IMG/VR virus record: IMGVR_UViG_2778261136_000010
Reading direction: 5' to 3' (one strand)
From: a virus
Taxonomy: Duplodnaviria > Heunggongvirae > Uroviricota > Caudoviricetes
DNA: 22,471 nucleotides
In this document: positions 1 to 22,471 of the stretch, piece after piece
How the letters are laid out: each line of letters begins with the position of its first letter
Position numbering within the stretch: the first letter of the stretch is position 1
Notes under the pieces: generated by a model
The model's input: the letters and a program-made list of their open reading frames with translations, nothing else
Database searches by the model: none
Told to the model about the DNA's origin: nothing
Position numbers and translations under genes: made by a program

Positions 1-1125
1 AAGCGTGAAGCTACCCATATCAGGTATCTGATTCGCCCCTGTCCCTACATTCCTTTTAGCCGCTTCTCCCAAACCAAGGTATGTGAGAAGACCAGCTACA
101 TCCTTTCCACTCAAATTGGTAAGCGTATTGTCCAGCGGTTGTTTACCTGCCAGCGCATTAAGCATTGTCGTGGCAAAGTTCGGATCATTCCCCAGTGCCG
201 CCGCCAGTTCGTTCAGTGTATCCAGTGCAGCAGGTGCAGAACCCACCATTCCTGCAATCGCCGATTTCACAAAAGCCGTAGTGGCAATCTGTGTATTGTT
301 GACCGACTGCGCCGCCGTGGGGGCTGTTGGCGTTCCGGTGAGTGCCGGACTCGACAACGGTGCTTTTAGTGCCAGCGCATTGTTAATGGTGGTACTGAAA
401 TTCGGATCATTGTTAATGGCTGCGGCTATTTCTTTCAGCGTGTCCAGCGTGGCTGGCGCACCATTAATAAGGGCCGTCAGTGCCGCCTGTACAAACGCAG
501 TGGTCGCAACCTGCGTGGTATTATTCCCCGCCGCTGGCGTTGGCGCTTTGGGGGTTCCGGTAAATGTCGGGCTGGCTTTTGGCGCGTACTGTGAATGCGG
601 GTCCGGTGCGGCAAGATGTTTTGCCATCTGATCATCCGCGTACACCTTCAGCTCCAGTGCCTTGTCATCCACATACTTGCGGGTTGCCAGCACTACAGCA
701 GGGTCGATTTTCAGGGTGATATTGTCCGTGCTGCTGGTAATCAGCACCATGCGCACGGTCTGAGTGCGCCCGCTACCTTCAGCCAGTTGCGGCTTATAGC
801 TTTCCGGGCAGTTGCCCACGGCAATCAATGCCCCGGACTCATCAAACAAGCCCACTTCACGTATCCACCAACCGCCCTCGTTTTCAGGGATCACCTGTTC
901 GGCAATAATCTGGCTGCTGTTCTGCGGGTCGATATAAAGCATATTCAGCGCAGCCCGGCGTTTCTCATTTACCAGTGCCGTCTGCTTTGCGTCCGGCGTT
1001 GGCAATGCTCCGCCGCCATCGCCCACCGCCATATGGGTAATTTTTAGCGGCACACCGAGCGCGGCGGCGCTGGCAAGTTTCGCCGCGCCAATATCCGTCA
1101 GCAGGGTATAAAATTTTGTGCTCAT
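1..1125 (-). CDS. H: Tail fibre protein gpH, N-terminal ~375 codons (partial; 3' end lies beyond window start)
   Basis: Reverse-complement from ATG at 1125 reads [35 protein letters not shown], resembling the P2 gpH N-terminus. ATG overlaps the gpI stop (ATGA). Not in the ORF track because no stop falls inside the window; an open frame to position 1 is assumed, not verified base by base. Confidence 0.85.
151..593. repeat. Two diverged tandem copies (~221-222 nt each) inside the tail fibre coding region
   Basis: Seen directly: 'cagcgcatt' at 151 and 372; 'ttcggatcat' at 179 and 401; 'ggcgttccggt' / 'gggggttccggt' at equivalent offsets. Consistent with repeated collar/shaft modules of phage tail fibres. 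Confidence 0.6.
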
Positions 1126-1727
1126 GGATTCACTCTCATTGTGTCAATAACATGGACCGCCCCGCCTTCATGCGCGGTGCCGCCGGAAATAATTGTTTCG
1201 TTGATATACGGATAGATCGTGATTTCTTCGCCAAGATAACTGGCGGCTCCCACCCAATGCGGGCCGCTGGTCTGCAGATTGATGGACATGCCAATCATGT
1301 GACGGCTACATGGTTTGGCATCGCTTATCAGTCGCTCAAGTTCCAGATAGGTATCTTCAGTGATGCCCTGGTCCTGCACACCAATGTCCAGGCGAAACGT
1401 GCCCGGTGTTTCTCCGGTCTGCCACCACTCAATAATGCGGATCAGGAAGCCGAACGGCTCCACCACCCGCCGTACGGCACTGGTGGTTCCTTTGTGCTGA
1501 TGAATATAAAAAGCATCCTTCACTACCTGGCGTTTGACGCTTTCTGTCCAGCCCTCGTCCCAGCGATCCACAGAGAACGCCCAGGCGAGATAAGGCAGGA
1601 AACTGACCGGACAGGTTGCCGGATTCCACAAGTCACGCAGCGGCACCTGCAGATCAGAAATCCCGCTACAGGTTTGCGCCAGTCGGCGCTCCAGTGAAGT
1701 TGAACCCGGTGGCAGCAGACTATTCAT
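1122..1727 (-). CDS. I: Baseplate assembly protein gpI
   Basis: 201-aa ORF with ATG at 1727; contains DLWNPATCP...[17 protein letters not shown], resembling P2 gpI. Stop overlaps the H start. Confidence 0.85.
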
Positions 1728-2628
1728 CCGTTCCCCCGTTGGTCACGCTCCACTGCGTACATGATGCCGCCTGCGTTTTGTTCAGGACCACGTCCGCCTG
1801 CGGGGAAGCCAGTTCCACACGCTGAACACCCTCAACATGCAGGGCGGCAAAGATGGCGCTACGGCGAATATCCCGACCAAGACGCGTCTGACTGGCGATG
1901 TACTTCTGCAGGCTGGCTTTTGCCGCTGCCATTACCGGCTCTGCTTCCGGTCCCGGATAGAGAAAAATGGTGGCTTCCACGCGATACGGGATGATTTCTG
2001 CGCTGCGAACCGTAAGACGGTCAGCCACCGGGCGGACGTTCTCACTGTTCAGAGCTTTTTCCACCACGTCCAGCAGGTCTTTTTCTGCAGTTCCATCGCC
2101 TTCGCGGCTAAGGACAGTCAGCACCACCTCTGCAGGTGCCGGGCTGGTTGCACTGGCATCCGCCACCCGACCGTCGGCGCTTCGGGCATGAAATTCATAA
2201 GCTACAGTTGGCCCCGCAACAGAAAGCCCTTCAAAGGCTGCAGGCACACGCAGGCGCAACGCTTCATCGCTTTCCATCACAGCTGCAACGGGCGGCACAG
2301 CATCATTATCAGCAGGCGTCACCGTCAGGCGTGTCACGTTGTAGTTGGCAGCGAGCTGGTCAAGATCGCCGCCCATCGCGTAAGCCACCATCACCGCCTG
2401 CGCGGCTTCGTTAATGCGCTGGCGCAGAAGCAACTCACGGTAAGCGTTCTCCTGCAGCAATTTGGTGACGGGTTCAGATTCCAGTTCCAGCGTGCGGATC
2501 ACTGCTTCCTGCTCATCTTTCGGATGAAGCGCAACAAATTCGGCCTTGCGTTCGGCAAGCAGCGTCTCAAAGTCCGGCACATCCACAATCTGCGGCGCAG
2601 GCAACTGCGAAAGGTCAATCACTGCCAT
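1720..2628 (-). CDS. J: Baseplate protein gpJ
   Basis: Start placed at internal ATG 2628 (MAVIDLSQLPAP...), preceded by an AGGAG Shine-Dalgarno; gives 302 aa. The ORF track extends to 2667 with a non-ATG start. Strong resemblance to P2 gpJ. Confidence 0.9.
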   Translation of the reverse strand: MAVIDLSQLPAPQIVDVPDFETLLAERKAEFVALHPKDEQEAVIRTLELESEPVTKLLQENAYRELLLRQRINEAAQAVMVAYAMGGDLDQLAANYNVTRLTVTPADNDAVPPVAAVMESDEALRLRVPAAFEGLSVAGPTVAYEFHARSADGRVADASATSPAPAEVVLTVLSREGDGTAEKDLLDVVEKALNSENVRPVADRLTVRSAEIIPYRVEATIFLYPGPEAEPVMAAAKASLQKYIASQTRLGRDIRRSAIFAALHVEGVQRVELASPQADVVLNKTQAASCTQWSVTNGGTDE

Positions 2629-2974
2629 TCTCTGCTCCTGTTGATACGGAAAGGGAAACAGGCACACCGTTATTACGCCGCCCGGTCAGCCCCACCACCA
2701 TTGAACCATCAAAATTGCTGTTAATGGTGATGGAATCCAGCGTCAGCCGTGGCTCCCAGCGACTCAGCGCCACATACACTGCCGACATGACCTGCAGGCG
2801 TAATGCTGGATTTTGTGGCTGGTCTATCAGTGCCGACAGCAGGGAACCATATTCACGACGGGCAATACGGCTACCCTGCGGTGTCAGCAGAATGTCCCGC
2901 ACCGACTGGCGCAGATGGTCAATATCAGTAATGGCTTTACCGCTGGTATTGTTCATCCCGCTATAAAGCGTCAT
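2615..2974 (-). CDS. W: Baseplate wedge protein gpW
   Basis: 119 aa, ATG at 2974 overlapping the gpV stop; ends 14 nt into J. Sequence and size as for P2 gpW. Confidence 0.85.
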   Translation of the reverse strand: MTLYSGMNNTSGKAITDIDHLRQSVRDILLTPQGSRIARREYGSLLSALIDQPQNPALRLQVMSAVYVALSRWEPRLTLDSITINSNFDGSMVVGLTGRRNNGVPVSLSVSTGAENGSD

Positions 2975-3549
2975 ACCGGGCCTCCGGTTGTGTCGCCGCC
3001 TTTCAGGACGCCAGTATGCTGATGTGCATCAACCACAATCCCGTTAGAACTCATCACTCCGCCGCCCTGGGTAACGCCACCATTGATCACCACTTCGCTG
3101 TTAATGCGCGTGTGGTCAGCCTCCAGTACAAACTCACTGGTTTTCATGGTGATGTTGTCAGCGGCCTCAATGACCATTGATTTGATGCCCCTTACATACC
3201 AACGCCCGGTGGCAGGTTCGTATTCAAACCAGCCACCGTCAGGATGTTCTGTCACGCAGGCGTCTGCCGACGTCGACGGTGGCGCGAACTGATTCGAATA
3301 GATGGCGGGCAGCGCAAAGGCTGTTTCCAGATTGCCGCCCAGACTCAGTAGCACCACCTGCTCACCTTCCGATGGTCGCCACCATGTCCGGGCATTACCC
3401 GCGCGCAGCGTCAGCCAGTTAATCCAGTTGGTTTCAAGGTCGCCCGTTTTCACCCGGCAAAGCCAGTTTTCCCTGTCCACTTCGGTGACTACCCCTGTGC
3501 GGATCAGGTTGGTGATAAGGCGCATGATTTCGGTTAATTGTGCGTTCAT
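2971..3549 (-). CDS. V: Baseplate spike/hub protein gpV
   Basis: 192 aa, ATG at 3549; MNAQLTEIMRLITNLIRTG...WWRPSEGEQ resembles the P2 gpV N-terminus. No obvious Shine-Dalgarno upstream. Confidence 0.85.
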   Translation of the reverse strand: MNAQLTEIMRLITNLIRTGVVTEVDRENWLCRVKTGDLETNWINWLTLRAGNARTWWRPSEGEQVVLLSLGGNLETAFALPAIYSNQFAPPSTSADACVTEHPDGGWFEYEPATGRWYVRGIKSMVIEAADNITMKTSEFVLEADHTRINSEVVINGGVTQGGGVMSSNGIVVDAHQHTGVLKGGDTTGGPV

Positions 3550-3595
3550 AGGGAAAGGTTGCCATCAGGGGAAGAAAGGCGGCAGTGCTGCAACT

Positions 3596-3613
3596 TGTAT
3601 CAGTGCTGATACA
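3596..3613 (-). promoter_or_regulatory. Candidate late-promoter activator site (TGT-N12-ACA dyad) in the S-V intergenic gap
   Basis: Seen: TGTATCAG-TG-CTGATACA, an 8+8 palindrome matching the TGT-N12-ACA element described for Ogr/B-dependent P2-family late promoters. It sits in the only intergenic gap (68 bp) upstream of V, where P2 has its V promoter. Confidence 0.4.
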
Positions 3614-3617
3614 AAGA

Positions 3618-4064
3618 TCACCCCGCCAGCCATTGCAGAATCATGTCGCGGGTCATTGCCTCAACATCATCATTTACACCCAGAAGGCGGCGCTCTGCGT
3701 AACGCACCTCCGGTCCCTTACTACTGACGCGATCTCGCAGGCCGTAATGGTGAACGCGGGCAATGCGCTGCACCTTGCCTTCAAACTGCACGCTGGCAGA
3801 GTCGGTGCTGGCGGCAGTTTTCAGGTATTTTGTGGTGCGCAGCTTTGCAAACATCTGACGTTTGATACGGCCTTTTTTACTGCGTGCTGTTACCCGTCGC
3901 GGTTCATAGCCACTGCCGTCAGGGTTGCGCTGCATCCTGATATTCTGCTGCTGTGTCCGGCGAAGTTCCTGCGCCAGCTGGCGCATCATGCGGCTTCTCG
4001 AGGCTGGTTCCAGATTCGCCAGCAAGGCACTCAGCCAGTCGTCCACCTTCTGCAGTTCAGCCAC
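3618..4064 (-). CDS. S: Tail completion protein gpS
   Basis: 148-aa ORF with GTG start at 4064, overlapping the R stop by 8 nt; position between R and V. Start codon uncertain. Confidence 0.8.
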   Translation of the reverse strand: MAELQKVDDWLSALLANLEPASRSRMMRQLAQELRRTQQQNIRMQRNPDGSGYEPRRVTARSKKGRIKRQMFAKLRTTKYLKTAASTDSASVQFEGKVQRIARVHHYGLRDRVSSKGPEVRYAERRLLGVNDDVEAMTRDMILQWLAG

Positions 4065-4488
4065 GTTTCACCGTCCACATTTCTTCAGGTGCATCAGGTT
4101 CCGCTATAGCTTCAACGCTCGACACACTGCCGTCAGTGCTGACCAGCACACGTTCCGTCAGTTGCAGGTTCAGGCTGATATCACAGACATCGTTGCGCAG
4201 AATATCCACCTCAAAGGTGAATAGCTTTTCCCGTAACGCCGGGTTATTGATGGCATCGGGCTGGTTATCCCTCAGCCACAGCAAAACCGGGGCCATCAGC
4301 AGATTCTGGTCGCCGCTGAAATCCTCAATCACCGCGTTCAGTGTGTAACGGTACTCCCACGACATGGAGCTGGCCCCCGTGGCAACCAGCGAACCGTTAT
4401 CCACAAACAGATGCAGTTTGTCCGGGTTATTGCGGACATAAGGCACCGCTTTATTGAGGGCGTGGCGCAGGGATTGTGGTTTGTTCAC
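4057..4488 (-). CDS. R: Tail completion protein gpR
   Basis: Start placed at GTG 4488 (VNKPQSLRHALNKAV aligns with the P2 gpR N-terminus), with an AGGAGC Shine-Dalgarno 6 nt upstream. The ORF track gives a TTG at 4509. Confidence 0.8.
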   Translation of the reverse strand: MNKPQSLRHALNKAVPYVRNNPDKLHLFVDNGSLVATGASSMSWEYRYTLNAVIEDFSGDQNLLMAPVLLWLRDNQPDAINNPALREKLFTFEVDILRNDVCDISLNLQLTERVLVSTDGSVSSVEAIAEPDAPEEMWTVKRG

Positions 4489-4741
4489 TGTTTCGCTCCT
4501 GACACGCAATAATCATGTCCACTTTGTCTGCACAGACCGCCCAGGCGGCCTCCGTTTCATCCAGCAACGCGTTCAGATCACCGTTAGTGCGCGGCGTTGC
4601 CTGATCCAGCCGACACGGCGTCACTCGCGGACAACCACTGACGGTAAGCCATACCTCCGGTGAGTGCCGGACGTTTCCGCAGCCGGATAATGTCAGCAGG
4701 CAAAGGAGTATCAGCCCAGCGGCGTAAATCCTCGTTCTCAC
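4451..4741 (-). CDS. lysC: LysC-like outer-membrane spanin (Rz1-like lipoprotein), embedded out of frame in lysB and running into R
   Basis: GTG start at 4739-4741; signal peptide with lipobox LTLSG-C; Pro-rich mature part. Nested architecture as in P2 lysB/lysC. Confidence 0.7.
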   Translation of the reverse strand: MRTRIYAAGLILLCLLTLSGCGNVRHSPEVWLTVSGCPRVTPCRLDQATPRTNGDLNALLDETEAAWAVCADKVDMIIACQERNSEQTTIPAPRPQ

Positions 4742-5012
4742 GTTTCAGTTCCTCGATCCGGTGTTGTCGTTGTCTCAGCAGCGTGCTGGTCTGTTCTGCT
4801 TCGGCATAGAGCCGCGCCTGCTCCCGGTTATTGGTTTCAGTCAGAATGGACAGGCTGATAAGCTGGCTATTGCTCTTTGCCAGTGCCTGGCTTTTGCTCT
4901 GCAGCTCGTCTGCCTGCGTGCTGATGGTCTGGCTGGCATCAGCCAGCCGCCACGTCTGCCAGCCCAGCGCCGCCAGTAATAACGTCAGCACAACCAGCAG
5001 CAACCGGTTCAT
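4584..5012 (-). CDS. lysB: LysB-like inner-membrane spanin (Rz-like)
   Basis: 142 aa, ATG at 5012 overlapping the lysA stop (ATGA); N-terminal TM segment (LLLVVLTLLLAALGW) followed by a coiled-coil-like region. Confidence 0.75.
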   Translation of the reverse strand: MNRLLLVVLTLLLAALGWQTWRLADASQTISTQADELQSKSQALAKSNSQLISLSILTETNNREQARLYAEAEQTSTLLRQRQHRIEELKRENEDLRRWADTPLPADIIRLRKRPALTGGMAYRQWLSASDAVSAGSGNAAH

Positions 5013-5386
5013 GCTGCTACCTGTTGCGCCATCTGATTACGGGTGATCCAGAAGGCAATAACGGTCAGTAGATAAAAGACCAGGGTAATAGCCCACCCCG
5101 TCCAGGCGAGACTTACAACAATCAGCAATCGCATCACCCAACTGGTAAATACGTTTTCTTTTCGGGTAATTGTCTTCAGCAAAGATGCCCTTAACTCCTG
5201 CCAGAGCGGGCCATTCTTAATTAACGCAGCCAGTGCTACCGGAATTACCGCCCATGTCAGCAAACAGGCTACCCAAACGCCGGACGCTGCCAGTACCGGA
5301 AAAATCCCCTGCGGATACACCATTGCTGCGATTAACAGCGCCATCCATAACATCAGAAACAGTCCGCTGATTAATTTCTTTTTCAT
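5009..5386 (-). CDS. lysA: LysA-like membrane protein (putative lysis timing regulator/antiholin)
   Basis: Start placed at ATG 5386 (MKKKLISGLFLMLWMALLIAAMV...), with a GGGAG Shine-Dalgarno upstream and immediately after the K stop. The ORF track extends to 5458. Multiple hydrophobic segments. Confidence 0.65.
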   Translation of the reverse strand: MKKKLISGLFLMLWMALLIAAMVYPQGIFPVLAASGVWVACLLTWAVIPVALAALIKNGPLWQELRASLLKTITRKENVFTSWVMRLLIVVSLAWTGWAITLVFYLLTVIAFWITRNQMAQQVAA

Positions 5387-5387
5387 T

Positions 5388-5900
5388 TCAGTTTGCTCCC
5401 TGTAAACACCAGGCCATCTCCCGCGCACGGCGGTTATCCAGCCCCTGATTAAAAACACCTTTCACATAAACCCAGCGCGGCAACTGTCGGCATGCATCCG
5501 CCCAGCGCCGCTGATTGAGCAATTTCACCAGCGTGGAACTACAGGCATTGCCCGTCCCCACGTTGAAGGCAAACGACACCGTAGCGTCATACACCTTCTG
5601 CGGCGGCTGTTGCTTCACACACCTTTCCATCGCCCGCTCCACTCGTAGCACGTTGGAGATCAGCCCTTCAGCTGCCTGTCGTTCCGTAATGGTTTTGCCG
5701 GGAATGACGCCTGACGTGTTACCAATGCCGTCGGTCCAGACGCCCGCGCTGCACTGATACGGCTGCAGACGACAGCCTTCGTAATCTGCAATCAGTTTCA
5801 GCCCCTCCACGGAGGTGTGAAGCTGCTGAAAACCCGGCAGCGTGGCAGCAATAGCCAGCACGGCCCCGACAAGGCAGCGTTTAACGATTGATGGATTCAT
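5388..5900 (-). CDS. K: Endolysin, T4-lysozyme-like (GH24) with an N-terminal signal-anchor-release (SAR) type hydrophobic segment
   Basis: 170 aa; N-terminus CLVGAVLAIAATLPG is a weakly hydrophobic Gly/Ala-rich segment; catalytic region LIADYEGCRLQPYQCSAGVWTDGIGNT typical of P1 Lyz / P21 R-type lysozymes. Confidence 0.85.
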   Translation of the reverse strand: MNPSIVKRCLVGAVLAIAATLPGFQQLHTSVEGLKLIADYEGCRLQPYQCSAGVWTDGIGNTSGVIPGKTITERQAAEGLISNVLRVERAMERCVKQQPPQKVYDATVSFAFNVGTGNACSSTLVKLLNQRRWADACRQLPRWVYVKGVFNQGLDNRRAREMAWCLQGAN

Positions 5901-6096
5901 AGTCCTCCCGCGAGATCTGCCCGTCGCGCAGAAGCTGGTAGGCTTTGTGTTTGTAGTACCAGTTGATAGCCAGCATCAGCACACCAATCATCAGGCCGCC
6001 CAGCGTTGAGGCATCCTTGATGGACAAATCGCCCAGCCAGGCCAGCACAACGGCGATGCAGTACGTGATAAAGGCGCTGATTCGCTCAAGCGTCAT
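5881..6096 (-). CDS. Y: Holin, 71 aa with two predicted TM domains (pinholin-like)
   Basis: ATG at 6096; two hydrophobic helices (ISAFITYCIAVVLAWLG and LGGLMIGVLMLAINWYY) and a charged C-terminus; sits directly upstream of and overlapping the endolysin, in the P2 Y position. Confidence 0.7.
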   Translation of the reverse strand: MTLERISAFITYCIAVVLAWLGDLSIKDASTLGGLMIGVLMLAINWYYKHKAYQLLRDGQISREDYESINR

Positions 6097-6099
6097 AAT

Positions 6100-6303
6100 T
6101 CAGTCCCATAGCTGGACGGTCTGCACGGTGGTGGTGGTCGGAATGTCCGGCAGCTCCACCTGCAGCCCGTGAGGTAAAAAGGGGCCATATTCGGCAAGCC
6201 CCGGATTTGCCTTCAGTACCTGCTCCGTGACACCCTGCGTGCGCCCGTAATGACGCCAGCAAAGCGCGTCCACCGTGTCATACTGATGCGCACGCACTTT
6301 CAT
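6100..6303 (-). CDS. X: Tail protein X (LysM-like)
   Basis: 67 aa, same length as P2 gpX; MKVRAHQYDTVDALCWRHYGRT... ATG overlaps the L stop (ATGA). Confidence 0.8.
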   Translation of the reverse strand: MKVRAHQYDTVDALCWRHYGRTQGVTEQVLKANPGLAEYGPFLPHGLQVELPDIPTTTTVQTVQLWD

Positions 6304-6767
6304 CAGATAAGCTCCACTGTGCAGTGCGGCGCATCCTGCACCCGACTGATGGCCCAGCGGGCGTCACGCCACAAATCACCGCTGGATTCCGCCAGTTCCT
6401 CGCCCCGCTTCACACCGGATGCCGTGGCGTCATAGTCCTGGTAACGTTCGTTGAGCATGGCGCGTGCCCAGCAGTAAACCGCGTTGAAATAGTGCTGAAT
6501 GCGCTCGCTTTTGCCGTCCAGTTGTTCCGCCGGGACTTCTGCCAGCGAGGCATACCCCAGCATCTGCTGGCGTCTGCGAAACTCATACAGCTCTGCGTTG
6601 ACCTCCGAAATTGCCGACAGCGCAACCTGCTTTAAACGCGGCTGCGTCACCGTGCCGTCAGTGCGCATCACGCTGCGAAACTCCGACAGGTCCACATCAG
6701 GCCAGAACGGCGTATTTCTGATGATTTCCGCCTGTTCCGGTGCCTGTTCTGGCGCAACAAACTTCAT
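6303..6767 (-). CDS. L: Head completion/stabilisation protein gpL
   Basis: Start placed at ATG 6767 (MKFVAPEQ...) with a strong AGGAGAAAG Shine-Dalgarno. The ORF track alternative is GTG at 6830 with no Shine-Dalgarno. Position between M and X. Confidence 0.75.
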   Translation of the reverse strand: MKFVAPEQAPEQAEIIRNTPFWPDVDLSEFRSVMRTDGTVTQPRLKQVALSAISEVNAELYEFRRRQQMLGYASLAEVPAEQLDGKSERIQHYFNAVYCWARAMLNERYQDYDATASGVKRGEELAESSGDLWRDARWAISRVQDAPHCTVELI

Positions 6768-6862
6768 GCTGCTTTCTCCTGAAATAGAGGGCGGTGGACG
6801 GGATTTTGATGTGGCTGTGCCTTTCGCCACCCCGTGCCGCCCGTGCGCGGGGGCACGTTCTG

Positions 6863-7513
6863 TCAGCGGCTGTCATTGCGCAGTCTGCGCTCCAGCTGCT
6901 GTTTGTCTTTTTTCACGCCACAGCGGGGATCGAGCTGTAACGCATGGTTGAGATGGTTAAGGGCAGAAGCCGGATTGCTTTCACTCAGGACAGCGCCAAT
7001 CGCTTTATGCAGACGCGCCCGTGACTGGTCCGGCATATCCAGACCGTCTGTCAGCTCCAGCGTCTGCAACAACAGATCGGCATCAAAGCCGGTGGCGGCA
7101 AGCATTGCGCTCTGCGCCGCGTCTGCCATTTCCTCTGCCAGCACGGTCTGCACATTGCGGTTACCCAGCGGCATCACCCAGCCATGACGCAGGGCATGAC
7201 GCCCGATCTCCAGCGCCCCGGCATAATCTCCGGCATCAATGCGCCACAGCATCACGTACATCAGCACGTCATCCTGCTGTGCGCCTCCGGCAGTCAGGAC
7301 ACCCTCTGCCCAGGCGGCGTACTTCGGCAGCAGTTCCACCTTGATTTCCGCTTTTTTGACCGTGGACTGAACGCCCTTGAGACGGCGGCGGTCTTCCGCC
7401 AGTTGCAGCAGCATCAGGTCATAGCCCGACGCGTGGCGAACACTGCCGCCCTCGCGGGCGGCCTGTTCAGCCTGAACGCGCAGGCGATGCTGCCGTGCGG
7501 GACTCAGGCTCAT
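6863..7513 (-). CDS. M: Terminase endonuclease (small) subunit gpM
   Basis: 216 aa, ATG at 7513; MSLSPARQHRLRVQAEQAAREGGSVRHASGYDLMLLQLAED resembles the P2 gpM N-terminal region. Confidence 0.85.
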   Translation of the reverse strand: MSLSPARQHRLRVQAEQAAREGGSVRHASGYDLMLLQLAEDRRRLKGVQSTVKKAEIKVELLPKYAAWAEGVLTAGGAQQDDVLMYVMLWRIDAGDYAGALEIGRHALRHGWVMPLGNRNVQTVLAEEMADAAQSAMLAATGFDADLLLQTLELTDGLDMPDQSRARLHKAIGAVLSESNPASALNHLNHALQLDPRCGVKKDKQQLERRLRNDSR

Positions 7514-7516
7514 GGT

Positions 7517-8575
7517 TTATGCTCCGGCTTCTGCGGCGGCGGCGCTGAAGTCGCCAATCTGGATGTTTTCCACCAGTGCTGCGCAGCGGTAGTCCTCAAC
7601 CACATAGGCTTCGTTAACGGATTCAAAGTTTTCAATCCGGTCACGTTTCGGGTTGTCGATAACTGAACGGCGGCGGGTGTCTTCCTGCCAGTAGATGGAC
7701 AAGTTATCCAGACGGGTGATCAGCAGCGCATTCGGCGGGAAGAACGGCGCACGCACGGCCTGCAGACCGCCCATGCGTTTCTGACTGATAATCATATCGG
7801 CAGCCAGTTTTTCACTGTTTTCCTGCTCTTTGTTGACCAGCGGGAAATACTTGTCAGACAGCAGTTCACGCCCGCAAATCACCACCAGATCGTCATCGTC
7901 CTGGTAGACCACGTCGATAAGCTCATTGACGGCATCCATCACCACTGCGTCCAGGTTGGCATATTCGCCACCTTTACCGACTTTCACCGCACCCGGTGTG
8001 GTTTCACCGCCCGTGGTGCTGCTGCCCATGACGTGATCCGGTGCATCCTCACGGATTTTCTGTAACCAGCCTTTGTTCACATCCTGCAGCAGCGGGTTTT
8101 CGCTACGGTTGGAGGTTTTCGCACGCTTCACGCCGTTAAAGCCGATCATGATGCGATCCAGTGCCTGACGTTTCACGATGGCGTCACGGATACGCACCTG
8201 GAAATCCTGAAACTTCGCCCACAGGTCCAGCTTCGCGTAGGTCAGTACCGTGTCAAAATTGGTCTGCTCGCATTTGTATTCCACATCGATCATCAGCGTA
8301 GGATCGACAGGTTCACGCTCTTTCGCGGTGGTGTCAGTGGTTCCGGCAATGGTGCTACCAACACCCAACCCCAGCAGCTGACCGGACTGCTCAGTCACTG
8401 GCGTGACGTTAATCAGCGTCAGGAAAGCGGCGGACTGCTGGATCTGGTCTTCCAGCGTCTGCTGTACAGACGGCTCCACGGTGAACTTGCTGGACAGTTC
8501 TTCAACTGCCACACCGTTCAGACGCGCCAGCTGCTGCAGGTAAGCGTTAAAAGCAAAACGGGTATTCTTCTTCAT
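7517..8575 (-). CDS. N: Major capsid protein gpN
   Basis: 352 aa, ATG at 8575; size and position as P2 gpN (between O and M). Confidence 0.9.
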   Translation of the reverse strand: MKKNTRFAFNAYLQQLARLNGVAVEELSSKFTVEPSVQQTLEDQIQQSAAFLTLINVTPVTEQSGQLLGLGVGSTIAGTTDTTAKEREPVDPTLMIDVEYKCEQTNFDTVLTYAKLDLWAKFQDFQVRIRDAIVKRQALDRIMIGFNGVKRAKTSNRSENPLLQDVNKGWLQKIREDAPDHVMGSSTTGGETTPGAVKVGKGGEYANLDAVVMDAVNELIDVVYQDDDDLVVICGRELLSDKYFPLVNKEQENSEKLAADMIISQKRMGGLQAVRAPFFPPNALLITRLDNLSIYWQEDTRRRSVIDNPKRDRIENFESVNEAYVVEDYRCAALVENIQIGDFSAAAAEAGA

Positions 8576-8591
8576 CAGGTTTTGTGCTCCA

Positions 8592-9425
8592 TCAGCAATT
8601 GGTCAGAGTGTCAGCGGTGGCGTTACCGCCTGTTGCACGCTGGCGGTAGTCCTGGCGGCTGTCTTCATGACTCAGCTTATTCACCAGTTCGTTAAAGGCG
8701 GTTTGCTGTTCCTGCAGAGCAGTCTCCAGTTCAGACAGGCGTTCTTCCTGCTCAGACAGGGATTTTTCGGTGCGTGCGCTCAGGTTCTGCTGCTCAGTGG
8801 CGACCAGCTCCACGGCCTTATGCACATCAGAGAACCGGACATCGTCGGACTGCTCTTTTTTGGTAAACAGCGCCGTGACGCGGGCAAACAGGGACGGTTT
8901 GTCATCCTGGATTTCTTCCAGTTCGATCACCGTTTCCTCTGCGGCGGTAAAGAGATTGGCGGGATTCTGCTTGCGGTTTGCCAGCGGGTTATGGGCTGCG
9001 CTGGCGCTGAATGTCAGCATTTCCGTACCCAGACTGGCAGGATCATCTGTGGCAGCCAGGCCGACCAGGTAGGCTTTGCCCGTATCAGCGAACTTCGGGC
9101 TGACTTCCATAGAGGTGAATAATTTCTGGCCTTTTTTCACCAGTTCCACCAGGGACTCCGTTGGCTCAACGTCAGCATACAGCGCCATCTTGCCTGCCAG
9201 CGGACCTTCCGTGATTTCTTCAGCAAACAGCGCCGTCACCTTGCCGTAGCGGTTAAAAATGCTGTCCGGCAGATAAGACTTGATGTGCTCAAGGTTAATC
9301 AGCGCGGTATACACCGCCGGGTTATAGCTGGCTGCCATCTGTTCCAGCCATTCACGCTGGATTTCGCGTCCGTCGGTGGTGGCACCTTCCACCCCGATGC
9401 GAAAACGCTTTGCTTTCACTGTCAT
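8592..9425 (-). CDS. O: Capsid scaffolding protein gpO
   Basis: 277 aa, ATG at 9425 with GGAG upstream; acidic coiled-coil C-terminal half typical of a scaffold; divergent from P as in P2. Confidence 0.9.
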   Translation of the reverse strand: MTVKAKRFRIGVEGATTDGREIQREWLEQMAASYNPAVYTALINLEHIKSYLPDSIFNRYGKVTALFAEEITEGPLAGKMALYADVEPTESLVELVKKGQKLFTSMEVSPKFADTGKAYLVGLAATDDPASLGTEMLTFSASAAHNPLANRKQNPANLFTAAEETVIELEEIQDDKPSLFARVTALFTKKEQSDDVRFSDVHKAVELVATEQQNLSARTEKSLSEQEERLSELETALQEQQTAFNELVNKLSHEDSRQDYRQRATGGNATADTLTNC

Positions 9426-9503
9426 GAGCCGTGCTCCGTTAGAAAAAACTTACTGGAGCCTTATGGTTGCGGTGATAGGGGCAGTGAAACAATGCGCGGT
9501 ATT

Positions 9504-9521
9504 TGTACCGACAACCACACA
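9504..9521. promoter_or_regulatory. TGT-N12-ACA element in the divergent O/P promoter region (candidate late-promoter activator site)
   Basis: Seen: TGT ACCGACAACCAC ACA in the 142-bp O-P intergenic region. Orientation and target operon (O vs P) cannot be decided from sequence. Confidence 0.3.
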
Positions 9522-9567
9522 AACCGCAGGCGGGGAAAGCCTTCATTCAAGGCTGTAGGTTTGTGCC

Positions 9568-11334
9568 ATGAACACCACACTGACACCCGCAGATCTCGAT
9601 CCCCGTCGGCAGGCCATGCTGCTGTACTTTCAGGGATACCGCGTAGCCCGCATTGCTGAAATGCTGGGCGAGAAAGTTGCAACCGTTCACAGCTGGAAAA
9701 AACGCGACAAGTGGGGTGACTATGGGCCGCTGGATCAGATGCAGCTCACCACCGCCGCACGCTACTGCCAGCTCATCATGAAGGAGCACAAAGAAGGGAA
9801 AGATTTCAAAGAGATTGACCTGCTGGCGCGCCAGTCTGAGCGCCACGCGCGGATCGGTAAGTTTAACAATGGCGGCAACGAAGCCGACTTAAACCCTAAC
9901 GTCGCCAACCGCAACAAAGGCCCACGCCGTCAGCCGGAAAAGAACGTTTTCACCGATGAACAGATTGAGAAGCTGGAAGAAATTTTCCATTCCTCCATGT
10001 TCAACTACCAGCGCCACTGGTGGGAAGCCGGAAAAACCAACCGCATCCGCAACCTGCTGAAGTCTCGCCAGATCGGCGCGACCTTCTATTTTGCCCGTGA
10101 AGCCCTGATTGACGCCCTGCTTACCGGACGTAACCAGATTTTCCTTTCTGCCAGTAAGGCACAGGCCCACGTCTTCAAACAGTACATCATCGACTTTGCC
10201 AAAGAAGTGGAGGTGGAGCTGAAAGGCGATCCGATGGTGCTTCCCAACGGGGCCACACTGTATTTCCTCGGCACCAATGCCCGCACTGCCCAGAGTTATC
10301 ACGGCAACCTGTATCTGGATGAATATTTCTGGATACCGAAATTCCAGGAGCTGCGCAAAGTGGCTTCCGGTATGGCTATTCACAAAAAATGGCGACAAAC
10401 CTATTTTTCCACGCCATCCAGTCTGACACACAGTGCTTATCCGTTCTGGTCCGGTGCGCTATTCAACCGTGGGCGCAACAAGGCCGACAAGGTGGACATC
10501 GACCTGTCCCACAGCAATCTGGCCCCCGGCCTTCTGTGCGCAGACGGGCAATACCGCCAGATAGTCACCGTGGAAGATGCGGTACGCGGCGGCTGTAACC
10601 TGTTCGACCTTGACCAGTTGCGCATGGAATACAGCCCGGACGAATACCAGAACCTGCTGATGTGCGAGTTTGTGGACGATCTCGCGTCCGTGTTCCCGCT
10701 CAGCGAGCTGCAGGCGTGCATGGTGGACAGCTGGGAAGTCTGGACCGACTTTCATGCACTGGCGCTGCGCCCGTTTGGCTGGCGCGAAGTGTGGATCGGT
10801 TATGACCCGGCAAAAGGTACGCAAAACGGCGACAGCGCCGGATGCGTAGTGGTGGCACCGCCAGCCGTGCCTGGTGGTAAGTTCCGCATTCTTGAGCGTC
10901 ACCAGTGGCGCGGGATGGACTTCCGCGCCCAGGCTGACGCCATCAAAAAACTGACCGAGCAGTACAACGTGACCTACATCGGCATCGACTCGACAGGTGT
11001 CGGCCACGGGGTTTACGAGAACGTGAAAGCGTTTTTTCCAGCCGTCCGGGAGTTTGTCTACAACCCCAACGTTAAAAACGCTCTGGTACTCAAGGCCTAC
11101 GACATTATCAGCCACCGCCGTCTGGAGTTTGACGCCGGGCACACCGACATTGCGCAGTCATTCATGGCAATCCGTCGCGCCACCACCGCCAGTGGCAACC
11201 GCCCAACCTATGAAGCCAGCCGCAGCGAAGAAGCCAGCCACGCCGATCTGGCCTGGGCAACAATGCACGCACTGTTTAACGAACCGCTGCAGGGCGAGTC
11301 CGCCAATACCAGCAATATTATGGAGATTTTTTGA
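9568..11334 (+). CDS. P: Terminase large (ATPase) subunit gpP
   Basis: 588 aa, ATG at 9568; stop overlaps the Q start. Size and position as P2 gpP. Confidence 0.9.
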   Translation: MNTTLTPADLDPRRQAMLLYFQGYRVARIAEMLGEKVATVHSWKKRDKWGDYGPLDQMQLTTAARYCQLIMKEHKEGKDFKEIDLLARQSERHARIGKFNNGGNEADLNPNVANRNKGPRRQPEKNVFTDEQIEKLEEIFHSSMFNYQRHWWEAGKTNRIRNLLKSRQIGATFYFAREALIDALLTGRNQIFLSASKAQAHVFKQYIIDFAKEVEVELKGDPMVLPNGATLYFLGTNARTAQSYHGNLYLDEYFWIPKFQELRKVASGMAIHKKWRQTYFSTPSSLTHSAYPFWSGALFNRGRNKADKVDIDLSHSNLAPGLLCADGQYRQIVTVEDAVRGGCNLFDLDQLRMEYSPDEYQNLLMCEFVDDLASVFPLSELQACMVDSWEVWTDFHALALRPFGWREVWIGYDPAKGTQNGDSAGCVVVAPPAVPGGKFRILERHQWRGMDFRAQADAIKKLTEQYNVTYIGIDSTGVGHGVYENVKAFFPAVREFVYNPNVKNALVLKAYDIISHRRLEFDAGHTDIAQSFMAIRRATTASGNRPTYEASRSEEASHADLAWATMHALFNEPLQGESANTSNIMEIF

Positions 11335-12362
11335 TGGGAAAGAGTAAGAAAAACCGCGCTGCGGCGACGAATCAGCTCAAGCATAAAAGCCAGAATTCAG
11401 CCGAAGCATTCAGCTTTGGCGATCCCGTTCCTGTTCTGGACCGCCGTGAACTGCTGGACTATGTGGAATGCGTACAGATGGACCGCTGGTATGAGCCGCC
11501 CGTCAGCTTTGACGGACTGGCACGAACCTTCCGCGCCGCCGTGCATCACAGCTCACCGATTGCAGTAAAATGCAACATTCTGACCAGTACCTACATCCCT
11601 CACCCGCTGCTCAGCCAGCAGGCTTTTTCACGTTTTGTGCAGGACTATCTGGTATTTGGTAACGCTTACCTGGAGAAACGCACGAACCGGTTCGGTGAAG
11701 TTATCGCCCTTGAGCCTGCTCTGGCAAAATACACCCGACGTGGGTTAGACCTGGATACCTACTGGTTTGTGCAATACGGTATGGCAACCCAGCCGTATCA
11801 GTTCACGAAAGGCAGCATCTTTCATCTGATGGAACCGGATATTAATCAGGAGATCTACGGCCTGCCTGGCTATCTTTCTGCTATTCCATCCGCTCTGCTC
11901 AACGAGTCCGCCACGCTGTTCCGCCGGAAGTATTACATTAACGGCAGTCATGCAGGCTTCATCATGTACATGACCGATGCCGCGCAAAACCAGGAAGATG
12001 TGAACAACCTCCGCAACGCGATGAAAAGCGCCAAAGGTCCGGGCAATTTCCGCAACCTGTTTATGTACTCGCCTAACGGCAAAAAAGATGGCATTCAGAT
12101 TATCCCGTTATCGGAAGTCGCGGCGAAGGATGAGTTTTTGAATATCAAGAACGTGAGCCGGGACGACATGATGGCAGCACACCGTGTGCCGCCACAAATG
12201 ATGGGGATTATGCCTAATAATGTTGGGGGATTTGGGGATGTGGAGAAGGCGAGCTTGGTCTTTGTTCGTAATGAACTGATTCCTTTACAAAAAAGACTGA
12301 TGGAAGTAAATGTCTGGCTCAATGAAGAAGTGATTGTATTCAATAGATACATTTTAGAGTAA
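11334..12362 (+). CDS. Q: Portal protein gpQ
   Basis: ATG at 11334 overlaps the P stop (TGATG); ~342 aa; position and size as P2 gpQ. The last ~50 codons have visibly different, AT-rich codon usage. Confidence 0.9.
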   Translation: MGKSKKNRAAATNQLKHKSQNSAEAFSFGDPVPVLDRRELLDYVECVQMDRWYEPPVSFDGLARTFRAAVHHSSPIAVKCNILTSTYIPHPLLSQQAFSRFVQDYLVFGNAYLEKRTNRFGEVIALEPALAKYTRRGLDLDTYWFVQYGMATQPYQFTKGSIFHLMEPDINQEIYGLPGYLSAIPSALLNESATLFRRKYYINGSHAGFIMYMTDAAQNQEDVNNLRNAMKSAKGPGNFRNLFMYSPNGKKDGIQIIPLSEVAAKDEFLNIKNVSRDDMMAAHRVPPQMMGIMPNNVGGFGDVEKASLVFVRNELIPLQKRLMEVNVWLNEEVIVFNRYILE

Positions 12363-12386
12363 AAAAATGGGCACCATGAGGTGCCC
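12361..12386 (-). terminator. Intrinsic terminator for the minus-strand cargo gene
   Basis: Seen: stem GGGCACC (12369-12375), loop ATGA, stem GGTGCCC (12380-12386). On the minus strand the hairpin is followed by a 7-T run (12361-12367, the A-run on plus). Lies between the cargo gene stop (12393) and the Q stop (12362). Confidence 0.6.
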
Positions 12387-12392
12387 AAGTTG

Positions 12393-13817
12393 TTACTTAC
12401 GTGTTTCAACTATATTCAGCCCCTTATAAAGGCTTTGATGGATATATACAGAACCAGTATTTGGCAACATTAAATCAGCATCTTCACATCGGAATCTAGC
12501 CGTACCGGAATTGCCCAACCGGACACCAATCACAGAAGCATTAAATAGAGTTTTCATCAATTCACGAGAAGTATAGCGCTTACAAAGGTCAGGCGCTTTC
12601 TCTTCAATCTTACTGATGAATTCTTCTGTAGAATTATATCTATGCTGCGTCTGACGTAAAGATTCCAATAGCTCACCAAAATGAGGGTAGAGCCTTTTGT
12701 ATTCTTGTTTTAAGTCCTCAACTTTCCAAGCGCTGTACCGTTCTTCAGCTATTCTAATTATATCCTTTTTTATTTCAGAAGCATTAGCATCACAGCGTTT
12801 TTGGCATTCTTGCAAAAACTGAATAACTTCTCTTGGGCGCAAAAATGTGCGCTTCACCAAATAGTTAAATGGTGAAATACTTCCTCTCATTTCACCTTCC
12901 TCAAAAATATCATCTATAGTTATATTTTCCGGCAATCTGGCGTTCACCATATCTTTCAACAACTCTGGTGTCCAGATTATTTCTTCTTCAATTGCTCGGT
13001 GTTTATCTTTATCATCAAATTCCAGCCCTTGATAAATATCAGAGCGTAAAAATGTTACAATATGAATACCTTTGGCTCTAGTATCAGAATAACTATCATT
13101 AATATCTTTTGTTGCCTTCAACAAGCCAATCAAAAGGCTTTTGGCATCATCCGATCCATCCCAAGAATCATCTAATCGATCAGTGGCAATTAGCACCCCA
13201 ATATCTGTACAAATTTCTTTAAGCTCGTCAAGGATGATTTTTATTATTTGAGGTGTCAATGGTGCTTGCGAAGCATCCTTATTAAACCCCACAGCATATC
13301 CGAAAGCCTCAAAATTGAATGAACTTAATCCCGAGAGTAACTTCCTTGCAGTTCCCAAAGTAGTTGGCGATATACCACCATAGTTATCAGAAACAAATTT
13401 TTTAATTCTAGCAAGGGCCTCCCGAGGTCTTTTCTCTGAAAATTGCCTACCTGACCTAATAATTTCTGCCGCAGCCTCAACAGCTATTGCAAATTTCCAA
13501 GCATTACAATGTGCCTGTTCGGGTAACAACCCTTGCTCTTGATATTGTTTTAATGCTCCCCAAGCATACTGGTCTGGGGTCATGACATTTACGATAACGT
13601 CCTGCCCATATTTTGCTCTTACCAACCTTGGGAGTTGGGTAAAGATGGATGATTTCCCAGCCCCCTTTCTTCCAAGAAAATGGGCACTATAGAAACTCAG
13701 AGCTTGCTCAACTTGAGGAGTATTGATGAAATAATCAGCCAACCTTCTATCAGCTTCAGCATCGACAGTACCAAAGTTGAGTCCCTTAACTGTAAGGCCT
13801 AACGCATCTAACCGCAC
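12393..13817 (-). CDS. Hypothetical P-loop NTPase (474 aa), AT-rich cargo gene in the cos-proximal variable region; candidate phage-defence / exclusion protein, family not recognised
   Basis: GTG start at 13817 with an AAGGA Shine-Dalgarno 6 nt upstream. Walker A GRKGAGKS at residues 49-56; Walker B-like GVLIATDRLDD near residues 207-217. Markedly lower GC and different codon usage (AGA, ATA, TTA) than flanking phage genes. Own terminator. No TOPRIM or other effector motif recognised by eye. Confidence 0.7.
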   Translation of the reverse strand: MRLDALGLTVKGLNFGTVDAEADRRLADYFINTPQVEQALSFYSAHFLGRKGAGKSSIFTQLPRLVRAKYGQDVIVNVMTPDQYAWGALKQYQEQGLLPEQAHCNAWKFAIAVEAAAEIIRSGRQFSEKRPREALARIKKFVSDNYGGISPTTLGTARKLLSGLSSFNFEAFGYAVGFNKDASQAPLTPQIIKIILDELKEICTDIGVLIATDRLDDSWDGSDDAKSLLIGLLKATKDINDSYSDTRAKGIHIVTFLRSDIYQGLEFDDKDKHRAIEEEIIWTPELLKDMVNARLPENITIDDIFEEGEMRGSISPFNYLVKRTFLRPREVIQFLQECQKRCDANASEIKKDIIRIAEERYSAWKVEDLKQEYKRLYPHFGELLESLRQTQHRYNSTEEFISKIEEKAPDLCKRYTSRELMKTLFNASVIGVRLGNSGTARFRCEDADLMLPNTGSVYIHQSLYKGLNIVETRK

Positions 13818-13904
13818 GATAATTCCTTAATTGGTAAACTAAATTTGAACTTGATGCCAACAAAGATAATATCAATTTAATTAAAAAGAAAGCTGTTGCG
13901 CGCG

Positions 13905-13923
13905 CTCGTATCCCCGCCACGCC
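13905..13923 (-). other. Candidate cos site (19-nt cohesive-end sequence)
   Basis: Minus strand reads GGCGTGGCGGGGATACGAG. The first 13 nt match my recollection of the conserved start of P2/186 cohesive ends (GGCG[A/T]GGCGGGGA...). Orientation is consistent with the left end running towards Q. Not verified against a database. Confidence 0.5.
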
Positions 13924-13964
13924 TGCCCGCTTTATGTAGTGGTTTTCATGCACCTGCATGATCT

Positions 13965-13992
13965 ACGCAAAAGCCCGCCAGTTCTGGCGGGC
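13965..13992 (-). terminator. Putative intrinsic terminator downstream of the tum-like operon
   Basis: Seen: GCCCGCCA-GTTC-TGGCGGGC hairpin (13973-13992), followed on the minus strand by TTTTGCG. Confidence 0.45.
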
Positions 13993-14127
13993 CTTAGCAA
14001 AAACGATCCTCAAACGATCATGCGATCTCATGCGGCATAGACATGCACTACAGAGCTAACGCCTCGCAAGGGCTCGTTGTTCAACGTTGCTGACGCCAGA
14101 AACAAGTTCAGACGCCAGCAACGTTTC

Positions 14128-14361
14128 TTAATGCAGCCAGCTGTCGTCTTCCCACACCTTCTGCATAATTTTCATCACTTGTTTTCTTTCTTCGTCCAGT
14201 TGCAGTCCGGTCAGTTCCACACCGTTAGAGCTACCTTTGCGGATACGAATTACCGTTTTGGGATACAGGGGGCGCAGATTGCGGTAAAGCTCGGATTCAA
14301 GGGCGTCCAGTGTAGACAGGCTAATCTTCTGCTCTTTATCGATCATTATTTCAATGCGCAT
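14128..14361 (-). CDS. DinI-family protein (SOS-regulated; homologous to the DinI-like part of the 186 Tum antirepressor)
   Basis: Start placed at ATG 14361 (MRIEIMIDKEQKISLSTLDALESELYRNL...VWEDDSWLH), with a GAGGTGA Shine-Dalgarno upstream. Aligns by eye with E. coli DinI (MRIEVTIAK...ETWESADDWFVSE). The ORF track extends to 14433. Confidence 0.8.
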   Translation of the reverse strand: MRIEIMIDKEQKISLSTLDALESELYRNLRPLYPKTVIRIRKGSSNGVELTGLQLDEERKQVMKIMQKVWEDDSWLH

Positions 14362-14371
14362 AAAAGTCACC

Positions 14372-14560
14372 TCAGCTGATGACATCCATTGAGCGGTTGT
14401 ATTCGTGGGTTCTGATTTTTGCCATGAGTTCATCTGTCAGTTCAGAAACCCACTGCAGGGCCAGCCCCTTCTCTTCATCACTACACTCACTAGCAGCTAC
14501 AAGCTTAAGAAAAAAATCAATGCGCTGGAGCTTCAAAGACTCCAAAAAATAGTCCTGCAT
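14372..14560 (-). CDS. Small protein (62 aa), first gene of the LexA-controlled operon; possibly the N-terminal part of a split Tum-like antirepressor
   Basis: ATG at 14560 with an AGGAGG Shine-Dalgarno 4 nt upstream; stop TGA at 14372-14374 lies 11 nt before the DinI-like ATG. No recognisable motif. Confidence 0.5.
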   Translation of the reverse strand: MQDYFLESLKLQRIDFFLKLVAASECSDEEKGLALQWVSELTDELMAKIRTHEYNRSMDVIS

Positions 14561-14602
14561 CTTTCCTCCTATGACACCAAAGCAATACTGTATACATAAC
14601 CA

Positions 14603-14618
14603 CTGTTTATATTTACAG
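14603..14618 (-). promoter_or_regulatory. LexA operator (SOS box) overlapping the promoter of the tum-like operon
   Basis: Seen: perfect CTGT-N8-ACAG (CTGTTTATATTTACAG). On the minus strand it overlaps a candidate sigma70 promoter, TTTACA-17 nt-TACTGT. A weaker second box-like sequence lies at 14588-14603. Confidence 0.7.
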
Positions 14619-14712
14619 TATATAATAATCTTACTGATGTAAAACGTTTTTTTACGTTCATCAGCCTGATATGCCTGGTATTATTAAGAGCACGAATTGT
14701 TAACCCGCGTAA

Positions 14713-17127
14713 TTAATACAGATTCCGCCACTTATCATCTTCCTGCAAACGCTGGTTCCGATAGAAGATACGCAGGCCTGCTCCTGACGGAATACTGCCA
14801 CCGCGAAGGAGTAAATCGACCTCTTTCTCGCTGCCATCAAATCCTCTGGACTTCAGTTCATAGACGAGCTGCTGTCGCTGATGATCTGTAATTCGCTGTT
14901 TGTAGTCTTTACGCCGTTTCGGCTTAACCAGGCGTAACCTTGCTGCCAGCTCCCGGCGCTCTTTTTTGCTCATACTGTGCAGGTAATCGTGCAACTCCTT
15001 GTCATCCATGCGGGTAATGTCCGTTCTGGTGTCCCCATCAGCTGATTTATCTTTCTCCTGTTGGTTCAAATTTTCCGCAAGGGGACAGTTATTGCCACGA
15101 GTCCAAGGGGCGCAAGCGCCCTGGTCGGCTGCCGCCTCCTGAACGTCAACGGCTTTACGAACCATTTTCCACTTCACTGCATGAGTGCAGATCTTGCCCT
15201 CTGCAATGGGTGACCAGATGCCATAAATACGAATGCCGTGATCGCCATAGGCGGTCGGCTCTTCGTTGATTTCATAAGCGGTTCTGATGAGGTGATATTT
15301 ACGGGGAACCAGTACGCCGCCCTGCTTCATGATGTAGGTGGCAAAACAACCAGCATCAGCAGCAGCCAGGATGGCATCAAGGCGCGGGTTATCCAGTACC
15401 GGCGCACCTGCTTTTTTGTCCCCCTGTTGCCTTGCCGCCTGACCAGCCAGCAATCGCAGTTCACGGTAAGCCTGACGCCCCGGAATGCCAAAGAAGCGGA
15501 ATTGCTGAACACGATGCAAAGACGCCCAGGCATTCACGTATTCAGCGTTATCACGCAGAGATTTACCCGTTTCCTTGCTGATCTCGCCAGCCAGACCACG
15601 CCCGTCAATGTTCTTACTGATGTATTTCGCTATGTAGCTTGTCGGCGTTCCTTTGCGCGGGTTAATCAGCTCAGACTTAAAGCGCGGCCCCGTGTTATTG
15701 CCCAGCTCCTCGCGGTCTTCACGGATAGCAAACTTACGCAACAATGCAGTAATGGCGCGGCGGTCTTTTTTGCGCATGAAACACAACAGGTGCCAGTGAA
15801 CTGTGCCGTCGTGATGCGGCTCAGCCACCCGCACGCCATACCAGCGCAACCCGGCTTTGTGCATCGCCTTACGAAATGCAGCAAACATACCGACCAGATA
15901 ATCGCTGCTTTGTCTTACCGTCGCATTTGTCCAGGTCGGGTTGGGCCTGCCGTTATTTAGCGTGGAATGGAAACGTGACGGACAGGTGATGGTGTAGAAA
16001 ACGGCGCAGTCACCGCGCATTTCCGCGATAAGCTCCAGACCTTTAACACAGGCCATCATCTCATTGCGGCGATGCGCAGGGTTGCTGCTGCTGGCGTTTA
16101 CCACATCCTCCATATCCAGCGTGTCGCCGTCTTCGTTCACCAGTTCATGAGAACGGAAAAACTCCAGCGACTTACGGCGCTGCTCACGTTTATGCATCAC
16201 GGCTTCATAGCTGACATAGGGAGATGCTTTTTTGCTGACCAGGCAAACAGCACGCAACTGCTCTTCCCGCCATTCGCAACGCATCTTCCATAATTTCCGG
16301 TACCACCAGTCGGCGCACAACATACGCGCCAGCGAACCCGGAATGAGTTCATAGGGCACGGGTTTACGGCGGTTTCTTTTCCGGCGGAGTTGCTCAAACG
16401 CAGGCGGTATGACATCCAGTCGCAGGGTTTCTGCTGCCACCTTTTCCCATGTCTTGCGGATTTCTTCTGGCTTAACATCATCGGTGGCGTACAAATCACC
16501 ACAAGCGGCATCAAGACACATGCTCATATGCGCAGCGACAAGAGTAGACAGGCGTTTCACCTGATTCTGACTCATTTCAGGCAGGATCAGCAGACCCTCC
16601 AGCCCTTGATGGCTTGCCATAAAACGGAAAGAAACAGATAGCTGACTGTCACGTACACAATCCAGTCGCTCCAGACATGGCTTAATCGTCTCACGCAAAT
16701 AGCGGGAATAAGCCTTTGGCCTGCCCAGGCTGCTGAAGTATTCGATACGTTGCATCAGCGGCTTGCTGATGTGGGTGGGCTGGGCGCTGACGTCCGCCAG
16801 AATGACCATGTCCGGGTTAAAACGCTGCTGCTCATGCGCCAGCTTTGCCCGACTAATGAGCTTATCCTGCTCCATTTCGCGCTGGACAGGATCACGGGAT
16901 TCATTAAAGAAATAACGCTCCCAGACCTGTTCACTCAATTCCTCGCGGCGCAGCTGTTCCTGCTCGTTATCGGCAGCATACAGAGTGATCAGGTTTGAAA
17001 GCGCAGAAACCGGCGCAACTTCCGCCGGGTCCAGATAAGGGTTTATGGCCTTTTTCGGGCCATTCCATGAAAATGCTGCAGCGGCCTCGTTAAAGCCGCT
17101 AGAGTCGCTCATATCGTCATGACTCAT
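14713..17127 (-). CDS. A: Replication initiation protein gpA (rolling-circle HUH endonuclease)
   Basis: 804-aa ORF with ATG at 17127; HUH motif in [11 protein letters not shown]; tyrosine motif YIAKYISKN. Position as P2/186 A. Confidence 0.85.
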
Positions 17128-17981
17128 ACACGCACCTCGTACAAAGCAGAACTATCCACACCACGCGAAGGATCAAATCCCATCCAGCAGCGCGGCCCGG
17201 AAACAGCAATGATTTCTGTTGCAGATTTACTCTCGCCAGCTACCACGCCGATGCTGCGTTTTGCCTTGATGTAGTGGTGAGTGAAATTGCGATACAGCGA
17301 ACGAATCAGGGATGTGTCACTGTTAGAAACAATGACCGGATGACCTTCAGATGATCGATGTTCAAGAACGGATGCCAGGTGATACTGGTCATCCTCAGTG
17401 AAGCCATCAGTGTGATAGCCGGAAAACGTACCGTCATAAGGCGGATCGCAATACACCACATCCCCCGCCTTCAACATCGCCAGCGTTTCATCAAAGCTGG
17501 CGCAGATAAACGTTGCTCGCTGGGCTTTCTCTGCAAATGCGCGAATTTCTTTTTCAGGGAAATACGGATTTTTATAATTACCGTAGGGAATGTTGAAATG
17601 CCCGCTCTTGTTATAGCGACATAAACCACGGTAACCGTGACGATTGAGATACAGGAAATATATCGCCTTCATGAAATCAGTAATTTCAGTTGAGTAATTA
17701 AACTCCTGCCTTATGTTGTAATAAGCCAGCTCACTGTTTGCTTCCTCAAATAAAGCTCTGGCACGAGATATAAACGCCTCGCAATCAGCAGCAACCTTTT
17801 TATAGAGGTTGATTAAATCAGGATTAATATCCGCAACCAGATAGCTGGGATAATCCGTCTCCATCATCACAGCACAGGAACCCGCGAAAGGTTCAACCAG
17901 TCGCGGGCCAGCAGGAAGATGTTTTTTCAGTTCGGACATAATTGCGGTTTTATTTCCCGCCCATTTCAGGATGGTGCTCAT
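17124..17981 (-). CDS. dam: DNA adenine methyltransferase (Dam family, GATC-type N6-adenine MTase)
   Basis: Start placed at ATG 17981 ([11 protein letters not shown]...) with a GGAGGTG Shine-Dalgarno; motif I FAGSCAV, motif IV DPPY; aligns by eye along its length with E. coli Dam. Stop overlaps the A start (ATGA). The ORF track extends to a TTG at 18041. Confidence 0.9.
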
Positions 17982-18205
17982 ACAGCACCTCCGTTGTAAT
18001 GTTTGCCTTTCAGCTCTGCGATTTCCTGACAGATAATGCAAAGCTGCACTCCAGGAATGGCGCGGCGGCGTGCTGGCGGAATTGGTGCTTCACATTCAAT
18101 GCAAAGCACGCGAGACACGCCCGGTGTTTTGGCACGGGCAGCACGGATATGGCGCTGGCGTTCTTCTTCAACGCGCTGCTGTACGAGATCCATTGCATCA
18201 GCCAT
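17978..18205 (-). CDS. TraR/DksA-family C4 zinc-finger protein
   Basis: 75 aa; CIECEAPIPPARRRAIPGVQLCIICQ resembles F-plasmid TraR (CEACGNPIPEARRKIFPGVTLCVECQ). Stop overlaps the dam ATG. Confidence 0.85.
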   Translation of the reverse strand: MADAMDLVQQRVEEERQRHIRAARAKTPGVSRVLCIECEAPIPPARRRAIPGVQLCIICQEIAELKGKHYNGGAV

Positions 18206-18438
18206 TAGTGGATCTCCTGCGCTTCGTTCTGGATTGCTTCAGCGGTCACACGCAGCAGTTCTGCTGCTTCGACGTGGTTTAGCTGGCGGGATGTGATATG
18301 ACACGCCAGGCTATCAAGGCGGGCAGCCATTGCCTCAGCCCTTGCCCGACGTTCTTCAAGACGGGCCTCTGTCAGTAAAAGATTAAGACCTGCATCATCC
18401 GGTCCGGTTTTAGTCGTGAGGGTTTCAATATTACGCAT
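18205..18438 (-). CDS. Hypothetical small early protein
   Basis: Start placed at ATG 18438 (MRNIETLTTK...) with an AGGAGA Shine-Dalgarno; 77 aa; stop overlaps the downstream gene start. No motif recognised. Confidence 0.5.
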   Translation of the reverse strand: MRNIETLTTKTGPDDAGLNLLLTEARLEERRARAEAMAARLDSLACHITSRQLNHVEAAELLRVTAEAIQNEAQEIH

Positions 18439-18505
18439 AATCAATTCTCCTGAATTTAGATAAAGGGATGCCCGGCGGGTTTACGCCACGAATTTCATTA
18501 ATTGG

Positions 18506-18847
18506 TTAATTCGGCATGGTTAGCCGTCTGGGAAATAAGCTCACCACTGCACGAAAATGATTCATTGCTTTAATCAGCTCCCGCTTTTCGTCAGTGGTCA
18601 GCTCATTAATGCTGATGCTATGACGTTCAGCTGGAATTTTTGCCATAAAGAATATGGCAGCCAGTGCCCGTTTATTTTGTTCATTATTGATATCCCGTGG
18701 ATCACGCATATCTTTAATAAACCGCTCAAGCTCTGACTCAATATTCAGGCCAAACACTTTCGCCCTTAACTCCGCAATGTGATTAAGTCCATTCAGGCGT
18801 TCACCGGGGCTTAATGGAACAGTCGCCGCAGCGCCTTCAATAGCCAT
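18506..18847 (-). CDS. Hypothetical early protein (113 aa)
   Basis: ATG at 18847; protein-like composition; weak Shine-Dalgarno. Function unknown. Confidence 0.5.
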   Translation of the reverse strand: MAIEGAAATVPLSPGERLNGLNHIAELRAKVFGLNIESELERFIKDMRDPRDINNEQNKRALAAIFFMAKIPAERHSISINELTTDEKRELIKAMNHFRAVVSLFPRRLTMPN

Positions 18848-18928
18848 TTACGCATCCCACAACACATCTACTAAAAAATTTTTGATATGATCCATTACCA
18901 ACATATTGATAGCTAGAAGGAATCATCA

Positions 18929-19177
18929 ATGTTGAACCCGGTTGAAAGAGAGCGTATAGAGCAACTTGAAAACGAGATCTCCAGTCTTCGCGATGAGGTT
19001 GCTGTTCAACGAATTCTTGTTTCAGGTCTGATCCACTCCTTATTTCGAACTGACTCAGCAAATCAATCTGCATTTTTTGAGCTCCTCCGCGAAGAATTAA
19101 ACAAACTTCCTTTAGGTTCGGTTAAACAACAAGAATTCACTCATCTGATACAGACACTGATAGATCGTTATCGATAA
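18929..19177 (+). CDS. Hypothetical small coiled-coil protein (82 aa) on the strand opposite the early operon; moron candidate
   Basis: ATG at 18929 with AGAAGGAA 6 nt upstream; heptad-like sequence (ERERIEQLENEISSLRDEVAVQRIL); AT-rich. An antisense 78-aa minus ORF (18837-19073) with its own GGAGGAG is the alternative reading; only one is likely real. Confidence 0.4.
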   Translation: MLNPVERERIEQLENEISSLRDEVAVQRILVSGLIHSLFRTDSANQSAFFELLREELNKLPLGSVKQQEFTHLIQTLIDRYR

Positions 19178-19392
19178 ATATTTCGCCGATAACGTTCAAG
19201 AGGTGATGTCTTTATACGCATCACTTCTTGTACTTTTTCACCACGTATAAAGGTTCCATCCTTTAGCGTGAAAAAGTAGCTACCATCGCCCGACAACGAC
19301 GGATAGCAACAGAGCAAATCATCTTCAGGTACTGAATAATTCTCCCCTCTGTAACGAAAGTGATAAACCACTTCATTTTCTGCCGCATACAT
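19168..19392 (-). CDS. Hypothetical early protein (74 aa)
   Basis: ATG at 19392 preceded by a GGAGAAAG Shine-Dalgarno; an in-frame TGA 11 codons upstream shows it is a separate ORF. Confidence 0.55.
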   Translation of the reverse strand: MYAAENEVVYHFRYRGENYSVPEDDLLCCYPSLSGDGSYFFTLKDGTFIRGEKVQEVMRIKTSPLERYRRNIYR

Positions 19393-19559
19393 TTGGACTT
19401 TCTCCGTTTCCTCGAGGTCAATTCAGACAGCAATTCATCTTGTGAACGGCACGGGTGCCAGCGTTTACCATCCTCACCCATGATCCAGCCGTGACCGTAG
19501 TGCATTGCCGGGCTTTGTTTTACCAGCAGCGATGCAAATGATGGTTCTTTCGTCAGCAT
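19263..19559 (-). CDS. Hypothetical early protein immediately downstream of cII (3' end uncertain)
   Basis: ATG at 19559 with a GAGGTG Shine-Dalgarno, 8 nt after the cII stop. N-terminal ~55 residues look protein-like; the last ~40 codons overlap the next gene and are Cys/Arg/Met-rich, so the true stop may differ. Confidence 0.45.
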   Translation of the reverse strand: MLTKEPSFASLLVKQSPAMHYGHGWIMGEDGKRWHPCRSQDELLSELTSRKRRKSKCMRQKMKWFITFVTEGRIIQYLKMICSVAIRRCRAMVATFSR

Positions 19560-19566
19560 AAGCACC

Positions 19567-20076
19567 TCACAGCAAACCGAATGAAGCACCAAGGCCGGTC
19601 ACGGTATCAACTGCACTCGCCATCGCAGGATTAGCCTGTAAACGGGCCTGCAATGAAACAGCCGCCAGCGCCATCAGTCGTGTTACAGAGTTAATGCTGC
19701 TGATAGCATCACGACGACCGGCACAGGTTTTTACATCGCCAGATACCGCACCTGCAGCAACACGCCCGATCTCTGCAGTTGCACTCATGACGTAATGTGG
19801 CAGTTTCTCTTTTGCCACCTCATTAATCGGTACACATGGCAGACAATGAATCTGTGCCAGAAAACCATCTACCAACGTTGAATCTTCAGTCAGATCGGTA
19901 AGCAGCCAGATTTCTGGTGCGGTTAATAAATGAGGTTGAGCTGGGTTCAGCTTGTTCCGCAGAATCTGCACATTCATGCCCGCACGTTCTGCCAGTTGCA
20001 CCAGGTTGTGGCGCAGTGCGAATTCACGACAGGCTTCATCAAAATGTGGATGTTTGGAAACTTGGTAATCAAACAT
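19567..20076 (-). CDS. cII: CII-like lysogeny establishment regulator (186 CII homologue)
   Basis: Start placed at ATG 20076, giving 169 aa ([15 protein letters not shown]...[15 protein letters not shown]...). Length and sequence match my recollection of phage 186 CII. The ORF track gives a TTG at 20082. Confidence 0.85.
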
Positions 20077-20108
20077 GGTCAATGCCTCTGATGTATCTCA
20101 GAATCGAA

Positions 20109-20330
20109 CTAATTAAGGTTTAGATTGCATTCTGAAAGCGCATCAACGGTCATGGCTGCTATGTTGATCATCACTTTTTCGCGTTTTTTATCTTTGCGCA
20201 GACGGTGACGGATAAGGCGTCCGTCAGCCAACATGTCATTGATGGTATCGATGGACAGCCCTGTCAGCTCGCTATAGCGTTCAATAGTCACATGAGGCGT
20301 GGTAAGAGTGATTGAAATGTTAGGTCTCAT
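20109..20330 (-). CDS. apl: Apl/Cox-like excisionase and lytic-promoter regulator
   Basis: 73 aa, ATG at 20330 with a GAGGAA Shine-Dalgarno; HTH-like [23 protein letters not shown]; divergent from cI, first gene of the early operon. Confidence 0.75.
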
Positions 20331-20455
20331 GATGCAACATTCCTCGTTTAATGATGATTAATCAGGACGAATACGGATCGTTTGTATTTTGTGAACACCA
20401 TAAACATACGATCGCACAATGAAATCGTCAAGATAAAAGTTCACTTGGAGTGACC
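20331..20455. promoter_or_regulatory. Lysis/lysogeny switch region between apl and cI
   Basis: Candidate apl promoter on minus: TTGACG (20431-20426), 17-nt spacer, TATGTT (20408-20403). Candidate cI promoter on plus: TGAACA (20392-20397), 17 nt, CACAAT (20415-20420). These are assignments by eye; operator sites not resolved. Confidence 0.45.
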
Positions 20456-21025
20456 ATGAATTTGGAGAAAGGCGGACGAGGCGCTATAGAGCGCATGGTA
20501 GAAGCTTATGGATTCAAAACTCGACAGGCGTTGTGCGATCATTTAGGAATCTCTAAAAGTACACTCGCCACACGCTACATGCGTGACTCATTCCCAGCAG
20601 AATGGGTAATCCAGTGCGCCCTTGAAACGGGCACCTCGCTTAATTGGCTCACAACCGGACATGGTTCAAAGCAAACTTCAGGTAATACAAATACTATGGA
20701 AGTTGCTAAATATGTATTATCTGATGGTGCCTTGCGTGAAGACAGTTTTTATATTTTTGATAAGGGATTTCTACCCTCTACGTTTAAAAAACCTTTTGTC
20801 ATCACAGATAACAATTCTGAATTTATTTGTGATAAAGAATTTGATGATATACGTGATGGTAAATGGGTAATAAGTATTGATGGCGAAATAACAATCCGCG
20901 ACATTACTCGTTTACCCGGTGGAAGAATCTTCGTTGAAGGTGGAAACAGAGCCTTCGAGTGCAAGATAGAAGATGTTGAAATAATTGGAAAAATTATAAG
21001 TTTAACAATTAAGTACGTTAGGTAA
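20456..21025 (+). CDS. cI: CI immunity repressor (186-type)
   Basis: Start placed at ATG 20456 with GGAG upstream, giving 189 aa; N-terminal HTH (TRQALCDHLGISKSTLATRYMRD). The ORF track gives a GTG at 20450. Confidence 0.85.
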   Translation: MNLEKGGRGAIERMVEAYGFKTRQALCDHLGISKSTLATRYMRDSFPAEWVIQCALETGTSLNWLTTGHGSKQTSGNTNTMEVAKYVLSDGALREDSFYIFDKGFLPSTFKKPFVITDNNSEFICDKEFDDIRDGKWVISIDGEITIRDITRLPGGRIFVEGGNRAFECKIEDVEIIGKIISLTIKYVR

Positions 21026-21040
21026 TACCGGGAGGAAACT

Positions 21041-21232
21041 ATGCTTGGTAAGGTATTTTTTGTGGTTTTATCATGCTCTTTGTTATTAAACCCACTAACT
21101 ACCTATGCTAAAAATTATCCTTGTTCTGGGAAAAAGGGAGGTGTCTCTCACTGTACCTCCGATGGTAAGTTCGTTTGCAATGATGGAACTATTAGTAAAT
21201 CAAAAAAAATCTGTACTAAAAACTCGCGATAA
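21041..21232 (+). CDS. Small secreted cysteine-rich protein (63 aa), moron candidate between cI and int
   Basis: ATG at 21041 with a strong GGGAGG Shine-Dalgarno; signal peptide [23 protein letters not shown]; ~40-aa mature peptide with 4 Cys; AT-rich. Confidence 0.55.
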
Positions 21233-21365
21233 TTTTTGCTTTTATATCTGCGCCTAATATAACAATGAGGCGCAGGCTAACCACAAAAGTTACATACTCA
21301 CATAACAAAAAATAGCCAACTTCATTATGGCTTCAGTGAGATGTATGGTCGCGGGATTTCATACA

Positions 21366-21394
21366 TTGACACTGGTTATATATACAGTAAAAAT
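21366..21394 (+). promoter_or_regulatory. Candidate int promoter with an overlapping LexA-box-like palindrome
   Basis: Seen: perfect -35 TTGACA (21366-21371), then CTGGTTATATATACAG (21372-21387), which is CTGT-N8-ACAG with one mismatch, then a TAAAAA -10-like hexamer. GGAGG at 21405-21409 and int ATG at 21419. Confidence 0.3.
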
Positions 21395-21418
21395 GCTCTC
21401 CACTGGAGGGCATTTTTT

Positions 21419-22471
21419 ATGGCAGTACGAAAACTCACCACAGGAAAATGGCTTTGCGAATGTTACCCCGCCGGACGTAGTGGACGTCGTGTGCGTAAAC
21501 AATTCGCCACCAAAGGCGAAGCTCTGGCTTTTGAGCGTCACACGATGGAAGAAACCGAAGCAAAGCCCTGGCTGGGTGAATCAGTAGATCGTCGAACACT
21601 GAAAGACGTGGTTGAGCTATGGTTCAAACTACATGGTAAATCACTGACTGCTGGGCAGCATGTCTATGACAAATTGCTGCTGATGGTTGACGCTCTGGGC
21701 AATCCCCTTGCAACTGATCTCACATCTAAAATGTTTGCCCACTATCGAGATAAACGCCTGACAGGTGAGATCTACTTCAGCGAGAAATGGAAGAAAGGAG
21801 CCAGCCCGGTCACCATTAACCTGGAGCAAAGCTATCTAAGTAGTGTTTTTAGCGAACTATCCCGCCTGGGCGAATGGTCGTATCCAAACCCACTGGAGAA
21901 CATGCGAAAATTCACCATCGCAGAAAAAGAGATGGCATGGCTTACCCATGAGCAGATTGTTGAACTGCTGGCTGATTGCAAACGTCAGGACCCAATTCTG
22001 GCACTGGTAGTTAAGATATGCTTAAGCACAGGCGCACGCTGGCGTGAAGCCGTAAATCTTACCCGCTCACAGGTGACCAAATACCGAATTACCTTTGTAA
22101 GAACGAAGGGGAAGAAAAACAGAAGCATCCCTATCAGTAAAGAGCTTTACGAAGAGATCATGGCGCTTGATGGGTTCAATTTCTTCACAGACTGCTATTT
22201 TCAATTTTTATCCGTAATGGAAAAAACGTCTATCGTGCTCCCTCGCGGTCAACTGACACACGTTCTGCGCCATACGTTTGCGGCGCATTTCATGATATCG
22301 GGTGGAAATATCCTTGCTTTGCAAAAAATCCTCGGACATCACGATATAAAAATGACTATGCGTTACGCTCATCTGGCACCGGATTATCTGGAAACGGCGC
22401 TCCGTTTCAATCCTCTGGCAACGCTGCCAAGTGGCGACAAAGTGGCGGCAGCGGTTGGCATTACCCCGTAA
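21419..22471 (+). CDS. int: Tyrosine integrase (P2/186 Int family)
   Basis: Start placed at ATG 21419 (MAVRKLTTGKWLCECYPAGRSGRRVRKQF...), ~350 aa; C-terminal catalytic motifs HVLRHTFAAHF...LGHHDIKMTMRYAHL. Stop TAA is the last 3 nt of the window. The ORF track extends to 21341. Confidence 0.9.
   Translation: MAVRKLTTGKWLCECYPAGRSGRRVRKQFATKGEALAFERHTMEETEAKPWLGESVDRRTLKDVVELWFKLHGKSLTAGQHVYDKLLLMVDALGNPLATDLTSKMFAHYRDKRLTGEIYFSEKWKKGASPVTINLEQSYLSSVFSELSRLGEWSYPNPLENMRKFTIAEKEMAWLTHEQIVELLADCKRQDPILALVVKICLSTGARWREAVNLTRSQVTKYRITFVRTKGKKNRSIPISKELYEEIMALDGFNFFTDCYFQFLSVMEKTSIVLPRGQLTHVLRHTFAAHFMISGGNILALQKILGHHDIKMTMRYAHLAPDYLETALRFNPLATLPSGDKVAAAVGITP

Follow-up and report, generated by a model that had tools for sequence, protein, structure and literature searches.

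A lone Sll1717-family P-loop ATPase with a NOD-only architecture, a candidate anti-phage cargo of the cos-proximal hotspot in a 186/Fels-2-like prophage

Immunity of the STAND/NLR type is understood in terms of a sensor, a switch and an effector. DS-41 ("AAA2", WP_033812887.1), a 502-aa protein described in the DefensePredictor study as a single-gene anti-phage system, was classed by its authors as a remote homologue of the STAND protein Avs1B (PMC13092281). It protects as a single cloned gene in K-12, and DS-41 alone brings down the plating of T4, Bas1, Candy and Bas63 by 3.6-5.3 logs (Table S7), the range being 2.3-5.3 logs when Bas3, Bas69 and Bas19 are included (PMC13092281). Prophages of the P2 family are a known site of such cargo, and the whole gpA-gpQ region has been treated as one hotspot (Rousset et al. 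2022). DprA with a phosphoribosyltransferase (PRTase) is a defense validated from this hotspot, and 3 of the 8 additional systems tested from it gave protection; it also holds non-defense cargo such as partition systems and cytolethal distending toxin (CDT) (Rousset et al.). In a 2026 study 6 of 8 randomly picked unknown cargos were protective, these coming from P4 hotspots and not from the P2 hotspot.

The DNA analysed here (the window) is a stretch of 22,471 nucleotides from a virus (IMGVR_UViG_2778261136_000010); it belongs to the P2 family and is 186/Fels-2-like. The annotation of a near-identical E. coli locus comprises scaffold, terminase ATPase, portal, the gene under study, DinI, replication endonuclease, Dam, CII and CI. 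The elements of the locus that bear on the argument are as follows:

12296-13897, no strand assigned: swapped cargo module, GC 0.385, with its left junction within the last 28-82 nt of Q and its right end flush with cos
12368-12387, minus strand: intrinsic terminator hairpin with a T7 tail, 5 nt past the stop codon of the ATPase gene and 6 nt past the convergent Q
12393-13817, minus strand: coding sequence of the Sll1717-family P-loop ATPase (NOD-only, STAND/NACHT-like), 474 aa, GTG start
13824-13828, minus strand: Shine-Dalgarno sequence AAGGA, with the GTG 6 nt downstream
13866-13874, minus strand: putative extended -10 element TGATATTAT, as read from the sequence
13905-13923, minus strand: cos cohesive-end 19-mer GGCGTGGCGGGGATACGAG, with 15 of 19 bases as in the annotated cos of phage 186

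Shuffled versions of the ATPase-gene sequence give a longest open frame of 201 codons (mean 87), and the 474-aa frame is therefore not a chance one; its N-terminus is shared by its homologues, all of which start at the same point. The terminator is an 8-bp GC-rich hairpin followed by T7 on the minus strand. The 80-bp leader (13818-13897), which is kept with the gene in both E. coli and Klebsiella, contains TGATATTAT, and a consensus promoter scan of this leader found no canonical -35/-10 pair. The gene is plausibly expressed on its own. Its GC content is 0.394, as against 0.56 for the DNA to its left and 0.53-0.55 for the P/Q and A genes. No partner gene is adjacent, the convergent Q lying on one side and cos and DinI on the other, and Rfam and tRNA scans of the window returned no matches. 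The first-pass annotation had described a 474-aa frame at these positions with a GTG start, Shine-Dalgarno sequence and terminator of its own, a composition foreign to the phage backbone and no adjacent partner, all of which the sequence bears out, the frame being intact and its GC 0.39 against about 0.55 in the backbone; its further proposal that the gene can be expressed independently of the late genes is plausible, given its own Shine-Dalgarno/GTG start and terminator.

The position of the gene relative to cos was established through phage 186. The P2 cos 19-mer has no match in the window at up to 3 mismatches; instead, read from 13923 to 13905, GGCGTGGCGGGGATACGAG shares 15 of its 19 bases, among them the first 13, with the annotated phage 186 cos, and an alignment shows it to be invariant across all the related prophages. 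The ATPase gene therefore sits between cos and Q, the portal gene. The corresponding cosL-Q interval of P2 and 186 measures only some 170 bp, with the terminator tQ/tW as its sole content, and the old and tin genes of P2 lie on the opposite side of cos from it. The earlier placement in an A-to-Q hotspot flanking cos, where P2 was said to carry tin and old, thus stands insofar as the gene occupies the cos-Q slot and gpA-gpQ is a recognised hotspot; it fails for the cos-Q interval of P2 itself, with its approximately 170 bp and only tQ.

A survey of the cos-Q slot across related prophages, which had been suggested as a check, revealed that its cargo is swapped. In six related E. coli prophages the backbone on the DinI side is 97-99.5% identical, and the slot is filled, always in the same orientation, by different cargo: an AAA ATPase with an S8 peptidase, a 551-aa P-loop protein, a SecB-like three-gene cassette, a DUF262 protein, DprA with a PRTase, and a 557-aa hypothetical protein. 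In blastn comparisons with these six, homology stops at 12280-12334 and restarts at 13893-13899. The sequence of the terminator hairpin changes with each cargo in the alignment of related prophages, so the terminator is part of the module, and the homology break points together with these cargo-specific terminators place the moving unit at approximately 12296-13897. This unit consists of the 3' tip of Q, the terminator, the ATPase gene and the 80-bp leader; the swap unit of the P2 cos-proximal hotspot hence takes in the 3' end of the portal gene. The 1.6-kb module transfers as a single gene among Enterobacterales prophages. At the DNA level the ATPase gene is present in just 2 of 5426 complete E. 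coli genomes, as compared to 1281 for the adjacent backbone. Lying between gpA and gpQ, beside cos, at a site of variable content in close relatives, the gene belongs to the cargo of the P2-like cos-proximal hotspot; it is a horizontally acquired and self-contained cargo of that hotspot in this 186/Fels-2-like prophage.

The first-pass annotation regarded the product as undescribed and could not place it in any named family, and here it has to be corrected. The ATPase matches the NCBIfam model NF047389 ("P-loop ATPase, Sll1717 family") with 284 bits against a cut-off of 75, residues 15-467 covering profile positions 1-454 of 454, and RefSeq gives the Sll1717-family name to the 98.6%-identical E. 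coli locus. DS-41 also falls into the Sll1717 family, as a remote member: P0121, the DS-41 protein scored here, which over the 399 residues that could be compared has 99% identity to the validated one, reaches 97.6 bits on NF047389 (cut-off 75), and NCBI labels DS-41 homologues as "Sll1717 family". The narrower equivalog model built around DS-41 (NF053860, DS41_1 anti-phage protein) gives only 25.9 bits with the ATPase (E = 4.5e-6, residues 188-371), far below its cut-off of 370, as against 414 bits with DS-41 itself. BLASTP of the ATPase against DS-41 is not significant and hhalign against the single DS-41 sequence yields a probability of only 22%; the relationship becomes clear only when the DS-41 family profile is used. 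The two clade profiles then align with a probability of 96.4% (E = 1e-9) over 325 columns, corresponding to residues 9-362, at 19% identity, and by this profile-profile comparison they are homologous. Judged by these comparisons, the ATPase is best described as a core member of the Sll1717 family and a distant cousin of DS-41 rather than its orthologue. What remains of the initial suggestion of an undescribed single-gene anti-phage system is the candidate itself, a foreign, lone cargo in a swapped hotspot, with a named family and a relative in DS-41.

Other searches were largely empty. Pfam returned no match for the ATPase beyond a chance-level one to MAD, and none to TOPRIM, nuclease, AAA_21, AAA_15 or KAP domains; PADLOC 2023 gave nothing significant, including no OLD or GajA, which agrees with the earlier statements that the protein is not Old and has no recognisable TOPRIM or nuclease motif. 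The OLD family (P2 Old, GajA) was accordingly set aside for want of a Pfam or PADLOC match to its ABC-type ATPase plus TOPRIM architecture, as were the KAP P-loop NTPases, there being no KAP match and no transmembrane segment, and a transmembrane protein in general (maximum 19-residue hydropathy 1.19). Component C of the PADLOC candidate PDC-M28 (PDLC04561) matches the ATPase at E = 0.025, and 21 of 40 clade members match it weakly at E <= 0.01, the best at 4.7e-7. Searches of PDB sequences with the single sequence and with a profile gave only P-loop-level or chance matches. A literature search found no paper naming "Sll1717" or "PDC-M28", and the accession of the ATPase is absent from the DefensePredictor supplements.

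The conserved features of the protein map onto the minus strand as follows:

13650-13673, minus strand: Walker A GRKGAGKS (K55), residues 49-56, from the translation
13212-13577, minus strand: helical insert of about 120 aa, residues 81-202, from the AF2 secondary structure and the conservation profile
13287-13331, minus strand: near-invariant Gly/aromatic loop GLSSFNFEAFGYAVG, residues 163-177, from conservation; low pLDDT
13167-13196, minus strand: extended Walker B VLIATDRLDD, residues 208-217 (D213, D216, D217), from the translation
12417-12629, minus strand: C-terminal winged-helix domain, residues 397-467

In an alignment of 40 homologues the Walker A residues G49, K51, G52, G54, K55 and S56 and, in the Walker B region, D213, L215, D216, D217, S218 and W219 are invariant. 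The Walker A with K55 and the hhhhD segment noted at first reading are both confirmed. The Walker B VLIATDRLDD aligns with VLIDKLDE of DS-41, and the D-R-L-D-D form (D-K-L-D-E in DS-41) is of the NACHT type. The most conserved region, which is specific to this clade, is the helical insert between beta2 and the Walker B strand. At its end lies the loop GLSSFNFEAFGYAVG (consensus G-L-x-S-F-N-x-x-A-F-G-[FY]-[GA]-V-G), in which G163, F167, A171, F172, G173 and G177 are invariant and the pLDDT is 62-66; in the model this loop would topologically occupy the position of the AAA+ pore loop 1 or initiator-specific motif.

The structure prediction that had been proposed as a further check gave a confident model: AlphaFold2, run on the 40-sequence alignment, reached a pLDDT of 89.7 and a pTM of 0.88. 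The fold comparisons are with Cdc6/ORC (12.0), TnsC (11.5) and the NLRs WRR4A and CED-4 (11.4), followed by a wheat resistosome (11.2), BrxC (11.1), Avs5 (10.3), Avs3 (9.2) and RdrA (9.0); no viral fold in BFVD matches at E <= 1e-3. The C-terminal domain resembles the winged helices of NB-ARC proteins. With a Walker A, an extended Walker B (hhhhD-x-h-D-[DE]) and the succession of nucleotide-binding domain, helical lid and winged helix, the ATPase has the makeup of a STAND NOD module, although none of the Pfam STAND models (NACHT, NB-ARC, AAA_16, nSTAND) reaches its gathering threshold. Neither the N-terminal effector nor the C-terminal repeat sensor of the tripartite Avs/NLR-like proteins was found, and there is no room for either, as the P-loop already begins at residue 49 and the winged helix closes the chain. 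According to the model the ATPase is thus a bare NOD composed of nucleotide-binding domain, lid and winged helix. Some homologues are of about 600 aa, and their C-terminal extension of about 120 aa is soluble and has no Pfam domain.

The exact protein is found on 78 contigs, in records named E. coli. Salmonella, Enterobacter and Citrobacter have variants that fall into its 90%-identity cluster, and Klebsiella, Raoultella and Erwinia have a 92% version; wherever examined in the enterobacterial variants, including those of Klebsiella and Erwinia, the gene is in the same prophage slot. Proteins of 50-70% identity are present in Aeromonas, Thiohalobacter, Comamonas, Methylocystis, cyanobacteria, Verrucomicrobiota, Armatimonadota and many Actinomycetota. 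A pattern-limited scan with one genome per species recovered 30 loci among 185,579 species, and a full profile search gave 4158 clusters (50% identity) at E <= 1e-3, of which 369 are at E <= 1e-30. Distant homologues of the C-terminal half are encoded on 214 plasmids, and tblastn against 50,697 phage records found no homologue in isolated phages. At 21 of 21 loci the gene is poorer in GC than its surroundings, by 6-23 points. It always stands alone, and no neighbor is conserved across about 30 loci in six phyla.

The neighborhoods themselves are suggestive. Among 110 ORFs within three genes of the homologues, those matched by PADLOC models (E <= 1e-10) comprise, among others, a type IV restriction enzyme (4.7e-217), DRT UG33 (1.8e-159), NERD+UvrD, PbeA, AbiTii, DolB and a 2TM effector, and Pfam identifies an integrase, transposases and a resolvase. 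The 101 ORFs taken as controls from these loci, at distances above 5 kb, have only generic matches (JAB, PDC-S04, cold-shock domain). PADLOC matches thus amount to roughly 10 of 110 proximal as against about 5 of 101 distal proteins, a modest difference in small numbers obtained with crude ORF calling; counted across the pooled loci, it is suggestive of defense-gene enrichment near the ATPase genes but not statistically compelling. Distant relatives are fused to EAD7 adaptor domains, to a VWA domain or to a second P-loop, and their scores to AAA_16, nSTAND (nSTAND1/3) and NPHP3_N are all sub-threshold. The EAD7 and VWA fusions and the weak nSTAND matches place the core among the STAND NTPases of conflict systems, and this picture fits the NTPase-centred conflict systems of Kaur et al.

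Based on the sequence evidence we are inclined to view the ATPase as an autonomous, prophage-borne anti-phage defense of the Sll1717/DS-41 kind, expressed from the lysogen, and we consider this reading somewhat probable. A possible mechanism can be outlined. At rest the ATPase would be ADP-bound or otherwise closed. Upon infection a cue, either a phage protein or phage DNA, might be read by the clade-specific insert and its Gly/aromatic loop, possibly with the winged helix as well, and sensing of this cue would trigger ATP-dependent oligomerization. As there is no effector domain in the ATPase, we propose that the assembly itself could be the effector. It is conceivable that it binds or sequesters a component of phage replication or packaging, or phage DNA, in an ORC-, TnsC- or MuB-like fashion; alternatively, the assembled ATPase might drain ATP or arrest the cell. 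In its most pointed form the proposal is that a NOD-only STAND protein combines sensor and effector in one, acting on phage nucleic acid or protein through the loop and winged helix without a nuclease, TIR, protease or membrane effector, and that this effector-less form of NLR-type immunity is shared with DS-41; we put this forward tentatively, as a rather doubtful extension of the defense reading.

The lack of an effector domain could also be read in another way, namely that the ATPase relays a signal as a switch and depends on an effector whose gene lies elsewhere in the host or prophage, which would make it the NTPase hub of a split system. Two further observations favor this: the EAD7 adaptors of its relatives couple NTPases to separately encoded effectors in published analyses, and the PDC-M28C component matched weakly by 21 of the 40 clade members belongs, by its name, to a multi-gene PADLOC candidate. 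However, the EAD is missing from the 474-aa ATPase itself, about 30 loci in six phyla show no conserved neighbor, the 1.6-kb module is mobile as a single gene in Enterobacterales prophages, and DS-41 is active as a single cloned gene in K-12; we therefore regard a split system as unlikely. A different objection concerns defense as such, in that the ATPase might be a non-defense accessory gene (a "moron") or a regulatory STAND, for instance a DNA-binding regulator like MalT or AfsR, or a lysogen fitness factor. Switches between defense and non-defense roles recur among STAND clades (2026 STAND survey), the hotspot holds non-defense cargo too, and the winged helix could bind DNA. Several homologues are solitary among housekeeping genes, and full-length identities of 50-70% across phyla are unusually high for an arms-race sensor; both facts count against the defense reading, as do the remoteness of DS-41 (19% identity, BLASTP not significant, C-terminal 110 aa unaligned), the protection by only 3 of 8 further hotspot systems, the modest neighbor enrichment, and the absence of the clade from the PADLOC 2023 models and of homologues from the 50,697 phage records. 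Conversely, the extreme patchiness (30 loci in 185,579 species, in a pattern-limited scan), the foreign GC content at all loci with defense and mobility genes close by, the absence of a helix-turn-helix output domain as in the MalT/LuxR regulators, and the validation of one family member, DS-41, as a defense speak against a non-defense role, which we regard as rather improbable.

A role in the life cycle of the prophage itself, for example as an ORC/TnsC-like AAA+ protein acting at cos in packaging, replication or interference with P4-type satellites, is a further possible reading. That the gene adjoins cos, however, reflects the hotspot and not the ATPase gene as such. Nearly all close prophages do without this gene and carry unrelated cargo in the slot, the ATPase is absent from isolated phage genomes, and its homologues in other phyla lie at non-phage chromosomal sites. 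Such a role is accordingly very improbable.

If the reading as an autonomous defense is right and the ATPase protects alone, it would show what a NOD module does by itself, in a protein whose 474 aa are tractable for structural work. The attraction is mainly mechanistic, namely how a NOD-only STAND could protect; one more unannotated cargo type for the P2 cos-proximal hotspot would by itself be unsurprising. The clade has been missed by PADLOC 2023 and by databases of isolated phages even though it is present in prophages of E. coli, Salmonella, Klebsiella, Enterobacter, Citrobacter and Erwinia. In the 2026 STAND survey the grouping was confined to sensors of at least 400 aa and clades lacking them were left out of those analyses, so that this minimal family would fall outside them.

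Among known systems, Avs/AVAST, bNACHT and other STAND (NLR-like) proteins differ from the ATPase by the N-terminal effector and C-terminal repeat sensor that it lacks; it is about one-third to one-fourth the length of a typical Avs and reaches the threshold of no Pfam STAND model. Of the sensor, switch and effector of STAND immunity, the ATPase, like its remote relative DS-41, retains the switch alone. The archaeal "Arch_ATPase" proteins Sso1545 (2fna) and PABY2304 (2qen) and Orc1/Cdc6 have only 12-13% identity to it, and the 120-aa insert with the Gly/aromatic loop sets the ATPase clade apart from them. DS-41 has a gap opposite this invariant loop, and the C-terminal 110 or so residues of the ATPase do not align with it; DS-41 is also an experimentally validated defense, whereas the activity of the ATPase clade is that of a candidate, which we infer. 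The two have in common their NF047389 membership, their size (502 and 474 aa) and their single-gene nature, along with the N-terminal F-x4-AE-x-[DE] motif, the GxxGAGKS P-loop, a long insert separating the two Walker motifs, a Walker B of the form D-[RK]-L-D-[DE], and (S/R)PRE as the motif in the lid. From P2 Old the ATPase differs in having no TOPRIM nuclease or ABC-type signature and in lying on the Q side of cos, the ATPase of Old being of the ABC/OLD class and the present one STAND/AAA+-like. Nevertheless, it shares with Old and Tin the same gpA-gpQ hotspot and the same logic of prophage-borne exclusion, and Old is likewise a P-loop ATPase.

The Sll1717-family gene is 6-23 percentage points lower in GC than the surrounding 10-20 kb in every one of the 21 loci examined (GTDB loci L015-L042, from several phyla), and this deficit holds even in genomes of 70% GC. 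Such a pattern points to recent or repeated transfer of the gene, or to a compositional constraint acting on it. The homologue from Thiohalobacter thiocyanaticus lies within a small island that breaks a flagellar gene cluster (locus L010, 6942-13004), with a DUF6338 protein, an ATPase of 606 aa that matches AAA_15/AAA_21/SMC_N and a DEAD-box helicase on its flanks; this island resembles a defence islet.

Homologues about 600 aa long (P0080-P0118 and P0241) constitute a sub-clade at 51-54% identity and share a conserved, soluble C-terminal extension of about 120 aa, for which no match was found in Pfam and no obvious catalytic motif was seen. The C-terminal half of the window protein, which runs from Walker B through the winged helix, has distant homologues (hits H47-H70; 23-32% identity) on 214 plasmids, most of them conjugative and from Enterobacteriaceae and Ralstonia. 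The annotations of these homologues read hypothetical protein or ATP-binding protein.

Within the prophage, the left recombination junction of the cos-Q hotspot falls inside the portal gene Q itself (12280-12362). Across the related prophages compared, both the final ~10-27 Q codons and the terminator hairpin downstream of them are cargo-specific in sequence; because these 3' codons vary cargo by cargo, the C-terminal tip of the portal is swapped along with the cargo. A second, small variable site is present on the DinI side of cos (~14049-14118 in the window, 7750-8522 in locus L001 and 7503-7760 in locus L002). The insert that E. coli 18KM2445 has here is ~700 bp long and includes a gene for a 111-aa hypothetical protein; the one in the Klebsiella prophage is short, differs from it and contains an ORF of 85 aa. 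Both are missing from the window.

Between DinI and cos we observed one further element:

13965-13996, minus strand: GC-rich hairpin GCCCGCCAGAACTGGCGGGC followed by TTTT

This hairpin was not among the terminators returned by the consensus terminator scan; it is retained in all related prophages, and its position is that of the annotated terminator t95b in phage 186. It probably shields the cargo from early transcription upstream.

The cargos of the slot in the E. coli prophages L013, L014 and L045-L048 are all on the same strand, being transcribed from cos towards the 3' end of Q, and the late P-Q operon is convergent with every one of them. One such cargo comprises a SecB-like chaperone and two small ORFs, an arrangement that resembles a toxin-antitoxin-chaperone cassette.

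Follow-up and report, generated by a model that had tools for sequence, protein, structure and literature searches.

The window examined here, a stretch of 22,471 nucleotides assigned to the Caudoviricetes (IMG/VR record IMGVR_UViG_2778261136_000010), carries part of a P2/186/Fels-2-type prophage, in reverse orientation relative to the P2 map. The genes assigned, together with the features of the region between the portal gene and the DinI/Tum-like gene, were the following (positions refer to the whole window):

6303-6830, minus strand: head completion protein gpL (Pfam)
6863-7513, minus strand: small terminase subunit, gpM-like (PF05944, E 4.9e-40)
7517-8575, minus strand: capsid protein gpN (Pfam)
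8592-9425, minus strand: scaffold protein gpO (Pfam)
9568-11334, plus strand: large terminase subunit, gpP-like (PF06056, PF03237, PF17289)
11331-12362, plus strand: portal protein, gpQ-like; as in P2 and 186, the gene is directed toward cos (PF04860)
12368-12387, no strand assigned: hairpin between the portal and cargo stop codons (-16.5 kcal/mol, z -5.3)
12393-13817, minus strand: cargo open reading frame of 474 aa with a GTG start and the Walker A motif GRKGAGKS (NCBIfam NF047389, P-loop ATPase of the Sll1717 family, E 2.5e-84, full length)
13818-13897, minus strand: AT-rich cargo leader of 80 nt with 24% GC (by composition)
13898-13904, minus strand: left-flank 7-mer CGCGCGC, the last conserved cos bases (7/7 in P4, 6/7 in P2, 186 and PSP3)
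13905-13923, minus strand: predicted 19-nt cohesive end GGCGTGGCGGGGATACGAG (identical to the 'cos site' of SEN8, 15/19 against 186)
13924-13952, minus strand: proximal right-end arm TGCATGAAAACCACTACATAAAGCGGGCA, which with the 19-mer and CGCGCGC makes up a 55-bp core (13898-13952)
13953-14048, minus strand: distal right-end arm (80-99% conserved across 116 loci, its architecture kept in diverged loci)
14128-14433, minus strand: DinI/Tum-like gene (PF06183)
14713-17127, minus strand: replication gene gpA (Pfam)
17124-18041, minus strand: Dam-type methylase (Pfam)
19567-20082, minus strand: 186-type CII (Pfam)
20450-21025, plus strand: 186-type CI (Pfam)
21341-22471, plus strand: integrase, continuing to the window end (Pfam)

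Pfam searches showed that a P2-type terminase pair, gpM plus gpP, is encoded by the same element as the 19-nucleotide motif, and that all packaging genes in the window are full-length. The gpM-like protein is expected to be the subunit that recognizes cos, and the gpP-like protein the enzyme that cuts it. The order of the elements is gpA, DinI, the motif and the cargo gene, followed by the portal and terminase genes on the opposite strand. The motif occupies the position that cos has in P2, 186 and PSP3, with right-end accessory genes on one side and the portal gene on the other, and at the predicted right end the gene order closes with the DinI/Tum-like gene, just as it closes with tum in the 186 and PSP3 records. 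Since the RefSeq homologues of the DinI/Tum-like protein are 77 aa long, its true start is probably internal.

The initial annotation had read a candidate cos motif on the minus strand directly upstream of the cargo gene and had likened it to the beginning of P2/186-type cohesive ends. Both observations held: GGCGTGGCGGGGATACGAG is the exact minus-strand reading of positions 13923 to 13905, and its first 13 nucleotides are those of the annotated cohesive end of 186 and PSP3 (13/13). The GC-rich start of P2/186-type cohesive ends, GGCG(A/T)GGCGGGG, was likewise matched by the window 19-mer at 13 of 13 positions. The 13-mer GGCGWGGCGGGGA was found as a single copy in the 22.5-kb window (13911-13923, minus strand), where about 0.0007 exact matches would be expected by chance. 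A search of the window for the full 186 19-mer, allowing up to three mismatches, gave no match. The window 19-mer has four mismatches to it, at positions 14, 16, 17 and 19 (15/19 identical), so that the 3' third of the window motif represents a distinct variant. Over its whole length it was identical to the ends of 186/PSP3 at 15 of 19 positions and to those of P2/P4 at 14 of 19.

The database records of P2, 186 and PSP3 begin at their annotated cohesive ends (GGCGAGGCGGGGAAAGCAC in P2, GGCGTGGCGGGGAAAGCAT in 186 and PSP3); right and left ends were therefore joined and the alignment was anchored on the 19-mer. From -29 to +26 (window positions 13952 to 13898), the window aligned without gaps with 186 (44/55 identities), PSP3 (45/55), P2 (42/55) and P4 (43/55), and 39 of the 55 columns were invariant among the window and these four phages. 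The chance probability of at least 42 identities in 55 positions is about 2e-12. This alignment with the P2 and 186 cos regions, which had been proposed as a check of the motif, came out in its favor, at 42-45 identities over the 55-bp core.

Previous work by Ziermann and Calendar (1990), as cited in PMC3931495 and PMC9594776, is credited with a conserved 55-bp cos common to P2 and P4. The terminase of P2 packages the genomes of both P2 and its satellite P4, and these two resemble each other over the same 55-bp stretch only. After the 19-mer P4 continues with CGCGCGC, as does the window, and it departs from P2 at +26, where the window also departs. The bases flanking the predicted nicks (GCGGGCA before, CGCGCGC after) as well as the 19-bp spacing between them were conserved with P2, P4 and 186, whose ends were annotated from direct determination. 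The note in the 186 record, applied by analogy, would put the minus-strand nick between 13924 and 13923 and the plus-strand nick between 13905 and 13904, which would leave 5' overhangs. The exact position of the bottom-strand nick is an extrapolation, because 4 of the last 6 bases differ from 186. When the literature was searched for experimentally mapped ends of the 19-mer variant with ATACGAG, only annotation-based statements emerged. We also considered symmetric half-sites, in which GCGGGCA was compared with the reverse complement of CGCGCGC; they matched at 5-6 of 7 positions per genome, which was too weak for more than a suggestion.

With the Eganvirus phages 186 and PSP3, the window shares the first 13 nt of the cohesive end, 44-45 of the 55 core positions, the register of the TGCAT repeats and, toward the right end, a Tum/DinI gene. 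It differs from them at 19-mer positions 14, 16, 17 and 19 (ATACGAG in the window vs AAAGCAT), and from 186 also in that the cos-portal interval of the latter, of about 180 bp, has no cargo, whereas its accessory gene orf97 lies on the opposite side of cos. P2 and P4 share with the window 42-43 of the 55 core positions, and in both of them a hypervariable accessory locus adjoins cos; however, position 5 of their 19-mer is A (T in the window), positions in the 3' third also differ, and the accessory genes old and tin of P2 are situated on the right-end side of cos instead of between cos and the portal gene.

The interval 13818-13930 initially proposed for the site includes the 19-mer and the leader, but most of cos (13924-14048) lies beyond it, on the right-end side of the cut. 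In this arm, GCATG repeats at 14046, 14033 and 14023 were in register with the TGCAT repeats of P2, P4 and 186. More generally, (T/C)GCAT repeats at about -124, -111, -101 and -29 stood in register in P2, P4, 186, PSP3, SEN8 and the window, and the density of four GCATG per 130 nt was the maximum on that strand of the window. A direct repeat, GATCGTTT, was present at 14001-14019. The arm also contains a hairpin followed by a U-tract (13967-13998; -23.4 kcal/mol, z -5.0), located 45 nt before the cut site, which should be the terminator of the DinI transcript. In diverged loci a hairpin was found at the same place, with different stem sequences. An Rfam search of the whole window returned no RNA family match.

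Four GATC sites within 75 nt occur together nowhere in the window but in this arm, at positions 13960-14027, and the GATC sites at -96 and -85 were conserved in 107-108 of 116 related loci, diverged ones included. Together with the Dam-type methylase encoded by the phage (17124-18041), this conserved pair makes a methylation-sensitive recognition of cos, comparable to that of the P1 pac site, conceivable, although as a weaker possibility. Two further repeats were observed in this part of the window. A perfect 8-nt inverted repeat, GCATGATC/GATCATGC, at 13956-13963 and 14016-14023, brackets the terminator hairpin, and each of its arms includes a GCATG motif and a GATC site. Another inverted repeat (14083-14125), 3' of the DinI gene, has 19-nt arms with 84% complementarity and a 5-nt loop, and ends about 2 nt from the stop codon of that gene (14128-14130). 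It could bind a protein, or act as a first terminator in the manner of t95a in 186.

We also analyzed conservation around the motif. An ungapped profile of 116 unique IMG/VR loci showed 80-99% conservation from about -125 to +26, falling from +27 onward to 30-40%, in AT-rich and unrelated sequence; the 116 loci had 108 distinct downstream sequences. The window copy equals the family consensus across the 55-bp core, which is consistent with an intact site. The most frequent end points of homology to the phage backbone, as determined by blastn, were 13898, toward cos, and about 12335-12362, at the portal stop. The portal-proximal junction was set by blastn, since a search with 30-nt anchors gave no placement. 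From these sharp limits we delimited the conserved cos block as 13898-14048. Between cos and the portal gene, the gap ranged from 154 to 3532 bp (median 1670 bp) in 86 loci, and it is 1542 bp in the window. Empty sites, in which the portal gene is about 180 bp off, read CGCGCGCAACGGGGTGAAATG where the window reads CGCGCGCAACAGCTTTC. The swappable slot of the window (12363-13897) has 39% GC, against 52.5% in the backbone.

A cos-adjacent hotspot between gpA and gpQ of P2-like phages has been published (Rousset et al., 2022, PMC9122126; NAR 2026, PMC13586616). The window resembles this defence hotspot in that the content between cos and the portal gene is variable and bounded by conserved cos and portal sequences, and differs from it in that its cargo is not a recognized defence system. 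In a separate observation, E. coli 18KM2445 (NZ_CP151004.1; positions 2412-2747 of locus L132) carried an extra gene for a hypothetical protein of 111 aa between DinI and cos, which indicates that accessory genes are possible on both sides of cos in this clade.

The nearest relatives at the site were Salmonella phage SEN8 and its kin (the Felsduovirus phages Fels-2 and RE-2010 and the Elveevirus phage Cartapus), in which GGCGTGGCGGGGATACGAG followed by CGCGCGC is identical, the right-end arm agrees at 36 of 40 positions and the site has the same position between DinI and the portal gene. The SEN8 record begins with the identical 19-mer, which is annotated there as putative cos and named cos in the genome announcement, and the Cartapus record describes the same sequence as a putative cos, with homology to the P2 site; both annotations themselves rest on homology. 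In each of these phages the cargo begins directly past cos and is unrelated to that of the others, and the difference from the window is limited to this cargo: a hypothetical protein plus an HNH endonuclease in SEN8, a DUF4145 protein in Cartapus and the Sll1717-family ATPase in the window. The earlier proposal that the cargo gene is the first gene at the left end, by the convention of the P2 map, is supported by this homology, the gene order being the same in SEN8 and Cartapus.

The exact 19-mer was present, with the same flanks, in at least 120 IMG/VR viral contigs, and a portal gene was found downstream of it on the opposite strand in all IMG/VR loci that had a portal match (86/86). Among species-representative genomes (596 Gb), it occurred at 54 loci, 50 of which had conserved flanks. 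These 50 belonged mostly to Enterobacterales, in addition to Chitinimonas and to Pasteurella, where flank similarity was much weaker. The four loci without flanks came from metagenome-assembled genomes of unrelated phyla. About 4.3 such copies would be expected by chance, so an exact 19-mer is diagnostic only when its flanks accompany it.

Several of these occurrences had features of their own. In the betaproteobacterial genus Chitinimonas, the 19-mer was of the enterobacterial type and the cos core was diverged but recognizable; the exact 19-mer was found on five contigs of Chitinimonas sp. BJB300 and on three of C. taiwanensis, which suggests several P2-like phages or satellites per genome with one cos type. 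The IMG/VR contig IMGVR_UViG_3300011853_000021 contained two inverted copies of the 19-mer (3447-3465 and 6704-6722), 3.2 kb apart, inside a 940-bp inverted duplication of 92% identity with portal genes on both outer sides. This contig most likely arose when two related phages were assembled head to head into a chimera. A Logan contig that begins 22 nt upstream of the 19-mer was considered as a case of a physical end near cos and discarded, because the assembly probably broke off there, the conserved block being repeated.

The cargo gene was examined together with its surroundings. RefSeq annotates the same 474-aa open reading frame in E. coli 18KM2445. Searches with the cargo protein found no Pfam family and, by sequence, no PDB relative, and tblastn against 50,697 deposited phage records gave no match. 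Comparison with PADLOC yielded only PDC-M28C, with an unconvincing E value of 0.025, and among NCBIfam models there was a weak partial match to DS41_1_antiphage (25.9 bits against a cut-off of 370). Of 5,426 complete E. coli genomes, only 2 had the cargo gene in this cos-portal slot, and a copy of 92% identity occupied the same slot in some P2-like prophages of Klebsiella. A homologue of 66% identity in Aeromonas dhakensis stood alone in a non-phage chromosomal context, and homologues at 50-70% identity were spread across many phyla. Such a distribution is typical of mobile defence genes. Tentatively, the Sll1717-family ATPase may be an undescribed single-gene anti-phage or exclusion system in the cos-adjacent hotspot, with an extended -10 promoter of its own about 30 bp inside the left end; we regard this as possible but doubtful.

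The hairpin between the portal and cargo stop codons is followed by T7 on the minus strand, and we therefore regard it as the terminator of the cargo gene; it is possibly bidirectional. On the other side of the gene, the AT-rich, promoter-like leader of about 85 bp described in the initial annotation was recovered as 87 nt with 30% GC between the 19-mer and the GTG start at 13817 (24% GC over the 80 nt past CGCGCGC). A ribosome-binding site, AAGGA, was found at 13828 to 13824 on the minus strand. A sigma-70 scan of 13818-13904 for -35/-10 pairs with 16-18 nt spacing found nothing at threshold, but the extended -10-like sequence TGATATTAT (13874 to 13866) was conserved: it lies within AATTGATATTATCTT, the longest stretch that is unchanged between the two variants of the leader, from E. 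coli and Klebsiella, which differ at about 19 positions elsewhere. TGATATTAT is one of three matches to TGNTAWWAT in the window, where 2.06 are expected. An extended -10 promoter in the leader is plausible from these sequence features. No stable RNA structure was predicted for the leader (z +0.2).

Three other explanations of the locus were weighed. The site could be a true homologue of cos but a relic that is never cut, either because the prophage is defective or because replacement of the left flank by cargo inactivated packaging. In favor of a relic, the window covers only part of the prophage (22 kb), and P2, 186 and PSP3 share some left-flank similarity beyond +26 that the window does not have. 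However, the P2 terminase packages P4 although that genome is also without this left-flank similarity, the window agrees with the family consensus over the 55-bp core, its packaging genes are full-length by Pfam, and unrelated cargo occupies this junction in SEN8 and Cartapus, which are isolated phages. We consequently consider a relic improbable. Still less probable, and by a clear step, is that the block is conserved because it serves another purpose, for instance in terminating or regulating the DinI/Tum operon, with cleavage positions or an overhang length that would then differ from those of P2 and 186. The strong terminator hairpin inside the block and the 3' third of the 19-mer, which differs from both P2 and 186, speak for this explanation; conservation of the nick-flanking bases and of the 19-bp spacing with P2, P4 and 186 speaks against it, as does the fact that conservation runs exactly to +26, as it does in the P2/P4 pair. 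A chance GC-rich match unrelated to packaging, of the kind represented by the four genome loci in unrelated phyla with the exact 19-mer but no flank similarity, is effectively refuted by the flank alignment, only about 0.0007 exact 13-mers being expected in the window while flanks, synteny and terminase genes all match.

Collectively, the sequence of the motif, its homology to characterized sites, the synteny, the conservation boundaries and the presence of the terminase genes make it very probable that 13898-14048 is the cos of a temperate phage of the P2/186/Fels-2 type (Peduoviridae) with cargo first at its left end. If packaging proceeds as in P2, 186 and P4, the terminase formed by gpM and gpP would recognize the right-end arm through the GCATG repeats, TGCATGAAAACC and AAGCGGGCA. 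Since no more than seven conserved base pairs remain on the left-end side of the cut, the elements for sequence-specific recognition should lie in the right-end arm. The terminase would then nick the minus strand (13924/13923) and, 19 bp away, the plus strand (13905/13904), so that the virion genome would be linear, with 5' overhangs of 19 nt and with GGCGTGGCGGGGATACGAG at the start of its left end. Past the 19-mer, the predicted left end would continue with the seven conserved base pairs CGCGCGC and then with a hypervariable slot up to the portal gene, occupied in the window by one low-GC module composed of the AT-rich leader with its probable extended -10 promoter, the ATPase gene and the terminator. 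Because the cargo slot comes directly after the left-end cos bases, the cargo would be the first gene of the packaged genome.

Both the cos sequence and the neighboring hotspot have already been published, so that the finding is real but known, and the current understanding of P2-like phages is unchanged by it. The sharp boundary fits an exchange of cargo through homologous recombination in the conserved flanks, with the cos block on one side and the portal gene on the other. For this phage, the location of cos fixes the ends and the gene order of the packaged genome, and the boundary of the slot is set to the base, at 13897/13898, 7 nt past the cohesive end, which makes it possible to delimit the slot automatically in relatives.

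Follow-up and report, generated by a model that had tools for sequence, protein, structure and literature searches.

In coliphage 186, the Tum protein (146 aa) is a single fused polypeptide with a DinI-like C-terminal half, encoded directly behind the replication gene A and controlled by a LexA-regulated promoter; internal starts annotated within the gene also give the DinI-like part alone. In the excerpts of Lemire et al. (2011; PMC3121763) considered here, 186 Tum is described as inhibiting DNA binding by the CI repressor, tum is described as split in two in Fels-2 and PSP3, and the upstream gene of PSP3 is cited as the carrier of antirepressor activity. The PSP3 genes, tumA and tumB, form a two-gene SOS operon with a LexA box after gene A, and the annotation of tumA reads 'similar to 5' end 186 tum; UV induction of prophage'. 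In Fels-2, to which the lethality of a lexA null mutation is attributed in the same excerpts, the corresponding genes are STM2728 and STM2726.1 (DinI family). These excerpts also describe the dinI-gfoA/gftA operons of the Gifsy prophages, which are likewise LexA-controlled and pair a DinI homologue with a small antirepressor, and in which deletion of the dinI homologue left induction unaffected. The Gifsy operons differ from the locus described below in having the reverse gene order, unrelated antirepressors and repressors, and a lambdoid backbone.

Genetic evidence comes from DuoHS, a prophage of E. coli HS. Ortiz de Ora et al. (Nat Microbiol 2025; PMC12055606, preprint PMC11195241) deleted the DuoHS gene ECHS_RS04495, which they call tum. 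As given in the excerpts of these two texts, the deletion primers fused the ATG to the TGA and kept GGTGACTTTTATGCGCATTG, so that the DinI-like gene and its Shine-Dalgarno (SD) sequence were left intact. With mitomycin C, neither the delta-tum strain nor a lexA(Ind-) strain showed lysis or viral foci, and an SOS reporter behaved normally in the delta-tum strain; the excerpts contain no complementation of the deletion. Because the DinI-like gene was intact in the mutant, this phenotype indicates that induction requires the 62-aa gene and that the DinI-like gene alone is insufficient.

We compared these systems with a locus in a 22,471-nucleotide stretch of viral DNA (hereafter the window). We regard it as highly probable that this locus is an intact SOS-induction operon of a Fels-2/DuoHS-like prophage, composed of two cistrons behind a LexA-repressed promoter, and that its split arrangement is the common state of such operons. 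The window prophage is accordingly predicted to be SOS-inducible.

Organization and sequence signals of the operon

The window contains a P2/186-family prophage in reverse orientation. Its early genes are on the minus strand, among them cII (20082..19567), a dam-like gene, and replication gene A (17127..14713), while int and a 186-type cI are on the plus strand. The SOS operon lies downstream of A, and the position of its first ORF (ORF1) immediately after A is the one found in 186, PSP3, Fels-2, and DuoHS. Following the minus strand from A, one meets a stem-loop, a putative -35 element, a LexA box, an SD sequence, a 62-aa ORF, a 10-nt spacer, and a 77-aa ORF (ORF2), after which come an inverted repeat and an intrinsic terminator. 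The two ORFs that the earlier note had placed in different frames at 14128-14560 are confirmed on the minus strand (14560..14372 and 14361..14128).

The putative LexA-controlled promoter, which by analogy would be the counterpart of 186 p95, consists of a -35 TTTACA (14643..14638, minus strand) and, after a 17-nt spacer, a -10 TACTGT (14620..14615, minus strand) that overlaps the LexA box. In 186, the annotated p95 combines TTCACA with TACTGT across an 18-nt spacer and shows the same overlap between the -10 and the LexA site. A generic sigma-70 scan of the window flagged no promoter at the operon, since the -10 matches at only three of six positions. The predicted LexA box, TACTGTAAATATAAACAGTG (14620..14601, minus strand), agrees with the consensus at 17 of 20 positions, compared to 18 in 186 and 19 in PSP3. 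It holds the single perfect copy of CTGT-N8-ACAG in the 22.5-kb window (14603-14618), 41 nt upstream of ORF1, and is unchanged across the window, DuoHS, Fels-2, and 813R9. A perfect core of this type was found upstream of the tumA-type gene in 29 of 40 species loci from Enterobacterales. A second LexA-like 20-mer, CAGTGGTTATGTATACAGTA (14586..14605, minus strand), is found 15 nt downstream of the main box and is weaker, with 15 of 20 matches; of its two halves the right one alone is a good half-site, and the left part differs among relatives.

ORF1 (14560..14372, minus strand) starts with ATG, ends with a stop codon at 14374..14372, and is the orthologue of STM2728 and ECHS_RS04495. Its SD sequence, AGGAGG (14565..14570, minus strand), sits 4 nt upstream of the ATG and is kept in all aligned relatives. 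ORF2 (14361..14128, minus strand), a tumB-type DinI-family gene, is in the +1 frame relative to ORF1 and has its own SD sequence, GAGGTGA (14367..14373, minus strand), which overlaps the TGA stop of ORF1. The earlier note gave ORF2 its own ATG and SD; the ATG, which it placed 11 nt after the upstream stop, follows at 10 nt, and the product it counted as 78 aa has 77 (78 codons with the stop). A longer reading of ORF2, as a 101-aa ORF from an ATG at 14433, was rejected: residue 1 of ORF2 coincides with residue 1 of the DinI structure 1GHH, and all ORF2 homologues begin at the 77-aa start.

In the window allele, the junction of the two genes can fold into a hairpin (14383..14366, minus strand; -12 kcal/mol, z -2.0) that covers the ORF1 stop and has the ORF2 SD in its 3' arm. 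We rejected such an SD-hiding hairpin as a general device for translational coupling, as 20 distinct junctions gave no consistent structure and z-scores were mostly 0 to +1.7. Hairpin changes of compensatory appearance were seen in ST437phi4.1 and in one other locus (L028).

Downstream of ORF2, the sequence GCCCGCCAG-AA-CTGGCGGGC followed by TTTTGCG (13992..13966, minus strand) is a putative intrinsic terminator; the 50-nt segment around it folds at -25.1 kcal/mol in RNAfold, and it was absent from the scan-tool output. Directly after the last operon gene there is a long inverted repeat, AACGTTGCTGGCGTC...GGCGTCAGCAACGTT (about 14083..14125, minus strand), which may be an RNA 3'-end or stabiliser element. 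A similar repeat stands just after the tumA-like stop in loci lacking dinI (L027, L037, and L057). An Rfam scan of the whole window matched no family. In 186, Fels-2, E. coli HS, and KP12, the next gene after the DinI-like part is a homologue of orf97 (comparison regions: L001, 3152-3883; L003, 5105-5836); the window has none in 13993..14127 (minus strand), where the operon passes straight to the terminator.

At the level of the whole operon, DuoHS is the same, with an identical LexA box, identical SD sequences, and the same 10-nt spacer. ECHS_RS04495, also 62 aa, differs from ORF1 only by T51S, the DinI-like ECHS_RS04500 differs from ORF2 at one residue, and the CI proteins are 94% identical. 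The difference lies in the downstream cargo: DuoHS has an orf97-like gene and another ORF, whereas in the window no such gene precedes the terminator and a Sll1717-family ATPase is encoded after it. Fels-2 has the layout of the window and nearly identical products (98.4% for the 62-aa protein and 98.7% for the DinI-like protein), but its CI is only 37% identical overall (70% in the N-terminal domain, NTD, and 23% in the C-terminal domain, CTD) and it retains the orf97 homologue. PSP3 shares the operon plan, but its TumA belongs to a different, very diverged subfamily, and its two genes share a frame and are separated by 3 nt. Coliphage 186 shares the genomic position, the LexA-controlled promoter, and the overlap of TACTGT with the box; it differs in its fused Tum, and its CI is 32% identical to that of the window.

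The ATPase mentioned above is a 474-aa P-loop protein (12393..13817, minus strand) that matches NCBIfam NF047389 (Sll1717-family ATPase, E 2.5e-84) and has weak similarity to the DS41_1 anti-phage protein; no Pfam or PADLOC match was found for it. It lies at a site of variable cargo that separates the SOS operon from the portal gene and that in relatives holds the orf97-like and other ORFs (Fels-2, E. coli HS) or a Hypoth_Ymh protein (813R9), and it is a candidate defence or moron gene. Between cI and int lies a 63-aa ORF (21041..21232, plus strand) that has several cysteines and an N-terminus resembling a signal peptide and is probably a moron for lysogenic conversion; the matching slot in E. 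coli HS holds the annotated gene ECHS_RS23290.

Relationship of the two products to 186 Tum

ORF2 matches the Pfam DinI family (PF06183) at E 2.4e-22 and 79.4 bits against a cut-off of 24.2, is 77% identical to PSP3 TumB, and aligns end to end with E. coli DinI (PDB 1GHH; residues 1-75 on 1-77). Its score against the NCBIfam equivalog for chromosomal DinI (41.9) is below the cut-off of 111, which makes it a member of the DinI family and not the orthologue of host dinI. Alignment with residues 71-145 of 186 Tum (40% identity, E 4e-23) shows the counterpart in that protein, and on this comparison ORF2 corresponds to the DinI-like C-terminal half of Tum.

ORF1 required more sensitive methods. BLASTP gave no alignment of the 62-aa protein with either the 186 Tum N-terminus or PSP3 TumA, no model in Pfam or NCBIfam covers it, and in PHROGs it is phrog_698, labelled unknown function. 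A database search returned 484 close homologue clusters, mostly of 62 aa. A shallow profile, restricted to homologues more than 80% identical, gave hhalign P-values of 0.0018 against the Tum N-terminal family and 0.095 against the PSP3 TumA family, and in every alignment the shared Cys-x6-[LI]A[LI] motif was in register. An exhaustive profile search of 1.84 billion representatives then provided 88 relatives, 87 of which were informative; these are short, stand-alone proteins, and none is fused to a DinI domain. The remaining one is a 1205-aa protein with six weakly matched stretches.

With a profile built from diverse members of these 88 relatives (Neff 4.3), the connection to Tum became clear. 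In hhalign, the Tum N-terminal family was matched with 96.8% probability and P 2.3e-10, columns 4-44 aligning on 4-44. In hmmsearch, the same profile detected full-length 186 Tum (E 7e-10) and every one of 120 Tum N-terminal-type proteins (E 1e-8 to 1e-12), and none of the reversed-sequence decoys came up at E values up to 10. The motif common to ORF1 and 186 Tum is C-x6-[LI]-A-[LI]-x-[WL]-[VI]-[SA]-[ED]-[LI], in which the Cys is at position 26 of both proteins. We conclude from these profiles that ORF1 is a genuine, very diverged homologue of the Tum N-terminal half. The earlier note had proposed aligning both ORFs with 186 Tum; ORF2 aligns directly, while ORF1 fails by BLASTP and succeeds by profile. 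Taken together with the DinI similarity of ORF2, 186 Tum corresponds to both modules in fused form. In Yersinia phage MLG42 and phage 500465-1, where the two cistrons are in frame, tblastn shows 186 Tum collinear over both. The PSP3-type TumA family is related to the 186 Tum N-terminus (P 1.6e-6), and its similarity to the ORF1 family is weak even by profile (hhalign P 0.002; hmmsearch E 0.1-6).

The AF2 model of ORF1 is a confident two-helix hairpin (pLDDT 89.6), and its turn contains the conserved Cys26. A Foldseek search of the PDB with this model gave only generic helical hairpins with E above 1, and a profile search of PDB sequences with ORF1 gave no match; neither result is informative about function. 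The earlier description of the locus as a Tum-like SOS operon is borne out by the predicted LexA box, the position after A, the DinI match, and the profile homology to Tum.

The two-cistron layout and alternative explanations

The separation of the two modules is widespread. The two-gene layout occurs in 84 phage records and is annotated in Fels-2, PSP3, 813R9, and others; the locus is present in 1125 of 5426 complete E. coli genomes, with PGAP calling two genes in every entry among those listed. The tumA-type gene was a separate cistron in all 40 species loci from Enterobacterales. A DinI-like gene followed 8-13 nt downstream in 21 of these and was absent from the other 19, and where it was present its frame relative to the tumA-type gene was 0, +1, and +2 in 7, 6, and 8 loci, respectively. 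The lengths of 62 and 77 aa are identical across 11 phages and 21 species loci. The 186-type N-terminal module is also found alone after gene A, and in ESSI2_ev129 a 70-aa relative of the 62-aa gene stands by itself. In the phage collection, fused Tum occurs in about 28 records, all of them 186-like Eganvirus.

Strong purifying selection acts on the two ORFs. The dN/dS of ORF1 is 0.068 against MLG42 and 0.087 against ST437phi4.1, and the values for ORF2 are 0.096 and 0.081; several homologue pairs have dN = 0 at dS of about 0.1. The 484 homologue clusters of ORF1 and the low dN/dS of both ORFs exclude that these are chance ORFs. Split tum is, therefore, the common state and not a lesion. As the earlier note had considered, two separate polypeptides are made, a reading borne out by the conserved split layout, the three frame relations, and purifying selection. 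That note had held that its idea would fail if two-gene operons were common in intact inducible prophages and the 62-aa ORF lacked similarity to the Tum N-terminus; such operons are indeed common, but the similarity is found by profile.

The other reading in the earlier note was that a frameshift had split tum, with consequences for SOS inducibility; such an event would have broken an ancestral fused gene in this prophage and left the element crippled or non-inducible. The ORFs do lie in different frames, their combined 139 aa are near the 146 aa of 186 Tum, and fused forms exist in the 186-like Eganvirus records. The window does lack the single uninterrupted ORF of 186-type Tum, as a stop codon, the 10-nt spacer, and the frame change intervene, but neither does it resemble a frameshifted pseudogene: its alignment with intact, inducible relatives (Fels-2, 813R9, and the prophage of E. 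coli HS) is collinear and shows no indel within either ORF, dN/dS is 0.07-0.10, and the layout is conserved. Moreover, the ORF lengths stay constant while the spacer varies and all three frames occur, each cistron has its own SD and ATG, no member of the 62-aa subfamily is fused, and the excerpts on DuoHS (PMC12055606) report mitomycin C induction with the same allele. We give a frameshift almost no credence, and the impaired inducibility that would go with it is likewise unsupported. Hardly more credible is programmed recoding, in which a +1 frameshift or a bypass of the stop codon would yield a Tum-length fusion as the real antirepressor. The frame of ORF2 stays open over the 24 codons that precede its ATG, overlapping the 3' end of ORF1 (the 101-aa ORF noted above), and in PSP3 and some homologues both ORFs are in frame with a stop codon alone between them. 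Against recoding, the frame relation is not conserved and 19 of 40 loci lack dinI altogether; the SD and ATG of ORF2 are conserved, and by eye the overlap has no evident slippery motif, only an A5 run on which a -1 slip would lead into the wrong frame.

An explanation of another kind accepts the two cistrons and the need for the 62-aa protein in induction but has it act elsewhere than on CI: on Apl, CII, LexA, or RecA, or as a transcription factor. CI binding by the 62-aa subfamily is proposed by analogy to 186 Tum, and the fold searches, with generic helical hairpins as the only hits and no solved relative found, leave room for such a role. The homology to the N-terminal half of a protein that, by its annotation and in the excerpts of PMC3121763, inhibits CI DNA binding speaks against it, as does the covariation of antirepressor subtype with the HTH-domain subtype of CI in the phage collection (see below). 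The normal SOS reporter in the delta-tum strain (excerpts of PMC12055606) further indicates that the 62-aa protein has no action on signalling through LexA or RecA. We judge a target other than CI to be unlikely, though less so than frameshifting or recoding.

Antirepressor type and the CI repressor

Under the preferred reading of an intact two-cistron operon with an antirepressor of CI, DNA damage would stimulate LexA cleavage through RecA and thus derepress the promoter. The box is seen in the sequence, and its regulation is proposed from 186 p95 and the lexA(Ind-) phenotype of DuoHS. The 62-aa helical-hairpin protein of TumA type would then accumulate and bind the 186-type CI directly, inactivating it, and loss of CI activity would derepress the lytic promoter. 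For this step, the need for the protein in induction is taken from the near-identical DuoHS gene and the binding to CI from 186 Tum. The 77-aa DinI-family protein would be a separate accessory product, whose most probable role is to modulate RecA filaments and SOS signalling.

The presumed target is the 186-type immunity repressor CI (20450..21025, plus strand), which has the Pfam domains Phage_CI_repr (residues 11-74) and Phage_CI_C (85-183). In phages whose 62-aa protein is 98-100% identical to that of the window, CI is only 37-55% identical overall to the window CI, DuoHS excepted. The two domains contribute very differently to these values: among carriers of the window-type 62-aa gene, identity to the window is 68-100% in the helix-turn-helix (HTH) NTD and 23-38% in the CTD (91% in DuoHS). 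The CI NTD of ESSI2_ev129, whose TumA-like protein is 49% identical to ORF1, is about 64-65% identical to that of the window, and the values for PSP3 and 186 are 48% and 39%, respectively. In the phage collection, every record among those listed with a CI NTD at least 60% identical to the window has a gene of the window type or the ESSI2 type, and those listed at about 51% or below have the 186 type, the PSP3 type, or no Tum. Antirepressor type thus tracks the HTH domain of CI and not its CTD, which is a new observation. ESSI2_ev015 (LR597649.1) is a partial exception: it shares one TumA-like type with ESSI2_ev129 (LR597640.1), but its CI NTD is 47% identical to the window. The CI proteins also differ in architecture. 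Those of the window, Fels-2, and 186 have a single HTH domain in about 190 aa, and those of Klebsiella phage Kp4871-2 (L007, an ORF of about 318 aa) and PSP3 (L016, 286 aa) have two tandem N-terminal HTH domains.

One TumA allele could serve a set of CI repressors that have only their HTH NTD in common, a suggestion from sequence comparison that we hold tentatively and at slightly less than even confidence. If true, the antirepressor would recognise the DNA-binding domain irrespective of the oligomerisation domain attached to it, and co-resident Fels-2-like prophages with different CI CTDs could cross-induce. Lineage co-inheritance, where the two genes share a history through the common ancestry of the phage lineages, is the alternative to recognition of the HTH domain.

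The operon itself is ordinary, intact, and already described, and our additions to it are modest, namely the homology to the Tum N-terminus that profiles reveal for the 62-aa protein, and the link between antirepressor type and the CI NTD. RefSeq, PHROGs, and most phage records list the 62-aa gene as 'hypothetical protein' or 'unknown function', yet it would decide whether a prophage present in roughly one in five complete E. coli genomes is SOS-inducible. Labelling it as a TumA-type antirepressor, and not as a broken tum, avoids wrong predictions of non-inducibility. The profile link to Tum and the association with the CI HTH domain together provide a starting point for testing how repressors are recognised by antirepressors of the Tum type.

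Follow-up and report, generated by a model that had tools for sequence, protein, structure and literature searches.

The window, by which we mean the whole stretch of 22,471 nucleotides analysed here, is a P2-like prophage read across cos. Its late genes run up to the portal gene Q, and beyond them lie a cargo gene and a small minus-strand operon, tum, which is situated between replication gene A and the cos/cargo hotspot. The early side comprises gene A, a Dam methylase and small early genes, and the window also encodes CII (CP76), an Apl/Cox-like gene, a divergent 186-type CI and int. Features bearing on the tum operon are listed here; those at int are given further below.

11331-12362, plus strand: portal gene Q, the last of the late genes
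12393-13817, minus strand: cargo gene, occupying the position of old/tin in P2
13969-13993, minus strand: hairpin resembling an intrinsic terminator, GGCCCGCCAG-AACU-CUGGCGGGCC followed by UUUU, which closes the tumA-tumB operon
14128-14560, minus strand: tum operon, just downstream of gene A and in the same direction
14128-14361, minus strand: tumB, 77 aa, DinI-like (Pfam DinI, E 2.5e-22)
14372-14560, minus strand: tumA, 62 aa, predicted antirepressor of the 186-type CI (from homology and DuoHS genetics)
14565-14570, minus strand: Shine-Dalgarno sequence AGGAGG, 4 nt ahead of the tumA ATG and kept in relatives
14586-14605: LexA box 2, CAGTGGTTATGTATACAGTA as read on the minus strand, at a 15-bp offset from box 1 and sharing a 5-nt overlap (CAGTG) with it
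14601-14620: LexA box 1, the 20-mer TACTGTAAATATAAACAGTG as read on the minus strand, with the CTGT-N8-ACAG core CTGTTTATATTTACAG at 14603-14618
14615-14620, minus strand: -10 hexamer TACTGT, the left half of LexA box 1 and the same as the annotated -10 of 186 p95
14638-14643, minus strand: -35 hexamer TTTACA, from direct reading, corresponding to TTCACA of the annotated 186 p95
14713-17127, minus strand: replication gene A
20456-21025, plus strand: cI, the 186-type immunity repressor (from Pfam domains and identity to 186 CI) and putative target of TumA

The order gene A, tum operon, cargo, Q is common to the window, 186, Fels-2, PSP3 and DuoHS (a prophage of E. coli HS), and the region shares ~97% identity with Fels-2 and with many Peduoviridae of Escherichia, Klebsiella and Salmonella. 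In both Fels-2 (STM2728 / STM2726.1, ~97% identical here) and DuoHS (ECHS_RS04495 / ECHS_RS04500, tum region 97% identical), box 1 is identical to that of the window and the double box, gene order and gene sizes are the same; the TumA and TumB of DuoHS agree with those of the window at 61 of 62 and 76 of 77 residues, respectively. The module was found in 1125 of 5426 complete E. coli genomes (~21%). In P2, by comparison, the place of tum is taken by orf91, tin and old.

The product of the cargo gene is a P-loop ATPase of 474 aa that belongs to the Sll1717 family (NCBIfam NF047389, 284 bits). It also has a faint match to the 'anti-phage protein' model DS41_1, far under the cut-off of that model; the protein has no Pfam or PADLOC match, and the Tum proteins likewise have no match in PADLOC. 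Cargo genes downstream of tumB were unlike in each phage examined, and because the content of this slot differs in every relative, the gene at 12393-13817 is a candidate defence gene.

The tum promoter and its LexA boxes

The gap between the gene A stop (14713) and the tumA ATG (14560) is 152 bp, and its minus strand reads ...CGTTTTACATCAGTAAGATTATTATATACTGTAAATATAAACAGTGGTTATGTATACAGTATTGCTTTGGTGTCATAGGAGGAAAGATG. A preliminary description of this DNA had placed a perfect LexA box within 14561-14640, overlapping the -10 region of a minus-strand promoter that precedes a ribosome-binding site and the first ORF. Direct reading confirmed both the TTTACA-17-TACTGT promoter, with its 17-nt spacer, and the AGGAGG, and the box CTGTTTATATTTACAG was recovered at 14603-14618 with the same sequence and in the same overlap with the -10. 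The range given does hold the box, the -10 and the Shine-Dalgarno sequence, but the first 3 nt of the -35 hexamer (14643-14638) fall outside it. The term 'perfect' is accurate for the CTGT-N8-ACAG core but not for the 20-mer consensus TACTGTATATATATACAGTA, which box 1 matches at 17 of 20 positions.

The promoter matches the consensus at 8 of 12 positions, and a consensus sigma-70 scan of 13700-15000 called no promoter; we accepted it despite the 8/12 match on the basis of its conservation and of a comparison with 186. The 186 record gives p95 as TTCACA-18-TACTGT with a LexA site, TACTGTATGTTTATACAGTA, that begins at the -10, and it annotates p95 with 'SOS-dependent transcription' and tum with 'expression repressed by LexA; inhibits CI DNA binding'. 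Shared between 186 and the window are an operon just after gene A near the right genome end, a -10 TACTGT that forms the left half of the LexA box, a -35 of the form TT(T/C)ACA, the immunity genes for CI, Apl and CII, and a terminator after the operon followed by a cargo gene. The two differ in the number of boxes (one near-consensus box in 186, two overlapping boxes in the window), in the promoter spacer (18 nt in 186, 17 nt in the window) and in Tum, which is a single 146-aa fusion with internal starts in 186 and two ORFs in the window.

We assessed conservation by aligning the gene A-tum gap from ten phages (the window, Fels-2, 813R9, a Yersinia Elveevirus, SEN8, a Klebsiella Gegevirus, PSP3, SEN1, RCIP0057 and 186). 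The sole island invariant in all ten was TACTGTA...ACAGT, between flanks that have diverged. The distance from TTTACA to TACTGT was constant in the six Fels-2-type sequences, in which the letters of the spacer change, and box 1 was nearly invariant among 52 distinct upstream sequences from 80 viral contigs with identical TumA. The CTGT-N8-ACAG pattern occurs once in the 22.5-kb window (0.23 expected), at CTGTTTATATTTACAG. As 22 of 100 shuffles of the window contained at least one such pattern somewhere, the pattern by itself is weak evidence, and the case for box 1 rests on its position in the 152-bp intergenic gap and on its conservation.

Just past gene A, at 14634-14665 on the minus strand, an imperfect palindrome (CTGATGAACGTAAAAAAACGTTTTACATCAG) overlaps the tum -35. 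The corresponding hairpin (-12 kcal/mol, z -4.7) has no U tract and is not kept in the Yersinia, Klebsiella and SEN8 relatives; it may provide weak insulation of tum from early-operon read-through.

The literal search for CTGT-N8-ACAG proved too strict, since a box with a CTGG or GTGG half, as in box 2 and in the box at int, escapes detection. When all 22,452 positions of the window were scored with a LexA matrix, the int box ranked first, box 1 second and box 2 third, with the next-best score far behind. The matrix, drawn up from a set of LexA sites, fails to reproduce published values of the heterology index (recA 5.9 versus 4.31, umuDC 0.5 versus 2.77), and its scores serve here for ranking and for shuffling controls alone. 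After the colicin boxes had been taken out of the matrix, and with the five bases shared with box 1 kept constant, the score of box 2 was reached by 2 of 200,000 resampled 15-nt tails. Box 2 is present in the Fels-2-type clade and absent from 186, PSP3, SEN1 and RCIP0057. Among the upstream variants it is the centre of its spacer that is polymorphic, whereas the half-sites are conserved. The spacer was also considered as a mutational hotspot, which we rejected: its polymorphism is comparable to that of tumA synonymous sites, so the variation looks neutral at unconstrained positions.

A closely similar arrangement is found in the double SOS boxes of ColE1-type colicins, in which two 20-mers at a 15-bp offset share a CAGTG junction and the second box, like box 2, pairs a GTGG left half with a perfect ACAG right half. 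A 50-nt probe of the Fels-2 tum operator matched 1108 plasmid records, and in the three Col plasmids examined (L010-L012) the match (~82-85% over 46-47 nt) lies just upstream of pore-forming colicin genes, with the boxes again at the 15-bp offset. The two systems differ in geometry, the colicin boxes lying downstream of the -10 whereas box 1 of the tum operator includes it, and in the regulated product, a lethal toxin operon in colicins versus an antirepressor here. Given that the flanks are unrelated, constraint imposed by LexA is as likely an explanation of the resemblance as common descent. Colicin double boxes have been reported to bind two LexA dimers simultaneously, with tight repression or delayed induction (PMC2994835). 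By analogy, we infer that two LexA dimers would occupy boxes 1 and 2 of the tum operator, and that the Fels-2-type tum promoter may be under tighter repression, or be released later, than 186 p95. A literal sequence search of the literature for the colicin box returned no match, and the searched literature held no description of a double SOS box at the tum operator, although one may exist beyond it.

Antirepressor, repressor and prophage induction

The preliminary description had a single box in front of 'tum'; its promoter stood, but the operator is a double box and tum consists of two separate genes, tumA and tumB, an arrangement also seen in PSP3 and Fels-2. The tumB Shine-Dalgarno sequence (GAGG) overlaps the tumA stop codon. 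At the other end of the operon, the RNA fold of 13960-14130 is stable (-71.7 kcal/mol, z -4.35), and the GC-rich hairpin at 13969-13993 adjoins a U tract in a position equivalent to that of t95a in 186. At 14366-14383 on the minus strand, GTCATCAGCTGAGGTGAC, with UUUU after it, can form a small hairpin across the tumA stop and the tumB Shine-Dalgarno sequence. A consensus scan flagged it as terminator-like, but its fold is only marginally stable (z -1.6), and translational coupling of tumB to tumA is the likelier explanation for it.

TumB aligns with residues 71-145 of 186 Tum at 40% identity. For TumA, pairwise BLASTP against 186 Tum gave no match and a shallow profile-profile comparison (hhalign, alignments of 5 and 4 sequences) gave a weak one (E 0.012). 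An exhaustive search placed TumA in a small family of stand-alone proteins of ~60-70 aa (66 clusters), and an HMM built from 28 diverse members of this family matched residues 5-48 of 186 Tum with 34.7 bits and an E value of 2e-12, as obtained in a search of three sequences. With BLASTP empty and the shallow comparison weak, the homology of TumA to Tum therefore rests on the deeper profile; the profile match covers the N-terminal half of Tum and the likeness of TumB its C-terminal half, so that TumA and TumB correspond to the two halves of 186 Tum. This agrees with the report that tum is split by a stop codon in Fels-2 and PSP3 and that the upstream PSP3 gene has antirepressor activity (PMC3121763). 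PSP3 tumA/tumB, which have the same split layout, are annotated 'UV induction of prophage'; PSP3 differs from the window in its single LexA box and in having a TumA of the 186 lineage.

Genes for distant members of the TumA family (37% identity to the TumA of the window; viral contigs L179-L183) each have one near-consensus LexA box, for example TACTGTATATTCATACAGTA, located ~20 nt before the ribosome-binding site and about 40 nt upstream of position 401. No dinI-like ORF follows the TumA-family gene on the same strand in these five loci, implying that LexA control travels with tumA rather than with dinI.

The repressor encoded in the window (189-191 aa) carries the Pfam domains Phage_CI_repr (PF07022, 2.8e-33) and Phage_CI_C (PF16452, 3.1e-28), is 32% identical to 186 CI over 175 residues and is near-identical to the CI of DuoHS. 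It is thus a 186-type CI and not the short C repressor of P2, whose immunity type is non-inducible. In the corresponding region of P2 (ogr to cos, 9.6 kb) no LexA-like site was found, the best score of 14.3 being equal to background. The repressor, the tum operon and the P2 comparison all uphold the earlier assignment to a 186-type rather than a P2-type induction mechanism. In 186, Tum has been reported to bind CI and prevent it from binding its operators (Shearwin et al. 1998, as cited in PMC3121763), and we infer a corresponding contact between TumA and CI from the homologies above.

Genetic evidence comes from DuoHS, in which a lexA(Ind-) allele abolishes mitomycin C-induced lysis and virion formation, as does an in-frame deletion of 'tum' (PMC12055606). 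The deleted locus is ECHS_RS04495 (supplement of PMC12055606), and the primer sequences of this deletion map onto the 62-aa ORF, leaving the DinI-like gene in place. Cleavable LexA and tumA have therefore both been shown genetically to be required for induction in a prophage that is 97% identical here. The induction and lexA(Ind-) experiments proposed in the preliminary description had in effect been carried out in DuoHS, and they bear out its proposal of a LexA-repressed antirepressor operon, as do the p95 layout of 186, the ten-phage conservation and the TumA profile. Given the DuoHS lexA(Ind-) and tum deletion results, the interpretation is supported; the tum SOS switch works by a mechanism that was already known, and the prophage that carries it is very common.

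Sequence comparison establishes the anatomy, conservation and homologies of the module, and we are highly confident in identifying the element as the module through which a P2-like prophage of the Fels-2/186 type is induced in the SOS response. In the proposed mechanism, host LexA would sit on the double operator in the lysogen and block RNA polymerase at the minus-strand TTTACA-17-TACTGT promoter, with box 1 covering the -10 and the transcription start, predicted near 14608, and box 2 covering roughly +4 to +23. DNA damage would activate RecA, LexA would cleave itself and the promoter would fire, giving a transcript that encodes TumA and TumB and is expected to stop at the hairpin at 13969-13993. 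TumA would then bind the 186-type CI (20456-21025) and end its hold on the lytic promoter, and TumB probably modulates RecA and the SOS signal. The same logic, a non-cleavable repressor inactivated by a small LexA-repressed antirepressor, is found in the Gifsy phages (GfoA/GftA) and in N15 (AntC), although the antirepressor and repressor families there are unrelated to those here; the Gifsy antirepressor operons also include a dinI homologue, in the reversed order with dinI first (PMC3121763).

Other readings of the locus were weighed against this mechanism. The occurrence of CTGT-N8-ACAG in about a fifth of the shuffled windows (22 of 100) would be in keeping with a palindrome without regulatory function that arose by chance in AT-rich intergenic DNA. 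We give this practically no credence, as the palindrome lies exactly on the -10 of a promoter 40 nt upstream of a Shine-Dalgarno sequence and ATG, is invariant in ten diverged phages and nearly so in the 52 close variants, and has equivalents ahead of TumA homologues at only 37% identity. It is also conceivable that the LexA box simply makes a DinI-like SOS modulator responsive to SOS and that induction, if any, proceeds through RecA-stimulated self-cleavage of CI, as in lambda; LexA-controlled dinI-like genes are common prophage cargo, the 62-aa ORF is labelled unknown or hypothetical in databases, and CI has a faint match to Peptidase_S24 (E 0.0057). However, that match is under the Pfam cut-off and the C-terminus of CI is of the 186 type (Phage_CI_C), 186 CI is inactivated by Tum according to both the 186 record and PMC3121763, the antirepressor half of 186 Tum has a homologue in TumA, and in DuoHS the loss of the 62-aa ORF alone, with the DinI-like gene intact, abolishes induction. 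Such a cargo role for the box is accordingly very improbable.

The remaining alternative concerns the operator itself, in which box 1 could be the only functional LexA site, as in the single-box p95 of 186, with box 2 conserved for other reasons (as 5'-UTR or initially transcribed sequence) or left as an inert relic. One box suffices in 186 and PSP3, the left half of box 2 is degenerate (GTGG in place of CTGT), the box is weaker in some relatives and scores poorly in SEN8 and 813R9, and a few natural variants change its right half to GCAG, ATAG or CACAG. Set against these points, the resampling makes a chance score of this size very unlikely (2/200,000), retention of the half-sites around a polymorphic spacer centre is the pattern expected of a LexA site, and the colicin operators that are reported to bind two LexA dimers (PMC2994835) have the identical 15-bp arrangement and the same GTGG left half. 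We consider a single functional box unlikely, albeit a serious contender, and favour the double operator.

The prophage is assigned to the SOS-inducible 186-type class and not to the non-inducible P2 class, and DNA-damaging antibiotics are predicted to mobilise it. The locus also exposes an annotation gap: TumA, an experimentally required antirepressor, carries no functional label ('hypothetical protein' in RefSeq, 'unknown function' in PHROGs as phrog_698) and matches no NCBIfam or Pfam model, while its DinI-like neighbour is often labelled 'tum' or 'SOS induction modulator'.

The LexA box upstream of int

The highest LexA score among the 22,452 positions of the window belongs to a box upstream of int, at the following features.

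21366-21418, plus strand: the element as a whole, made up of a promoter-like site (TTGACA-17-AAAAAT, ~30 nt before the int ATG at 21419), the LexA box and the hairpin
21370-21389: LexA box CACTGGTTATATATACAGTA, filling the 17-nt spacer of this promoter-like site
21389-21418: hairpin resembling a terminator, both A tract and U tract present; it lies after the -10 and before the int ATG and contains the int Shine-Dalgarno sequence

The promoter-like site matches the consensus at 10 of 12 positions. Homologue searches with Int and with TumA returned only proteins of 98-100% identity, and it was the variants in upstream DNA that were informative. In DuoHS, KP12, 813R9, 4LV2017 and 29 distinct viral-contig variants of the DNA upstream of int, TTGA, CTG and ACAGT never change, whereas the LexA spacer varies widely; one of the variants has the canonical CTGTATAAAAAAACAG. 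The hairpin (-19.2 kcal/mol, z -5.1) shows compensatory changes (GCCCTC/GAGGGC versus GTCCTC/GAGGAC), and an RNA starting near 21401 would lack the left arm and does not fold. In 186 and in Fels-2 proper, by contrast, cI abuts int and the int-proximal LexA box is absent. The int module was found in 1107 of 5426 E. coli genomes. Nothing relevant to a LexA-regulated int in P2-like phages came up in the searched literature, although such a report may exist beyond it.

The box suggests an autonomous, SOS-induced int promoter. Its transcript would start inside the left arm of the upstream terminator hairpin; read-through from the cI operon would either terminate or have the int Shine-Dalgarno sequence buried, and SOS-induced int transcripts would escape the hairpin and be translated. 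If true, this promoter couples excision to DNA damage independently of CI. A joint reading, in which LexA controls the prophage directly both at tum, through a colicin-type double box with a higher or later threshold than in 186, and at int, through a LexA-repressed promoter of its own, is one that we hold tentatively, as possible but somewhat short of probable. Both the double operator and the int box were missed in the preliminary description; they are refinements of modest weight that lend themselves to testing, and if true they would explain the tuning of the induction threshold and of excision in this prophage family.

Between cI and int, at 21041-21232 on the plus strand, is a Cys-rich ORF of 63 aa whose N-terminus resembles a signal peptide; it belongs to the NCBIfam PRK10040 family and to phrog_6000 (unknown function). 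As KP12 and 813R9 have a large 'chromosome segregation ATPase' gene in the same place, the cI-int interval is a second cargo site.

Follow-up and report, generated by a model that had tools for sequence, protein, structure and literature searches.

We find that the small gene lying between the repressor and integrase genes of a 186-like prophage is without doubt real, its mature 40 residues being under very strong purifying selection, and that, judged by its sequence matches, it is an ordinary member of the catalogued, uncharacterised YdcA family. The window, by which we mean the whole 22,471-nucleotide stretch of DNA analysed here, is a 186-like prophage carrying terminase, portal, gpA, Dam, cII, apl, cI and int genes, and it ends with the stop codon of int. 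Rather than being an orphan insertion, the gene belongs to a family described by PF27300, NF007463 and phrog_6000 and is standard in a very common prophage lineage. We think it fairly probable that its product is a YdcA-family mini-protein and that the gene travels as a passenger in the prophage repressor operon, and its features make it a credible lysogen-expressed envelope protein. With low confidence, a lysogenic-conversion ('moron') gene, and not a toxin, appears to be the best explanation of the locus.

The small gene and its family

The open reading frame and its strong Shine–Dalgarno sequence were confirmed as initially described (Table 1), as was a location at which phage 186 has nothing: in 186, cI and int abut, and the window carries an extra 393-nt segment there. 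The small gene is also AT-rich, as had been noted, with a GC content of 34.9% against 51.6% for the whole window; the C-terminal half of cI, the first gene of the lysogenic operon, is just as AT-rich at 33% GC.

Table 1. Coordinates of features in the cI–int region of the window and the basis on which each was assigned
Feature	Position	Strand	Basis or remark
186-type cI repressor gene, 189 aa	20456–21025	+	Pfam Phage_CI_repr 2.8e-33, Phage_CI_C 3.1e-28; stop codon 21023–21025
Shine–Dalgarno sequence GGGAGG	21030–21035	+	Sequence reading; 5 nt 5' of the ydcA-like ATG
YdcA-family gene, 63 codons plus stop	21041–21232	+	Family matches and purifying selection; ATG 21041, TAA 21230–21232
Predicted Sec signal peptide, residues 1–23	21041–21109	+	Cleavage after invariant Ala23; hydrophobicity, high leader pN
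Mature 40-residue peptide, four invariant Cys	21110–21229	+	Alignments, AF2 model
8-bp hairpin, 12-nt loop	21248–21275	+	Real; private to the window, without U-tract
int promoter-like site, TTGACA-17 nt-AAAAAT	21366–21394	+	Promoter scan, 10/12 matches
SOS-box-like palindrome CACTGGTTATATATACAGTA in the promoter spacer	21370–21389	+	3 mismatches to consensus
Hairpin GCTCTCC-ACT-GGAGGGC, then A + T6	21395–21418	+	Ends 1 nt before the int ATG
P2/186-type tyrosine integrase gene, 350 aa	21419–22471	+	Pfam Int_N 3.2e-32, Phage_integrase 8.7e-22

The predicted leader has a lysine at position 4, a 12-residue hydrophobic core from V5 to L16 and T-Y-A at positions -3 to -1, and the mature peptide contains eight lysines, one arginine and four cysteines, with a net charge of +6.8, a pI of 9.6 and a mass of 4.26 kDa. 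The original description of a small, probably exported, lysine-rich peptide with four cysteines is thus supported by the features of the leader, by conservation across the family and by the composition of the 40-residue mature part. The four cysteines presumably form two disulfides. A lipoprotein reading of the VLSC at residues 9–12 was rejected, since Cys12 is unconserved in the alignment and lies too close to the N-terminus.

Three family labels cover the small protein. It scores 116.1 bits over the full length of the NCBIfam model NF007463 (PRK10040.1-2), for which the curated cut-off is 93; it matches phrog_6000, of the PHROG category 'unknown function', with E = 4.6e-34; and a PF27300 'YdcA' assignment is precomputed for its exact sequence in the protein collection. 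The PRK10040 models correspond to NF007462, NF007463 and NF007464, and against the 57-aa model NF007462 the prophage protein reaches only 68 bits where 118 are required, so that by these scores it is in a different NCBIfam equivalog group. A Pfam search with a local set that lacks the YdcA model returned only a chance match, no bacteriocin family matched in the Pfam, NCBIfam and PHROG searches, the PADLOC defence models yielded no family at E up to 1, and no BFVD viral structure matched below E = 1.

Conservation falls almost entirely on the mature part. Across 25 aligned relatives, the first 23 residues have hydrophobicity alone in common, except for an invariant Ala23 at position -1, whereas the mature part has sixteen invariant positions, all four cysteines (C28, C38, C46 and C58) among them; P27, S29, K32, G33, G34, F44, D48, G49, S52, S54 and K55 are likewise invariant across the 25 sequences. 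Among 150 representatives, C28, C38 and S52 remain invariant and C46 and C58 are each kept in at least 90%, and the family and the window protein share the core motif PCSGxKGG(V/I)xxC...F(V/I)CxDGxxSxSKxxC. When the diverged prophage copies of E. coli S21, Klebsiella and Hafnia were compared with the window gene by Nei–Gojobori counting, the mature part gave a pN of 0.02–0.07 and a saturated pS of 0.7–0.9, and the leader a pN of 0.36–0.57. A constrained mature part behind a divergent leader is the pattern expected of an exported peptide.

The family takes in YdcA of E. coli K-12, an uncharacterised 57-aa protein that is predicted to be periplasmic (bioRxiv 10.1101/2024.02.12.579971). It resembles the window protein in size, in its layout of a leader plus 40 residues, in the motif and in the four invariant cysteines; its gene, however, sits beside rydC and cybB, and that of the window in a prophage repressor operon. 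Apart from one 3-hydroxypropionate (3-HP) phenotype, discussed below, other mentions of YdcA in the literature are incidental and concern expression data. Our literature search found no paper on WP_001321204, PF27300 or PRK10040, and neither experiments nor transcript data for the prophage gene. The 'ydcA' of pS88 and the 'YdcA' of B. subtilis share the name only, the proteins being unrelated, and the cluster name 'Conjugal transfer protein' was set aside, as it could be traced to no evidence and the two plasmid copies inspected lie away from transfer genes.

Transcription of the cI–int interval

Given a gap of 15 nt between the cI stop codon and the start of the small gene, a Shine–Dalgarno sequence of its own and no terminator-like site between the two, either by terminator scan or by reading of the sequence, the cI transcript should include the small gene. 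The promoter scan of the window did not locate pL. In the Salmonella prophage BTP5, a 186-like lysogen, the repressor operon is transcribed in all conditions examined (PMC7067206).

The 8-bp hairpin to which the initial annotation had drawn attention is present behind the gene, but has little to suggest that it is a signal. It has the form CTGCGCCT-N12-AGGCGCAG and begins 16 nt past the stop codon, and its perfect, GC-rich stem, with a dG of -14.7 kcal/mol and a local z of -4.1, would be compatible with a functional RNA or DNA element such as a terminator, a transcript stabiliser or a protein-binding palindrome. We nonetheless consider such a function highly unlikely. There is no U-tract beside the hairpin on either strand, the sequence 3' of the stem being GCTAACCACAAAAG, and the terminator scan of the window did not report it; perfect 8-bp stems with loops of 3–15 nt are moreover found at chance level, with 8 in the window against 5.2 +/- 3.0 in shuffles. 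The perfect stem occurs in none of 90 relatives (0/11 related loci and 0/79 IMG/VR relatives). The 3' arm reads AGCC(G/A)CAG in the 11 loci and AGCCGCAG in nearly all of the IMG/VR relatives, many relatives also have CTGCGTCT in the 5' arm, and these differences break pairs and leave an internal mismatch in the stem, with no compensation. Where a cargo gene follows ydcA after ~12 nt, there is neither a hairpin nor room for one. In Rfam, neither this hairpin nor the one at 21395–21418 was matched, beyond a chance match to Phe_leader, and a role as a cI operator was rejected because no similar half-sites were seen by eye in the pR/pL region (20331–20455). We conclude from these comparisons that the stem owes its perfect pairing to a substitution private to the window (G at 21270) and does not serve as a functional signal.

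A different picture emerges immediately before int: a promoter-like site with an SOS box, followed by a hairpin with T6, precedes the integrase gene. The palindrome CACTGGTTATATATACAGTA agrees with the SOS-box consensus in 17 of 20 positions, CTG-N10-CAG being intact, for a chance expectation of 0.00, and the window contains one other such site, at 14601–14620, upstream of a DinI-like ORF. That second site lies just downstream of gene A, the region in which 186 carries the LexA-controlled tum. The hairpin stem at 21395–21411 has a dG of -19.2 kcal/mol and a z of -6.5, is followed by A + T6 at 21412–21418 and is extended by pairing between an A-tract and the T-tract; its 3' arm includes the Shine–Dalgarno sequence of int, GGAGG (21405–21409). 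Unlike the pairs of the hairpin behind ydcA, those of the pre-int hairpin are preserved in relatives, by C-to-U wobble and, in the case of E. coli S21, by substitutions in both arms that give GTCCTC/GAGGAC in place of GCCCTC/GAGGGC. The whole pre-int module is conserved in E. coli 813R9 and S21 and in Klebsiella, Hafnia and Yersinia prophages.

The hairpin with its T6 run is the probable terminator of the cI–ydcA transcript, and int probably has its own SOS-box promoter instead of depending simply on the cI transcript. A transcript from the int promoter would start inside the 5' arm of the hairpin and so could not form it. Under such an arrangement, read-through from pL across cI and ydcA would terminate just before int, and int would be expressed from its own LexA-controlled promoter. 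A separate terminator for cI–ydcA and a separate promoter for int would leave the slot between cI and int free for cargo. Our literature search turned up nothing useful on LexA-controlled int in P2-like phages; a putative SOS-box promoter that overlaps a probable terminator bears on how 186-like prophages may separate integrase expression from that of the repressor.

Occurrence, genomic context and a probable structural relative

The cI–ydcA–int module is present, at a coverage of at least 80%, in ~590 of 5,426 complete E. coli genomes, BL21, ATCC 11303 and ATCC 8739 among them, where PGAP names the gene either 'hypothetical protein' or 'YdcA family protein'. In BL21 the gene, that of WP_001321204.1, stands between cI and int beside rcdA. 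The assembly collection has the exact protein indexed in 24,624 blocks, and it occurs in tens of thousands of assemblies; relatives are encoded on no fewer than 535 IMG/VR contigs. None of the deposited enterobacterial phage genomes has the small gene; homologues among phage records are those of Moraxella, Acinetobacter, Haemophilus and Pseudomonas phages, those of the Moraxella and Acinetobacter siphoviruses being situated among morphogenesis genes.

The place immediately after cI is taken by a family member in diverged P2/186-like prophages of several genera. It is so placed in E. coli prophages of two immunity types and in a Yersinia prophage; in a Klebsiella prophage the order is cI, the family member, a gene for a KAP-family NTPase ~12 nt further on, and int; in a Hafnia prophage the family member is followed by a 347-aa gene. 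Haemophilus phage HP2 has an unannotated 60-aa ORF, matching NF007463 at E = 1.4e-22, whose first base is the last base of the annotated cI coding sequence. Elsewhere the cI–int slot holds a 558-aa ATPase (vB_EcoM-813R9) or a 349-aa protein (Klebsiella phage 4LV2017), so that its content varies among relatives, with the KAP NTPases and the ATPase representing defence-like cargo. The small gene thus has some of the marks of a moron, being absent from 186, at 35% GC against 52%, and in a variable slot. That family members have repeatedly been captured behind phage repressors, and these of two kinds, suggests a role relevant to the phage.

Most members of the family are, by contrast with the window gene, ordinary chromosomal genes. 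A profile search of 1.84 billion cluster representatives returned 476 at E <=1e-3, which, taking one genome per species, gave 115 confirmed loci. In the best 80 of these 115, which come from Alpha-, Beta- and Gammaproteobacteria and a few Myxococcota MAGs, a 186-like prophage location accounts for 5 species-level loci and the other 75 lie elsewhere, one of them between hom and cysS. At ~10 further loci the upstream gene on the same strand encodes an XRE-type HTH protein or, in 2–3 cases, an S24 repressor-like protein. The predominance of chromosomal members with no link to phages speaks for a general role in the envelope over a phage-specific one.

Exported nucleases are the one recurrent functional association, the YdcA domain being fused or adjacent to them in ~17 of the 80 species-level loci. 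In six Methylococcales loci and at two others (P0191 and P0226) it follows the signal peptide of an Endonuclease_NS protein as a fused module; it is further fused to Endonuclease I (L106) and to SNase (P0127), and SNase genes stand immediately beside a family member at ~10 alphaproteobacterial loci; these three nuclease families are mutually unrelated. Proteins with two and three tandem copies of the domain were also found. The nuclease-fused modules have the same 34-residue domain as the window peptide, placed immediately after the signal peptide. The window domain, in contrast, stands alone, carries a charge of +7 against ~+1.5 for the fused modules and has no nuclease gene nearby. Across the family, the mean domain charge is +4.5 in stand-alone members and +1.5 in nuclease-fused ones, and since fused copies are much less basic, DNA binding by charge is not a property of the fold.

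The homology and structure search that had been proposed at the outset found, besides the YdcA family, a lobe of Legionella Dis2 (Lpg0823) as the nearest solved structure, with marginal statistics. The AlphaFold (AF2) model of the small protein has a core pLDDT of 90–92 and a beta-hairpin at residues 35–38/44–46. A profile built from the full-length alignment and compared with the PDB gave a single significant chain, 7MUC_AN (E = 2.4e-5); leader-free profiles still put this chain first, though more weakly, at E = 0.22 when built from 18 sequences and E = 0.014 when built from 86 diverse domains, and an independent Foldseek comparison of the AlphaFold model also placed it first (E = 0.07, probability 0.97, 39% identity over 38 columns), the second match having a probability of 0.08. 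Once the leader is removed, and in Foldseek, the statistics are thus marginal, with E = 0.014–0.07 (0.22 with 18 sequences). The runners-up to the leader-free profile, LDL-receptor class A repeats at E = 0.02–0.06, were rejected, as the similarity covers 21 residues only and the cysteine count differs. In the reverse direction, a leaderless Dis2-like protein, which carries PF27300, matches the YdcA models at E = 3e-4, and the peptide and both Dis2 lobes have in common the core C-S-x-K-x-GG(I/V)-x-x-C...G-x-(F/L)-V-C-N-(D/N)-G-x-x-S. We regard homology between the small peptide and a Dis2 lobe as probable, not proven.

Dis2 is located close to the outer membrane, in contact with the OMC proteins DotK, DotC and DotD (PMC8486379, PMC12716638), and deletion of Legionella dis2 has subtle effects only (PMC12716638). 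Like the window peptide, whose export is predicted, Dis2 is exported, disulfide-rich and periplasmic. It differs in having two tandem lobes with ten cysteines and five disulfides, where the window peptide has one lobe and four cysteines, and in being built into the Dot/Icm T4SS without the basic SKSKK tail of the window peptide; there are no T4SS genes in the window. The contexts of Dis2 and of the nuclease fusions narrow the field: the YdcA domain would act in the periplasm, on or close to the outer membrane, alongside either large envelope machines or exported nucleases.

Possible roles in the lysogen

We propose that in lysogens the small gene would be co-transcribed with cI from pL, and that Sec would export the precursor, which would then be cleaved behind Ala23 and acquire two disulfides, yielding a strongly basic peptide of 4.3 kDa that resides in the periplasm and folds like a Dis2 lobe. 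With low confidence, this peptide may bind a partner on the periplasmic face of the outer membrane, for instance a lipoprotein or a complex of the envelope, or else nucleic acid in transit, and partner binding would then alter the envelope properties of the lysogen.

The rexA–rexB genes behind cI of phage lambda are lysogen-expressed passenger genes of a repressor operon. Like them, the window gene comes immediately after the immunity repressor gene, on the same strand, and like the cargo genes of the cI–int slot it is dispensable, being absent from 186, and AT-rich. Passengers of the lambda rexA–rexB type are cytoplasmic or in the inner membrane, whereas the window peptide is predicted to be exported, and it has no sequence relation to known exclusion or defence proteins (no match in PADLOC). 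For a gene of a repressor operon, in a slot that holds defence-like cargo in relatives, we tentatively hold an envelope-level block to incoming DNA or phage to be the likeliest role, while recognising that it is itself a possibility with clearly less than even chances. Nothing useful emerged from a literature search on periplasmic exclusion proteins encoded within repressor operons. Behind the envelope block we rank a function in envelope or acid-stress tolerance, and behind that a nuclease-related or DNA-binding role, which overlaps with the first.

That the lysogen gains stress tolerance, with no anti-phage role at all, is a rather unlikely reading, although several observations on the host protein fit it. 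The prophage copy would on this account add dosage, or a variant, of a host YdcA that helps the envelope to cope with acid or organic-acid stress, and so raise the fitness of the lysogen in the gut. Deletion of ydcA made E. coli W sensitive to 300 mM 3-hydroxypropionate (PMC7642389), ydcA is induced at pH 5 under YdcI (cited within PMC7642389), a sigma-S SELEX site lies between rydC and ydcA (PMC5493296), and most family members sit in ordinary chromosomal contexts. The prophage protein, however, falls in NF007463 and not in NF007462, the 3-HP phenotype had no mechanistic follow-up in PMC7642389, and the repeated capture behind two kinds of phage repressors points instead to a role relevant to the phage. 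An improbable alternative, lower again in our estimate, makes the peptide a partner of a nuclease or a periplasmic DNA-binding module: bound to DNA, or to a nuclease of the periplasm (EndA, for example), it would recruit, retain or modulate the nuclease, or sequester incoming phage, conjugation or transformation DNA. The fusions to three exported nuclease families, N-terminal in each, and the alphaproteobacterial loci adjacent to SNase would be explained in this way, as might the strongly basic character and near-invariant lysines of the stand-alone peptides and the presence of the gene in phages of the naturally competent hosts Haemophilus, Moraxella and Acinetobacter. Set against this, the fused copies are nearly neutral, no nuclease gene stands beside the ORF in the window, and the association could equally reflect a shared anchoring function.

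The suggestion that the product is a secreted toxin-like or antimicrobial peptide, a cationic, disulfide-stabilised, defensin-like bacteriocin or host-directed effector released by lysogens, found scarcely any footing beyond the small size, the charge of +7 and the four cysteines that prompted it. The neighbours are cI and int only, with no immunity, maturation or dedicated export gene nearby, and in a Gram-negative cell export by Sec alone reaches no further than the periplasm; neither bacteriocin families nor PADLOC models match; and the domain serves as a module in larger periplasmic proteins and in a T4SS structure. Chromosomal copies are moreover found in many non-pathogens, and K-12 has a copy of its own. 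We therefore retain the envelope-level block as the leading, if tentative, proposal for the window gene, and regard a toxin as by far the least probable of the roles considered.

As the gene is already catalogued (PGAP 'YdcA family protein'), its identification is not a discovery. What the locus offers is an extremely conserved, apparently exported mini-protein, encoded in the repressor operon of a prophage that is among the commonest in E. coli, with three leads to its function: a recurrent position behind cI, a probable kinship with Dis2 and repeated fusion to exported nucleases. Since BL21 and ATCC 8739 carry the gene, that function is easy to test. A more speculative and, in our view, improbable synthesis is that YdcA/Dis2-lobe mini-proteins form a widespread periplasmic module acting on DNA in transit at the outer-membrane face, of which the basic stand-alone version blocks foreign DNA; this would explain both the fusion to three exported nuclease families and the presence of the domain in a T4SS. 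If true, temperate phages of several families would repeatedly have placed the basic stand-alone version in their repressor operons, and lysogens would block the genomes of superinfecting phages, or transforming DNA able to cure the prophage. The YdcA-family peptides would then be envelope-level exclusion factors of a new class, carried by roughly one in ten E. coli genomes, that of BL21 included.

Carriers of the YdcA family and of the cI–ydcA–int module

Beyond the enterobacterial prophages, Haemophilus phage HP2 encodes an unannotated YdcA-family ORF of 60 codons, flanked by cI and orf1(S); its first base coincides with the final base of the cI CDS as annotated, and phage S2 has the same match. 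In a separate setting, the gene for a 133-aa protein with a YdcA domain on a Citrobacter plasmid closes a type VI secretion cluster (tssF-G-J-E) and adjoins a GIY-YIG nuclease gene, and one family representative has a T6SS VasL domain fused to the YdcA domain.

Two further copies of the cI–ydcA–int module deserve mention. Escherichia coli BL21 (L016, NZ_CP060121.1) carries a degraded copy of the window prophage (truncated gene A and cII pseudogenes), with the cI, ydcA-like and int genes still intact and adjoining rcdA. An E. coli-type module (protein identity 94-99%) also occupies a 3-kb contig (L033, JAEWTL010000113.1) of a MAG labelled 'Bacillota bacterium'; this contig is probably mis-binned there or a contaminant.

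Coordinates of the features discussed, in the window unless another record is named
Feature	Coordinates	Strand	Location or remark
474-aa ORF with P-loop motif GRKGAGKS	12393-13817	-	between portal gene and gene A
ORFs of 62 aa and 101 aa	14128-14560	-	after the SOS-box-like site near gene A
SOS-box-like site CACTGTTTATATTTACAGTA	14601-14620		just downstream of replication gene A
int upstream module (promoter-like site and hairpin)	21366-21418		conserved in relatives
SOS-box-like palindrome CACTGGTTATATATACAGTA	21370-21389		within int upstream module
Hairpin and T6	21395-21418		within int upstream module
YdcA-family ORF, HP2 (L001, NC_003315.1)	2920-3102 (locus); about 2486-2668 (record)	- (record)	unannotated
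YdcA-domain gene, Citrobacter plasmid (L032, NZ_CP053574.1)	2926-3327 (locus)

Cargo in the cI–int slot and near gene A

In a sister prophage lineage (loci L020, L021 and L019; E. coli S21 and 09-02E, and Klebsiella), ydcA is separated from int by a gene for a 443-aa KAP-family P-loop NTPase, which starts about 12 nt past the ydcA stop, and in the Klebsiella loci L021 and L022 a SocA_Panacea-domain gene comes after int. The cI–int slot behaves as a hotspot for cargo or defence genes. Within the window, the 474-aa P-loop ORF matched nothing in Pfam or PADLOC; its location, a variable region bounded by the portal gene and gene A, makes it a candidate for an uncharacterised cargo or defence gene.

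SOS-box-like sites upstream of int and near gene A

The promoter-like site of int (TTGACA-17-AAAAAT) has an SOS-box-like palindrome as its spacer and is followed on its 3' side by a strong hairpin that sequesters the int Shine-Dalgarno sequence, and the 5' arm of which lies where a transcript from this site would begin. Relatives in E. coli, Klebsiella, Hafnia and Yersinia keep the module, the layout of which suggests that int would be under LexA control and insulated from the cI transcript.

The second SOS-box-like site precedes two minus-strand ORFs, the longer of which looks DinI-like, an arrangement that matches the one in which phage 186 carries its LexA-controlled tum antirepressor gene. 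By this match, the window prophage is probably SOS-inducible.
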